A stretch of 64,000 nucleotides of DNA from Naegleria gruberi (GCA_000004985.1 GG738869.1), one strand, 5' to 3'; positions 1 to 64,000 are shown, counted from the stretch's first letter. Translations and numbers: made by a program. Notes: a model not told the origin generated them from the letters alone.

Positions 1-6
1 CATCAA

Positions 7-1554
7 ATGGTTTCACTCATGAATGAACATTGCATTTCTGCTTCTGGCTTACAGAATGAAAATAATTTAACTCAACCAAATATGGATTATTCAAATAGTG
101 GAAAGGGAATACATTTTGGTATAATGGATGCTCGATTTTTTGAGGCAACTAGTGTTTATTCTCAAACTCTTGCCAAGATTATACCTAAAGATTGGTCAAC
201 AGACAATTTGGCTTATTTTTTCAAGTCAATGTTTCCAATAGAGTCAACAGGATCACAATTTACATCAAGTGAAATGCCAATGTTCTGCCATTGTGGTAAA
301 ACCAATGATTTTTCATTTAGATGTTATGACGTTAATCACATGTTTCTAACTCCGTACAGATACCAAACGTCACCAATCATTTTCCTATTCTTTTCCATCG
401 TGTCAAGTATTTTCTTTGTTTTGGGAGTTGTCATTCCAAGATGCAAGGTAACATTCTCAATATTAACTCAAAAACCAGATTTCAAAAAGGATGAAAATTT
501 CTATTTTGGAACTTCTGAAGCAACTCATATCATTCTCAGATATTTGAGAGCTATTTGGTTGATTACATTTGGTGATATCAAATTCCATTCGATATTTTGG
601 AATTCACTCCTCTTGATTTTAATGTACTTGGTAGAAATTACCTACTTTGCAAGAGCATTCACTGAACCAATTTTGAATTTCACAATTGATGACACAGGTG
701 GAACGATTAGAGCAATTGCATTCGTGTCATTGGCATTGTGTTTCAGTTCAATGATTGTCCATTGGAGTCATACTTTGGATTTAATTAAGAAAGCCAAGTC
801 TAAGGGAGCTCTTTCCATTTTGAATAGCTCAATTACTTTATCATTTTACTTGTTCATGATTGCATTCTTGGTGGTTGGATTGATTGTGGCTGTGGTCACG
901 AATGTATTGTCCATGTTTTTCTTTTTCCTTTCTATATTGTATACTACCTTGTCATTAATATTTTGTGTTGTTTTCACACTGGTTGGCGTGACTATTCTTA
1001 TTAGATTGAGAAAAGGAAAGACAAATGTGATTGGTGTCAAGTTGACTAAATCTACCATGGTAATGAATGCTATTAATTTCTTACTAGTCTTGTCAACAGG
1101 TATTTCAATGCCAACATTTTTCATTGGATGGGACATTTTCAGTGTGGAATTGGGGTTATTAAGAGGAACTGTCTTTGACATCTTTTTGCTATTGGCCTCT
1201 AACTGTGTCACTTACATTTTGTACACTCCATTAGAAGGTAAAACTGTTTATGGAGAGACATGTAGTGATACAGTTCATAGAATTCTCAATTGTGAGTGCC
1301 GTTTTCTAATGAGAAGTGAGGATGAGGATGGAAATATTGAGAATGCAAAGAGTTCATCATCAAGAAGTGGACATTTGAGGAATAAGAATGTTGAACATGT
1401 GAAGAAGAATGAACCCATGCCACACTTTGGTTCTCCAAGTTCTAGTCAATCAGATTTGTCAAATGCTTCGATAGATTGTCCTATCGTTCCTCAAGAGGAA
1501 GGTACAGAAATGATGGAGGTTAGTCCTAAAGAATCCAAAGAAGTTATTGAATAA
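7..1554 (+). CDS. multi-pass membrane protein with 7 or more predicted TM helices (GPCR-like) and a Ser/acid-rich C-terminal tail; the 5' end may extend upstream of the window
   Basis: 515-aa uninterrupted ORF. It has at least 7 hydrophobic 20-25-residue segments separated by short loops, then a hydrophilic tail rich in S, E and D. No stop lies in the 6 nt upstream, so the start is uncertain. Confidence 0.5.
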   Translation: MVSLMNEHCISASGLQNENNLTQPNMDYSNSGKGIHFGIMDARFFEATSVYSQTLAKIIPKDWSTDNLAYFFKSMFPIESTGSQFTSSEMPMFCHCGKTNDFSFRCYDVNHMFLTPYRYQTSPIIFLFFSIVSSIFFVLGVVIPRCKVTFSILTQKPDFKKDENFYFGTSEATHIILRYLRAIWLITFGDIKFHSIFWNSLLLILMYLVEITYFARAFTEPILNFTIDDTGGTIRAIAFVSLALCFSSMIVHWSHTLDLIKKAKSKGALSILNSSITLSFYLFMIAFLVVGLIVAVVTNVLSMFFFFLSILYTTLSLIFCVVFTLVGVTILIRLRKGKTNVIGVKLTKSTMVMNAINFLLVLSTGISMPTFFIGWDIFSVELGLLRGTVFDIFLLLASNCVTYILYTPLEGKTVYGETCSDTVHRILNCECRFLMRSEDEDGNIENAKSSSSRSGHLRNKNVEHVKKNEPMPHFGSPSSSQSDLSNASIDCPIVPQEEGTEMMEVSPKESKEVIE

Positions 1555-1614
1555 ATTCCTTCAATCTCTATTCTGATCATATTTGTTCATAAAGTATTTG
1601 GTCAAGAATTAACT

Positions 1615-2728
1615 TTATTGTTGTGGATTCTTGATATCAAATTGAGCCTTGACGTGTCCCTTGTGATTAATAAATGAAACGCTCATGGATGATTTGGTCA
1701 ATTGAACAGCTGTGAATGCAGATTCTTCCAAATAATATTTCAATCCAGGATGAGTTGGATCAATTTCACCCTTATGGACCTTACTTCCACCTCCACTGAC
1801 AATTTGATGCATACAATTATTTCCATTACAATCAAATCCATTCAAATATTGTAAATTGTGATCGTGTCCAGATAAGTAAACATAAAATCCATTCTTTTGA
1901 AGGAATGGTTCCAACTTTTTGGTAATATCAATATTGTCTCCATGTTTACCAGCAGACTTGATTGGATGGTGACCAACAGCAATCTTGAAACTAATTTGGT
2001 TTTCTCTAGAAATACTATCAATAGTTTGTTGCATGAATGCAAGTTGTCTATTGATGTCCTTTTGAAGAACAAGTGCAGTCATATTGACCTTGGAACTGGC
2101 ATAATATGATTCAATCATTGGACTTGTATCAAAAACAGCAAGTAGAATATTCAAATTACCAACCGAAATCACTCTAGCATAATATTCATTAGGCAAATAA
2201 AACTTGCTCGAATGTTTCTCTCCATTATTATACCTCAAACTGTACTCCACTTCAGCATGAGCATACCCATAATATTCATGATTTCCTAATGCATTATAAA
2301 ATTGGTTACCAAAAGCATGACGAGGTCTATAAACATCTTCAAAACTTGATTGAAATTGTGAATCATGAATTCCAGAAACTCCATTCGGATAGAAATTATC
2401 ACCCACTCCAAGAGAGAAATCACAACTTGGAGCCACACTTGTACACCATTTAGCCATTTGTTGGGCAACCTCAAGCTATTTCCAAATTGGAATTATTATC
2501 CAAATTATTTAATTTATATAAATTTACCTGATTATCACCTCCATTTCTTCCATAATCTCCAATCACTGTAAAATAGGCTACATTTCCATCATCGGATGCT
2601 GATAATACTTTCTTATTTCCAACTCCAACCTTCAAATGAAAGCCTTCAACACCCGAACGGATAAAGTTCAACACGACAACAACAAGCAGAACAACCAAGA
2701 GAAAAAATCTATCAACTTGTTGAGACAT
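1615..2728 (-). CDS. purple acid phosphatase / tartrate-resistant acid phosphatase type 5-like metallophosphoesterase. Exon 1 is 2528-2728, exon 2 is 1615-2475, and the intron 2476-2527 is 52 nt.
   Basis: Exon 1 encodes a signal peptide and the motif FTVIGDYGRNGG. Exon 2 carries GDNFY, GNHEY and GHDHNLQ, which together are the dinuclear-metal phosphoesterase signature of the ACP5/PAP family. The intron reads GTAAAT...AATAG on the minus strand, and the reading frame is continuous after its removal. Confidence 0.8.
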
Positions 2729-2848
2729 TTTTTTGTAATGATTTTTTAAAATAGATTATAAGAGGTGTTTCATGGTGAGGAGTTAATTTTTCCAAATAAA
2801 GAAGATTGTAAAAAGATTTTTCATTGAAATACAGTGAATATTGATGAA

Positions 2849-3433
2849 CTAATTAAAAGCACCTCTGATGAGAATTGGATTTTTGGATGCTTGTTTTCTT
2901 CTTGGACAGGCATACTTGGTAATAATCTTGAATTCATAGGTGTACTCCTTTTTCAAGAGTTTTTTACTCTTTCCAATGTAATGTCCATTAAAGTCAACCT
3001 TCTCATCACAAACTAGTTCAAATTTAGCTCCTGATAATTCATTATTTGAACTGAGAATCATGTCAAATTCCACAACAATTCCATGGGCAATATTTGATGG
3101 ATCAAAAAGTGAAATTTTAGGTCCTGGTTTACCAATATTTAAACATCTGTGAAAATAATTATCAATGTAAACAATTTGATAGGATCCATGATTGGTGGCA
3201 CATGTAGCATTGGTTGGAATGACTGGTTTGCATAGATTTACCATATAATATGATCCTGGAATGTAGTCTGGTACTTGCCATCCCGATTGACCGTTATCGG
3301 ATTGGGACAAGTCAACAATCATTCCATCCTTTTCAATAGAACAATCTTGAGAGTAAACTAAACTAACGGAAGAAGAAAGAATAGCACAGAGCAGTAATAA
3401 ACAGCAAAAAGTAACAGTTGAAGTGAAATGCAT
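2849..3433 (-). CDS. secreted protein with a mannose-6-phosphate-receptor-homology (MRH) lectin-like domain
   Basis: N-terminal signal peptide. Conserved Cys spacing and the C-terminal motif YTYEFKIITKYACP are typical of MRH domains (OS-9, glucosidase II beta, GNPTG). 194 aa. Confidence 0.45.
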   Translation of the reverse strand: MHFTSTVTFCCLLLLCAILSSSVSLVYSQDCSIEKDGMIVDLSQSDNGQSGWQVPDYIPGSYYMVNLCKPVIPTNATCATNHGSYQIVYIDNYFHRCLNIGKPGPKISLFDPSNIAHGIVVEFDMILSSNNELSGAKFELVCDEKVDFNGHYIGKSKKLLKKEYTYEFKIITKYACPRRKQASKNPILIRGAFN

Positions 3434-3673
3434 TTTTTTTTTCGAAAAGAAAACGAGACGAATCTTGTTGAACTGGAAGGGCTTTTAGTTTAACCTTTCG
3501 TAAATGATGACAAGCATCATCTTTTGTAAACGAAACCTTAGAAATCAAGCAATATCAGTGCGACCTTACTGTAAAGCGCACTTTTTCCACTTTTACTTTT
3601 TCAACAATGCAAGCTTCTTACTAATTCATCAAAACCAAACAAGCACTGGCATATTAAAGACTCCTTAAAAAAA

Positions 3674-6600
3674 ATGTCGCGCCCGATTTCTTTCTCAAAT
3701 CGACACAATGTTCGAGGGGTGGCGATGTTGTATGTTGGTGGCTTATTGATGATGTTGATGATGATGATAGTTTTGGGATTTGGTGTTCAGGAGGGATCGT
3801 GTACGGTGTATGAAGTGAGAAATTCGACTTCCTTGTGGGACATTGTTCATGGAAATAAGTTGGTACCTGGTGATGAAGGTAAGTATCATGATTTATTCAT
3901 CATTCAATTTGGATGATATGGTGATTAGTGGTATTGAGAGAGGGCAATTATACATGCTATTATCAAAGTACTTGGTATAGAAATATTGTATTGAAAGGTC
4001 TTACTAATGCTCCTATTACTATTAGAGCTGCCAGTGGAGAGAAGGTTTTGGTCGAAGGAGATTTGAATGCTAGTCAAAATTTGTTGAATTTTAATGTAGA
4101 AAACTTTATTCTGAAAGGTATTGAATTTAGATATGGTGATAGAGGACTGAGATTTTTTGGTGCTAGCAATGTTCTATTGGAAGATTTACACATTCATGAT
4201 ACCAGTGATGTTGGTATGGCAATGAACGATCGTGATGTTACCTATTCTAATGTTACAATTAGGGAAGCTTTTGTGTTTTTACTTTATTAGAAACTGGATG
4301 AAAACAGACACGTTCAAATCCACCACACTCATGGTACTGGAGAGTGCTTCTACTTGGGCTGTAATGATGATGCTTGTCGTTTGATTAATTCACTTATTGA
4401 ATATAATTATTGCCATCATACATGTTGCGTTCAAGGTGATGGTATCGAAGTGAAGAGAGGTTCCTACAATAATGTTATTCGCCACAATGTCATTCACGAT
4501 ACTCACTATCCTGGAATTATTGTGTACGGTGCCAACAATGGTATTCCAAATATTATTGATTCCAACATTATTTGGAACGCTGGTGATAATGGTATTCAAA
4601 TTGCTGCTAATACCATTGCTCGTAACAATATTGTACTCAACTCAAAGATGAATGGTATTAGTATTCAACCTAATCAAGGCAATCCAACAGCTGTTATTTT
4701 GGAACATAACACTGTCATTGGAGCTCTCAGTGGGTCGTGTCTCTCTACTTATAGTACATACATTGGTTCAGAGTTTGTGATTGCAAACAATGCATTCTAT
4801 TGTGAGAATGCTAGTGCAATTTCTGAAACCAATGCAAACTCCAAAACTGTCTATCTTTCTAATGTTGTGAAAGGAAAAGTTACAAGCCAATATGCCAGCA
4901 ATATTATTTATGGAACTGGGTTGAGGGATTTTACCAGTACTGCTTCTCTTCCTTTCAACACTTATCCTTCCCTTGGTTCGTCCTTACTTGGAGTTTCAAC
5001 CTACATGGCTAATACATCAACTCCTTTGGATTTTGATGGTCGTGACAGAAGTGCAGCCTCACGTATTGATGCAGGTGCTTATCAACGGGTTGCTCAAAAC
5101 TCACCAACATGGATTCCAGTAGCTGGTTTCAAAGATGGTTGGAGCAGTCCTGCTCAATCAACTTCTCCAAAGCGTGTAAAGCCTGTTCCTTCAGATAATG
5201 CACATTACAATAGAACAACTTTTATCATCACTCCACAAAATGGTTCTTCATTATTTGACTTGATGAGCACTTTACAACCTGGAGACACCTTATTGGTACG
5301 AGCAGGCACTTATCCTGTTAAATTTGCCAATGCTTGGTTTACCAAGATTGTCCTCTCTGGATCTCCATCAAATCCAATTACTGTTTCTGCATGGCCTGGT
5401 GAAAGAGTTGTTTTGTATGGTGATCCATACGGATCTCAAAACATAATCAACTTGGAAGTTATGTACTTTGTCTTCAGAGGTTTTGAAATGGTTTATGGTT
5501 CCAGAGGAATTAGACTTCATGAATCCTCTCATTCAATCTTTGAAGACTTGAACGTGCACCACACTTGGGCAAATGCAATCTCTGCAAATGATAAGGGTGT
5601 TCATTATCAAAATATTACATTCAGAAATAATCGGGTTGCTCATACTCATGGTACTGGAGAATGTTTTTATTTGGGTTGCCAAGATGCTGCTTGTATCTTT
5701 TCAGATTCTCTCATTGAAGGAAATCTATGTGAATACACGTGTTGTGAACAAGGTGATGGTATTGAACTAAAGCATGGTTCTTACAATAACATAGTTAGAA
5801 ATAACGTTGTTCACGACACACCATATCCAGGTATTACCACTTATACTACTGGGGGCAATGCTCCAAATATTATTGAGGGAAATTTCATTTTTAATACTGG
5901 TGATAATGGTATTCAATGTACATCAGGTCAAATTATTCGAAACAATATCATTGTCAATGCAAGCATCAATGGTATTGATATTCACGATGATGGAGCTGTT
6001 TCTGATCTTACCATCACTCATAACACTGTAATTAACGCCAAAATTGCTTGTTTTTCTGCTGGTGGTTTACAAACAGCTTCAAACGTAATTATTGCAAACA
6101 ATGCTTTGTTTTGTAAGTTTCATACTTTAAATGATTAACTAATCATTATAGGTGACAACTCTCAATACGGATATTATGAGAGATATTTATCTGATAAGAA
6201 GACTAGCACTTTTTATTCGGCAAGAAACTATTATTCAGGAAAAACAAATGGTGTTGGCATTGATTTGGTAAAGGTCAATAACAGTTCTCATGACATACTG
6301 TTGGGTATTGATTTACTGAATGCCTATCCAACATCGATCAGTAACCTTATTGGAGCGGGTAGCCTAAAGTATTCAACACCTTTGGATTTTAATGGAAATT
6401 CCAGATCATCAACTCCAGATGTTGGCGCTTATCAATATTCAACCCCTTCAAATCCAGGTTGGGTTGCTAAAGGATGGTTCAAGAATGGATATAACTCAGT
6501 ATCCGTGTCAGGAAATTGGGAATATCCAAAGAATGTCCTTATTCCTCAAGACGACGATTCTTATATTGGAATGGTTTATCACATCACAGAAGCCAATTAT

Positions 6601-8077
6601 TCATCTTCAAACTGCAAGTATGAAAATATATGGAAAACCATGGCATTGTTGAAACCTGGAGATACTATGATTTTCCATTCAGGAACATTACTAACCCAAG
6701 TCTGTGGGCATGGTTCTTTCTACAGAAGATTAACGGTTATTGGTAGCCCAAATCGTCCAGTGGTAATTAAGGTTGCGGATGGAGAAAGTGTAACAATTCA
6801 AGGCGACATCGGTCAGTCACAAAATATCATGGATGTTGCTTTTTACAATGTCCTTTTTAAAGGATTCAATATGAAATATGGATCCAGAGGTCAGTATCAT
6901 TTTTGAGAAATATTAACTTTTGACAGGTCTTAGAGTCTATGAAGCCCAAAACACAACATTTGAAGGATTGGAAATTTCTGAAACAGCAGATGTTGCTTTC
7001 GCAGGAAACGATCTAAGAGGAGATTACAACAATGTAACTATCAGAAGAGTTAAAGTTCACCACACGCATGGTACAGGGGAATGTTTCTATTTGGGTTGTA
7101 ATTTTGGTGAGTGCATTTGGAGAAATTCCATCATTGAGTACAACCATTGTTCGTAAGTTTCATTGTTTTTTTGAGATACTAAGAAAAAATCATTTAGACA
7201 CACTTGTTGTGAACAAGGTGATGGTATAGAATTAAAGGCTGGTTCGTATGGAAATATTATTCGCCACAATGTAATTCATGATACTATCTATCCTGGAATC
7301 ACATTGTACACTCCAATGGAGGGCAAGCCACCAAATGTTGTCTATGGTAATATTGTGTGGAATACTCAAGATAATGGAATACAAGTAACAGGAAATACAA
7401 TTCTCATGAATAATATTGTAATGAATGCCAAATATTATGGAATTTCAATTCAAGAAAATCAACAGAGGGTGAACGGACTTGGTAACATTGAAAATGTTGC
7501 AATTCTCCACAATACAGTTGTTGGGGTAAGCTCTAAAACCAGTGGAGCTTGTTTTGCCACTAGTGGAACAAATTCTGGAAAAGGAAACATTGTAATTGCT
7601 GGAAATGCCTTTTACTGTTCAGATGCCAAGGCAACACGTGAAGTTAATGTTCATCCAAACACTAAGTATGGTATTAATGTTGTTAGCGGAACCAGTACAA
7701 TGTCAGGTACCTTAATTGGCGACTTGGTGTCAGACTTTTTGGATGTTTCTTCAATTCCTTACAATTTGTATCCAAGAAAGGGAGGGAAATTATATGGCTC
7801 ATCAAATCTCACAATTTACGATCTAGTTTCAAAAGATTTCAATGGTCTTGTTAGATCTTCACAAAGAATGGATGTTGGTGCCCTTCAATATATTGAAGGA
7901 AAAGATAACAACCCAGGTTGGATTCCAAAGGATGAATTCAAACCATTTACTGATCTTTCGCCTCTTGCAAGTCAGTCCACCAATACCACAATGTCCGATG
8001 CCCAAATAATTCTCAATAATGTAACTCTCAACTATTTTTTGGTCATTCTAATGGTATTTGTTTCAATTTGCTTATAA
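3674..8077 (+). CDS. large secreted, probably GPI-anchored, right-handed parallel beta-helix (PbH1, pectin-lyase fold) repeat protein with three tandem modules. Proposed exons are 3674-3878, 3929-4274, 4308-6112, 6152-6889, 6927-7152 and 7198-8077.
   Basis: N-terminal signal anchor and C-terminal hydrophobic tail. PbH1-type repeats such as NNVIRHNVIHDT and NGIQIAANTI recur. A motif HHTHGTGECFYLGC...EYN.C..TCC.QGDGIE.K.GSYNN recurs three times (about 4310, 5650, 7050). Six track ORFs join through GT..AG introns of 50, 33 (candidate), 39, 37 and 45 nt with phases preserved. The 33-nt candidate contains the in-frame TAG at 4288-4290. Confidence 0.7.
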
Positions 8078-8131
8078 TACTCTATCTGTTTGAAATAAAC
8101 TTTACAATTTTCTGAACAATAAAGCAAAAAA

Positions 8132-9535
8132 ATGTCATCACAACTTCTCTACTCGATGTATTGCATTTTGGAGGGCAACTTTCCAATGGATAAACAACAT
8201 ATTCAGGACTTCAACCAAAGAAAATCACCCGATTGGATGAATCTTTCTAAACCGTTAATTAGCAAGACCAATATTTGGCATCAGGCCTCAAGTTTTCATC
8301 AATTACAAATTAAATCAACACTCTGTGGATCAACGTGCACCGAATTAATTTCAGTGCTGGATTTTGAGGATACTTCATGTTGTTCTCTCTTTTTAATATT
8401 CGGAGGAAGATCTTCCGAAATCAGGGAAGGTACTTGCATGGTAAATGATGAAAAACAATTGTATTTGATAGAGATGGTTGATAATGAATTTTCCACATGT
8501 TTGAGCTATGTCTATGATGAAAATGTGTTGAATGAAAAACAAATTCCACAGGCACGATACGGCCATTCTAGTGTCTTTGATAAAGATAGAAAGTTAATGT
8601 ATGTCTTTGGTGGGATGGCTGGAGGGAAGTGTCATAATGATTTGGCAATTTTTGATGTAGTGACAAGTTTGTGGACAATTGTTAATTTTGCAAATGTTGG
8701 ATGCTTGATTCTTCCACAAGAAAGATATGGACATAATTGTGCCATTTACAAAAATTGGATGTTTGTTTGTGGAGGAAGGGATAGCTCAGGAAATATTTTA
8801 GGAGGAATTCAAGCTATGGATTTGGATCGTTGTTTATGGATGAATATTCAAGTGGAATCATTGAGTGGAAGAAGTTTCTTTACTATGGACGTGATTGAGA
8901 GAAGAGATGATAAAATTGAGATGATCATTGCTGGAGGAATTAGAAAAGATCTCAACGAAAAACCACTACAAAGACTTACCATCACTGTTGGGAATGAAAG
9001 ATCTATACACTGCTCAGTTAATCCAATAGAAAATCAAGAACTGACTTGGGATAAGTACGGACATTGCTCTGTATTCAAAAATCAAACCTTGCTATTGGTA
9101 GGAGGTCAGAATCAAGATCACTCTCTAGATTGTAATAGCTTGGAATTTAGTATTGAGAGTGAAACCTTCTCCTCATTCTCATACTTTCTACAGCCATCTA
9201 CACATTGCAGTTTGTCGTTCCTGAACATTTCGCAAGATCTTGATGTCAATCAGAATGATGGATTCTATTTTGCTTCATTACTTTATGACAGCACTTTGAA
9301 TTGCTATGTTGTTGGGGGAAATTCGATAGCTACTTATAGAACTACACCATCAATAGATGTTTCAGAAAACGTTATCAGTGATACGTGGGTAAAGATTGTC
9401 AGCTTTTTGAATTACGATGACTTGAAGAAATTATGTCTAGTTTCCAAACGATTCTACACAATATTTACTGCAGATGTGATTTGGAAGCCAATTCTGTTTA
9501 AATTCTTTGCAGAAAAATTGATAATACCCGTATAA
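8132..9535 (+). CDS. kelch-repeat beta-propeller protein with a C-terminal F-box-like motif
   Basis: Repeated kelch-type blades such as ARYGHSSVF...MYVFGG and ERYGHNCAIY...MFVCGG. C-terminal WVKIVSFLNYDDLKKLCLVSKRFYTIF resembles an F-box. The gene may continue into the 9607 ORF through a candidate 32-nt intron at 9530-9561. Confidence 0.55.
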   Translation: MSSQLLYSMYCILEGNFPMDKQHIQDFNQRKSPDWMNLSKPLISKTNIWHQASSFHQLQIKSTLCGSTCTELISVLDFEDTSCCSLFLIFGGRSSEIREGTCMVNDEKQLYLIEMVDNEFSTCLSYVYDENVLNEKQIPQARYGHSSVFDKDRKLMYVFGGMAGGKCHNDLAIFDVVTSLWTIVNFANVGCLILPQERYGHNCAIYKNWMFVCGGRDSSGNILGGIQAMDLDRCLWMNIQVESLSGRSFFTMDVIERRDDKIEMIIAGGIRKDLNEKPLQRLTITVGNERSIHCSVNPIENQELTWDKYGHCSVFKNQTLLLVGGQNQDHSLDCNSLEFSIESETFSSFSYFLQPSTHCSLSFLNISQDLDVNQNDGFYFASLLYDSTLNCYVVGGNSIATYRTTPSIDVSENVISDTWVKIVSFLNYDDLKKLCLVSKRFYTIFTADVIWKPILFKFFAEKLIIPV

Positions 9536-9606
9536 TATGTGATTATAAGAAACAATTTCAGAAACTCATTCAAGACAAAATTTCTTCAATTAATGATAAT
9601 AACAAG

Positions 9607-10230
9607 TTGTCCAATAAGGTGTGGCCTTTCAAAAGGAGATCATATTACGAGAGGGAAATCAACTTTACTCCACCAAATATCACATGCCCAATAAGGACTT
9701 TCAAAATTTCAGTTGTAGGAGAACCATTTATGGTGAAAGCATTTATTTCCAAAATTACAGGTAAAGATGTGAACAAGATAACTGAGGAGGAACCAATTCA
9801 CATGGTGCAATTTTATTTCCATCACAATATCTATCACTTCTTGATGGATACTAGAACTAATGACATTCCAGAAGATCAACAGCAATCGTTCAGCCTCAAA
9901 TTAGTTTGCATTCGATTAGGAAGAGCTAATCAATCTATCGCAAATTCTCATGATGTTACCTGTCCTACTATAGTTCTAGGTCTCGAAGAAGAGCTTTACA
10001 AGTTTTCAATATTTAAAAAGAGTTACAATAGTCAATACTTTCAACATGTGCTACCATTCGCAACTAGTAAGGATTTGACTTTAATATTCAAACAAATTAC
10101 TTCAATTGGAGCATTTGAGAAGATTTCAACAGAGACTGGTTTTGGAATGTATCAGTTATTGGAATTCTTTCTTGATTGTATCAAAAATGATCCAACACAA
10201 TCTTCAACCTCTGGTTGTGAACTTAATTGA
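9607..10230 (+). CDS. hypothetical protein or possible 3' exon of the kelch/F-box gene
   Basis: 207-codon ORF with no recognisable motif. It lies in a frame reachable from the 8132 ORF by removing the 32-nt segment GTATAATATGTGATTATAAGAAACAATTTCAG. Confidence 0.3.
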   Translation: MSNKVWPFKRRSYYEREINFTPPNITCPIRTFKISVVGEPFMVKAFISKITGKDVNKITEEEPIHMVQFYFHHNIYHFLMDTRTNDIPEDQQQSFSLKLVCIRLGRANQSIANSHDVTCPTIVLGLEEELYKFSIFKKSYNSQYFQHVLPFATSKDLTLIFKQITSIGAFEKISTETGFGMYQLLEFFLDCIKNDPTQSSTSGCELN

Positions 10231-10524
10231 ATCAGAACAACAAATAGCACCAATTTCTAGGGTATAGCTATGCTTTATATGAGCCGTTAGAGAGAGACAT
10301 CACGATTGGTATGTAATAGATATCCATTGGATGAGCCAACGGAGTGTAGGATAGCTGTTGTAAGATACTTGTCCTTGTAGTTTGGTACAGTAGTTTCCTG
10401 TAATCTCAACGTTTCACTGATATTCATTTAAAAACACCAAAGATATTGAGCGCTGCAAATTCATTTAAGAAAAATTCACTTCAACAATATTACTTGAAGG
10501 ACTTTCCAGTAGAATATTAAGAAA

Positions 10525-11091
10525 ATGGGTTTGAAATTAAGTATTGATGCAGTTGAGGAAATGTTGATTCCTCCACCAGGAATGCGTATCACTCCAGTTC
10601 TTTTCACTGCCTTATTCTGTGGAGCATTCCTAGTATTGAAATTGATCATTCAGGACATTATTCTATTTGTAATGAAGAGAAGAAGCAAATATTTAGAGGT
10701 TGAGGAAGGGGAAGGATCATCAAACGATGCAGCATTACCAATGAGTACATTCGCACTCGTTCAGAAAATGCAACAAGATGACAAGAATTCCATTTTCACC
10801 TTTCTTATTGTTTTGATTCCATACTTGATCTACTCTCAATCCAGTTACTTTAATTACACCTACTCATCTATTGATAAGCAAGTTTATTGGAGTTATACAT
10901 GCATTGCCAATAGCATTTTTGGATGTCTTTTCATTTGCATCTTTACAATTTTAAGAGTCGTTCATTCAATTATTCTCAAAGTTGCTCCAAAATTGAATAT
11001 TGGTTTTTGGCTTGCAAATCATGTCCTATCCATTCTCTTTATTTTGTATGCAATCAGTCTTGCCTTTACCTATCATTACACATTCATGTAA
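10525..11091 (+). CDS. small multi-pass membrane protein (hypothetical)
   Basis: 188-aa ORF with ATG in an A-rich context and several hydrophobic segments. No homology recognised. Confidence 0.3.
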   Translation: MGLKLSIDAVEEMLIPPPGMRITPVLFTALFCGAFLVLKLIIQDIILFVMKRRSKYLEVEEGEGSSNDAALPMSTFALVQKMQQDDKNSIFTFLIVLIPYLIYSQSSYFNYTYSSIDKQVYWSYTCIANSIFGCLFICIFTILRVVHSIILKVAPKLNIGFWLANHVLSILFILYAISLAFTYHYTFM

Positions 11092-11544
11092 ATTTCACAT
11101 GCAACACGTTCAATGAAAGATGTGAAATTGTTCAACACAAAATAAATTTTTAATTTCCACCTCAAACCATAATTAATAATCTGCAATTCTAGAACATTGC
11201 GAGCTTGATATTGACAAGCAAGTATCCCTTCCAGAATAAATCAGTGATGCCTTAGCATTCTCATAAGCAAACAATGTCTTTCGCCTTTTACTAAAGACAT
11301 CCGTGTGAGTGTGTAATCATGGGCTTCACGAATTTTTCTGCCACTTTCTCGAGTGGACAATCTTAATAGAAAACAAGCATTACTATTATATTCAACATTA
11401 GAATGAGAATTTTGATTATGTTCCTTCATCGCAACTCCTCTAAATAATGTATTGTAAAGTAATATTATCGGATTTCCCTTCGAAAAACCATTTTGGGAAG
11501 ATTTAAATGACCTATCACAAGAAGAATCCAAGCTCTTTTTAAAA

Positions 11545-12285
11545 ATGTCTCAACACCACCAATGCAACACCTACACTGAAGCTCTTGATCAGATTCATCT
11601 GCAATCCCTCGAATATTATCAAGAAGTTGTCGATCAACAAGGAGGTTGGGAGAATTACAAAGTCACACCAGAACAAGCTCGATACTACATCAATAAGAAG
11701 AAGCATACTTATCATATTTGGATGGGTGAGATGAAGAATGTTCATTTGGGAGAATCTGTTGTGAAGGATTTGAGAGATTTCATCAAGTATTTGGATCATG
11801 AGGAGGTGAGATTATTGTGGGATGAAGAATTGGTCAAGAGTCAAACTATTCACGAAACAATTGCAAAAAATTGTAAAGAAAGTTGTAAGCATGATGATTT
11901 GAAAGTTTTTTATAGAGAGTTTAGTTCTGGAAGTAAGGCCATTTCGAATCGTGAATTTGTAGTTTCTAGAAATATTTATCAAGATCCCAAATTGGAAAAT
12001 GTGATGTGGTTGTGTACTCATACACCAATGGACTTTCCAGATTATGAACACAAGAATGCACCAAAGAATTCATCATGTGTAAGAGGAAAGGTCATGCTGA
12101 CTTCATGGAGATTTGAAAAGTTACCATCCACTATTGAAGGAAAATCATGTTTTAACATTTCTATAATGACACATTCAGAACCTGGAGGTTGGGTAACTGC
12201 TTCTTTGTTTAATAATAGTGCAGGTGATAGACCAGCAGCAACAGTTTCGAGATTGGTTAAATATTTACAAACAACCAAACAATAA
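11545..12285 (+). CDS. START / Bet v1-like lipid-binding domain protein (tentative)
   Basis: 246-aa ORF. Its C-terminal half (FYREFSSGSKAISNREFVVSRNIY...WLCTHTPMDFP...GWVTASLFNNSAG) resembles StAR-related lipid-transfer domains. Confidence 0.4.
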   Translation: MSQHHQCNTYTEALDQIHLQSLEYYQEVVDQQGGWENYKVTPEQARYYINKKKHTYHIWMGEMKNVHLGESVVKDLRDFIKYLDHEEVRLLWDEELVKSQTIHETIAKNCKESCKHDDLKVFYREFSSGSKAISNREFVVSRNIYQDPKLENVMWLCTHTPMDFPDYEHKNAPKNSSCVRGKVMLTSWRFEKLPSTIEGKSCFNISIMTHSEPGGWVTASLFNNSAGDRPAATVSRLVKYLQTTKQ

Positions 12286-12342
12286 ATAGCTAAAATATGT
12301 TTATTAAGGCGAAGTAAGGAATGATAAATTCATTTGGTGTAA

Positions 12343-12400
12343 TCGGGCGTGGTATAGTGGTAGCATTCCAGACTGTCACTCTGGCGACCCGGGTTCAATT
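12343..12400 (+). pseudogene. truncated tRNA-Asp(GTC) gene. The 5' 58 nt are present (acceptor 5' strand, D-arm, anticodon arm, variable loop, T-stem 5' half and T-loop) and end abruptly.
   Basis: The sequence is TCGGGCGTGGTATAGTGGTAGCATTCCAGACTGTCACTCTGGCGACCCGGGTTCAATT. Anticodon stem CCAGA/TCTGG, loop CTGTCAC with GTC anticodon, close to canonical eukaryotic tRNA-Asp. After TTCAATT the expected CCCGG plus 3' acceptor strand is replaced by unrelated AT-rich sequence. Confidence 0.6.
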
Positions 12401-12999
12401 TTATGTAGTTTTAGGTTTTGGAAATTTTAAATGAAAATTTATGTTCCAGCCTTTGTGGTCAATAAATACTAATCGTATTTAATTATGAATTAAGAGTTGC
12501 TCCAGAGGATCATGAAATGTTATATCATGATTAAATCCAATGGAAATGTTTGAATTCTTCATTCATAGAAGATGAAAAATGTGTTTAGGTGGTATTGTTG
12601 TTCTATTAATTAATAAAAATTGAAATTTAAGGTACCAATCTGCATGTTCACAAATCCCCCATTCACAAACCATGGCTGGAAAGGAATGCAGCAATCATCT
12701 ATGAACGAGGAAACCTACAGCGAAGCATGTTTCCAGTTCGATATCATGCTCAAGATATGTGACTACAGAGTCTTCATCTTGGTTAACCTCAAAGGTCAGA
12801 TTGACTCAAAAAAGTCGAGTTTATGTATTCCTACAGAAAAGATCCTGTAGAAGTACAGTCAATGGTTTTATCAATCTTGCATCCTCAATGATGTTATATC
12901 GGTTGTGAAAGTGAGAAATGTTGTGAGGAAAAGTTATGGTTAAAAAATTGAGAAAAATTAGAAGACATATTCAAGAAAATATTTGAATGAGTTGGAGAA

Positions 13000-13112
13000 A
13001 CACAAGGTCGTTTTTTAGTTGAGAATTTACAAATTTTGGTTGTTTAATTTGTAAATTGGAGAATTACTCTGTTGGAAGAAAATGATAAATAACTAAAAAC
13101 GACCTTGTGTGA
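13000..13112. repeat. 21-bp near-perfect inverted repeat (AACACAAGGTCGTTTTTTAGTT / AACTAAAAACGACCTTGTGTG) flanking a spacer of about 70 bp, forming a hairpin
   Basis: Read directly from the sequence. The arms at 13000-13020 and 13091-13112 are reverse complements with one T-length difference. Confidence 0.6.
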
Positions 13113-13161
13113 TTATTGATCTATTCCCATATGAAAATCAAGTTTGTTTCCCAAACATGAA

Positions 13162-13242
13162 GCAGGGGTTCCCGAGTGGTCAAAGGGGGTAGACTCAAGT
13201 TCTACTGCGCAAGCTTCGTGGGTTCAAATCCCACCTTCTGCA
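13162..13242 (+). tRNA. tRNA-Leu(CAA), type II with a long variable arm
   Basis: GCAGGGGTTCCCGAGTGGTCAAAGGGGGTAGACTCAAGTTCTACTGCGCAAGCTTCGTGGGTTCAAATCCCACCTTCTGCA. Anticodon stem GTAGA/TCTAC, loop CTCAAGT, T-arm GTGGG-TTCAAAT-CCCAC, acceptor pairing GCAGGGG/CTTCTGC. Closely resembles eukaryotic tRNA-Leu-CAA. Confidence 0.85.
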
Positions 13243-13596
13243 GCTTTTGCTTCTTTCTCCCTCAATATTTTTGGTAATACCACCAGTTTCCTATTTTTAT
13301 TGTGCGTATGACGTCTAGTTTCTATGGTAAAAGTTTGATTCAATTCCGTCAAGGCTCTATGAAGATAATCAATAAAGATAACACTGACCTCAAATATTCC
13401 AGTAAAAATACCTTTAAAAATTTCAAACAAACCAAAGATTGAGAAACAGCCGCTCATAGTTATTCTCTGAATGAAATGCCTTCTAGGAGCTACAGATCCA
13501 TATTGTTACAGCGGAATAAGGTTTTTGTGAATGACAACATGGAGAACATTTTGGAAATGAAAAGTTTAAAATATTAATTTGCTTTTCAAGTTCTAT

Positions 13597-14430
13597 TTAT
13601 TTCCACAGATTTTTCAATGGAAAATTAAATTCTTTCGATTTTTCTATAAGTGAATGGATGATTGACTTGTCAATTGAATCATTTTTGATGAGAACTTGGA
13701 GTGGATCTACCCTTTCAAATAAGGATATAAAATACAACAAATAAATTCCATTTTCTATTGATAGTAACTTATCTGAATATAATTTGATGAAAGAGTCCAT
13801 AATTGGATAGGATCTGTTCAATGTGTATACAAGTTGTGTTTTTTTGAACAATTGGAAATAATCTGGTAAGACTTTACACAATCTTTCCAATAGTGGGATT
13901 GTAAAATTGTTGGAAAGCAATAATTGGTCAAAATATCTTGGGACAGCAATCAATAAACACACTATAGTTCTGTGGTTTGTTTGAATTTTGTAAGCACCAA
14001 TCCATTTTAAATGATTTTCAAAGTAGGTCATATAAATTGACAGTTCCTTCTCCCGACATGCAAGTTCTGTATTCAATTCAAACCACCATGCACTCATCAA
14101 TATTTTGATTCTGTGATAGTGAAACTTTTTCATTAGTACTTCTTTTTCATTTTGATTTTTTGGGATAGTCTGAGATAGAATAATCAATTGTTGGCAATTT
14201 TCTTTTGGAAGTGGTATTTTGTTCCTTCTCACTCTTGACAATAAAACAAATTTAGGATTATTTGATTCGGAGATCATTGATGTGAAGGCATTCAGTAAAT
14301 CATTGGTAGTGATTAATTGACAAAATTGAGGTTCATTCTTCAAAAGTGTATACAGTTCGGAAAAAGGCAAGAATTTCAATATTAAAGATAGTATTTCCGT
14401 GGGTAAGCTAGTTACATAATAAATACACAT
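13597..14430 (-). CDS. F-box-like domain protein (hypothetical)
   Basis: 277-aa ORF starting at ATG. The N-terminus VTSLPTEILSLILKFLPFSELYTLL matches the F-box consensus LP.EIL..IL..L. The rest is Leu-rich. Confidence 0.5.
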   Translation of the reverse strand: MCIYYVTSLPTEILSLILKFLPFSELYTLLKNEPQFCQLITTNDLLNAFTSMISESNNPKFVLLSRVRRNKIPLPKENCQQLIILSQTIPKNQNEKEVLMKKFHYHRIKILMSAWWFELNTELACREKELSIYMTYFENHLKWIGAYKIQTNHRTIVCLLIAVPRYFDQLLLSNNFTIPLLERLCKVLPDYFQLFKKTQLVYTLNRSYPIMDSFIKLYSDKLLSIENGIYLLYFISLFERVDPLQVLIKNDSIDKSIIHSLIEKSKEFNFPLKNLWK

Positions 14431-14502
14431 TTTTTAATGTTGCGTAAATCCTCCCAAAAGATTGCACTTTGGTGTTTAATATCTTTGAAACTTGTTGCTG
14501 GT

Positions 14503-14513
14503 AAAAATTAAAA
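14503..14513 (-). terminator. RNA polymerase III T-run terminator just 3' of the 5S gene
   Basis: The minus strand reads ...GGTGCTGTAGTC followed by TTTTAATTTTT. Confidence 0.5.
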
Positions 14514-14631
14514 GACTACAGCACCACAGGTTCCCAAGTTGTCTCCAACCTCAGTACTGATGTGGCTCGACGATGCTTAACTTCTCAAATCGGACGGGAT
14601 GAGGTGCATTCATCGTGATATGGCCGTAGCC
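14514..14631 (-). rRNA. 5S ribosomal RNA gene, about 118 nt
   Basis: The minus strand reads GGCTACGGCCATATCACGATGAATGCACCTCATCCCGTCCGATTTGAGAAGTTAAGCATCGTCGAGCCACATCAGTACTGAGGTTGGAGACAACTTGGGAACCTGTGGTGCTGTAGTC. Helix I pairs GGCUACGGC with GCUGUAGUC. Conserved 5S blocks CGGCCATA, TCCCGTCCGAT, AGTTAAGC, AGTACT and TGGGAA..GGTGCTGTAG are present. No ORF crosses it. Confidence 0.85.
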
Positions 14632-14883
14632 GTCTACTTCATTAAAATCACTCTTTTATTCCTTCCTCAACTTTAAGTATTGCTTAACCATCATCCTTGT
14701 TAAAACTCCTTCTTATTCTCCTCCTGTCAGCTTCATCTTGCAAATGCACGTTATCCAAATTATCAAATCTCAAGAAATCGCTTCAATAAATTACTACAAC
14801 ATGAACGTTGAAGCCTTTTTGAGCGTTTTTAAAAAGAATATTCAAAACACTTCACGAATAAGCTCAAAAAAAAAATATCAAAG

Positions 14884-15471
14884 ATGCCAGCCTACAAGAA
14901 AGCACAACAATACGATTCCGACGACTCTGAAGAACAACAAGAAGAACAAGAAGTCATTGAAGAAGCTGAAGAAGAAATTCAAGACGTTAACGATGCTTCT
15001 GAAGATGAAAATGCTGATTCTGATGATGATATGCCAAAGAATAAGCCATTGAAGAAGCACGGTTTCAATGGTGGTAACCGTGGAGGTTTTGGTGGTGATA
15101 GAGAAGGTGGCCGTGGTGGCTTCAGAGGTGGAAGAGGTGGCCGTGGTGGTCGTGGAGGATTCAACAGAGATGGTCCACGTGGTATTGAAAAGCAAGATAA
15201 GATGGGAGGTGGTTTCAGAGGTGGCCGTGGTGGTTTTGGTGGCGATAGAGGTGGCCGTGGTGGTCGTGGTGGCTTCAGAGGAGGTCGTGGTGGTAGTTTT
15301 GGTGGTGATAGAGATGGAGGAAGAGGTGGTTTCAGAGGAGGTAGAGGTGGTGGCCGTGGTGGTGGCAGAGGTGGTTTTGGTGGTGATAGAGGTGGCCGTG
15401 GTGGTGGTCGTGGAGGATTCAGAGGAGGTAGAGGTGGTCGTGGTGGTAGAGGTGGTTTCAACAGAGATTAA
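14884..15471 (+). CDS. glycine/arginine-rich (RGG/GAR) protein with an acidic Ser/Asp/Glu-rich N-terminus, nucleolar-type
   Basis: 195-aa ORF. The N-terminal 60 aa are D/E/S-rich, followed by repeats of GGRGGFRGGRGGRGG. Overlapping alternate-frame ORFs are artefacts of the GGN repeats. Confidence 0.6.
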   Translation: MPAYKKAQQYDSDDSEEQQEEQEVIEEAEEEIQDVNDASEDENADSDDDMPKNKPLKKHGFNGGNRGGFGGDREGGRGGFRGGRGGRGGRGGFNRDGPRGIEKQDKMGGGFRGGRGGFGGDRGGRGGRGGFRGGRGGSFGGDRDGGRGGFRGGRGGGRGGGRGGFGGDRGGRGGGRGGFRGGRGGRGGRGGFNRD

Positions 15472-16111
15472 TTTCTTTATTCACCCTAGAACCATTTCAA
15501 AAGAACCTATAGTTGTAGTGCTATCATTCCTGTTATCTTTGTGGAGTGAATTAATACTGCTGCAATGGTTCTTTTCTCTATTGTTACCAAGATTTTTGGT
15601 GACATTTTCTCTCAACACTTGTTTATACACTTTAGGTCCAACTCAAATTCCCTCAACAAACTTGAAAGTCTGAGATGAGCCTGTCTCAGCTAAATTGAAA
15701 CAGGTCTATTTAATAACTAGGTCTGATTGGTCTTACTTGTTTGCTTGACCCATGCTAAATATTCATTTATTATAATATTATCAAGTTTGTTCATTATTTT
15801 AAAAAGCCACACACAGTTCGTATGTATGAGGGAAGCTATGAATTGATTCAAATATCAATCTAGCACAAAATCGCAAGTCAGATATCATGGCTGACAACAA
15901 GCAAACAGACCAATGTTATGTTTCAACGAGTTGGATGAATGTGGTGTGAATAGTTGGGAAATATGTCCAATGTTTGAATAGGCAATAATGTGGAATATTT
16001 GGAAGTTGGCAAGATAGCAACTTGAATTGTTCGGAAAGTTTGTTGTGGAATTACTCGAGGAAATATTCACAAATTAGGATTTTGTTAGGAATTTATTAGG
16101 AGGATAATTGG

Positions 16112-17950
16112 TCAACAGAATTCTGGATGTCTGACATAGTCCATTGGTTCGGCTCCACAACGTTCATTCATTTTGGCATAAGGTTTAATTGTGGAAAAGT
16201 TGTCCAATTTCCAATACCAAGGTCCAGCTACTTGACAGTAAGGTAGATTATCATTGTTGACATTACACTTTTCAGGTCTCCAATTCAAATCCCATATTCC
16301 CAATTGGTATATATCCTTTGGGGTAAACTCACCACTTTCTAATTGGTTAGTCAAATTTCCAAATATTCCAGCAGCCTTTAACAAATTCATATACATTACT
16401 GAACATACCATCATTGGCTTGCCGTCATAAAGCCATCCATCTTTTTCAGGTAATGTAAGAGCATAATTGATTGTAATGTTCAATTTGTTCAAATAATCGA
16501 ATACACACATAACTTCCGTACAATTAGCATTAATTCCATAATAATGTTTGAGTCTTTGATTCATTCCTTTAAGGAAGAGCAAATTAATTGCAGAACCAGC
16601 ATACCAATTGTTAAATAGAACAAAAGTGGCACCAATCATATCTCCAGAGAGTGGGTGTGGATAATTATCTTCTTCAGTATCTATCCATGCATAGGCAATA
16701 TTTACAAAACCATATTCATTTCCTTCCAAAGTTTTAAACAACTCTACAGCTGCAGATTCATTATAGAGTTTTCTATATTCTGGAGCTAATCTTGCAATAA
16801 TAATGGTAGAATCAACTTGAGAAGCAGTGTACCATGCTGGCCATGGAGTTCTTCTGACTCCTTCCTCAGTCGACTCGACAACGTATTTAACACCATCAAT
16901 CTTTAAAATAGACGCAATATGTCCAGTTCTGGCTCCAGTTCCGTACATTAATAAACAATCCAATCCACTCAATTGAAGTTGCATGACAACATCACCACTT
17001 TCTAGCTCATAATCTTCCAAGTAAATTTGTTTGATAGGTCTTTCATTGAATTCAAAACCCATATCTTCTTTCAAGAAACTCATCTTATCCTTCTCAAAAT
17101 ACATGCCAGCAAGTAATTTTCCAGCATTGAAAGCATCAATAATGGTTTGGAAAATGGCATCTTTGAAATAAAACATTCTCAACCCATTTTGTAAAACGTC
17201 TTCCCATTCTCCGTCATCTTTCAAGTGTTCCAAAATCAGTTCATGTTTTCCGTGTGTGAATAGAACCTTGACAAAGTAATTTTCTCTTGTTGTAATAAAA
17301 TACCAATCATAACAGAGGTAAGATACTGGTCCACTTGTCTCAAATTCCAAAGTGACGGATTTCTTTGCAGAATCAATTTTGGTAATTCTGGCAGATGTGT
17401 TTTGGAAACAAGGAGCATAGGACCAACTAATTGGCTTGCCATCAATTTTAGCATTTCCAATAAATGATGGAACCCAATTTCTTCTATGATCTGGAGGCAT
17501 TGGATCTGAGCTACTTTTTCCAAATTGTGTCTTGATTGACTTGTTATTTTCTTTTGACAATTGCCACAATGCCTTCCAACTCATTCTCTTCATAGTTCTA
17601 GCAATTGATCTCGTTCTCACAAAATCACCCTTCCTTTCCACAAGCATGGTCTCCGTCTTGTGATAGAGTGATTCACTCTCAGTATAATATCCATTACTTG
17701 GTGATGCATAAATATTTCCTCTCTCGTGATGTTCTTTATGATGATGAATATTATTGTTACTATTCAATAATTGTTGGGTAAACTTATTAAAAGTTTCCTT
17801 GTTAGAAGTTACATAGGTGAGTGAAGCCTCTTCATGATGATGATCAAACATCGGAATGGTTAATTTTGCATTTACAATTACAATTGATAGAATCAATAGT
17901 ACAATATTTATCCAATTATAAATAATAAAATTCTTCCCCCGCAACATCAT
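16112..17950 (-). CDS. type II membrane or secreted protein with a His-rich region (hypothetical)
   Basis: 612-aa ORF. N-terminal hydrophobic segment NWINIVLLILSIVIVNA, then His-rich stretches and a large Cys-containing luminal domain. No confident domain match. Confidence 0.45.
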   Translation of the reverse strand: MMLRGKNFIIYNWINIVLLILSIVIVNAKLTIPMFDHHHEEASLTYVTSNKETFNKFTQQLLNSNNNIHHHKEHHERGNIYASPSNGYYTESESLYHKTETMLVERKGDFVRTRSIARTMKRMSWKALWQLSKENNKSIKTQFGKSSSDPMPPDHRRNWVPSFIGNAKIDGKPISWSYAPCFQNTSARITKIDSAKKSVTLEFETSGPVSYLCYDWYFITTRENYFVKVLFTHGKHELILEHLKDDGEWEDVLQNGLRMFYFKDAIFQTIIDAFNAGKLLAGMYFEKDKMSFLKEDMGFEFNERPIKQIYLEDYELESGDVVMQLQLSGLDCLLMYGTGARTGHIASILKIDGVKYVVESTEEGVRRTPWPAWYTASQVDSTIIIARLAPEYRKLYNESAAVELFKTLEGNEYGFVNIAYAWIDTEEDNYPHPLSGDMIGATFVLFNNWYAGSAINLLFLKGMNQRLKHYYGINANCTEVMCVFDYLNKLNITINYALTLPEKDGWLYDGKPMMVCSVMYMNLLKAAGIFGNLTNQLESGEFTPKDIYQLGIWDLNWRPEKCNVNNDNLPYCQVAGPWYWKLDNFSTIKPYAKMNERCGAEPMDYVRHPEFC

Positions 17951-18494
17951 CTCTCTCTTATATTGTATTAAAAAAGTGATGTTGTTGTTTTTTGCTTTGG
18001 AGTTTTTAAGATTTTTTTTAAAATTAGAATTGATTTGGATTCTTGAAGGAAGTTGTTTTACAAAATGGTTTGTTGTAAAGTAGAGTCCAATTTAGCTGTT
18101 TGTATACAATGTGATATTTCAAATATAGAGAATAGGGAATGTATTCAATAAAGATTTTTTCCCATCTAGCAAGGAAACCAAAGAGTTCTTTAAATTGTAA
18201 TAATTGTTAGTTCCGTAATTAATGTTTCCAATAGTTATTGAAGCTTTACATTTCTGAGATTTCCAATACTGGCTTGAACTAATTTACAATCTTCTTCAGA
18301 AATTGGAGTTAAATGCTTTTTATATTTGGAAAAAATCTTTTGTATTACGAAAATAATCATCAACTTCCTTATCAATAAATATTTTGGTTTTATCCTCTAA
18401 TCAATCATATGCTTTTGGTCTCTTTTCAAAGTCCGTTGCTATTTCATAATCTATTGAAAAGGAAACACGATTGATTGATACGCTTGTTGGGAAA

Positions 18495-19060
18495 CTAGTT
18501 GTGAGTTTTCTTATTTGGAGAGCTAGTATTCATTTCTTGGGTTTGTTCGGTAGTGAGATATTTCTCAACTTGATCAACTTGTGGATACCATAAATTTGAA
18601 ATTAGTATAGAAACAAGATCTATTCTTTTCTTTAGGTTAAAGTGACTATATGAACCAAAATATGACAAGGTATAAGCCAGCTTAATGTTTTCATCAACAG
18701 GACATACAAATTGCACTTTGTTGGTTTTCCAGTCACGCCTAATATTTGTAATTCTTTGTGCCATTCCTCAAGTGGGCTCTTTATCAATTTTCTTGCAGTA
18801 AACGCCAAAGTCAATTGCAGGTCCAGTAATTAAAGGGATGAAATCTTTGTGCAAAGAGTGACGGCTGTACGAAACAGACGAATCTTACCTAATTAGTTTG
18901 ATAAATTTATGGTTTTTGTACTCATCAATTGATAAACGAATTTTCTTATCATTAATAAATAAACCAACATGTTCCAATCCTTTTCTCAATTCCTGCAAAT
19001 TGTTGTTCTTAAAAATGGTTGTAAACTTTTGTAGTTTTATTTGCCCTAATCTGCTGTTTT
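18495..19060 (-). pseudogene. degenerate coding remnant or unrecognised multi-exon gene (tentative)
   Basis: The minus strand has protein-like segments in one frame (...INDKKIRLSIDEYKNHKFIKLIR, then RHSLHKDFIPLITGPAIDFGVYCKKIDKEPT, then GMAQRITNIRRDWKTNKVQFVCPVDENIKLAYTLSYFGSYSHFNLKKRIDL...). They are interrupted by a 24-nt GT..AG segment containing TAA (18864-18887) and one in-frame TGA. Confidence 0.25.
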
Positions 19061-19119
19061 TTAAAAGAAATATCGTTTGGAATTCACAACAGAAACACGG
19101 AATTGTAAATTCGAAAAAA

Positions 19120-19437
19120 ATGGAGGAAAAAATTCCTGCGATTTTTCATCGAGAAGTAATCACAAAATTTGATTTTCTACCCAAGCTAAAGCATTCGACT
19201 ATTGCAAGACATTCAGAATTTCAAAAATTCCTATCAAATTTTCTACGCGAATACAATTCTTCAAAGAACCAAATTCCTTCAAGACGATATGGTAAATATG
19301 CAACCACTAAAGAAGTGAGTGCCATCATCAAGGAAATTCTAGAGTGGTACTGGCTAGATACGGAGGAGGAGAAGGATAGCACTGCTCTTGGATTAATTCT
19401 GGAGAGAATGGGATTTCCGAATCATGTGATTAGTTAA
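19120..19437 (+). CDS. small ORF immediately upstream of the RdRP, in the same frame. It is either a separate small gene, a uORF, or a 5' exon of the RdRP.
   Basis: ATG at 19120 after an A-run. 106 aa ending at TAA 19435-19437. The RdRP ORF continues in the same frame 9 nt later. Confidence 0.3.
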   Translation: MEEKIPAIFHREVITKFDFLPKLKHSTIARHSEFQKFLSNFLREYNSSKNQIPSRRYGKYATTKEVSAIIKEILEWYWLDTEEEKDSTALGLILERMGFPNHVIS

Positions 19438-19563
19438 GGTCTGGAAGTGTGTAATTTTATTGGTCATTTCCATTTGGATACTTGTTTGGTTTTCTTGTTA
19501 TCTTCTTATAAGTGGTTGCTGAATGAATCCTTTTTCAAGAAACAACAACACAATAGCAATTTC

Positions 19564-22500
19564 ATGGGCAAGATTAATGATGGTGAATGTGTTAATGCTT
19601 TCAATTATGTTAGAGATTTGGAACGTGCAAGAGAACAGTTTGATTCATCGTATTCGGAAAGAACAACTTCTATTGGTGATGATGAAATTCAACATGTTCT
19701 TGATGGACATATGGTCAATTGGATTTTATTACTCCAAAGAGTGTTAAAGATGAGACCAGAATTGCAGAGGCAGATAAAGGAGGATGGAGGTGCTGATTGG
19801 TTGGTTCGTGCAGTGTCTTTAAAAACACATCACCCAGTAATTCATAATATGGCAAGTGCTAAGAAGTTTCTCCAATTAATGAAGAAATTTACAACTTTAC
19901 AAGGTCAACCGTATGCAGAAATGAATTTTGATGAAAAATTTGAAATGCTCAAGGTTGTGACAAGAACATTTCTTGTTACAATGAATGGTTTAGAGCAAGT
20001 CCACAAATGGTTTTTGGATGGTAATCAGGATTTATCTGTGAATCAACTAGAGAATGATAGAGATCACTTTCGTATAAGAATAGTTGAAATTTGCATTAGA
20101 AATTCAACAAGCTTACAAGGACTTGCAGGAGACTTATACTCAGACAATAGTGATCCAAGAGCAATTGTCAAACTCAGAAGTTCACCGAAAGGAAAATACT
20201 CAAAGAGTCGTTATAGATTATATTTTGGTGTTAACACAACCTTGACTGTATTATTTTCCTTTCCAAGAATGGGATTGACATCTCAATTATTTCTTTCAGA
20301 AAATTCAGATTTGGAAAGTTTAAAGGATTTGAAAACTGTTGCAGGAAATTATTGGGGAGAAGAAACAGTTCTCAAGATTAAGCAAGATTTTTGTAATAGC
20401 ATCAATAATGGTAAAAAGCCAACAGTTTCAAAGCAAGATTTTTCAAAATGCAAACATTTGGAAAGAATTTCACAAGAATTTAGAGCTGCTCGAGTTTTGA
20501 AAAGTTATCAAGATTCTCCAATTACAATTGCCGGTTATTCATTTCATCAATTATGTCAAAATACCAGTGGAATGCATTCGTATAAGTATACTTATTATTG
20601 TGGAGATTTGGCTGATGAATTGCCATTGGGAGTGGAAGATGTGAAGGAGTTTTTTATTCCTAGTCATCTCAATCCAGATTTGTACAAACCAGAAAATCAA
20701 TTGAAATTAACAGTTCGTTTATCGCTCTTAAATACTCCAATATCTCCTACGATTAATATTTCAGAATATCAAGTTATTGAAGATGTTGGTCTTTTCACAG
20801 ATGGTTGTGGTTTCATTTCTCCTGATTTAGCAAGAGAAATTTATAGAAAAATTAAACAGGCAGAATCTAGAGAGAAAGTTCACGTATTTGAGAATGCACA
20901 ATACATGGTTGATGTACAGATGATTTATCAAGATTCTGATCCAGTTGAGGATGATATGGATGATAATGTTCCTTCAGCATTTCAGATTCGTTTTAGAGGA
21001 GCAAAAGGCATGCTCCTACAAAATCCAAATGTGAAAGGAATTGTATTAAGAGAATCTATGGTTAAATTCAACGTAGATTTAGATGAAGATCTCGATGAGG
21101 AAGACGAAAGTCTTTCGAATATCCATGTAGTCGGTTATTCAGAACCATCTAATTTTGCATTCGCCAACTCAACAATTTTGTACATGATGAGTGGATGTGT
21201 TGATGGAGGTGAGAAATTTGAGGGAATAATTATGAATATGTGGAAGGATTATGTTAATGACATTTTAAAAACCTATTCTAATGAAGATACTTCCCAATTG
21301 ATGAAGAAATATTTCAAAGAAGGCGATTTTCATGCCTTAAACATTTTCGGATTGACCAAAGATGTTGCACTCGCTTTCCTTGCAGGACCATTCAGAACTC
21401 AATTGTTGAATCTTAAACTCCCTATTCAAAATGCTCGGAGAGTTTACGGAGTTTGTGATCCACTCGAAGTGTTAGAACCAGATGAAGTTTTTGTTAGAAT
21501 TAGAATGGAAGATGGCACTTTGAAAACCTTGGAAGGAACTATTGCCATCACTAAAGAGCCATGTCTTCATAGAGGTGATTTACGTTTGCTGAAAGCTAAG
21601 AAAATAGAGAGTTTAGAATATCTTTCAGAAGTAATTGTTTTTCCTATTAAGGGAGAAAAAAGACCTATTCCTAACATGATTACAGGAAGTGATTTGGATG
21701 GTGACAAATATCTTGTCATTTGGGATGAACCTCTTGTTTCATCTTTCGTCCAACAATTCGAACCTGGAAACTTTGATGAAGAAATTGAAGGAGAAAAACG
21801 TAATTTCGAACCAGATGTTTTTAAGGACTGGATAGGATTGAGACATTCCTATGTAGATTCGTATGGATATGAATGGAGTAAAGGTGAGAATTGGAAAACC
21901 ATGCAAAGACTTTCAGATATTGTAAATATGGCTGTCGATGCACCTAAAAAGGGGAAAACATTCAAGGCAGGTGCAATGGAGAAGGATATTGTTAGAAACT
22001 TTCCGAAATATCCTCATTTCCATAATTCAAAGACAAAGGAAGCTGTTAGAGTGAGTACTTCAGTTGTTGGGAAAATGTATGATTTTGCAATTGATAGAGT
22101 TACTGAGCGTTTTAAATTTCAGCCAGTTACTGACAAGCGTCAAACATCAACTGACGACAAGGAATATTTATTCTTGGATAATTTATACCAAGTATTGCGA
22201 AGGAATAAGGATATTTCAGTCAATCAGTTTTTGAACTTTATTTGGAAACATTTTTCAAACATTTTATTGAGAAGCACTACAATTCAATTTGCTTCTGAGT
22301 TTTTAGATTCGTTTTGGAGATTCTTATGTATGTTGACAATACGAAAAGAGAAAACTATTATATTGTGTTGTCTTAACACAACTGTTGATAAGGTTAATAA
22401 CAGTTCTATGAATGCAATTATTAGCGAAATGACAAAGAGCGATAATTTAGTACTAATGGTTCAAGGAATATCCGAAACTAAACTCAAATTCAAAGAAGAT

Positions 22501-24555
22501 TTGCAAAATGACAAGATACATGACTCCTCTGCATGTTCTTTATTCAAATTTTCCAACTCGAATGTTGAATTTATTCATTTCCTTTTTTATGAAATATTCT
22601 TTGATGCAGCTTCAAGAATCCAAATTGATCTAGGGTACAATTTGCTTACCAATTATACCCTATCTCAAACCCTATTTGAAAATATTGTAGAACCATCGAC
22701 TTTGAATCCAGTTCTCTTTAAAAAACCAAAAACTATCTTTGAAATAATTTACAAAGCTTGCAATGGCAAAGACTCAGATAGAAAGAAGCATGCATTGTAC
22801 ATTGTTGGACTTTTATTCAAGAATGGTATAATTTTACCTAGAAACTATGATTTGGCTATCAAATGCTTTAAACTGGCACTTTCAAAAGAGAACAATATCC
22901 GAATTGGATTTATACCATATTTGTATAATAGTGAAAAACGACCTGTAATGAAAGAATTGAAGATTCTGGCAAAGGCAGGATATGCTGAAGCACAATACAA
23001 CTTGGGAAGATTAAGCTATTTTGATGGCGATCAATGGTCTGCTTTGGAATGGTTGAAAAAAGCTGCTTTTCAATGTGTTCTTAATATTGAAAACAGAGGA
23101 TTGGATAAGAAGAACACTCTTTACTTTTTATCAAATCTCTACAGGGATGGTACTATTGTTGAGTGGAATAATGATAGATATCTTCAATTATTGGAAGAAT
23201 CTGCTAAATTAGGATCTATTGATGCAATGTACAAGATTGGAAGAAGGATGGAGTTGACCAAACAGTATTCATTTGCTTGTTTTTGGTATGAGAGAGCAGC
23301 CTATGAGGGAATATTAGAAAATTATTTGCAAGGTTATGGAATGAAAAACTCTTGTCGATTCAGCTTGGAAATTGATGAATATGGAATTGATTCAATGAAT
23401 AGATTGCCACCTCTTCCATTGCAAAATGATCTACAAGTTGAAATTCAACTTGATATTTCAATAGAAAGTCCTCTCTTGAAGAAAAATATGCTATTTGTGC
23501 AGAGTTCAAATCCAGTTTTCCAAACTTTTTGTAATGATGGAACAATTATTCCACCAAACGAAATTGAAGAATTTACCAAGATTCTCCCAAGTTCTAATAT
23601 ATTACAAAAGAAATATGAAAGGAAATATGAAAGCATCCATGACTCAGCAAAGAGAACTATGGAAAAAGCAGAAAAAATGCTGAAATTGGCTAACCAAACT
23701 ATTGCTCATATAGATAGAATTTTAAACAAGGGAAAGAGTTCAGATTCGAAAGAATCTCCTCTTGAAAATGAGAGTAAAGAAGAAGTAGAAGAAATATCTA
23801 CTGAACAAATATCAACTGAACAAGAAGATACAAAAGAATCTATTATTCCACACACAAAATGGAAACTGATTTATAGAGGAAGTAAGGATGGATACGAATC
23901 TAATGATTTCCATAGAAAGTGTGATGATAAAGGTTCCACTTTCATCATAGTCAAGACTAAAGAGGACGAAATATTTGGAGGATATACAACCCAAACTTGG
24001 AAAATTCCCCAAGCAAATATCTTTGGACACACACAACGAAACGATGAAAATGCATTCTTATTCATTCGTTCCAAGAGTCGCAAATATTTTAAACTTCCAA
24101 TCACAAATCAACCAAGTATTGATTGTACTCACGCAAGATTAATTGACTTTCTTGATTTTACCATACCAAATAATTGTGATATAATTCCAGGACATACTAA
24201 TTTCGGAATGAATTATCAACTTCCAAAATGGTCTAAGGGAAATGGATTCAGTTTTAGTGAATCTCTTGATAATAGAAGAAGTTTTTATGTGGAAGAAATT
24301 GAAGTTTATTCATTAATAGATTCTGAAGATGAAAATAGTCCACTCATGTCTGGATCAATCAATCTTTCTCAGATAAGAACAGATGGTCCTATGTTTAATT
24401 GGGATGATTATTTGAGCTACGTTAGAGCACGAAATAGTGATCCTTATGGTACAAGAGCATACACAGAAAGTGTAAGACAAGCAAGAATTTCAAGTGATGA
24501 AGGAATTGAAAGATTGAAAGACAAGTTGCGTCTAATGGGAGTTTTCAAGGAATAG
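19564..24555 (+). CDS. cellular RNA-dependent RNA polymerase (RDR/QDE-1/EGO-1 family) fused to C-terminal Sel1-like repeats and a TLDc domain
   Basis: Uninterrupted 1702-codon ORF (19447-24555); the first ATG is at 19564. The catalytic core has AFQIRFRGAKGMLLQNP and the cellular-RdRP signature GSDLDGDKYLVIWDE (DLDGD, about 21690). Residues around 22900-23300 carry Sel1-type repeats (AEAQYNLGRLSYF..., AMYKIGRRMEL...). The C-terminus (about 23850-24300) has WKLIYRGSKDGYESNDFHRKCDDKGSTFIIVKTKEDEIFGGYTTQTWK, typical of TLDc. Confidence 0.8.
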   Translation: MGKINDGECVNAFNYVRDLERAREQFDSSYSERTTSIGDDEIQHVLDGHMVNWILLLQRVLKMRPELQRQIKEDGGADWLVRAVSLKTHHPVIHNMASAKKFLQLMKKFTTLQGQPYAEMNFDEKFEMLKVVTRTFLVTMNGLEQVHKWFLDGNQDLSVNQLENDRDHFRIRIVEICIRNSTSLQGLAGDLYSDNSDPRAIVKLRSSPKGKYSKSRYRLYFGVNTTLTVLFSFPRMGLTSQLFLSENSDLESLKDLKTVAGNYWGEETVLKIKQDFCNSINNGKKPTVSKQDFSKCKHLERISQEFRAARVLKSYQDSPITIAGYSFHQLCQNTSGMHSYKYTYYCGDLADELPLGVEDVKEFFIPSHLNPDLYKPENQLKLTVRLSLLNTPISPTINISEYQVIEDVGLFTDGCGFISPDLAREIYRKIKQAESREKVHVFENAQYMVDVQMIYQDSDPVEDDMDDNVPSAFQIRFRGAKGMLLQNPNVKGIVLRESMVKFNVDLDEDLDEEDESLSNIHVVGYSEPSNFAFANSTILYMMSGCVDGGEKFEGIIMNMWKDYVNDILKTYSNEDTSQLMKKYFKEGDFHALNIFGLTKDVALAFLAGPFRTQLLNLKLPIQNARRVYGVCDPLEVLEPDEVFVRIRMEDGTLKTLEGTIAITKEPCLHRGDLRLLKAKKIESLEYLSEVIVFPIKGEKRPIPNMITGSDLDGDKYLVIWDEPLVSSFVQQFEPGNFDEEIEGEKRNFEPDVFKDWIGLRHSYVDSYGYEWSKGENWKTMQRLSDIVNMAVDAPKKGKTFKAGAMEKDIVRNFPKYPHFHNSKTKEAVRVSTSVVGKMYDFAIDRVTERFKFQPVTDKRQTSTDDKEYLFLDNLYQVLRRNKDISVNQFLNFIWKHFSNILLRSTTIQFASEFLDSFWRFLCMLTIRKEKTIILCCLNTTVDKVNNSSMNAIISEMTKSDNLVLMVQGISETKLKFKEDLQNDKIHDSSACSLFKFSNSNVEFIHFLFYEIFFDAASRIQIDLGYNLLTNYTLSQTLFENIVEPSTLNPVLFKKPKTIFEIIYKACNGKDSDRKKHALYIVGLLFKNGIILPRNYDLAIKCFKLALSKENNIRIGFIPYLYNSEKRPVMKELKILAKAGYAEAQYNLGRLSYFDGDQWSALEWLKKAAFQCVLNIENRGLDKKNTLYFLSNLYRDGTIVEWNNDRYLQLLEESAKLGSIDAMYKIGRRMELTKQYSFACFWYERAAYEGILENYLQGYGMKNSCRFSLEIDEYGIDSMNRLPPLPLQNDLQVEIQLDISIESPLLKKNMLFVQSSNPVFQTFCNDGTIIPPNEIEEFTKILPSSNILQKKYERKYESIHDSAKRTMEKAEKMLKLANQTIAHIDRILNKGKSSDSKESPLENESKEEVEEISTEQISTEQEDTKESIIPHTKWKLIYRGSKDGYESNDFHRKCDDKGSTFIIVKTKEDEIFGGYTTQTWKIPQANIFGHTQRNDENAFLFIRSKSRKYFKLPITNQPSIDCTHARLIDFLDFTIPNNCDIIPGHTNFGMNYQLPKWSKGNGFSFSESLDNRRSFYVEEIEVYSLIDSEDENSPLMSGSINLSQIRTDGPMFNWDDYLSYVRARNSDPYGTRAYTESVRQARISSDEGIERLKDKLRLMGVFKE

Positions 24556-25144
24556 TGTATTTATTTAAAGTTTAAAAGGATTCATTCCAAAACAAAGATA
24601 CCTTCTCTTCCCTCTCTGAAGAATGTCATGAAGAATATTTCAATTTCCAGTGATTTGCAATGTCTGTGCTCCAATCTACAAATAAAATTACAAAAATCTG
24701 AATCAAATCCATGAGACTGATCAATTAAAAAACACTAATCGGACCGAGTGTGAAATTCCTGACAATTCAATGGATGGAAATTTTGGAATTTGTACAGCGT
24801 TACGTTTCTTTTCCCCAAATGTAAAGAATCAAATTAGAAAGTTAGACCTGACTGATTCCATACATCTATTGAAATCCCTTGAATTGAATGAACACCCATT
24901 TATGTGTAATAATCATTCCTAACTTGTGAAATATTTTGGCGTGAAGATTGATTCCTTGATGCGTGGGGGCATTTTTTCCTTAATTCCTTACAGGAACAAC
25001 AGTAAAGTGAATGTTGAAAAATTGCTTTGATGAAGAATATAAAATAAACCTAGGGGATTCACAATGAAATAGTTCACGATTGTATTAATTTCTTGTTTTG
25101 TATCAGGGAAAAAACTGTTAATAGAACTATTTCAAGAAATCCAG

Positions 25145-26812
25145 TTACTCATATTCAATCCCAGTTAAAGATTGCATTTCTGTACCAAAGCTTTTAATGA
25201 TTCGAATCTCTTGAGAAGTAAGATTCGATTGATTCAAATGGTTTAATCTGTCCTTGGCCTTCTCTATTTGAAGATCAATTGTCCTTTGATTGTCTTCTGC
25301 TAGGATCGTAATCTGTTCAATATTTGATTTAATCTCCTCCAACTGGTGTTTATGTGTGTCCTCAAAAGATGATGACAGAATAGATGTTAAATAGTGATCT
25401 TTAAAATCTTTGGGTTGCTGCCTTGCACTAATCTTGTTTTGAAGAAGTTGTAAGTTCTCAATAACTTTCTTCCATAAAAACTGTAAGAATCTATTGTTGA
25501 TATTTTTGAAATAGAAACAATTCTCAGCTGCAGGATATTTGAGAGTAGTGAGGTCTGTCAACAAGTTGTAAAATTGAAAAACAGAAAAGTAATACAAATC
25601 GAAGCAGAGAGTATTGCTTCCACTAACAGGCATCGATTCTGAAGAGTGGGAAATGTGTGAAAAGGACTGTGTTTCAAAAACAAGATGGAAATTATGAATA
25701 CAGACTAACAAAGCATTCAACAACTCATTTCTATCCATTTCTAACTTATTCTTGACAACAAGTTGACAAACTAATGCCAGTTTGTGAGCTTTGGTTTGGA
25801 AAGAATCAATTGAAAGGAATGTACTGTTGATGGTTTTGTACAAACTTAACATCTGCTGGTTTGAGTCGTTAGAGTTTCCAATTCGTAATAAATCCTCAAG
25901 GAAATTTTGTGATTTGAACTCTTTTCGTGATACACATTTTAAATCTTCACCAAACTTGAAAGAAGATGAAGGAATAATATCTGGTCTTAGGTTTCTTGTA
26001 ATATTACTATACAGTATTTCACAAAAAGTGTCAGAAGAGAACAACAATGACCCCAAATTTGAAGTTGATATCCTTCTAGAAAGAAACTCTACAAGTTGGG
26101 ATAACAGTGGAGAAAATGTCTGTTTGAATTTTACAATGAATGAATTTCCTATCTGCAACATGAGAGTTTCAGCTCCCAGAGGATCAACTACACTTGCAAA
26201 ACTGGAAAGTATAAAAGCATCTCCAAGCAATTCTAAACAAGGTTGTTTCTTATAGATATTAAAGAGAATCATGGCCATGCAAGTAAGATCACTAGGTTCT
26301 AGCTTATCTGAGTTATAGAGCATCAAGTCACAATGTTCAATGCATTGTTCAACCTGATCAAGGGATGGTTTATCAATATAGTTAAATGCAAGTAAAACCA
26401 TGAGAGCAGATGTTCTCTCAAAATTCTCAAAAGAAACTTTTACGGCATCCATTCTTTCTAATAGATTTGTTGTTGGTTTTACGGTTGTTCCATCCCGTTT
26501 TGATATTTCAATTGAGAGGAGGCATTCAGCAAGTTTACACAGAGTTCCCTGCTCTTCAAGTGAAGAGTTTGATTCAATCAATTTGGAAAGACTCATTAGT
26601 ATTGGGAACAGTGATGTAAGCTCTTGAGAAACCATCTTGGAGATGATACTACCGTCTTGTGGTATCCTCTGGAATTTGATAACCAAAGAAAGAGATTGAT
26701 TCAAAACATGGTTCATGTGACTGTGGAATAAGTTGTCGTCCTCTGATGATTCGGGTGCTTGCCTGAAATTGTTGCTTCCATGAATAAATCCATCACTATA
26801 CACCTTCTTCAT
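25145..26812 (-). CDS. hypothetical Leu-rich protein with a C-terminal coiled coil
   Basis: Long ORF. The track start at 26821 is a TTG; the first ATG is at 26812. No recognisable domain. Confidence 0.45.
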   Translation of the reverse strand: MKKVYSDGFIHGSNNFRQAPESSEDDNLFHSHMNHVLNQSLSLVIKFQRIPQDGSIISKMVSQELTSLFPILMSLSKLIESNSSLEEQGTLCKLAECLLSIEISKRDGTTVKPTTNLLERMDAVKVSFENFERTSALMVLLAFNYIDKPSLDQVEQCIEHCDLMLYNSDKLEPSDLTCMAMILFNIYKKQPCLELLGDAFILSSFASVVDPLGAETLMLQIGNSFIVKFKQTFSPLLSQLVEFLSRRISTSNLGSLLFSSDTFCEILYSNITRNLRPDIIPSSSFKFGEDLKCVSRKEFKSQNFLEDLLRIGNSNDSNQQMLSLYKTINSTFLSIDSFQTKAHKLALVCQLVVKNKLEMDRNELLNALLVCIHNFHLVFETQSFSHISHSSESMPVSGSNTLCFDLYYFSVFQFYNLLTDLTTLKYPAAENCFYFKNINNRFLQFLWKKVIENLQLLQNKISARQQPKDFKDHYLTSILSSSFEDTHKHQLEEIKSNIEQITILAEDNQRTIDLQIEKAKDRLNHLNQSNLTSQEIRIIKSFGTEMQSLTGIEYE

Positions 26813-27156
26813 GTGTTGCAAAAATTGGGACCACTATCTTGGGAAGATGTTTTTGTTCCTTCAGCAAAACACGCCTCAAAGAAATCACTAATAACTGGCG
26901 AACGATCACACAAATACATTTTGAGTATGTTGGGTGTGGACTTAATTTTTTTTGAAAATTTAATTATTTGAAATAAGCTAATAAGAGGAATGATACTTGT
27001 GTGCTGATAAAAAACTGTTAGGTAAGAGGAGTCTTTTCAATAGATGTTGGCCAAGGTAGTGCTCTCTTTCATTGCCCTTAATTATATTCTTTCCTTCAAT
27101 GACTGTATCGAGCTCATGAACTTCTTCCTTTTTCTTTCACGAACTTGTTGAGAACA

Positions 27157-27978
27157 ATGAAATGGCTGAAGACAAACACAGGTCATCACAAACATCTCCA
27201 ACTAAAAAAAATGTTCAAAAAGATCTTCTCTCGAGTTTCGAATAATGAAGCCGATGATGACTTGTCCTCTCTTCCCTCCACAAAACACAACATCTTTAAA
27301 GAAACTCTCAGCACGGAATTAATTTTAATAATTGCACAATATTTACCAATTGGAGATTTGAATTCTTTTGCGAGAAGTGATGAATATTTATTGGAAATGA
27401 TTTTTGATTTGACTGTTGAAAAAGTGGAGGCCATTGCAAAGAGAAAACAAGAATTGTTGCAACTTGACCTTGAAAGTAGGATTGTATCGGTCAAAGATCA
27501 GTATAAAGAAAACGAAACTGCACTTGCTCAGACACTTTTGTGGAAACCACTTGTACTTTATTACTTTCCAAATTATTCAGCAAGTTTGAATGTCAAGAAT
27601 TGGATGCATGTCATGAGAAGGAGAGTCATCCATTTACAAAACAAATTTCCACAAGAATTACCACTTTCGAAAATAATTAAAGAAGAATCTGGACCTTTAG
27701 GATCAACATTTAGAAAGAATAAGGACAGACAATTTATTGAGAATTGTGATTGGGAATATGAATGTCCATTGAAGAAGTCTACTGCTTTTAGACATGTTTC
27801 GAAAGGAGTTTCGTTTTGTGCTGTTTGTAAAGAAAATGTTTATGAAGTAATTAGTGACAATGATTTTGAACATCATGTAAAACAAGGTCATTGTGTTTCA
27901 TTCTCCAAATATTTGGTTGAGGAGAAACGTCCACTAATGCGAGGAAAGATTGCATACAGGCCTGCAAACAATCATTAA
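27157..27978 (+). CDS. F-box-like protein with a C-terminal Cys/His zinc-binding-like motif (hypothetical)
   Basis: LSTELILIIAQYLPIGDLNSFARSDEYL is F-box-like. C-terminal CAVCKENVYEVISDNDFEHHVKQGHC. Confidence 0.45.
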   Translation: MKWLKTNTGHHKHLQLKKMFKKIFSRVSNNEADDDLSSLPSTKHNIFKETLSTELILIIAQYLPIGDLNSFARSDEYLLEMIFDLTVEKVEAIAKRKQELLQLDLESRIVSVKDQYKENETALAQTLLWKPLVLYYFPNYSASLNVKNWMHVMRRRVIHLQNKFPQELPLSKIIKEESGPLGSTFRKNKDRQFIENCDWEYECPLKKSTAFRHVSKGVSFCAVCKENVYEVISDNDFEHHVKQGHCVSFSKYLVEEKRPLMRGKIAYRPANNH

Positions 27979-28206
27979 ACTAAACTACTAATGCTTTACA
28001 ACATTTTCTGTTCTATTTAAATCTAACTAATCATTTTCAAATCATTCTCTACAAAATCAATCTCAATATTATAACATCGTATAATAAAACCAATGAATCA
28101 TCGCAATAGGACACCTAGGAAGTACGAGGATATCGACACAAATATGGAGAGGAAATCTTTACAATCACCCCAATTATAAATCCTACATTTCCTACACATT
28201 AAAAAA

Positions 28207-28940
28207 ATGTCTTCAGTTGAATTTCTCAAAGCACCTCTTCATGATTTGTTTGCTTGGGCACGTGTTGGTTCCATGTGGCCAGTAACCTTTGGTTTGGCAT
28301 GTTGTGCAGTGGAAATGATGCATGCTTCTGCTTCTGTAAGTTTAACTAATTTCACATTCGAAACCAAGGTTGATTTCTCTCTAATATATAGAGATATGAC
28401 TTGGAAAGAAAGGGTATCTTCTTTAGACCTACTCCTCGTCAAGCTGATGCCATGATCATTGCTGGAACTTTGACAAATAAGATGGCACCAGCTCTTCGTA
28501 AAGTTTGGGATCAGATGGCTGAGCCACGTTACTCAATTTCAATGGGAAGTTGTGCAAATGGAGGTGGTTATTATCACTTCTCATATCATGTTGTCAGAGG
28601 TGCTGATCAAATTGTTCCTGTGGATGTTTATGTACCTGGTTGTCCTCCAAGTAAGTTTAATTTCATTTAGAATTGTTTGTTGGATTGAGAATGGTGAATT
28701 TGCACAATGTGAATTTCGATGGTTGATAGCTTGTGTGAGTATTTTTTATTGAAAATTTGATGAAATGTTTACAATGAATTTATGGAACTTTAGGAAGCTT
28801 TGATTTATGGTATTTACATGCTTCAAAAGAAGATTAAGAGAAATCCATACAAGCCAGAGATTATGGAGCAAGATTTCAACATGCCAGGAAAAGTGTATCG
28901 TCCAACTGATTCTAATAATCATCATTTGAATCAATTGTAA
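28207..28940 (+). CDS. NDUFS7: NADH:ubiquinone oxidoreductase 20-kDa PSST subunit (NDUFS7 / NuoB / Nad10). Exons 28207-28335, 28392-28650 (or 28656) and 28794-28940.
   Basis: [18 protein letters not shown] | [86 protein letters not shown] | [16 protein letters not shown]. Nearly invariant NuoB sequence with all four Fe-S cluster N2 cysteines. Intron 1 is 28336-28391 (GTAAGT...ATATAG). Intron 2 ends at 28793. Its donor is either GTAAGT at 28651, which needs a shorter junction, or GTTTAA at 28657, which gives PPSKEALIYG. Confidence 0.85.
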
Positions 28941-29456
28941 AGAGTTTATTCGAATCTGTAATGGGCTTGTCCCAACACAATCAATATGGGAATTTGAAAA
29001 CTGCTTGTGTCAACAGCAAATTAGAATAATAAAAATTGAAAATTTTCTTTAAATTAACAAATTACCTAATCTCAATTTGAAAGATTACAAAAAATTTCTT
29101 TCGTTCTCTTGCCATCCTTCTCCATTTTCAACCAAACCAACCTTTCTCCACAGATTCACACAAGCAAAAACTCTATTTCTATAACCACGCAATACCAAAT
29201 CCAAAACAGCGCCAACAATTTTTGACCTGTAGTTCATCCTCAAAATAGTTAATTCTTCCGATCCATTTGCGTCCGCCAACAAGAATAGAAAGTTTGGAAA
29301 AAATTGAAAAAAAAATCAAAACAACAACAAACCTTTTTCAAAGCCTTTTTTTTGAAAGAACGAATTCAAGTGGTTATCATTCTCTGTTCCGAGCATTGAT
29401 TCTTTTTGTAAATAAGAAATAACAACAATTAAGAGAGAATATAAATTATTAGATAC

Positions 29457-31303
29457 ATGATGGTGGTGAATAGAAGGATATGTGTAATACAATTATTACT
29501 AATTGTTATTATTGGCTTGATTGTTTCGATAGGCTTGTTTGTAAATTGTTCAGAAGCATCAGCGTTGTTATCATCATCATCGGAATCTTTGGATAATGAA
29601 ACTTTAAGTGATAATAATCAACTTGACTGGCAATATGTTGATTCATATTTTAATAGGGAATGTAATGTTACAGCACAATGCGGAAGTCAATTGGTTTGTG
29701 TGAATGGAAGTTGTAATGCTTGCCAGGTGGATGGTGATGATGAATGTAATGATCATCCATATGTTATTTGTCAATATTCTAATGTTTCTGTGCCAATTAG
29801 AAATTCATCCATGTTTGAGAATCGTGTTATTGGATTGTGTGACACAAAATCATTGTTTCCTATTAGTGTTTGGGATATTTTGGCAACATTTTTTTCATCA
29901 TTTGGAGGTATTGCTGCTGCAGCATCTGGTGTAGGTGGTGGTGGAGTGTACGTTCCAGTTATGTTTCTCATTGGTAGATATCCAGCTCAAGTTTCAGTTG
30001 CCTTGTCAACTGTTATGATTTTCGGAGCTTCAACAAGTGTTTACTTGATGCTTATTCCTAAAAGACATCCATTTTCAAGTAGTAGACCACTCATTGATTA
30101 TCATGCTGCCTTAATTACTGAACCTATTATTTTGGCTGGATCGATTGTTGGTGTCTTTCTCAATGTTTGGTTTCCTAATTGGTTTTTGACAATTCTCCTA
30201 TTGGCCATTCTGTTATTTGTTGCATGGAGATCGATAGTTAAGGGAAGACAACAATGGAAGAAAGAAAATGAAGAAAGAAGAAAGAAAGAAGAAGCCACGA
30301 CTAAGGCAAGTGCTGCTGCTGAGGAAGATACAGCCCAAATTGTAGAGAATAAGGAAGTGGAATTGAATGAAGAAGTGAAAGAAGAAGAAGAAGCAGTTGT
30401 TGATAACTCTCAACAAGAAGTTGACCCAAATGAAACTCCAAAAGAAAATTTGGGTGAGTCATTAGTTGTGAAATCTGAAGAAAATAACAAATTATTAGAA
30501 AGGATTAAGAAATTGGAATTAGTTGCCTTCCCATCAATTTCATGGATCTTGCTGTTGATCAGTTGGGCTATTGTGTTTGTGTCATCATTCTTGAAGGGTG
30601 GTAAATCTTTCCCATCCGTAGTTGGAGTCCAGAGATGTTCTCCTGAATGTAAGTATATTGTAACAAAACCATTATAACATTTTAAAGATTGGGGAATTGT
30701 TGGATCTTCATTTCCACTTTTATTAATCATGTCAGGAATTGCAGCCATTTTCTTGAGATATTTGCACCACAAGAAGGTTCAATCAAATTATGAATTCTTA
30801 GAGGGAGATATCAAGTGGACCACAAAATATGTCACTCTCATTCCTCTCATCTTTTTCACAGCTGGTCTAGTTGCCGGTTTATTAGGTATTGGTGGAGGTC
30901 TTGTCGTTGGTCCATTGCTTCTTGAAATGGGAGTCAATCCACTTGTCAGCGTTGCTACATCAAGCTTTACAGTCTTACTGACTGGGTCCTCAACTGCCAT
31001 TCAATTCTTAATTATGGGAGTGGTTTCTTGGGACTATTTCATTTGGTATTTTGTTGCAGGTATTTTGGTATGTTTTCTATTTTCATTTGCTAACTAAGTT
31101 TTCTTTTGTACAAATAGAGTGGTACTGCTGGTCAAATTGTTGTTGCTCTTATTATGAAGAAATTTGGTAGACCAAGTATTATTGTATTCATTATTGCTTT
31201 ATTTATTGCCATCTCCTCTGTACTGACTGGAGCTATGGGAATTACATCATTAGTTACCACTTTAACTAAGGGTGGTAATTTAGGATTTAACAATATTTGT
31301 TAA
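29457..31303 (+). CDS. TauE/SafE-family (DUF81) membrane transporter with an N-terminal Cys-rich luminal domain. Exons 29457-30648, 30688-31067 and 31118-31303.
   Basis: Signal and Cys-rich N-terminus. Two TauE half-domains carry the glycine motifs GGIAAAASGVGGGGVYVP and LLGIGGGLVVGPLLL, separated by a charged loop. Introns are 30649-30687 (39 nt) and 31068-31117 (50 nt), and splicing preserves the frame. Confidence 0.75.
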
Positions 31304-31324
31304 TAAATTATATTCGAAAATATT

Positions 31325-33178
31325 TTACAAATTCTCATTCAAGAGTTCCAAAAGTGGATTGGTAAAACACATATCATTATCAATACATCTAACAAGTCTC
31401 TCGTCAGTTAACAAAAAGGTATGAACTCTCATACATAAAAAGCCAAACAATCCAACAAAAGTATAGTCATCTATTGCCGAAGAAGCATCCTTTCCCAAAA
31501 TTTGGTTCTTGAATTGTGGATCGACAGTAGCTATCCTCTCGAAATCATTCTGCGAGAAATCAATCAGAATTGACTTGTCCTTTTGATTAATTAATTTGAA
31601 AGTTATTGATCTGGAATGATAACCTTGAACATCTGACAGATTTGCCTCCACTATTAATTTGGAATTTTCACATTGTAGAGTTGCCTCCGTAAAACTTCTC
31701 GATTGAGTAACATACTCTCCAATAGTAACAAAGAATCCAGTGGAATTTTCAGTTTTGAGTATAGTGGATTTGATAATTTCTACATAACCTAAAAAATCCT
31801 CAGATACGTCAGTACCAAAATTGGATTTCGAGCAAACATCTAAAACAATCCTTCTCAAAGAAACTAGGTCCATATAGATTTGTGAAATGCTCTTGTTTTG
31901 ATGACAACATTTGGAAAGTAAACCATCCATAAAGATTTTCCCTGATTTTTCCTGCTCTAAATTAATTTCGTCTCCTTCATAATTAAATAGTCTCATTGGT
32001 TCGTCCTCTTCATCTTCTTCATCTTCTTCATCATCCTCATCTCTTTCACCTTCTTCATCATCCTCAATTTCATCATCTTCCAATAAATTACCAGAAAAGA
32101 CAGCACAGGTCTTGATTCTTTCCCACAAAGAAGCATTTTCATAATTAGTTCTTTTTAAAAACGAGTTGGAACACAACATCATGAATGAAATAAATTGTTC
32201 ATAATTCCAGTTACTAGGAAGTTCACAAGTCTTGATCAATTTTGTAATCTTACTCTTCTTTGTGTACCCTTCACCACTTGGATCTCTGTAAAACATATAT
32301 TCCATTAGAGGTATAGTTTTGTTTGAACCTTCTTCTCTCATGAGCATGTAGTAACTCTCATCCATAGTCCCTTCTCTACCGTTCATTCCAACACAGTTAG
32401 CTTGATACAAGTACACATAGGATGGTTTAGATTTTGAACTGTTAGATTTCTTCTTGATTCGGATTTCACAGGCAGAACCTTCACTATATTCCAATGTACC
32501 AGCCACCCATTCTGTGTATTTTACAGCTCCACTTTTGAATAGATTGACATATTCATCATTCTTCACAAGTTCCTCAAAATTCAAATCTTCTCCATCAATG
32601 AAATAGTTCTTGAAAGGATTTACTCTATCCTCCAACAGATGCTTTGAACACACCTGAGCATTTCTAATCTCTCCTTGAAGTCTTGTCAAACATCCACTCA
32701 AATTGTAAAGTATTTTCCTACTTCTCATTGAACTGGCCTCCTCCTTCTTCATTTCTCTACAAAATCTTTCAAAATTCAACATTACTTGAAAAGCATACCA
32801 AGGACATGCTCTTTCTCCCAATTCATCATCACTCCACAAGGCCAATTCTTCATTCATTCCACAATTTACCAATCTAAATCTCAACTGATCCTCAAACTCC
32901 AAATATTCATATACATTTCTCAACACGATCGTATTCAACCACTCATGATCATTTCTCTTCCGATGATCAGCAGCATCATTACCAACATTTACCTTCTTCT
33001 TCTTCTTGGCGCTCTCCAAATAATAACCATCATCAAGAGTTCGATAGATTTGTATCGGATTTTCTGGTGGTTCGTATAATCTCTTGACTGCTCTATTGGG
33101 AATTGGTTCTCCTAGGCCAAGTCCTTTTCCTCCCTTTCCTCTTCCAAGGGAGATGGTTGGATCATTGTTTGTTGACAT
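31325..33178 (-). CDS. hypothetical protein with an N-terminal histone-H4-tail-like motif and an internal poly-acidic tract
   Basis: First ATG at 33178; the track's TTG start is at 33187. Residues 12-21 are GRGKGGKGLG (33116-33145), identical to H4 residues 2-11. There is an acidic run EDDEIEDDEEGERDEDDEEDEEDEEDE near 31990-32070. The rest is unrecognised. Confidence 0.5.
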   Translation of the reverse strand: MSTNNDPTISLGRGKGGKGLGLGEPIPNRAVKRLYEPPENPIQIYRTLDDGYYLESAKKKKKVNVGNDAADHRKRNDHEWLNTIVLRNVYEYLEFEDQLRFRLVNCGMNEELALWSDDELGERACPWYAFQVMLNFERFCREMKKEEASSMRSRKILYNLSGCLTRLQGEIRNAQVCSKHLLEDRVNPFKNYFIDGEDLNFEELVKNDEYVNLFKSGAVKYTEWVAGTLEYSEGSACEIRIKKKSNSSKSKPSYVYLYQANCVGMNGREGTMDESYYMLMREEGSNKTIPLMEYMFYRDPSGEGYTKKSKITKLIKTCELPSNWNYEQFISFMMLCSNSFLKRTNYENASLWERIKTCAVFSGNLLEDDEIEDDEEGERDEDDEEDEEDEEDEPMRLFNYEGDEINLEQEKSGKIFMDGLLSKCCHQNKSISQIYMDLVSLRRIVLDVCSKSNFGTDVSEDFLGYVEIIKSTILKTENSTGFFVTIGEYVTQSRSFTEATLQCENSKLIVEANLSDVQGYHSRSITFKLINQKDKSILIDFSQNDFERIATVDPQFKNQILGKDASSAIDDYTFVGLFGFLCMRVHTFLLTDERLVRCIDNDMCFTNPLLELLNENL

Positions 33179-33844
33179 TTTTTTCAAAGTGTTAAGTTTT
33201 GGCGGTTTCAGTTTTCGCGCCTTTTTGTCATTGTTAAGCTGTTACTACAGACAAAATTCCAGTTTTTTAAAGAAAATACTATCAATACCAACCTTTCTCA
33301 TTAAAAAAGTTGTCAAAGAGAGAAGAACAAATTTATTAGTATATTTAACAAACTAACAAACCTTGACCTTTCAGAAAACGGGATTGAGAGTTGTGAATCG
33401 ATTGAGGAGTTGAAGCAATTGACATATCTCAATTAATGGAATTGATGATGAAAACGTTGGTTAAATTAGTCAATCTCAATATTTCATTTAATGATATAGG
33501 AGATAACGGGGCTGAACAGATCAGTGGTATAGAAAAATTGACACACCTTGAGATTCGTGGTTGTGAAATATTTTTGATGAAATGCAAGGAACGAGAATCT
33601 ATTAAATTAAGCTAAACATTTAATATAGTTCAGTAATATCTACTATCATGGAGTCATTTAAGAGAATTTACAAAGAATGGCAACAATACAATAATGGACA
33701 ACTAAACTCAAAAAGAGTTACTCAAATTCTGTGGATTTGACTGTATGGAACGTTCCTTTCACTTTGGATTTAACCACCGTATATGTTATAATAATCGCTT
33801 TGGGATTTATATTACGAATTGAGAAGTCAACAAACAAGAAAAAA

Positions 33845-34595
33845 ATGCCTAGAAGTCCTCTTAACACATTTCTGCTTTTATCTGTATTGATTGTATGTGT
33901 TAGTTGTGTGAATGTGTTGATCAATGTTAAAGATCTTCCAACAGATTCTGTAATAGAGATATCTGGTGAGAACCCAATTACCGTAATTATTCCAAGTAGA
34001 AATTACACAGCACCTGTTGGTTTAAAAATTGATGGAGCTAAAAAATTTGTGAATCATAGCTTTAGGATGTAAAATTTATTCGTTGAAGGTTTCATTGGAC
34101 AAACCTTACTACAGAGGAAATACTCCTGCTAGAACAGATATTCAAAACATTTACTTTGGATATCGTGCTAGATACAGAACATTGGACAATAGATGTATCG
34201 GTGTTGGTTCTGACTGGAGTTTGTATCCCTATGCAGATGGTGCTGAAAGTGTTTGCAATTGTTCAATGATATTCACAGTTTTCCATACAGGATTAGGATT
34301 CATCGATAATTCAACAATACCAGATGAATATTATCCCTTGACCATTAGTATCACACCAAGTTTCAAGAATTACAAAAATGAGCAATACTCCTACTGCACT
34401 GCTAACACACCTTCTTGTTCCAAACAATACTGTACATGTACTACATTGGGAGGCAACAATTTTGATGAAAATCGTTTCTTGTACCCTCCCATTAGCACAT
34501 CAACTAGTACAAGGAGTGTCTCTTCAGCTCGACCAATTTCACAAAATATTTATTTAATAGTTTTATTGATTTTCTTCATTTTGTATATTCAATAA
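33845..34595 (+). CDS. secreted, probably GPI-anchored, Cys-containing protein. Exons 33845-34048 and 34089-34595.
   Basis: N-terminal signal peptide, Ser/Thr-rich stretch and C-terminal hydrophobic tail. The two ORFs join in frame on removing 34049-34088 (40 nt, GTGAAT...TTGAAG). Confidence 0.45.
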
Positions 34596-35161
34596 ATTAT
34601 ACAGTCTATCCTTTAGTGCAATTACAATATCATTACTGAAATAGTTTGGGCCTAAACCATAACCATCAATATTAAGGCATTTCAATACAAGTTACTTTAG
34701 AACCTAATGAGGAAAGGACAAGATAATAAGAAAAAGTATGTTTGATGGAACTTTATTCATTTTCGAATTAAGTATATTATTTAATAAGCATTCCATTTGA
34801 AAGGTTGGTGTAACGACCTCGTGCCTCAAGTACCTAATATCATCAAGGAGGGTGATCTTATGCATAGATTGAAGAGGCTTTATGATCAGTGTTACGTGTT
34901 GTAAACCATGCTTATTACTCTCCCGCCACCAGTGCTTCCATTCAGTTGATGGTATTTAATAGATTAAATTTAAAAAAAATATTTCCAACAATCAACAATA
35001 TAAAATTGATATGAATTAAAATACGTATTTTAAAAATTCATCATAAGCCAGGTTTGTTCCAACTATTGCAATAGTCAAGTTTTTTAAAGTACTTTTTCCT
35101 TTTAATTTAAAAGAATAACTTCGGAAATGTAACAGATACAAGAGCTATTTCAAAAAGAAAA

Positions 35162-36592
35162 ATGATCACTTCCCTACCCCATGAAATCCTTGCCAATGAA
35201 ATCTTTATTTTTCTTCCAGAATTATTTCTTTTCAAAGTTTGTTCTATATGCAAACTGTGGAGACATTTAATTATTGAAAAATTAACACAACACGGATTGA
35301 CCATTTTAAAGTACAAACAAATGGAAAATCAGTGGTCCGAAGATCAATTTAATATTTCCCTTCCGATTCATCACCTATTGATCATCAAATCACAATTTAA
35401 ATCTGCTTGTTTGGATGTGTTTTTTAAAAATGATATTTTGAGTTTTTTAACGAGATTCGAATTGATTGGAGTTCCAATAGGAAACAAACCTTTAAAGATG
35501 ATTTCAAATTGTAAATATTTGGGTCAATTGGAAAAATTGGTCATGTTGGCATGTGGGATTGGAGATGCTGGTGTGCAGTCTCTTGTTAATTCAAGTAAGA
35601 ATTTGAAATCATTGAAATATTTGGACCTTTCATGTAATGTAATTACTGACAATGGTTTGAAAATGATCTTAAATTCAGATTTTAATTTGGAAGAATTCTA
35701 CTTGACAACCAATAAGATTAAATATACAAGTATTAATGAAAGGCCAATGGAAAGTTTGAAAATTCTCCAATTGGAAGAATATTACACAGTGGAAACAGTT
35801 CATGATATGCATATGGAAATATTTTATCAAACTGGAAGGGTGCCAACAAATGTAAACACTCCCCAAGCTCAATCTCTGCATGATGTTGCACTAATGTTGC
35901 AACAACCACAGATTTTACAAGTTACTACAAGAGTTTCGTTAGAAATGCTTTTGGAGAGTGCCAAGCAAGGTTCAACACAAGCTCAGTACAGAATGGGAGG
36001 AATATATTTCGTAAAATGTGAACCAGATTATGGATTTTCTCAAAACATTGATCTAGCCATTGACTTTTTAAGGAAAGCAGCTGAAAAGAAACATCCTGAA
36101 GCGACTGCTTTGCTGTCTGTTCTTTATGAAGAAATTGGAAATTTGGAAAAGTCGTTTGAATGGTGTAAGAAAGCTTCTGAACTTGGCGATTCATCATCTA
36201 TGATAAGATTAGGATATATGTACGATAAGGGAAACGAATTTATTAAGGTAGACCACGTACTAGCATTGGAAATGTACGAAAAGGCATTGAAAATTGAAAC
36301 CTCTTCTCAAAACTATTATCTTCTTGGAAGTTTGTTTCATGAGGGAAGATGTGACAAATTTGGTAAAGTAATTATTGGACAAGATTATCAAAAAGCAATG
36401 GAATATTATCATGAATGTTTGAAACTTGAAGAAGATAACGAATGGGCAAATTATCATTTGGGTATAATGTATAAACTAGGGGAAGGTATTGATCAACCAA
36501 ATAACGAATTGGCTAAAAAGTATTTGTCGCGAGCAGCCGAGTTAGGGGATGACACAATATCAGAACAAGAATCGAATCAGAATTTGGAGTGA
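35162..36592 (+). CDS. F-box / leucine-rich-repeat / Sel1-repeat protein
   Basis: The N-terminus MITSLPHEILANEIFIFLPELFLFKVCSICKLWRHL is an F-box. LRR-like segments (LKSLKYLDLSCNVITDNGL) follow. C-terminal Sel1/TPR-like repeats (AQYRMGGIYF..., MIRLGYMYDKGN...). Confidence 0.6.
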   Translation: MITSLPHEILANEIFIFLPELFLFKVCSICKLWRHLIIEKLTQHGLTILKYKQMENQWSEDQFNISLPIHHLLIIKSQFKSACLDVFFKNDILSFLTRFELIGVPIGNKPLKMISNCKYLGQLEKLVMLACGIGDAGVQSLVNSSKNLKSLKYLDLSCNVITDNGLKMILNSDFNLEEFYLTTNKIKYTSINERPMESLKILQLEEYYTVETVHDMHMEIFYQTGRVPTNVNTPQAQSLHDVALMLQQPQILQVTTRVSLEMLLESAKQGSTQAQYRMGGIYFVKCEPDYGFSQNIDLAIDFLRKAAEKKHPEATALLSVLYEEIGNLEKSFEWCKKASELGDSSSMIRLGYMYDKGNEFIKVDHVLALEMYEKALKIETSSQNYYLLGSLFHEGRCDKFGKVIIGQDYQKAMEYYHECLKLEEDNEWANYHLGIMYKLGEGIDQPNNELAKKYLSRAAELGDDTISEQESNQNLE

Positions 36593-38163
36593 ATATAGGA
36601 CTATTTATTAGATCGGTTCTTTGTCAAATAAGCATTCTTGGTTTTTTAACAGCAAACAGTTCAGCAAAGTTCTTTTCCACAAGTTCATCAGTTTGAAGTT
36701 ATGGTCTTGTTTAGCCCTTGTTTTTGCTTCTTACTAACACGGTTAAGGAAGACTTGAATTTTCCTTTAAATCCGAAAGCATGAGGCAAAAATACATGATT
36801 TACAGTAGCATGAGGCAAAAATCAATCTTGTCTAAAATTCTTAATAAACATGAGCAAGAACATGATTTGATTAATGGCAATTAACGCACAACCCTGAATT
36901 GTTTCATTTTCTCAATTGCTCAATTCAGTCAATCTCTTCATAAATTAGATCTACAACATTTGACATCAACTAACATCAAACTCAATATCACAAGACATTA
37001 TCTCTAATACATTGAACAAGATTCAAAACATTGTAGTTCTTTCAAAAAAACTTCAAGAATCATTGTATACACTACAATGGAGTGCATGTTGTCAACTCTT
37101 ATATCTCACAAATATATGGAGGACATTTTTTCAGTTCCATTTTTGTAACATTTAGCAACAAACTAATTGAATTCACAATAGAGACTTCATGTCGTCATTC
37201 TTCACGCCTTCAACATTCCCATTTAGGCAGCTTTCGTTTATTTACTTGTAGTGGAAGATTTAAATTGGATACTTGTGGCAAAGATCTGAAACACTGTTGT
37301 GTGATATCTTTGAAAACCATCCGCTCTTAGTTGGTGCTTTCTTCATTTTTAGAATTTTTGTAAATTCTCCTTGTCGAATAGATAAACGAAAGTCAAAAGA
37401 AACGATAGATATTTAATCTGAGGATTTCCTCTTACTACGATGATATCATAGATAGTCCAACATTCAAGATCTCTTGCATATTATCCTATTGACATTTATA
37501 TTACATGTGTGTTGTATTATGAGATGAGGAAAGGTACAAATTAACTAAATATCCTATTCGGTAAGGTGTGTATCGATTACGGTTATCTTCTTGTTTTGAT
37601 AAGAAACGAACCCTATGATGTCCAGACAATATATAGAATGTGTATCTCATTGTTTGCGTGAAACCCTTCGACTTGCTTATTAGAAAGTAAACGAAACAGT
37701 GATAAAAAACAAGGTTCATGAATGAAACAGGTGCCCACACAAAGGTTAATTATGGGGCATTTATCTAAAATAACATGAACGCCTTGTTGGAAATAAAAGA
37801 TAACAGGAAAATGTGCTGCCAAACGTCAAACATCTTTTCTCACGAAGAATGAGAAAATGCAAATTGGTAACACAAGCAGAACAATCATCACTAAACAAGA
37901 TTTAAATAAAAAGAACATAAACCTAAAGAACCTGTCAGCTGCCAACACATCAACAGTGAACCATCACAACATTTCATTGGATTACCAAAAGTTTATTGTC
38001 GACTAGTTTGTGATAATATCAGCCGAATTGAAATAACATCAAAGTCTTTGACATATTCTGACATTGTTTCTAATCTCGCAACCTAAACTTGTAAGATCCA
38101 AACAAAGACGTTTCTTCCTCCTCTGCATTCAAGTTATTAGAAATCAAACTTTAAAAAAAAGAG

Positions 38164-39687
38164 ATGATACAACAATCTGCCAGCCAAATGTTATTCGAAA
38201 CAACCAACATGCATTCAAAGAATAATGCACAATTTCAACAAGCTTCCTATTCGAAAGTTCCCCCTTCCACTGCTGTACTATTAAACAATGAGACCCACAG
38301 AACTAATCGCGACAACAGTCCAGTACAGAAAGATATCAGCGACATGTCTGGGTCAACTGGACCATTTGTTTCGAATAACATTTCTAAAGAAAAATCACAA
38401 CAACCACCCATGATGTTACCAAACTTGAGAGATTTACTGAATGAATCAGCACCGCCTTCAGCACATGTTGCAGAAACCTTGTATCCACGTGTCCAGTACC
38501 AACAATCACAGCCACAGAATGGTGGCAACTTTAACTCCAGAAACTTGCATTCATACTATTCGAATACAAACAACAACATGTCTTCCAATCCCATGCATCA
38601 ACAACAATATCCAAATTTGGGTTTTGATAAAATCCCAGCTCACATTCAATCCAACTCTTCCCAACAAAATCCATTATTCGAAACATCACATGCAAGGTAT
38701 TCACCACCACATCCACAACAACATGTATACTCTACTCAACCACCACATACCATACAACCATCACCTCTTCAACAACAACATGTTTCAAGATTATCACCTC
38801 CTCATGATCCACATCCCCTCCAACCAATAACTCATCAACAACATTTAAATCAATCGTCTCCTCCACCACAACAACAACCAATGACACAACAACAACATAT
38901 AAATCCACAAGTGATTGCGAATAGAACAATTCAAGATTTGGAGAGAGAACTCGATTATCAGTCGAGGTTTATTGTAGAGTTGGAGAGGCAGAATAGTGAA
39001 TTGAGAAGGGAGTTGATGCATGTGAGACAACAACAACAGCAACAACATGTACCTTCACAGACAAGTTCTAATGGATCATCTATAGTACCAGCTGGTACTG
39101 CTCGAATGATGCCTATTCGAACAAAGAATGATCCATTCGAAACTGCCAACAAGAAGAGAAATTTTGCAGATGTTCAACCTACTACTGTAGGAGGATCTGC
39201 AGTAACGACCTATCTTACATCGAGTGTAAATGATTCAAAGAAGAGAAAGACAAGCGCATCATCACCAAGTGCGTCATCTGCATCAAATATCTTAGATTCG
39301 AATAATAATAAGGAAATTTCTATTGTTGATGAATCAGTGGACAAGTTAAATACTGCAAACATGCACAAGTATATTGTTAAATGGAAGGGCGAAACCTATG
39401 TTCTAGTCAGCATTTTCAAGAATAGAACCCAAATTCTCAATTATTACGTTCCTCTCTATCAGAGTCAGAATCCAGATAAGGTTTGCAAGATTGTGTTGAG
39501 TAATGAAGATTACAAACAACTTTCTAATGAAAACCCTGACACTGTTGAAAAGAAGAAGCATGCATGGAGAGTTTCTGTGTTTAGTTTGGATTTTTACAAT
39601 TTTGTAAAGAATTTTCAAAAGAAAAATCATCAACAGAAAGCTTCATCCTTCATTCCATTTGATGCCACAACACAAATAAATAAGTAA
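38164..39687 (+). CDS. Gln/Pro/His-rich putative nuclear regulator with a coiled-coil segment
   Basis: 507-aa ORF. Long Q/P/H-rich low-complexity N-terminal half, coiled coil IQDLERELDYQSRFIVELERQNSELRREL, C-terminal globular region (KYIVKWKGETYVLVSIF...). Upstream lies 1.5 kb without genes. Confidence 0.5.
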   Translation: MIQQSASQMLFETTNMHSKNNAQFQQASYSKVPPSTAVLLNNETHRTNRDNSPVQKDISDMSGSTGPFVSNNISKEKSQQPPMMLPNLRDLLNESAPPSAHVAETLYPRVQYQQSQPQNGGNFNSRNLHSYYSNTNNNMSSNPMHQQQYPNLGFDKIPAHIQSNSSQQNPLFETSHARYSPPHPQQHVYSTQPPHTIQPSPLQQQHVSRLSPPHDPHPLQPITHQQHLNQSSPPPQQQPMTQQQHINPQVIANRTIQDLERELDYQSRFIVELERQNSELRRELMHVRQQQQQQHVPSQTSSNGSSIVPAGTARMMPIRTKNDPFETANKKRNFADVQPTTVGGSAVTTYLTSSVNDSKKRKTSASSPSASSASNILDSNNNKEISIVDESVDKLNTANMHKYIVKWKGETYVLVSIFKNRTQILNYYVPLYQSQNPDKVCKIVLSNEDYKQLSNENPDTVEKKKHAWRVSVFSLDFYNFVKNFQKKNHQQKASSFIPFDATTQINK

Positions 39688-39691
39688 TTTG

Positions 39692-42571
39692 TTAGAGCAT
39701 ATCACTTTCAATATTGTTTTGTGCCGTTTCAACTTCGTCTTCAGTTAAATCTATTGAACCTTCAGTTAATTGGAATTTCTCAATATTTACAATGAGCTTT
39801 TTGATGCTTGCAGGAACAAATTTGTTTCCAAAAGCTTTGATACATAAATCCTCTGGGATTTCATTTCTTTCTCGTGGTTTAATTATGGATGGAATATCAT
39901 CAAGCAACTTGTCAAATATAACAGTCTTGTGAGCTTGAAGTTCCTTAACAGCTACATCCACCGATTCTCGGCAAACCAATCTGAAAATTTTGACTTGTTC
40001 CTTTTGATTTTTTCTGACTAATCTGCAAATTGCTTGGTCATCTTTGGCAAAGTTAAAGTCCAAATTGAATAATACAACATTGGTGGCCGTTGTAAGGTCA
40101 ATACCAACACCTCCCGCATTCTTACTAATAAGCAAAGTGTTGATAATTCCCCTATTGAATTGATTGATAATCTCTGCTCTCTTGGGAGATGATGTATCTC
40201 CTGTAAATACACCAATCTTGATTGTATTGTCTTTGCTCAACTCCTTAACAATGACAGAGTTGTAGCAAACTAACCCAGAAAATACGACAACCTTTTCCTT
40301 TTTACCTCCAACTATCCTAGAAACTAAGTTTTTCAAAATTTTCACTCTTGTAGAGCCGGTTAATTTGGGATGGCTTTCTTGAATATATTTCTTGAGGGTT
40401 GTTTGAAAACTCTCAGGTGTTACATCTTCATCGTTATATTCTTGTGAAAATTCTTCCAAATCTTTCTCATCTGATTCTTTCAAATAATCGACACAGTCGA
40501 GGCATAATCTCTGATAAAAGTATCTGGCAAAGTAACACTTAGTTCTGTATTTTTGAGAAATGAACTCGTAAATATCCTTCTCCTCTTTGCTCATTTTAAA
40601 TTCTATGATAATATCCTCTTTCTTTTTTGCAATCTCTTCCATTTCCTTGATATTAACTTTTCTATGAATCAATTCCTTAAAGTAATTGTAAAAGACTTCA
40701 GTTCTAGCAAGAACCTCTCTGTTTTCAATGTTTTTTCTATTTTTAGAGAAGAATTCTGTAAATGTGGAATTAAAACAACGCATCAACTTCCTCACATATG
40801 GGTTCTGAGGTTCTAAAAATCTTATCAACGTGAATATTTCAGCTATACTATTCTGTAATGGCGTACCAGTAACTAGTAATTTGATAGATTTGGAAAAGGA
40901 TGAGAAATGCTTGAATCTTTCAGATTCTGGATTTTTGATAACATGAGCTTCATCAATTACTAAAATATCAGCTTTCTTTAGATACAATGCCTCCTCAGGA
41001 CTATTTTTCAAAATATTCATACACCTGTCATAGGTCATTACCATCATTCTTCCTCCCTTATCGAATTCCAACATTTTGTCGTACATATTTTCATTGTCAT
41101 TCAATACTATAATTTCAGATAAAAATCCTCCAGAAGGAAAATGGTACATGTACTGTTTTGAAAAGTGATCAATATTTGATTTTGGAACAAGAACTAGATA
41201 TTTGAGTGATTTACCAATTTTGTTCTGAGAATATATTCTGTTGTAATTCTTCAATATCAATAGGACCGTAAGTGTTTTACCTAAACCCATAGAATGAGCT
41301 GTAACACGTTAGAATATTGTGTTAATTTCACACTTACCAATCAATAAGGATTTTCCTTGCATCATTCTATTAATGGCCGTTCTTAAACAATCAATTTGGT
41401 GATCCATGACGTAGTCCTGATACTCTAATTCATACTCTCCATGTTGCTTCTTGATAAAGGTGACTGATTCCTTAACCTCCTCGACAATATGTTGATTTTG
41501 AAGTGCCTCCTCTGCCAATTGTTCCTTAAGTTTTAATTTTTGTGCCTCCTGTTGCATCTTTTTGAAACCTTGTTCGTATTGTTGGCGTCTGAAGTGATAG
41601 GCAAGTTTTGTTTTGAACGCTACAACAACTGGAATCTCCCTTCTTGCATACATTCTCAAATATTCTCTGAACTTATTATTATTTTTTTCCATAATGCATT
41701 TTTCAATTTCATCAGCCAATGCTTGTTGCTTTTCATTGAGGATTACTGTTTTGATTATTCTTTCAGTTGGCTCTTCGTCACTCGTTATAACTTCCTCAAC
41801 ACCCTCATCATCAATGAAATCATTCATATCATTCTCTTCATCGACTGTTGGTGCTGATTTTCTCTTTCTGTTTGGTCTCGTATTCTTGTTCAAAGTAGCG
41901 TCCACTCTTTTCTTCTTTTTAACCACTTGCTTGTCAAATTCCTGTAAAGCCAATTGATGAATAATACTATCTCTAAGAGTGGTGTCTAATCCTTTGAAAT
42001 TCCCATTCAATGTATCTTTCAGTTTTAGTAATCTCTCCTCCAACCTTTGCCAATTATCATGAATATCTTCCTTGGTTTTGTCTTGACAAAACTCACGAAT
42101 TTCCTCATCAGTACATTGAAATCTTTTTACATAGTTTTCAATATACATCTGACACTCATCCACTACCTCATCATCATCATTCAATTCTTCTACAGAATAT
42201 TCAATAGCCTTGTCTTCAAAAAGTAATTCTGGGCCATCATCAGAGTCTTCCGAATCAACTTCCGAATCAAAATCATTCAAGTCAATAGAAGACTCATCCT
42301 CTTCATCATTCATATCTATTATATCACCTACATCATAGCTGGCTTCTTCCGATACATCAAATTCTGATGGGGAAATTGGAGGCCGATACATTGGGGCCTC
42401 ATTGTGTTGTTCCATTTTTTTAGAATTTGTTATTTTAGCAATTGAACTGGCTTTCCAAATATAATTGTTAAGAAACTGGTTTGTGTTTTCAATGTTTTGA
42501 TCAAAATTATGAGAATTAGAACAAATTTTCTTGTAAGTGTTGGGAATTCTCAAAGATAAAGTAGTCGGCAT
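39692..42571 (-). CDS. SNF2-family DNA-dependent ATPase/helicase with an acidic N-terminal region. Exon 1 is 41338-42571, exon 2 is 39692-41298, and the intron 41299-41337 is 39 nt.
   Basis: Walker A ...LLIAHSMGLGKTLT spans the intron (GTAAGTGTG...TTACAG). Motif II DEAH (ILVIDEAHVIKNP). Helicase-C block LLISKNAGGVGIDLTTATNVVLFNLDFNFAKDDQAICRLVR. The N-terminal 400 aa are D/E-rich. Confidence 0.8.
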
Positions 42572-43045
42572 TCAAGATACTGGTCGAGATTGAACCTTGG
42601 AATGTTCAATTTCATATTCGAACAAGTAGTATTACTTGGTGATCAACACAAACTCGAAATACAAACATTACTCAACCCGAAACAACAACTTTTTATCATA
42701 CAACCATTAAACCCCAACCGAATTAAAAACAACAAAAAACCTCCTCAACTATCATAGGCTTGATTTTACAGCTCTTTGAAATCTTGTAGCCAAAAATTTC
42801 ACCAACTTCCAAAAAAAACAAAACAGAAAAAATTTACAAGGGTGTATTCTTGCTAATTTCTCTCTTCACGTTTTTTTTTCTTCTCTCTCTCGATCGCATC
42901 CAAGAAGGAAGACACATTGTTATTAGTAGCGTCATTGCTTCATAGTCATTAATTGTGGGAACATACTTTGTATCATCAATAGGAAAATATTTTTCTTTTA
43001 AGAGCAAAGAAAGAGAAAATATACTACAAATTCCGAAGATCAAAG

Positions 43046-45336
43046 ATGGTGAAGGAAAAGTTAACTTTTACAAACCCTAAGAAGGCTAACACAAAAAAGC
43101 CTCAGCCAAAACAACAACAAGTTGGGCAAACTAAACAACCTGTTGCTGAGGAAGTAGCTGCTGAACAAGTTGTTACTACTCAACAACCTGTAGTTACCGA
43201 AGTTGAAGATTCTAACAATGAATTAATCAACAAAATCAACAAGGAAATTAGACAATATAGAAAACAAGTTGTAAAGCACAAAAAGCTTCATGAAGATGTA
43301 AGTCATTTACATAGCAAAGCCTTTTCTAAAATGTAATAGATTACCAATCAATTGGATTTTAATATTGCTATTCCGACAATCCCTTCCCACCTCAACAAGA
43401 AGGATCTTTCATTCGAAGAGATTTTACAAAGAAAGAATTTCGATGCTCAAATCGAAGAATCAAAGAAGAAGGAAAAACAATTGAAGGATATGATTGAAAT
43501 TTTAGATAATGAAAACAAATCATTGGAGGTTCTCGAAACTATTCAAAGTAGTATGAGTAAGATTTTCAATGAGGTATGTAGTAGACTTTTGATTCGGAAG
43601 TAATAGTCTAACAATTTTTCTAATAGCATGATTCACGTCAAACAAAACTTGAAAAGGACTTGAAACAATTGCAAAAGGATGTTAAACAAAAGGATCAACA
43701 ATTGGAGGAATTGAATCAAACTCTTAATCATACCAAATTCCAACTTTCTCTGCAAGTTAACAACAAGAAGGAAAATGTTTCAAAAATCACTAGCTTTGAA
43801 CAACAAATCAATGAACTTACTGAACAAAACACAAAACTCTTGAAACAAAACCAGGATGTGGAATCACTCAAAACTGAAATTACTCGTCTTCAATCTTTGA
43901 ATTCAAATTTATCCAAAACACTTGAGGATCAAAGACAACAATCTTCCCAACAATTAATGGTTCAACACAATGTGATAGAGGAACAAAAAAAGCTTCTCCA
44001 ACAAAAGGAAGAAACATTAATGTTCAACTTTTCCAGATTTAACCAAGTGAATACAGAATTAATGATGATCAAACAACAATTTACCGACCAAGACAAATTC
44101 ATCAAATTCCAACAACATCAAATTTCTCTCAAATCTGAGGAAAATAACTCTATCACAAAGGAGGTTAATTCATTGAAAGAGGAAAACTCTTCAGTTGTGA
44201 AAAAGAATCAAGACTTGTTGGACAATATCAAACAATTGGAAGAAAAGATTGCTAATTTGGAAAACTCTAACAAGCAATTATTAGATAAAATGCAAAGAGA
44301 TGAAAATGACCACAAACATTCTATACAACAACTCGAAGAACAATTAAAGCACAGACCAATTGTGACGTTCCCTGTAAAGTTTGAAGAGGATATAATTAAT
44401 GAAGCTTTGGACAAGAAGAGAACCAAGGATATTGTTCAACTTATTCAAGTTTTGAGTTTTTTCAATATTTCTAATCCAGACTCATTCGAAAGAAGATCCA
44501 TGTTCCTTTCAGACCAACTTTGTATTAGCCAAACTGGAAAACAAGTATCAATTTTGACTCACAACGATTTTGCAGCTGTAGATGCTCTTTCACGTTCCCT
44601 CTTTGGTCAACAACAAAATATTGATCAAGTGGAAAATTGTATTAATGATGGAGTAAGAAAATTAGAAAAAATTATTGCAAGATCTGAAGATGATTCAATT
44701 ATTGGAGTTTCATACAAGATTTTAGCAGAACAAATAAGAGAACTTGCCTCTTCGAGTATCTACCAATATGGCAAGACTTTGTATCCATACTTGGGTCAAG
44801 ATGAACATTCCTTGACTAGTAATTCTATTTTCAATACTAATGGTTATAATATTAGAATGGATGATGCAAATCAATCAAGCTCATCTCCAAAACTTAAGAG
44901 TAATTTTATTAATACTGACATTTCTTCCACAACTTCTGAAACTAAAAAATCCACCATAATTGAGAATAAGACATTTGAAGAAACTCCATCATCCAATATT
45001 AATGTCACATACGAGGTTCCATCTGAACAAACATCATGGAAATTGGAAGTTACAAACAACAATACAAATGTTGAATCCACAACACCAAGTGCTCCAATAG
45101 AAAGTGACATAATTAACACCTCACCTGCCAATCCAAATGTTGTCTCTACCACAGAAGATGAAAATTCAGTTCCTTCAGCTCCATCTCCTTCATTAGAACA
45201 ACAATCTGAAAATGGTGAAAATCTGACGAAGAAAAAGTTTACAAACAATTCCAGAGGTAGAGGAAGAGGAGGTTTTGTTCCAAATTCACGAGGCGGCCGT
45301 CAAAGAAAACTCTTTGTACGAACAGATAATAAATAA
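43046..45336 (+). CDS. long coiled-coil protein with a C-terminal RGG motif. Exons 43046-43297, 43340-43573 and 43627-45336.
   Basis: Heptad-rich Q/E/K/L sequence throughout. Introns are 43298-43339 (42 nt, GTAAGT...AATAG) and 43574-43626 (53 nt, GTATGT...AATAG), both frame-preserving. The C-terminus is NNSRGRGRGGFVPNSRGGRQRK. Confidence 0.55.
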
Positions 45337-45387
45337 ATATTGTAAAATTAAAGTTTTTCAATGTTTTAATTCCAATTATTTTTACAA

Positions 45388-45936
45388 TTATTTCTTATTT
45401 TTGATATTTTCACTCAACCATTCCAAACCTTCATTTATACCAATTCCATTCAGTGCAGATGTTTTAAATATTGTCCATGTTCTATTCTTTATCTTTGTTA
45501 AATTCAATTGTTCAGAAACTTCTTCAACACTCATAGCATTCTTGGCATCTTGTTTGTTAGCCATAATTAAAAGTATAGAGTCTTTCAACTCCTTTTCATC
45601 GAGCATTGCAAAAAGTTCTTCTTTAGCAATACCCATTCTTTCTCTATCACTTGAATCAACAACATAAATAATAGCATCTGTGTTTGCATAGTAACATCTC
45701 CAATATGGTCTAATCGATGTTTGACCTCCCAAGTCCCACACTTGGAATTTTATATTCTTGTATGTTATTGTTTCTACATTGAATCCGATTGTAGGTATTG
45801 TTGTAACAGCTTCTCCTACTTGTAATCGGTAGAGAATTGTTGTCTTACCAGCATTGTCTAATCCCAATATTAAAATACGCACTTCTTGTTCGCTATTAAA
45901 GAGTCCTCCAAATATTGAAGCAATTAAATTTCCCAT
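45388..45936 (-). CDS. ARL1: ADP-ribosylation factor-like GTPase ARL1
   Basis: Single-exon 181-aa ORF: [11 protein letters not shown]...[60 protein letters not shown]...ANKQD...[16 protein letters not shown]. Very close match to ARL1 orthologues, with the N-terminal myristoylation Gly and G1-G5 boxes. TAA stop. Confidence 0.9.
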
Positions 45937-46447
45937 GTTTTTGTTTTTTTAAGTTACAATATATTCCTAGTGATATGTATAGTCCTGATGATGATGAAGC
46001 AATAGTTTGTTATATATTATTCAGTCCAATTACTTTAAAAATCAACCTTCTCCTTTTTTTAAATTACTCTAATGTACACAACTTCCGTTATTATTAAAAT
46101 TTACAAGTACAGCTGCTGTCTACTATTGTATCCGAAAGATTAAGCTGTTATAACAAGTGGCAAGGTGTGTTTTAAAGCCAATTTTTTTATATTGAAAGGA
46201 ATTGATGAGTCATGAACAGATGATGATGACTTGGAGTTTATGAATAATAATAAAATATGACGTCATAATGGAAGGGAAATGGATTGTGATAAGATGATTC
46301 TCTTGATGGTAATGATAATAAGATAACCAAAAAGCACAGTATATTATTTTGATGAAGAATTTAAAAAACAATGATGAAGAAGTTTGCGTTAATTTCCAAA
46401 GAGCAAGAACAAAAAAATTCAACTAGTAAACTTTGAAAAAGCACACA

Positions 46448-48149
46448 ATGTCCTCCCTATTGCCCAAAACACAGGAAGACCAACAAGCAACAATAGTAGT
46501 AGAATTGGAGGAGAAGAATAAATTGAAAAGAGTTTTGGATCAGGTAGAATCATCTTCATCAATAGAGGAAAAACCACTAGTCAGCAATAAGAAGAGAATT
46601 AAATTATTTGATGAAATTGAGAGTAAACAGGGTGTTTGTTGGCACTTTAGAAAGAAGGGATTTTGCAAATTGGGCTCTGAATGTAAATTCCGACATATTA
46701 AAGTGGATGATTATGGATTAATTATTGAAAATGATTTGTCATCTTCTAATAATTCATCATCTTTGGATAATAATTCAAATACAACATTAGGAAATAATTT
46801 AGAGGAACCTACATTATCATTAACAATAGAACCATCATCACTCTCTAATAGTACATCATTAAATGTTGAACAACCAAGGAGAAAACTTTGCTATTGGATT
46901 TCAAAGGCTAAAGAAACAAAATCAGCAACCTCAGCTTTACGAAGAACTTACGAAGAGAATGGATTTAATTTAATACTCTCCACTGATAATACCGAAACAG
47001 AGAATTATACAGCAGTTTTCTGGGGACATACCTTCCCTCATACTTCAGACCTTTGGAAAAAGTTGCCATCCTACACTTACATTAATCACTTCCCTAATTC
47101 ACACCACTTATCTAATAAGAGTTTGATGGCAATGAATTTTCAGGAAATATCTAAGGATAATTCCTCAATCAAATTCAAATCAGAGTTTATTCCTCATACA
47201 TTTTACTTTCCCTCACAAATTAATTTATTCTTCAATTATTTAAAGACTGAAAAGGATGATATTTGGATTATTAAACCACAAGGTTCAGGCGAAGGAAGAG
47301 GAATCAGATTATTTTCCAATTCTAAACAAATTTTACAGGAGGAATTTCCAACAATACCAACCTCAGAAATAGAGTCTGGGTTTGTCTCTGAGGAAACTTT
47401 GAAAAGGAAGGAGATTAGAAAACACAAGATTGTTGTTTGTAAATATGTAAGAAATCCATTGTTAATTAATGGTAAAAAATTCGATATGAGATTGTATGTT
47501 TTGGCTGTGGGATCCTTCGAAGGACCTTTCAACAACTCCACATAGAGCCTATCTCTATAAGGATGGTATTGTAAGATTGGCCAGCGAGGACTATACGGAA
47601 TCAGAGGAAACTCTCACTAATGCATTCATACACATTACTAACAATACTGTAAATGATAAGAAGAATCGTCCTCAACATGAAACAGCCAAGTCCCAATATG
47701 GATTCTTTTGTAATATGAATTTGAATGAATTGGAAGAATACTTCCAAAAGAACTCTTTGGATTACCAACTCTTCTGGGATAGACTCAAAAATCTAGTTTC
47801 AGAATCATTGAAAATGACAATATTTAACACTGAAAAACAAGATGATACATTCAAAGCCTGCTCATCGAAATGTTTTGAAATTTATGGATTTGATGTAATG
47901 ATAGACAAGAATTTGCAACCTTATTTATTGGAAGTTAACTCAATGCCTGACCTTTCTGCTGTCAGTAATACTAGCCACTTGGTATTAAACAAGGATTTCA
48001 CCATCAAATCTAAAATGCTTGTCAATGCCCTCAATCTCATTGGCATAACAATCGAGGATGAAAACACAGTCCTGAGCCGATTCATCAACATTTCAGATTA
48101 CAACACTGATGACTATCTCAATAATTTTGAGAAAATAATTTATCAATAA
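46448..48149 (+). CDS. tubulin-tyrosine-ligase-like (TTL/TTLL family) protein with an N-terminal CCCH zinc finger; an apparent +1 frameshift near 47505-47545 may make it a pseudogene
   Basis: CWHFRKKGFCKLGSECKFRH is a C-x8-C-x5-C-x3-H finger. TTL motifs WIIKPQGSGEGRGIRLF, KFDMRLYVLAVGSF, HRAYLYKDGIVRLASEDY and FEIYGFDVMIDKNLQPYLLEVNSMPDLS are present. The two halves lie in different frames (ORFs 46433-47545 and 47496-48149) with no room for an intron. Confidence 0.6.
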
Positions 48150-48302
48150 TAACCAAACAATTTGAAATTTCAAATGAACCAAGACCTATTCAACTAGTAA
48201 TACCCAAAAGATATTTTACTCTCTGGTTTACGCTCTGAATCCAATCAGACATTCACTTTACAATGTCGCATCTGCACCAATTATTTTCCACTCATCAAAA
48301 AA

Positions 48303-49703
48303 ATGCACAAAATCAAAGGGCTAACATCTGCGTTGGGTGCAGTTTTGGTTTTATCCATCATCGCCTTCTTGAGTGTTCATGTTGATGCTTGTGGTCATCA
48401 TCGTCAACAACATCATAATGGATATCATCACCATCATCACCATCATCATGAAGAAAATCCAAAATCATCCGATAAGCCTGTATCTGCCCCACCAAAATCT
48501 GTTTGGGATAATTTGGAAAATATAATTACCAAGTCCATTGCTTCTCAAGCCTTCCCAGGAGCTGTCCTTTTGGTTGCTTCTAAAAATTCAGGAATAATTT
48601 ATTCTAATAGTTTTGGACATTTTACCTACAATCAACAATCATCACCAATGACCATCGGAAGTAAATTTGATATGGCATCCTGTACAAAGGTTTTGGCAAC
48701 AACATCTGCTACTGCATTGCTTTATCAAAAAGGATTGATTGGATTGAAGGATAGAGTTATTAAATATTATCCTGCATTTGCTGTTAATGGGAAGAGTGAA
48801 ATTATGATTGAAAATCTCTTATTGCACAATGCTGGTTTGCCACCAGATCCAAATCCTGGTTATTCTGCAACTCAATTTGGTTGTCCTGCTACTTCTGACT
48901 ATCATCCTCCTCAAGTTTTCACTTGTGCATCAAAGATTTTCAATTCTTGGTTGAATCAAGTTTTGGAAAATAAGCCAGGTCAAGTTTATGTCTACAGTGA
49001 TTTATCAATGATTTCAATGATGTACATTATTGGTAATGTTGTCAAGAAGAATATGGCCATGTTGGAAATGCATGAAGGAGATTTGAGAGTTGAATGTGTT
49101 CAACAAGTTGGTGGAATAGATGCTCCAGGTCATGAAACTTGCTATTATGAAGCTTTTGTTAATAAGCATGTTTTACAAAATCTCCAAATGACAAAGAGTG
49201 GATTCATTCCAAAACCAGAAGAAAAATCCAACATTCCACCAACCTGGTTGGATACTACCTATAGACACGAACTCATTCAAGGTTATGTCTCTGACGAAAA
49301 TGGTTATGCTTTGGGTGGTATTGCTGGTCATGCTGGGTTATTCACTCCAGTTGTTGACGTCTATCGTTTGATGAATGAACTCATGTTCAGAGCTAGAGGA
49401 AACTTTATCAATGAAACCACTTTCGACATGTTTACAACAGTTAAGAATACCACTCAAAGTTCAAGAGCTTTGGGATGGGATACTAATTCTCAAGGAAATG
49501 GAACATGTGGTAGTTTATCAAAGAAGACATTCTTGCATTTAGGATTCACTGGTACCCAAGTTTGTGGTGATCCAGATAGAAATTTATTCACCGTCTTTTT
49601 AACCAACAGAGTTTATCCAGATAAGGATAACAACAAGATGGCTCCAGTAAGAAATGCTGTCAACTCTGAAATTCAACGAGTATTCGATCAATATTATCAT
49701 TAA
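48303..49703 (+). CDS. secreted beta-lactamase-related serine hydrolase (class C / LACTB-like) with an N-terminal poly-His tract
   Basis: Signal peptide, H-rich tract (HHHHHHHHH), active-site SCTK (S-x-x-K) at about 48675. The fold-wide similarity is to AmpC-type esterases and penicillin-binding-related hydrolases. 466 aa, single exon. Confidence 0.75.
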   Translation: MHKIKGLTSALGAVLVLSIIAFLSVHVDACGHHRQQHHNGYHHHHHHHHEENPKSSDKPVSAPPKSVWDNLENIITKSIASQAFPGAVLLVASKNSGIIYSNSFGHFTYNQQSSPMTIGSKFDMASCTKVLATTSATALLYQKGLIGLKDRVIKYYPAFAVNGKSEIMIENLLLHNAGLPPDPNPGYSATQFGCPATSDYHPPQVFTCASKIFNSWLNQVLENKPGQVYVYSDLSMISMMYIIGNVVKKNMAMLEMHEGDLRVECVQQVGGIDAPGHETCYYEAFVNKHVLQNLQMTKSGFIPKPEEKSNIPPTWLDTTYRHELIQGYVSDENGYALGGIAGHAGLFTPVVDVYRLMNELMFRARGNFINETTFDMFTTVKNTTQSSRALGWDTNSQGNGTCGSLSKKTFLHLGFTGTQVCGDPDRNLFTVFLTNRVYPDKDNNKMAPVRNAVNSEIQRVFDQYYH

Positions 49704-49858
49704 TTTATAAAATTTTCATTTGCACACGTATCTTCACAACAATTTTCCACACCATCATTACAAAAACCCATTTTTGCAAATTATACTTTTTTGGAAAGGA
49801 CTGTGATTTCCCTTTGGATTTAATAGACTTTTGGGCCTCTGAGCGAACATTATTAATA

Positions 49859-50422
49859 ATGCATTCATTAATGATCACACAATCAAAAACACACACAAAA
49901 CAAATGCCATACCAATCAACATCTCGACATTCTCAACAACGTCATCGATATTTCAATCAACAACAACAACCACAACAGCAGGAGCATGATGATGAAAATT
50001 TTAATCAAACCACTGGAAAACAAGAATCACAACACAAGGATTGGATTTCTAAAAAGAAAATCAAACAAAAGAACAAGTATTCATCTAAAATAAAAGATTT
50101 GAAAAGACAGTTGGCAGAGAAGGATGAACGTTTCGAAAATGAAAGATTTAAATTAAGTGTTAAAGAATGCAACAAATTGACAACACCTTATTTGAAACTG
50201 TTAAAACAGGATATTTCTGAAGCATTGAAATTGATAGAGAATGAACTTTCGGATAGAGAGGATAGAGAACGAAACTGTATCGTTTGTATGGAAAATCAGA
50301 GAGAAATTGTTTTTTTACAATGTAAACATTTTATAACATGCAGTTCATGTGCTGATCAGTTAAGAGAATGTCCAATTTGTCGACAATCTATTACTAAGAG
50401 CATGAAGGTAATTCTTTCTTGA
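49859..50422 (+). CDS. C-terminal RING-finger (C3HC4) protein with a Q-rich and coiled-coil N-terminus; putative E3 ligase
   Basis: CIVCMENQREIVFLQCKHFITCSSCADQLRECPICRQ is a RING with IAP/MUL1-like C-terminal placement. TGA stop. The first ATG in the ORF is at 49859. Confidence 0.6.
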   Translation: MHSLMITQSKTHTKQMPYQSTSRHSQQRHRYFNQQQQPQQQEHDDENFNQTTGKQESQHKDWISKKKIKQKNKYSSKIKDLKRQLAEKDERFENERFKLSVKECNKLTTPYLKLLKQDISEALKLIENELSDREDRERNCIVCMENQREIVFLQCKHFITCSSCADQLRECPICRQSITKSMKVILS

Positions 50423-50781
50423 GGCAATTTACAGAGAAATTTTCTTATTCGAAAGCTAAGGAGAAAGACGATCAAAAATTAAAAAGTAACACATCAATTT
50501 GATTCTTGTCTTCTTTTGATAATTTCTTTAAAGAGACAATTGTAATCAAAGTCCTTCATCATCAGTTGTTATTTTGCATGTTGATCATCTTGTATTCTAA
50601 ACATTTCGAATAGAAGAAAATTAAAGAATATTATCTTTACCAACGAAATTCTTGTATCAATAAAATAGATCATACAAGAAAGAAGAGGATCTGTACCTTC
50701 CAAAATTGTTGTTAAATTCTTCACATTTCACTTGTCATTACAGAAACCACCTGTCATCAAGCAACAAACTCATCAAAAAAA

Positions 50782-53700
50782 ATGGCCAGAACTGTAGACA
50801 ATATGATCATGTTGGAGGATGTCTCTGAACGAGGCATTCTCACCAACTTGAAGAATATGTATAAGAAGGATAATATTTATGTAGGTTTCTTTAGTTTACT
50901 TTCGAATACAAACATAAAAGACATTTATTGGAGAAGTTTTAATATCTGTCAATCCGTTCAAACATTTGAACATTTATAACGAACAAAAACTTCGTCAATA
51001 TAGATCACACTGTATGTTTATTCTTCATTTCGAATAGTAGTATTCTAATCATCATCACACTAAATAGATCCTTTCGAATTACCTCCTCACGTTTATTCTA
51101 TTGCAGAAAGTGCTTACAGAAATTTGATTTCGGAAAGAGTTTCTCAATCCATTATCATTTCAGGAGAATCAGGTGCAGGTAAGCAAAAAAATCTTTTCTT
51201 TTCATAACTTTGAAATTTTCATAACTTGGGAAAAATAAATTCATAGGTAAAACTGAAGCTGCAAAACAAATCATGAATTATATTGCTGCCGTGAGTGGTG
51301 GAGAAAAAGAAGGAGAAAATAGGGTCAAGGCACAAATCTTGAAAAGTAATCCATTGTTAGAAGCTTTTGGTAATGCCAAGACAGTTAGGTAAGTTTTTAA
51401 GGATTTTACTGTAAATTCTAATGGTTTATATGTAATTTGTTGTGTGTACTGATGGTTTGAATTGATTTTATTACTGTATATATATAGAAATAACAATAGT
51501 TCTAGATTTGGTAAATATATGGAAATTTTCTTTTCAGATTTGAATCAAATTATGGGAGGTCAAATTATGCAATTCTTATTGGAAAAGTCTAGAATTGTTT
51601 CTCAATCACAAGGTGAACGTAATTTTCACATTTTCTATCAAATTTTCACAGATGATGCTTTGGCTAAAAAGTTAAACTTGACAAAACCTCAAGATTACAA
51701 ATATTTGAACAATACTTATACTGTTGATACAGTTGATGATAAACAAGGTTTCCGTGAGACAAAAGAAGCTCTCGATTTCATTGGAGTTAAAGAAGAAACT
51801 CAATTCCAAATTTGGGAAATGGTTGCTGGTATTTTACATTTGGGAAATATTGAATTCCAAGGTGTTGAAAAGAATGCAAAGGGTGGAAGAAAGGATGGAT
51901 CTGAAATTATTGATAAGAATCCATTGAGATTGTGTGCTAAATGCCTCCATGTTGATGAACAAATGTTGGAAACTTCACTCACCACTAAAACTGTCGAAGC
52001 TGGTGGTAGAAATTCTGTCTATGCTTCACCATTGAGTGTTGATGGAGCTATCAATGCAAGAGATGCATTGGCAAAGGGTCTCTATAGAAGATTGTTTGAT
52101 TGGATTGTAAAATCAGTTAACGAATCAATTACCTTACCGTCATTGATTAATAGAAGATTGTCAACTATGAATGGCAAACCAGGAAAGAAGGGAGAAAAGC
52201 TTAATACCAAACCAAATGAATTTGTAACTATTGGTATTCTAGATATTTATGGTTTTGAAATTTTTGAAACCAACTCACTCGAACAATTAACAATTAACTA
52301 CATTAACGAAAGATTACAGCAAATGTTTATTGAACTAACTTTGAAAGAAGAACAAGAAGAGTACATTAGAGAAGGTATCAAATGGGAAAAGATCCCATAC
52401 AGTGATAACAAACCTTGTGTTGAACTCTTTGATTCCAAACTTGGTATTTTCAATTTATTGAACGAGACAAGTTTATTGAGTAAGGGTGATGATGATTTCT
52501 TGAGAAAACTCAAGGAAAACAATGGAAAACATCCATTCATGGTTCCATTCGATAAGGTCATTTCAAAGGAACAAGAAAAGAACTTTAAGGTTAAACATTA
52601 TGCTGGTATTGTAGAGTATCACTCTCCAACATTTGTTGAAAAGAATTTGGATACCTTGTATCAAAATTTGGTCGCTCTTGCCTTGTCTTCAAGATCTGAT
52701 TTGATGGTTCAATTGTTTTCATCTGATAAGATTGCAACTGGTGGTAATAATGTTGCTGCTAAACCTCCAATGATTTGTACTCAATTCAAGAAGCAAGTTG
52801 ACCACTTGATGACCAAGCTCTACAATTGTAAACCACATTACATTAGATGTATCAAGCCAAACGATAGAAAGATTGGTAACTTGTTCGAAGATGAAATGGT
52901 TACTCACCAAATCAGATGTTTGGGTCTCTTGGAAAACGTATTGGTCAAGAGAGCTGGTTTCGTCTATAGACACAAGTTTGACTTCTTCCTTCATCACTAC
53001 AAGGTCACTACAAAGGAAACTTATCCATTCCTTGCCGACAGTTTCAGAGGTAATGAAATTGAGGCCTGTAAACATATTGCCCAAAATGTATTGAAATCTG
53101 GAGCTGATCACTCTAAAATGTTCCAAATTGGTAAAACCAAGATCTTTATCAAGAATCCGGAGACTGTATTCGCATTGGAAGAATTGAGAGATCGATGCTC
53201 CATTGATTGTGCCATTCAAATTCAAAGAAAATTCAGAAAATTCATTGCCAAGAAGAGAGCTGAAGAAAACAAACGTGAAATCAATAACATCTTTAACAAT
53301 CAAAAGAAGAGACGTCGTATCAGTTACAATAGAATTTATCAAGGTGATTATTTGAACTTTGCATTCAATTCTGAAATGGCCAAACTCTTAGCCAAACACA
53401 ATGACTCTATGATTCACTACTCTGGAAGAATTCAAAAGATTAACAATAGAAACAAGATTCAAGACAGAACCTTGGTCATTACTGAAAGTAACATTTACAA
53501 TATCGATTGGAATGATAAGAAGAATAAGATGAAACTCAAGAGAATATTGCCACTCTCAGATCTCATCAGTCTCAAAGTTTCTCCATTCACTGATGGTTAC
53601 TTTGTTCTATTCTTTGGTACAAGATATTGTTATTTCTTTAATTCTGATGATACTTCTGAAATTGTTTCAATTCTCATTAGAATTTTCAAACAAAAACAGA

Positions 53701-53879
53701 AAAAGATCCCAGTTGAAGTAGCTCAACAATTCGATTACAAACCAACTCTCAAAGAAACTAGAACTCTCAAATTCATTGAAGTTAGCGCCATTCCAAAAAA
53801 TGGTCCAATTGACAAGACTGGTAAATCAGAAATTACAGTTTCTATCATTCCAGCTGCTGAGGAAAAATACTACAAATAA
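50782..53879 (+). CDS. short-tailed class I myosin heavy chain. Exons 50782-50880, 50921-51011, 51068-51178, 51247-51388 and 51488-53879.
   Basis: Spliced product: ...NMYKKDNIY|[30 protein letters not shown]|[38 protein letters not shown]|KTEAAKQIM...[12 protein letters not shown]|[15 protein letters not shown].... The P-loop, switch regions, IQ motif ([15 protein letters not shown]) and a TH1 tail are present, with no SH3. Introns are 40, 56, 68 and 99 nt, all GT..AG. TAA stop. Confidence 0.9.
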
Positions 53880-54104
53880 ATATCTCCATTACTATTAAAA
53901 TTCTATTGTAAACTTCCTGTCAATTATCTTGAAGATTCTTCTCATTTATTCTCCTGTGGTTTTTGTGCTCAACGAACAAATTCGCACATAAAAATTAAAA
54001 ATAATCAAAAAAAATAGGAAAACACTTATTAGAGAGAGGATTTTTCTCTATTCACCAAAGATTGATTTGTATTGAAGAAATAAAATTGAAGAAATTATCG
54101 GAAA

Positions 54105-54905
54105 ATGTTCGGAGTCAAAAATCCAAGGCTTCAAGAAGCCCAGAGAATGTTCAGTTTTAAAATTGATACAAAATCTGAAGATCAAAGAGACACAATGGCA
54201 ATGGTTAATAGTTTAGATCCAGAATCATCAACTGTTAAGGATATTACAATTGTAAAACAAATGAGAGATGAGCCAGAAAGATATGAAAGATTGAGTTGGG
54301 ATTATAATTTTCCAAAATTAATTGATACAACTATTCAAAGAAGTTTAGGAAGAAAAGGAAGTGCTTTTGCAGTTTACTCAATTGAGAAATTAATGTTTTG
54401 GGATAAGAAGGAGAAAAAGATTGTTGGAGTTGTTGCTTTTGCCAATGATTGTGAAGGTCCACCAGCTTGTGTTCATGGTGGTTGTATTGCCACTGCTTTG
54501 GATGAAGCTTTTGGTTGGTGTTGCATCAGAAATATTGGTTTCAGTGGTGTCACTTTAAATCTCAGTGTAAATTATTTCAAATTTATTCCACTCAAGAAGG
54601 CCATTGTTGGTTTGGAAATTGAAACTGAAAAAGTGGAAGGAAAGAAGGTCTTTATGAAGGGAAAATTATATGACCTATCAGATCCATCAGTAGTTCACAA
54701 TACTGGTACAGCCTTATTCTATAAAGCTAATGAACATATGCCAACATGGGAAGAAGCTGTTCAATACTTTGGTCCACAGTCTACATTGACAAAGAATCAA
54801 ATTCTTTCTTACTTTAAGGTAAGAATAAAGAAGAAGGCACAAGAAAAGAAGGAAGAAAAGGATCTTGACGTACAGTCACAACCTCATAGAACTTCCAAAT
54901 TATAA
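54105..54905 (+). CDS. hotdog-fold acyl-CoA thioesterase (PaaI / THEM-like)
   Basis: GPPACVHGGCIATALDEAFGWCC is the HGG..ALD thioesterase signature, followed by a beta-sheet region and a Lys/Glu-rich C-terminal tail. 266 aa. Confidence 0.6.
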   Translation: MFGVKNPRLQEAQRMFSFKIDTKSEDQRDTMAMVNSLDPESSTVKDITIVKQMRDEPERYERLSWDYNFPKLIDTTIQRSLGRKGSAFAVYSIEKLMFWDKKEKKIVGVVAFANDCEGPPACVHGGCIATALDEAFGWCCIRNIGFSGVTLNLSVNYFKFIPLKKAIVGLEIETEKVEGKKVFMKGKLYDLSDPSVVHNTGTALFYKANEHMPTWEEAVQYFGPQSTLTKNQILSYFKVRIKKKAQEKKEEKDLDVQSQPHRTSKL

Positions 54906-55446
54906 ACGCTTATCCAATATTGTAAAATTTACCAACCTCTCGTTCGATCATTATTTAATATTATTGTAAATTTTAAAATGCATCAAAAAGGAAGCATACC
55001 TTGGCAACGCTGTAAATAGTTACCGTTTAAAAGATGCTTAATCACTTAATGGAAGGGAATTTGGCGTTATCAATAGAGATGCTGCAATTTTTATTGCCTT
55101 TTATTTAATTGAAAGGTGCTGCTTTGAAGAAATTTCTTGAGGATCAACCTGTGGAAGAAGTGAAGCCCGCTGATCTCAGAATCAGAAGGTCTCTTTTTTA
55201 AAAACACAGCATTTAGAGATTTTGCAAAAGGAATTCTTTCAAGAAAAAGTACATTTTTCTTTGTTCCAAAATTCCAATCCTACCATTTTTATCTGCGCAA
55301 GCTGATATCAAACAAGAAATTGAAGAAGTGGACTTGCTATGCTATGAAGATATTTAACTGACCATATCTACTTGATTGTCCACACAACAATTCAATTCCA
55401 AAGGTATCAAGATTGGAAGTCAAACTTTAGAATAACAACAACAAAA

Positions 55447-55550
55447 TCTTTCTTACTTTAAGGTAAGAATAAAGAAGAAGGCAGAGGAAAAAAAGGAAGA
55501 AAAAGATTTCAATGTACAACCACAACCTACCCAAAGAATCTAAATTATAA
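55447..55550 (+). repeat. about 105-bp duplicated copy (about 85% identical) of the last about 100 nt of the thioesterase CDS plus its stop, 540 bp downstream of the original
   Basis: TCTTTCTTACTTTAAGGTAAGAATAAAGAAGAAGGCAGAGGAAAAAAAGGAAGAAAAAGATTTCAATGTACAACCACAACC...AAATTATAA aligns with 54804-54905, TCTTTCTTACTTTAAGGTAAGAATAAAGAAGAAGGCACAAGAAAAGAAGGAAGAAAAGGATCTTGACGTACAGTCACAACC...AAATTATAA. Confidence 0.6.
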
Positions 55551-55611
55551 AACTGGTATTTTCTCACCACACAGCTTAGAAGATAATCTCACAATGTTGA
55601 AATGTCAATCC

Positions 55612-57429
55612 TTAATATAAAGGTTCAAATTTACCCTTTTTCCATTTTCTATAACATCTTACCAATCTATCACTCACAATACCAACAATTAATCCAACAA
55701 GACTGAATAAAAGGAATGATACAAGACCTGTGGTAAACCAATTCTCATAAACAAATATGTAAAATCCCTCTGATGATGAATACGGCCGGGAAACATCTAT
55801 TTCTATTGAACTTGTGAGGAAAACATACTGTTGTAGTGGAACTTCACTATTAACAGTTACAACAGCAATTAAAGGATAGTAATCTCTATCAAATCCATAT
55901 TTGTCCTTGTGTGTATAGGTTGTATAACTTCCGAGTGAGATAAATCGCCAACGAAAATTAACAGTTGAATCCAAATCTAACTGATCTCTGTATGGGAAAT
56001 TGAGTCTAGGATCATTTGGTGAAAAGTCTTCATATGTTGGTGGTTTCTCCTCTGAAAAAGGTCCTCCAAATATTGAGAATGATGACATGTAATTATGAGG
56101 ATGGGTTGTGGCAATAAGAAACAAATCGAATGGTGACGTATCCAACAGAATATCACCAGCTCCAAAGTCTCTACATCTCATACCACTTTCTTGATAATAA
56201 ACCTTCTCCTCCAACATGTCTATTTTTTGTAAGATGCAAAACTCCTTTCTATAATATTTAACAATTACAAACAATTCAGTTGCATCACTTTTAGAGACCT
56301 TAATATTGGAATGCTCTGATTGTTCATGTGGTAAAAAGTTAATAGATTTCGTCTCGTTAAATTCTAGCAAATCTATTTGTTTCACTTCTGAAACGATAAA
56401 TTCTTCATTCCCTCTCAAGTAGTGCACACCAACATAGAGGAACCTAATCTTGGCTGTCCTAATGTTAGCAAGCTCGGTATAAATATTTACAATATACATA
56501 TTTGAAATTGATATTAAATCCAAAAAGCCATCATAACGAATATCAATAGGTTGGTTGTTAATTGTTGGATCTATCAATGATAACTTAATAATCTTGCTTT
56601 GGGGCATTTTAAAATCATTGGCACTCGTTAATATGTACACTAATCTAGATTCATAATCTACTTCAATACTATTTACAATCTTTTCTCCAATTGTTGGATC
56701 TATTTTCTCAATTTTTACACACGAGTCTTCCAATAAAAATCCATTACTATCAATAATTGATATATTTCCATAATTTGTTTGAATTAGGAATACCTTTTGA
56801 CAAAAGAGTCCAATCTTATTTTGAGTAGCCATATAGGTTAAATCAACAAATGACAATATCAATGTAGAAGTATACGAATCAACATTCATGGATGTACATT
56901 TCAAATTCGAAGGGAATGTAAACACTTTCTGATCTGAGAGAGAAAATTCATACTGTTCAGAACTATTTCCATTAATCTTTTGATCAAATATCCTCAATAA
57001 ATACAAATTCTGTCCAACAGCTCCCTCCTCTTCTCCAAACACCAATGAAAGTTTCACAAACACAAATACTCTATTCACATCAGAAGAATAAAAATCAGTA
57101 ACTGTAAATATCTCCTCCGAGATTGAACTACTCATATTGGCCGTGACAGTGTGAAAGTTTGGTATTGTATTATTATAAAAGAATGGATATAAATTCTTCA
57201 CGTAAATACTTTTTCCATCATCATCATCGTTGGAAGACAATAGGGAATTTAAATCCTTATTTACAATAGTCTTGGTTGATTGTCCTGAATACTTCACTGA
57301 TGGTTCTGTCATTTGATTAAAATTGAGAACATTTCTACTTTCCGAAGAAAAGGCTACTAATTCCAAAATCAACAAGAATCCAACAAGAATAATCAAATAA
57401 TTAATCTTCTTCATCTGTTCCGAATTCAA
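55612..57429 (-). CDS. type I membrane glycoprotein with a large extracellular domain (hypothetical)
   Basis: 605-aa ORF. N-terminal signal (LIILVGFLLILELVAFS) and a single C-terminal TM (LVSFLLFSLVGLIVGIV) followed by a short basic tail. No domain recognised. Confidence 0.5.
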   Translation of the reverse strand: MNSEQMKKINYLIILVGFLLILELVAFSSESRNVLNFNQMTEPSVKYSGQSTKTIVNKDLNSLLSSNDDDDGKSIYVKNLYPFFYNNTIPNFHTVTANMSSSISEEIFTVTDFYSSDVNRVFVFVKLSLVFGEEEGAVGQNLYLLRIFDQKINGNSSEQYEFSLSDQKVFTFPSNLKCTSMNVDSYTSTLILSFVDLTYMATQNKIGLFCQKVFLIQTNYGNISIIDSNGFLLEDSCVKIEKIDPTIGEKIVNSIEVDYESRLVYILTSANDFKMPQSKIIKLSLIDPTINNQPIDIRYDGFLDLISISNMYIVNIYTELANIRTAKIRFLYVGVHYLRGNEEFIVSEVKQIDLLEFNETKSINFLPHEQSEHSNIKVSKSDATELFVIVKYYRKEFCILQKIDMLEEKVYYQESGMRCRDFGAGDILLDTSPFDLFLIATTHPHNYMSSFSIFGGPFSEEKPPTYEDFSPNDPRLNFPYRDQLDLDSTVNFRWRFISLGSYTTYTHKDKYGFDRDYYPLIAVVTVNSEVPLQQYVFLTSSIEIDVSRPYSSSEGFYIFVYENWFTTGLVSFLLFSLVGLIVGIVSDRLVRCYRKWKKGKFEPLY

Positions 57430-57673
57430 ATTCTACAGAAAATTCCTCTCGGAGGGTGGGTTTTGGATTGTTGTGTTTTGTGGTATTCCACCTTCATCCA
57501 CTAATCGGAGAACTTGAATATTTTTTTAAGAAGATTTTCTGCAAGATTTTTAAATATTTAAATATGTTACAAATCCATAAATAACCAATCAACCAAATAA
57601 AGAAAATAAAGGATTTTTTTAATAATTTTAATTGATATATTTTGATTTATTTTGAAAATTAGTGTTGATTGCT

Positions 57674-60600
57674 TTACTCGTATTGCTTCTTATCTTCTAA
57701 CGGAGTGTAGGCATATTTTTGGCTGAGCAAAGCTTTAAGAATTTCATCAGATTGACTCAAAATGTCCTTTGGTAAGTACATGATTTCTTGTGTCACTCTA
57801 GTGGCAATGACACGTTCAGTTGAGGTTGGTTTGAATTGCTCGTTCAATTGTTTAATCTCAGATGTAGCAAGTGCCTTACGGGCAGCTCTAACAACTCTAG
57901 ATCTAAATCTACGCATGAGAACCTTTCTGATGAAGATCTTCTTGGCCTTCTTACCCCTGATGGCAGTTTCCTTATTCTTCTTGGCAATCTTCAAGATCTT
58001 CTTGATGGTTCTCTTGACCTTCTTGCCATTCTTCAAAACTTGTTTGAGAACAATCTTCCAAACAGCATTCTTAACTCTCTTATTGAGTTTGATAACTTGA
58101 ACCTTCCATGTGGCAGAAGTTCTAGTGTAACGAATGGTTTGGCCAGCAAGATCCTTATCAATATCAGAAACAGAGGTTGGGATCTTGGTATAGATAATCT
58201 TGGTGAAGACATTGTCCTTCAAATAAGAGGAGACCAATTCATTGATAAATGATGGTCTCAAACCACATCTCTTAGTACCAGCAACATAGGCACATACAGC
58301 TGGAGCATGAGTATTGTAACCAAGTTGTTTGATGAGCTTGACAATGGCCTTGATGTGATTATCGAGAGAAGTGAGACAGATGGTTTGTTCCTTAACTTGT
58401 TCTTCGAGGAGTTTCTTTCTCTTTCTAGCCATTTCGTCAGCCTTCTTAAACATGGAAGCAGAAATCTTCTTCTTGATAACCAATTGCTTCAAGATAATTC
58501 TGAGATTGACCAAAGCTCTTCTGTAAATGGTGATCTTCTTTCTCAAAACAACAATATAATTGTATCTCTTTTCAATGGCAATCTTGACTTCTTCCTTAGT
58601 TTGGAAGTTATTCTTGACCTTATCGAAGAATGCTGGATCATACCAAACAGTGTAAGGAATGTAAACTCTCTTTGGAACATGTTTAACAATTGGAATGGTA
58701 ATCTTCTTTGATTTACAACACTTGCATTGGACACAATTCTTACATTGGCAGTATTTACAACCATAATTATCAACAGCAACCTTTTCAAAGTATTGAGAAC
58801 CTCCACATCTGTCATTACAATCTGGAATTGGTGGACAGACAATAATTGGTTCTCCCTTGCATTTACATTGATCACAACCATTAGCATCCTTAACCATTTC
58901 AAACATGTCAGAACCGCAGATAGCAGAACAGTTTGGTAAAAGATCTGGACAAGTTGGTTTGATACATCTACATCTAGTACAGTTGTAGTTATCACGATAA
59001 GTGACATACTTCAAAGTACCACAGGTATCTCTACAATTGACATCATCAGCACAAACTGGAGGAGTATTACAGGTACACTTGGTACATCCTCTTTCATCAA
59101 CAGTTGTTTCCTTAATACCAGCACTTCCACAAACATCTCCACAATTGGTTGGTGGACACTTGAATTCAAGACATTTGCATTGTTTACAACCATTAGCATT
59201 GTAAGACACTTCAGCAACACCGAAAGTACATTGAGCAATACAATCTGGTTCTGGTTGTGGGCAAGTTGGTGGAGCAATACATCTGCACATATCACATCCA
59301 GAATCATCGGTAATCATTTCATAAGGAAGAGTTCCACATTGAGCTTCACAAATTGGGAGAGTATCTGGACAAGTTGGCTTATAACATTTGCATCTAGTAC
59401 AATTGTAATTGTCACGATAAGTAGCATACTTCAAAGTACCACAGGTATCTCTACAATTGACATCTTCAGTACAAACTGGAGGAGTATTACAGGTACACTT
59501 GGTACAGCCCTTTTCATCAACAGTAGTTTCCTTAATACCAATAGAACCACAAACATCAGCACAGCTAGTTGGTGGACATTTGAATTCAAGACATTTGCAT
59601 TGTTTACACTTGTTGCTGTCATAGGAAACTTCAGCAACACCAAAAGTACATTGAGCAATACAGTCTGGTTCTGGTTGTGGGCAAGCAGTGTCATTACATT
59701 TACATGATTGACATCCCTTAGAGTCAGTAGTGTAATAGTAACCATTTGGACAATTAAGAGAGGTACAATCTGGTGGGGTAGTTGGACAAACTGGTGGTTG
59801 ATTACAGACACATTGACGGCAACCAGTATCAGTATTGTACTTGTATTGATATCCATATGGACATTGAACAGCATCACAATCAACAGCAGGGCATTGAGTA
59901 CACTTACAAACTGGGCATCCATTGGAGTCAGAATCATAGGTGTGACTAAGCTTATTACCACAAACTTGTTGACAATCTGGAGGACTTGGTGGGCACTTGT
60001 TACACTTGCACAAGTTACATTCAGAGCTAGGATCGAAAGCATAAGAACCACCATAAACACAGCTGCTATTACACTTTTCAATATTAACAACTGGACATCT
60101 CAAACATTCACAGGTTGGACAACGAGCACCATCACTTGATGTTTGTGTAGTATTGACATAACCGTATGGACAGTTAGCTTGACAGTAAGAAATTGGAGCT
60201 TCAGGACAAGTATAACAGACACACTTTGGACAACCATATTGATCATTCTTCAAAGAACCACCGTATGGACAAGTGACAGTATTACATTTGGAAGCATCAT
60301 CAGGTGTACAAGCTGGTGGAGGATTACATGAACAAGCATCACAACCATTGGCATCCTTACCAATAATATAACCATATGGGCAGACAGATTCACATTTTGG
60401 AGTTGGTGGACAAGAACAATTACAAACTTGACAACCGTCACCACGTCCTGAATCAGAAAGAGTGAATCCATACAAACAGGAAGCAGCACAATTAAGGGTT
60501 GGACAAGTCTTACAAGAACATTGATTACATCCAGTTGTTTGATTCAAAACAATATCATATCCCAAAACTGAGTTACATTGATCACAACTTGTGGCATTAA

Positions 60601-61114
60601 CACAAGGTGGTGGAATAACAATTGGTGGTTTACATGTACAATTAGTAATGCAACCAGAAATTCCTCCAACAGTTCCATAAGTAATATCGTATTGTCTGCT
60701 ATCACAGGTACCAATCAATGGACAAGCTTCAGTTTCAGTTTTACATTTACAGATACATTGATCACATCCAACAGAGTCCTTTGAAATAGATTCTAATAAA
60801 AGCCCTTTGTTGGCACATTCTGCAGTACAATCCTTTGATCCTGTTGGACAATTATTTGGACAATCTGGACAAACACATTTTCCGTTAACGACTTGAACTT
60901 TTCCACAAAGACAAACCACTCCTGGACATTCTTCAAATCCTGGTTCTCCATCATTAGTAATGGCACCATCAAAATACATTGGATTTTCAGAACCAGTTGA
61001 TTGTTGGAGAGATGAATGTGTCATAAAGGACACAATCAACAAGACAACCAGCAATAAAGCTGATATCAAAATTGGTTGTTGCTTTCTCATATTATTACTC
61101 AATCGCACACCCAA
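57674..61114 (-). CDS. secreted cysteine-rich repeat protein with about 20 antistasin/TIL-like Cys modules and a highly cationic, helix-prone C-terminal region of about 330 aa
   Basis: 1146-aa uninterrupted ORF with a signal peptide. It has dozens of modules such as CPYGYxYxxDxxGCxxCxC. The last 340 residues (57674 to about 58700) are K/R-rich amphipathic sequence such as KKVKRTIKKILKIAKKNKETAIRGKKAKKIFIRKV. The plus-strand ORFs at 57762-60784 are antisense artefacts. Confidence 0.65.
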   Translation of the reverse strand: MGVRLSNNMRKQQPILISALLLVVLLIVSFMTHSSLQQSTGSENPMYFDGAITNDGEPGFEECPGVVCLCGKVQVVNGKCVCPDCPNNCPTGSKDCTAECANKGLLLESISKDSVGCDQCICKCKTETEACPLIGTCDSRQYDITYGTVGGISGCITNCTCKPPIVIPPPCVNATSCDQCNSVLGYDIVLNQTTGCNQCSCKTCPTLNCAASCLYGFTLSDSGRGDGCQVCNCSCPPTPKCESVCPYGYIIGKDANGCDACSCNPPPACTPDDASKCNTVTCPYGGSLKNDQYGCPKCVCYTCPEAPISYCQANCPYGYVNTTQTSSDGARCPTCECLRCPVVNIEKCNSSCVYGGSYAFDPSSECNLCKCNKCPPSPPDCQQVCGNKLSHTYDSDSNGCPVCKCTQCPAVDCDAVQCPYGYQYKYNTDTGCRQCVCNQPPVCPTTPPDCTSLNCPNGYYYTTDSKGCQSCKCNDTACPQPEPDCIAQCTFGVAEVSYDSNKCKQCKCLEFKCPPTSCADVCGSIGIKETTVDEKGCTKCTCNTPPVCTEDVNCRDTCGTLKYATYRDNYNCTRCKCYKPTCPDTLPICEAQCGTLPYEMITDDSGCDMCRCIAPPTCPQPEPDCIAQCTFGVAEVSYNANGCKQCKCLEFKCPPTNCGDVCGSAGIKETTVDERGCTKCTCNTPPVCADDVNCRDTCGTLKYVTYRDNYNCTRCRCIKPTCPDLLPNCSAICGSDMFEMVKDANGCDQCKCKGEPIIVCPPIPDCNDRCGGSQYFEKVAVDNYGCKYCQCKNCVQCKCCKSKKITIPIVKHVPKRVYIPYTVWYDPAFFDKVKNNFQTKEEVKIAIEKRYNYIVVLRKKITIYRRALVNLRIILKQLVIKKKISASMFKKADEMARKRKKLLEEQVKEQTICLTSLDNHIKAIVKLIKQLGYNTHAPAVCAYVAGTKRCGLRPSFINELVSSYLKDNVFTKIIYTKIPTSVSDIDKDLAGQTIRYTRTSATWKVQVIKLNKRVKNAVWKIVLKQVLKNGKKVKRTIKKILKIAKKNKETAIRGKKAKKIFIRKVLMRRFRSRVVRAARKALATSEIKQLNEQFKPTSTERVIATRVTQEIMYLPKDILSQSDEILKALLSQKYAYTPLEDKKQYE
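58890..59740. repeat. two tandem copies of an intragenic duplication of about 420 bp (about 90% nucleotide identity) inside the cysteine-rich gene
   Basis: 58960-59160 versus 59380-59580 and 59161-59290 versus 59581-59710 align base for base with few substitutions. The protein segment CPQPEPDCIAQCTFGVAEVSY...CTRCKCYKPTCPD is repeated as CPQPEPDCIAQCTFGVAEVSYNANGC...CTRCRCIKPTCPD. Confidence 0.7.
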
Positions 61115-61770
61115 TAAATATATATATAGAAAATAAATTAACCCTTCTCAAAAGTAATATTTTCAGTTCAGTTACAAACGCAACGATCGTTATTAAAGGT
61201 TCAAAACGTTGGCGCTTTTTTCGAAAGTCTATTGTTGTTGTTGTTGTTCAAACTTTGGCGCTCAACTCTACGTTCAAAACTCTCTCAAATATGATGAATG
61301 AAAAAAAACAACGTTGGGAAGTGCGTGGGTGTTTTTTGAATTTTTTTAAGATGGATTTTAGGCGTGACGGTTGAAATAGCGTATCAGTCAAGCATCAGCA
61401 GACATGACTTGGTGAAAGTTGCATTGCAATGTTTTTGGGTGCTGTTGTTCTGAGATACTGGGTGGGAATGTGAATTTTTGTAAGGTGGTTTGATTTTGCT
61501 TGTTGTATTATTGTTCGATGGACTGGTTGACTGGTTGACCAGTAAATTTCTGAAATAATTTTGAACAAATGGGAAAGAGATGATATTACTAGAGATGGTG
61601 TTGAATTAAGATTAGGAAATATCCAAATTCATTTAATTTCCAATTCTCTTTCTTCCTAATTACTTTTGTAAACTGTACAATTTAAATTCAATATTCACAT
61701 ACAACAATGAACCCATTACAACATAAAGTTAAGATATTTAACAAGAACTCAATACGAAATCAAAAAAAAA

Positions 61771-63456
61771 ATGTCCAGAATAACTGCGTTCCAACAGGAT
61801 CAACCTGCTGTCTTTTCAGAACCGAGAATTTCCCACAAAAAGACAACCTCTCTGCTCGTTGATAGAAATCCGGAATTTTTGAAGGGAAAAACAGTTTTTC
61901 AAGCCTTCGGAGAACATCAATATGATGTACAGGGAAATATTAATAATTGTAAACATTTGCAGGTGGGAGAGTATTTTCTAAAGGTATCTAGTGGTGCTCA
62001 TCACACGTTTCTATTGACAAATTATGGAAATGTATTGAGTTTCGGAAGGTAGGTTTTATTGTTAAATAGATAGATGATATATGTAATTTTTGTAATTTAT
62101 GTTGACTATGATGATCAAATTAGAAATGGTGATGGTCAGTTAGGTTAGTACTATAATTGATGATCAGTATTCAAATTTTCTGTTCTGATCATTATCACAT
62201 GTTAATTTATTAATAATTATTATTCATTATTTGATTATATTTAATTATGATGATTATTATAATTGAAAATTCAGGAAATGGATCAATTGAATCAACTTTT
62301 AGAAAGGATATTCTACCAGTTTTTCCAAAATATGCCAATGAAGGAGAATCTGTTGTTGATGTTCAATGTGGATCCAATCACACAGTTATTTTGACCAATT
62401 TTTCGAATTGTCTTGGTTGTGGTTGGAATGAGTTCTTCCAACAGGGTCAGAAACGTCATGGTGTTCAAGTATCCAAGTTTGGGTATTTGGATATTGGAAA
62501 GCCAGTAATTATGGTAAGATGTGCTAATAATATGACCATTGTGCTTACAAAGGAAATGGAAATTTATGGAAGTGGACGAGTTGCTGCAACAATTACCTAT
62601 GAAGATTTTACTCTTCTTCAAGATTTTTCAGAGCTCTTATCAGATGAGGAAGTTATTACTGATATACAATGTGGATCTCAACACATCATCGTTTCTTCAA
62701 GTTTCAACAGAATTTTTGCATTTGGATCCAATGGTTTTACACAAATGGGAAAAAATGTCAAGGATATGGATAAATTTACTGAAATTACAAAGAATTTACC
62801 ATTTCCAAGAGATGAATTCAAGAGTTTCGCTACTGGATTATTGTTTACCATCTTTTTAACAAAGGGAGGTGGTGTTTACGCTTGTGGTTACAATGGATAT
62901 GGTCAATTGGGTACAGGTACCAGGACTGATCCAGAGGATTTTGTAAGAGTGAAAAATTTTTACAAAATTAAGAGTCAATCTCAAAGTGTTTTATCCAAAT
63001 TTGAAAAGAGGAAGGAATCAGAATATACTTGCTATAAGGCCTCACTCAATTCAGAAATTGGAAATAATGTCTATTACATTGATGGAAATGAAATTATTAA
63101 GAGCATCCATGCAGGCTCCTCACACACAATTTTTGTATCAAATATTGGAAATGTCTACACATGTGGATTCAACAAGGTAAGTATTGCATATGAGGAATTG
63201 TAAATGACTAATTTTCACATTAAAGTTTGGTCAATTGAGTCTTCCAACAGACGGAGATGATTATGCTGCAACATACTCTGCAACTCAAGTCGTTCTCTCG
63301 AGCCACTTGATCGATGTTCAAGTATTTGCCAATCCAAGTGCTAACATCACAATCTTAGCTGATAGACAACCAATTAATTCCTATATGAGCAATAATTTAA
63401 AGAAACGAGCAAGAGAAGGCGACCTTTCAGATATCATTCTCAAACACAAGCTTTAA
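61771..63456 (+). CDS. RCC1-repeat (regulator of chromosome condensation-like) protein. Exons 61771-62048, 62303-63176 and 63226-63456.
   Basis: Repeated RCC1 blades (GAHHTFLLTNYGNVLSFGR, CGSNHTVILTNFSNCLGCGWN, CGSQHIIVSSSFNRIFAFGSN, GYNGYGQLGTG, AGSSHTIFVSNIGNVYTCGFNK|FGQL). Introns are 62049-62302 (254 nt, GTAGGT...TTTTAG) and 63177-63225 (49 nt, GTAAGT...TTAAAG). Confidence 0.65.
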
Positions 63457-63521
63457 TATATATGCACTTTGAATAAAACTCTTTTCATAACTTTACAATT
63501 TCAAAAACGAACACAAAAAAA

Positions 63522-64000
63522 ATGGGAAAACGAAATGGCTTGAGAAAAGTCGTCTTTTTCAAGATGCATCTCCAGAATGGAACCAACACGATTTGTTCAT
63601 CATCATCGGAAGAAGATTTGGGGAAGATAGCGAGTGGTGTAGAATGGAAGGAATGTAAATGGTGGGAAAATAAGGAAGAGAATATCGAGCATTTGGCAAA
63701 TTATTGTTCCTCTTCCGATCAATTAAAAGTATTACAATTTAATATTTTGAATGATGATTTGGTGAATGAAACTCTTACTGAAAAAATTGCTACCCATAAG
63801 AGATTTGATTATATTGCTCATAAATTGTTGCCAAATTCAAATGCAGATGTGATTTGTTTGAATGAGGTGGGAAATGGATTTTTGAAGAAATTATTGGATG
63901 AATGTTCTGATGGTTGGATGAAAGATGGAAAGTATTTCTATATTTCTCATTTGGATCAAGAAAGATTCTTTGATATTCCATCTAATAAGGTCATTCCTGA
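63522..64000 (+). CDS. endonuclease/exonuclease/phosphatase (EEP) family protein; N-terminal fragment truncated by the window end
   Basis: ATG at 63522 after an A-run. The frame is open to the window end (about 159 codons) and is not in the ORF track because no stop is reached. LKVLQFNILNDD and DVICLNEVGNG match the EEP motifs LxxxTxN and D-h-h-CLQE. Confidence 0.5.
   Translation, partial: MGKRNGLRKVVFFKMHLQNGTNTICSSSSEEDLGKIASGVEWKECKWWENKEENIEHLANYCSSSDQLKVLQFNILNDDLVNETLTEKIATHKRFDYIAHKLLPNSNADVICLNEVGNGFLKKLLDECSDGWMKDGKYFYISHLDQERFFDIPSNKVIP

Follow-up and report, generated by a model that had tools for sequence, protein, structure and literature searches.

Gene structure and conservation

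The window analysed here is a 64,000-nucleotide stretch of Naegleria gruberi DNA (GCA_000004985.1, GG738869.1). The open reading frame at 57674..61114 lies on the minus strand; its start at 61114 is a TTG codon of the bacterial code, and the first ATG, at 61090, opens a coding sequence of 1138 codons that ends with a TAA stop at 57674–57676. From end to end, the 1138-residue product matches the NCBI model of the N. gruberi gene with 100% identity. The following features are referred to below:

57674..61090, minus strand: complete single-exon coding sequence, 1138 residues plus TAA, N. gruberi XP_002677029.1 / NAEGRDRAFT_58114
61010..61090, minus strand: putative signal peptide, residues 1 to ~27, the only segment with KD19 > 1.4, with equivalent N-termini in the orthologues
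58718..60928, minus strand: acidic Cys-rich array, residues 55–791, 18 canonical and 2 variant six-Cys modules
60326..60412, minus strand: module at residues 227–255, CPPTPKCESVCPYGYIIGKDANGCDACSC, best match to Pfam Antistasin (PF02822), profile positions 1–26 of 26
59276..59695, minus strand: duplication copy 1, residues 466–605, modules A1-B1-C1-D1; the ancestral junction is retained in A1, and D1 is the most diverged
58856..59275, minus strand: duplication copy 2, residues 606–745, modules A2-B2-C2-D2; D2 is similar to the single orthologous module
57677..58717, minus strand: basic C-terminal region (the tail), residues 792–1138, net charge +56 (pI 10.3 for residues 788–1138)
58634..58714, minus strand: linear motif KSKKITxPxVKHVPxRxYxPYxVxYDP, residues 793–819, with the family-wide core VPYxVYY
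57710..58597, minus strand: α/β core of the tail, residues 832–1127, confidently predicted fold
58265..58294, minus strand: Cys933–Cys942 pair, the sole invariant residues of the tail-domain family

The protein begins with a basic n-region (MRKQQ) followed by a 17-residue hydrophobic core, and residues ~5–24 are its sole hydrophobic segment (KD19 up to 2.7, with a maximum of 1.13 elsewhere), consistent with the signal peptide that had been proposed for it. Beyond this segment the N. gruberi protein is split by charge, the mature N-terminal part having a net charge of −21 and a pI of 4.8 and the tail a net charge of +56.

The succession of Cys array and basic tail is colinear in N. gruberi, N. 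fowleri, N. lovaniensis, Willaertia and an environmental Naegleria-like contig, and the gene neighbourhood is conserved (RCC1 ... gene ... PPR-like ... myosin I). The original prediction of one exon is borne out by this single uninterrupted frame; since array and tail are colinear in five species with conserved synteny, no intron or frameshift separates the Cys-rich and basic parts. That two genes had been wrongly fused is ruled out by the colinearity, the synteny and the presence of a single open reading frame in several species. The identity of the tail to its N. fowleri counterpart is 66% (52–67% across genera), and the mean column identity of the tail among orthologues is 75%. Between N. 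fowleri and N. lovaniensis, dN/dS is 0.086 for the tail and 0.097 for the Cys array; by these estimates, the tail is as conserved as the array and is under strong purifying selection. We are therefore confident that the gene is genuine and intact, has a single exon and codes for a secreted two-part protein conserved in heterolobosean amoebae. Searches of the literature by locus tag and by RefSeq, GenBank and UniProt accession returned no expression, localisation or proteomic datum for the gene or its orthologues, and the supplements of an RNA-seq paper on N. fowleri cysts and trophozoites and of the Acrasis developmental transcriptome paper contain no entry for these genes.

The Cys-rich array is related to antistasin

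The protein contains 133 Cys in total, and its array comprises, besides the modules, linkers rich in Pro and a Cys cap at either end. Eighteen modules match C-x4-7-C-x3-4-C-x12-16-C-x2-C-x-C and two further modules are variants; the estimate of about 20 modules was therefore right. All six Cys are invariant in a 19-module alignment, and each module probably contains three disulfides. The same 18 modules fit the six-Cys antistasin pattern C-x(4-6)-C-x3-C-x(~10)-C-x2-C-x-C, with a central C3–C4 loop (12–16 residues) that is 2–6 residues longer than in canonical antistasin (~10).

Against the gathering threshold of Pfam Antistasin (PF02822, 21.2 bits), the N. gruberi protein scores 17.4 bits as a whole and 19.2 bits for the Cys region, both under the threshold, and the N. 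fowleri and N. lovaniensis orthologues score 22.6 and 22.5 bits, both above it; in these two species it is the module orthologous to residues 227–255 that exceeds the threshold. The scores of the Willaertia and environmental Naegleria-like proteins are 19.2 and 15.6 bits. Profile–profile alignment (hhalign) of the modules with 17 published Naegleria antistasin modules gave a probability of 92.9% and an E-value of 3.6e-7 over 26 columns, and these 17 modules match guamerin, antistasin, hirustasin and bdellastasin in the PDB (E 1e-9 to 5e-7), as well as gigastasin. The module profile of the N. gruberi protein itself matched no PDB sequence, and Pfam scans at E ≤ 0.1 or E ≤ 10 returned no TIL family. 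The description of the modules as antistasin/TIL-like thus stands for its antistasin half, on the basis of profile homology and the six-Cys register, and is dropped for TIL.

The equivalent of the P1 residue was taken as the residue directly after the second Cys, the register being given by the antistasin alignment CSGVRC-R-VHC. In the 19 aligned modules these residues are TDAENQNQDTIAREIGRSN. The basic P1 (Arg or Lys) of the trypsin- and factor Xa-type inhibitors of the family is found in 2 of the 19; the position of antistasin Arg34 is acidic or polar in the remaining 17 and varies between orthologues. Modules of the Naegleria paralogues carry Arg or Lys there in 9 cases out of 17 (consensus CRRYC). 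Among the leech proteins, P1 is Arg in antistasin (CRVHC) and Met in guamerin (CMIFC), the best match. Loss of the basic reactive-site residue suggests that the fold has been re-used as a structural rod and not as an inhibitor.

Antistasin-like proteins, from a family otherwise restricted to animals, were flagged in Naegleria only in 2025, and unexpectedly so (mSphere 2025, PMC12482156); this survey describes 59 Naegleria and Willaertia proteins in 10 orthogroups, with 1–11 domains each. The orthogroup studied here (XP_002677029, XP_044566436 and XP_044551593) is absent from its Table S3. With ~20 modules, it is the largest antistasin-like array of Naegleria, and it was missed by the 2025 census.

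An old duplication of a four-module block

The array contains a 420-bp tandem duplication, with a four-module block in each copy: at an offset of 420, the best 420-nt window shows 80% identity, versus at most 44% at any of the 595 other in-frame offsets. Tandem Repeats Finder, run on 57000–62000, did not report this 420-bp repeat, which was found by a repeat search and an offset scan. The duplication announced by the original prediction is thus real, but the copies are not ~90% identical: DNA identity is 79% overall, 86% in a 327-nt core and 91% in one module only. Likewise, the unit coordinates 58890–59740 have to be corrected to 59276–59695 and 58856–59275. The duplication had also been called recent, with a likely polymorphism in repeat number; since dS between the copies (0.49–0.60) at least equals that of the same gene between N. 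fowleri and N. lovaniensis (0.34–0.45), we consider it old. As anticipated, dN/dS between the copies is below 1 (0.18–0.29). The duplication is absent from the four orthologues. These substitution rates and this distribution make it very probable that the four-module block was duplicated in the N. gruberi lineage and that purifying selection has maintained both copies ever since. Positive selection on the inner module D1 was considered and ruled out (dN/dS 0.30). Synonymous divergence is marginally heterogeneous among the four modules (chi-square by hand ~6.9, 3 d.f.), a signal too slight either to establish gene conversion or to dismiss it.

The basic tail is a predicted folded domain

The tail (347 residues) contains 59 Lys and 24 Arg versus 27 Asp or Glu, in agreement with the K/R-rich region originally described. 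An AlphaFold2 model built with a 28-sequence alignment has a pLDDT of 80.6 and a pTM of 0.68, with 168 residues at pLDDT ≥ 90; an earlier model based on four sequences (pLDDT 63.5) was too weak for use. The predicted core starts with three long helices, followed by a seven-strand β region, then five helices and finally a β hairpin; the linear motif at residues 793–819 is predicted to be disordered in the monomer model. Cys933 and Cys942 presumably form a disulfide across a β hairpin of the model, and the invariance of the pair fits an oxidising, secretory or extracellular, location.

A profile search with the tail retrieved, at E ≤ 1e-3, at least 37 clusters from Naegleria, Willaertia, Acrasis and environmental eukaryotes, of which 25 have E ≤ 1e-10 and 9 reach E ≤ 1e-30. 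The family domain spans ~300–350 residues at the extreme C-terminus of signal-peptide proteins, the match reaching the C-terminus in 14 of the 14 full-length matches examined. It is characterised by the motifs VPYxVYY, LG[YF]...P..C-x7-9-C-GL, F[TS]K.IYT, LP and LL, and the N. gruberi protein belongs to the family; the alignment shows no variation at the two Cys and almost none at F962 and P1107. In the relatives, the signal peptide is followed by Cys modules or by a Ser/Thr/Pro-rich stretch (90–390 residues, 30–52% Ser/Thr/Pro), and then by the domain. The domain has a pI of 9.6–11.2 in 22 of 24 members and is acidic in the other two (pI 4.7–4.8). On one environmental contig (Logan, L001), a gene neighbouring that of the family member is NmrA-like.

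In Pfam, the N. gruberi tail matches nothing at E ≤ 0.01, its sole match being Cylicin_N at E = 5, and among 27 other members of the family, four Pfam families match one member each, at sub-threshold E-values of 0.002–0.006. The best matches in a PDB profile search, laminin gamma-1 and uS10, are non-significant (E 0.08–0.09; for uS10, E 0.08–0.5 and 14.8 bits), so that the check for a ribosomal or histone-like family turned up no significant match. The viral fold library gave no match and no nucleic-acid-binding fold was recovered. When the 28-sequence tail profile was used in a word-indexed protein search, K-rich words dominated the results and a single member of the query came back. Altogether, we hold with high confidence that the tail is a folded, basic α/β domain of ~300 residues that belongs to no described family.

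Two further properties bear on the proposal that the tail resembles antimicrobial peptides. Self-BLAST of the tail returns the identity alignment alone, i.e. no internal repeats, and its 20 runs of two or more Lys/Arg include dibasic runs that are irregularly spaced. The claim of amphipathicity is right for two helices, residues 1023–1038 (KKVKRTIKKILKIAKK; muH 0.88, reached by 0 of 500 shuffled sequences) and residues 906–922; most of the other helices are no better than shuffled sequences.

Possible roles of the protein

We propose for the protein a structural or adhesive role in an extracellular layer, e.g. the cyst wall or a surface matrix. In this model, the acidic rod of ~20 divergent antistasin-like modules would be a stiff, protease-resistant spacer, taking the place of the mucin-like Ser/Thr/Pro stretch of the relatives, and the basic C-terminal domain would serve in docking or assembly by binding to a polyanion, candidates for which are acidic glycans and the acidic Cys rods of adjacent molecules. 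The layout of the relatives, a variable spacer joined to a conserved interaction module, is that of wall or matrix proteins. Naegleria, Willaertia and Acrasis all form walled cysts or spores. For Acrasis, this is documented in PMC11589745. No carbohydrate-binding domain was recognised in the protein, the fold of the tail has no characterised relative from which a function could be borrowed, and the two acidic family members imply that charge cannot be the whole mechanism. We put the probability of the whole account, a real two-part gene whose product has an extracellular structural or adhesive role, at about 0.45; the wall or matrix role taken by itself, which we infer from sequence features, is a tentative assignment.

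The modules could instead make the protein a multi-headed serine-protease inhibitor of the antistasin type, each with a canonical binding loop, the array neutralising proteases of prey, of competitors or of the amoeba itself and the basic domain tethering it to a surface. [quoted passage not shown] However, the N. gruberi protein stays below the Pfam threshold (17.4–19.2 bits), its module profile has no direct match to a solved antistasin, the C3–C4 loop is 12–16 residues long instead of ~10, and the P1 equivalent is basic in 2 of 19 modules and variable among orthologues, versus 9 of 17 Arg/Lys in the paralogues. Moreover, the tail domain also occurs on mucin-like N-terminal parts devoid of Cys modules, so that its conserved function is independent of inhibitor modules. 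Judged from the sequences, inhibition is thus an unlikely main function. Still less probable is a nucleic-acid-binding or polyanion-scavenging secreted protein, or an erroneous join between a secreted protein and an intracellular basic one, and we give these very little credit: the pI of 10.3 and the non-significant similarities to uS10 (E 0.08–0.5, 14.8 bits) and Cylicin_N (E 5) point that way, but no match is significant, no nucleic-acid-binding fold was recovered, the frame is continuous and syntenic in several species, the invariant Cys pair suits an extracellular domain, and all full-length members of the family retain the fusion to a signal peptide (part of them also that to disulfide modules).

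An antimicrobial effector would take one of two forms, a folded cationic domain that binds or permeabilises anionic bacterial surfaces, in predation or defence, from a protease-resistant stalk, or, in a stronger version, a tail cut at dibasic sites into antimicrobial peptides. Naegleria is a bacterivore, and the net charge of +56, the 20 Lys/Arg runs and the two significantly amphipathic helices (residues 1023–1038 and 906–922) are in line with such an activity. Antimicrobial effectors are generally reported to evolve fast, however, and the dN/dS of the tail is low (0.086); the amphipathicity of most helices does not exceed that of shuffled sequences; saposin-like proteins are the known class of Naegleria pore-formers, and the Pfam scan found no saposin-like domain; and two family members are acidic. 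The precursor version finds no support: internal repeats and peptide units are absent from the tail, whose predicted fold is compact (pLDDT 80.6, 168 residues at pLDDT ≥ 90) and which recurs as a domain family in many proteins; together with the slow evolution of the tail, this tells against the antimicrobial polyprotein first envisaged. The effector explanation as a whole is accordingly improbable. We regard as slightly less probable still its specific form in which the basic domain is a new class of cationic surface-binding module that captures, agglutinates or permeabilises bacteria, is displayed on interchangeable stalks (antistasin-like Cys rods or mucin-like spacers) and is used by heterolobosean amoebae and environmental eukaryotes. 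Were it true, the antimicrobial idea would be right on function and wrong on mechanism, because the agent would be the domain and not released peptides, and the tail would represent a new kind of predator–prey effector.

If, as we propose, the tail domain is an assembly module of the cyst wall or surface matrix, it would offer a first molecular entry point to the cyst wall of heteroloboseans, including that of N. fowleri, a species in which cysts are relevant to water disinfection. Whatever its role, the domain defines a conserved, confidently folding and unannotated family with no relative in the PDB or in the viral fold library.

Comparison with known systems

The Cryptosporidium COWPs, the Dictyostelium spore-coat proteins and the Entamoeba Jacob lectins are Cys-rich or mucin-like wall or coat proteins. 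By analogy, they resemble the protein described here in being secreted by wall-building organisms and in combining arrays of disulfide-rich modules or Ser/Thr/Pro spacers with a conserved interaction domain; no sequence or fold relationship was detected, and the wall location of the Naegleria protein is only putative. The naegleriapores of N. fowleri are saposin-like and derive from multipeptide precursors. These precursors come from the same genus and are likewise secreted or vesicular, Cys-containing and candidate antibacterial proteins, but the tail has no repeated peptide units, saposin-like domain, spacer or processing periodicity and is a slowly evolving, single predicted folded domain.

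The modules are related to the leech antistasin family (PF02822 / IPR004094; antistasin, hirustasin, guamerin and bdellastasin), whose members are also secreted and made of tandem modules. The C...C-x3-C...C-x2-C-x-C spacing is in register, and frequently G-[YF] follows the third Cys and D-x2-G-C precedes the fourth. Compared to the one or two ten-Cys domains of the leech proteins, the N. gruberi protein has ~20 back-to-back six-Cys modules with a longer central loop, a mostly acidic or polar P1 equivalent and a sub-threshold Pfam score, and adds a C-terminal domain of ~300 residues. With the antistasin-like proteins of PMC12482156 it shares the genera, the signal peptide and six-Cys modules with fewer Cys than in leech. 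It differs from them by having about twice their maximum number of modules, by the greater divergence of these modules and by their mostly non-basic P1, and only this orthogroup bears the basic C-terminal domain.

Gene structure and genomic context

The mechanical ORF opens at TTG, whereas the first ATG of NAEGRDRAFT_58114 lies at position 61090 and gives a product of 1138 aa with a TAA stop, identical over its full length (100%) to the Naegleria gruberi entry XP_002677029.1 / EFC44285.1 / NAEGRDRAFT_58114, an NCBI/JGI 'predicted protein', which identifies the window as nuclear DNA of N. gruberi. The gene is thus already annotated, but uncharacterised. It consists of a single exon, encodes one secreted polypeptide and is flanked as follows:

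57674-61114, minus strand: mechanical ORF containing NAEGRDRAFT_58114
55612-57429, minus strand: gene directly downstream, encoding 605 aa; signal-like segment at the N-terminus, membrane segment at the C-terminus
61771-62052 and 62247-63203, plus strand: upstream RCC1-like gene, appearing as two ORFs

Its neighbours in the window are ordinary eukaryotic genes (myosin I, SNF2 helicase, RdRP, RCC1-like), and synteny extends to N. fowleri and N. lovaniensis in the order RCC1-like, unknown, the gene itself, PPR-like, unknown, myosin I. The PPR-like neighbour is also retained on an environmental Naegleria-like contig. The 605-aa downstream protein has no Pfam match; at its syntenic position, both N. 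fowleri and N. lovaniensis have an unknown gene. A short intron probably separates the two RCC1-like ORFs, whose counterparts in these two species measure 496 aa. Elsewhere in the window, a 1702-aa ORF (19447-24555, plus strand) encodes a Sel1 repeat and, at the C-terminus, a TLDc domain alongside a eukaryotic RNA-dependent RNA polymerase domain (PF05183, E 4e-72), an unusual combination for an RNAi-type RdRP. A 594-aa ORF (4354-6138, plus strand) contains a right-handed beta-helix region (PF13229, E 6e-21), a domain that one would sooner expect in bacterial or secreted carbohydrate-active proteins.

Residues ~5-24, the sole hydrophobic segment of the 1138-aa protein, fit a signal peptide; there is no further membrane segment and no hydrophobic C-terminus. 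The protein contains 133 Cys. Eighteen modules conform to the pattern C-x4-7-C-x3-4-C-x12-16-C-x2-C-x-C and two additional ones are variants, the array being flanked at either end by short Cys caps, the C-terminal one of which includes CVQCKCC. The mature N-terminal part (aa 28-791) is acidic (pI 4.8, net charge -21), whereas the tail (aa 792-1138) carries 83 K+R versus 27 D+E, i.e. a net charge of +56 (pI 10.3 over aa 788-1138). The anatomy given in the original prediction, a signal peptide followed by about 20 Cys modules and a K/R-rich tail, is therefore accurate.

An old duplication of a four-module block

The best 420-nt window reaches 80% identity when the sequence is compared with itself at a shift of exactly 420 nt, whereas identity never exceeds 44% at the remaining in-frame offsets (595 tested). 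The two copies, each comprising modules A to D, are:

59276-59695 (aa 466-605), minus strand: copy 1, four-module block
58856-59275 (aa 606-745), minus strand: copy 2, four-module block

Comparison of copy 1 with copy 2
Whole unit: DNA identity 79%, dS 0.60, dN 0.17, dN/dS 0.285
327-nt core: DNA identity 86%, dS 0.49, dN/dS 0.18
Module A: DNA identity 79%
Module B: DNA identity 85%
Module C: DNA identity 91%
Module D: DNA identity 63%

All four orthologous sequences contain a single block, and the length gap (1138 versus 998 aa) is explained exactly by the 140 residues of the extra block. As the orthologues show, A of copy 1 and D of copy 2, the outer modules, have kept the ancestral sequence, and the divergence sits in the inner junction modules, most of it in D of copy 1, for which dN/dS is still 0.30. 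Selection maintains both copies. The duplication had been taken as recent, but its dS (0.49-0.60) compares with 0.34-0.45 between N. fowleri and N. lovaniensis for the same gene, so that, on this yardstick, the lineage-specific event is old, roughly of the same age as the species split. N. gruberi is represented by one sequence of this gene in databases.

The basic tail is a conserved domain

The tail is not low-complexity filler. Its mean column identity among four orthologues is 75%; identity between N. gruberi and the two Naegleria orthologues is 66-67% for the tail versus 63-67% for the Cys array, whose non-Cys positions are less conserved than the tail. Between N. fowleri and N. lovaniensis the tail has a dN/dS of 0.086, and it contains no internal repeats. 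In a 28-sequence alignment, Cys933 and Cys942 are the only invariant residues, Phe962 and Pro1107 being close to invariant. The AlphaFold2 model built with this alignment (pLDDT 80.6, pTM 0.68) is ordered over aa 832-1127: three long helices come first, then a beta region of seven strands that harbors the Cys pair, and finally five helices and a beta hairpin. Amphipathicity is mixed, some helices being strongly amphipathic (e.g. aa 1023-1038, muH 0.88) and others not, a pattern that a packed bundle would be expected to show. The model leaves disordered (pLDDT 23-44) a motif that is nearly invariant among orthologues and whose core, VPYxVYY, is family-wide; it may act as an oligomerisation or partner-binding strand:

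58634-58714 (aa 793-819), minus strand: motif KSKKITxPxVKHVPxRxYxPYxVxYDP, at the array/tail junction

A four-sequence profile, run exhaustively by HMM search against 1.84 billion representatives, retrieved relatives of the tail in 37 clusters (25 at E<=1e-10). The match extends to the C-terminus in all 14 full-length matches examined, and members whose N-terminus is present begin with a signal-peptide-like segment, followed by similar Cys modules or by a Ser/Thr/Pro-rich stretch of 90-390 residues. Two named organisms, Willaertia magna and Acrasis kona, contribute members; one further member is an unlabelled EukProt entry, and the remaining ones are metagenome or Logan contigs. A basic pI (9.6-11.2) is common to 22 of 24 members. 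The other two, JGI metagenome proteins P0008 and P0013, have acidic domains (pI 4.7-4.8) in which the conserved motifs and both Cys are nevertheless present, so the fold does not depend on positive charge. One Logan contig (L001, from SRR22387979; 7660 bp, gene-dense, apparently intron-poor, eukaryotic) carries a short member at 2580-3872, 430 aa long, made of a signal peptide, a Thr/Pro-rich stretch and the basic domain. The relatives of the adjoining NmrA-like gene are all unnamed, and thus the family reaches an unsampled eukaryotic lineage. Conservation and modeling together show a new, conserved, folded and basic C-terminal domain that belongs to a family undescribed before.

Possible functions

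Walled cysts or spores are built by all named hosts. Members of the family place a variable spacer, either a Cys rod or a mucin-like stretch, before a conserved C-terminal domain, and in this protein the rod is acidic and the head basic. These features lead us to favor, with a probability of roughly 35-40%, an extracellular structural or adhesive role (cyst wall or surface matrix), in which the basic domain would be the docking or assembly module. We consider a folded cationic effector binding microbes or membranes unlikely, and a polyanion or nucleic-acid binder very improbable. The antimicrobial-peptide-like tail or polyprotein initially proposed is not supported for a repeat-free region with a dN/dS of 0.086 and a predicted fold at pLDDT 80.6. 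A ribosomal or histone-like tail is not supported either: the tail has no Pfam match and nothing significant among PDB sequences, where the best hits (E 0.08-0.09) are laminin gamma-1 and uS10 (14.8 bits).

A multi-headed protease inhibitor is less likely than the structural or adhesive role, but more so than the other two rivals. Antistasin (PF02822) is the sole Pfam family reported for the Cys modules. Its score is under the 21.2-bit threshold in the N. gruberi protein (17.4-19.2 bits) and slightly over it in N. fowleri (22.6) and N. lovaniensis (22.5); the Pfam scan gave no match to TIL, the other likeness suggested in the original prediction.

Relationship to antistasins

An hhalign comparison of a profile of the 19 modules with 17 published Naegleria antistasin modules gives an in-register alignment (probability 92.9%, E 3.6e-7). 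This reference set matches guamerin, antistasin, hirustasin, bdellastasin and gigastasin in the PDB, whereas the 19-module profile itself matched none of them. The modules are thus divergent relatives within the antistasin-like superfamily. The P1 residue of the reactive site in antistasin, Arg34, comes immediately after the second Cys (CSGVRC-R-VHC), and 9 of the 17 aligned Naegleria paralogue modules have Arg or Lys there (consensus CRRYC). The N. gruberi modules have T D A E N Q N Q D T I A R E I G R S N at this position, with differences between orthologues. Being variable and mostly other than Arg or Lys, these residues make classical trypsin/factor Xa-type inhibition by most modules unlikely. 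The antistasin-like proteins of Naegleria and Willaertia were described in 2025 as unexpected, with 59 proteins of up to 11 domains each (PMC12482156); the NAEGRDRAFT_58114 orthogroup is absent from Table S3 of that study. NAEGRDRAFT_58114 adds to them an overlooked antistasin-like array, unusually long and, judging from its P1 positions, functionally divergent.
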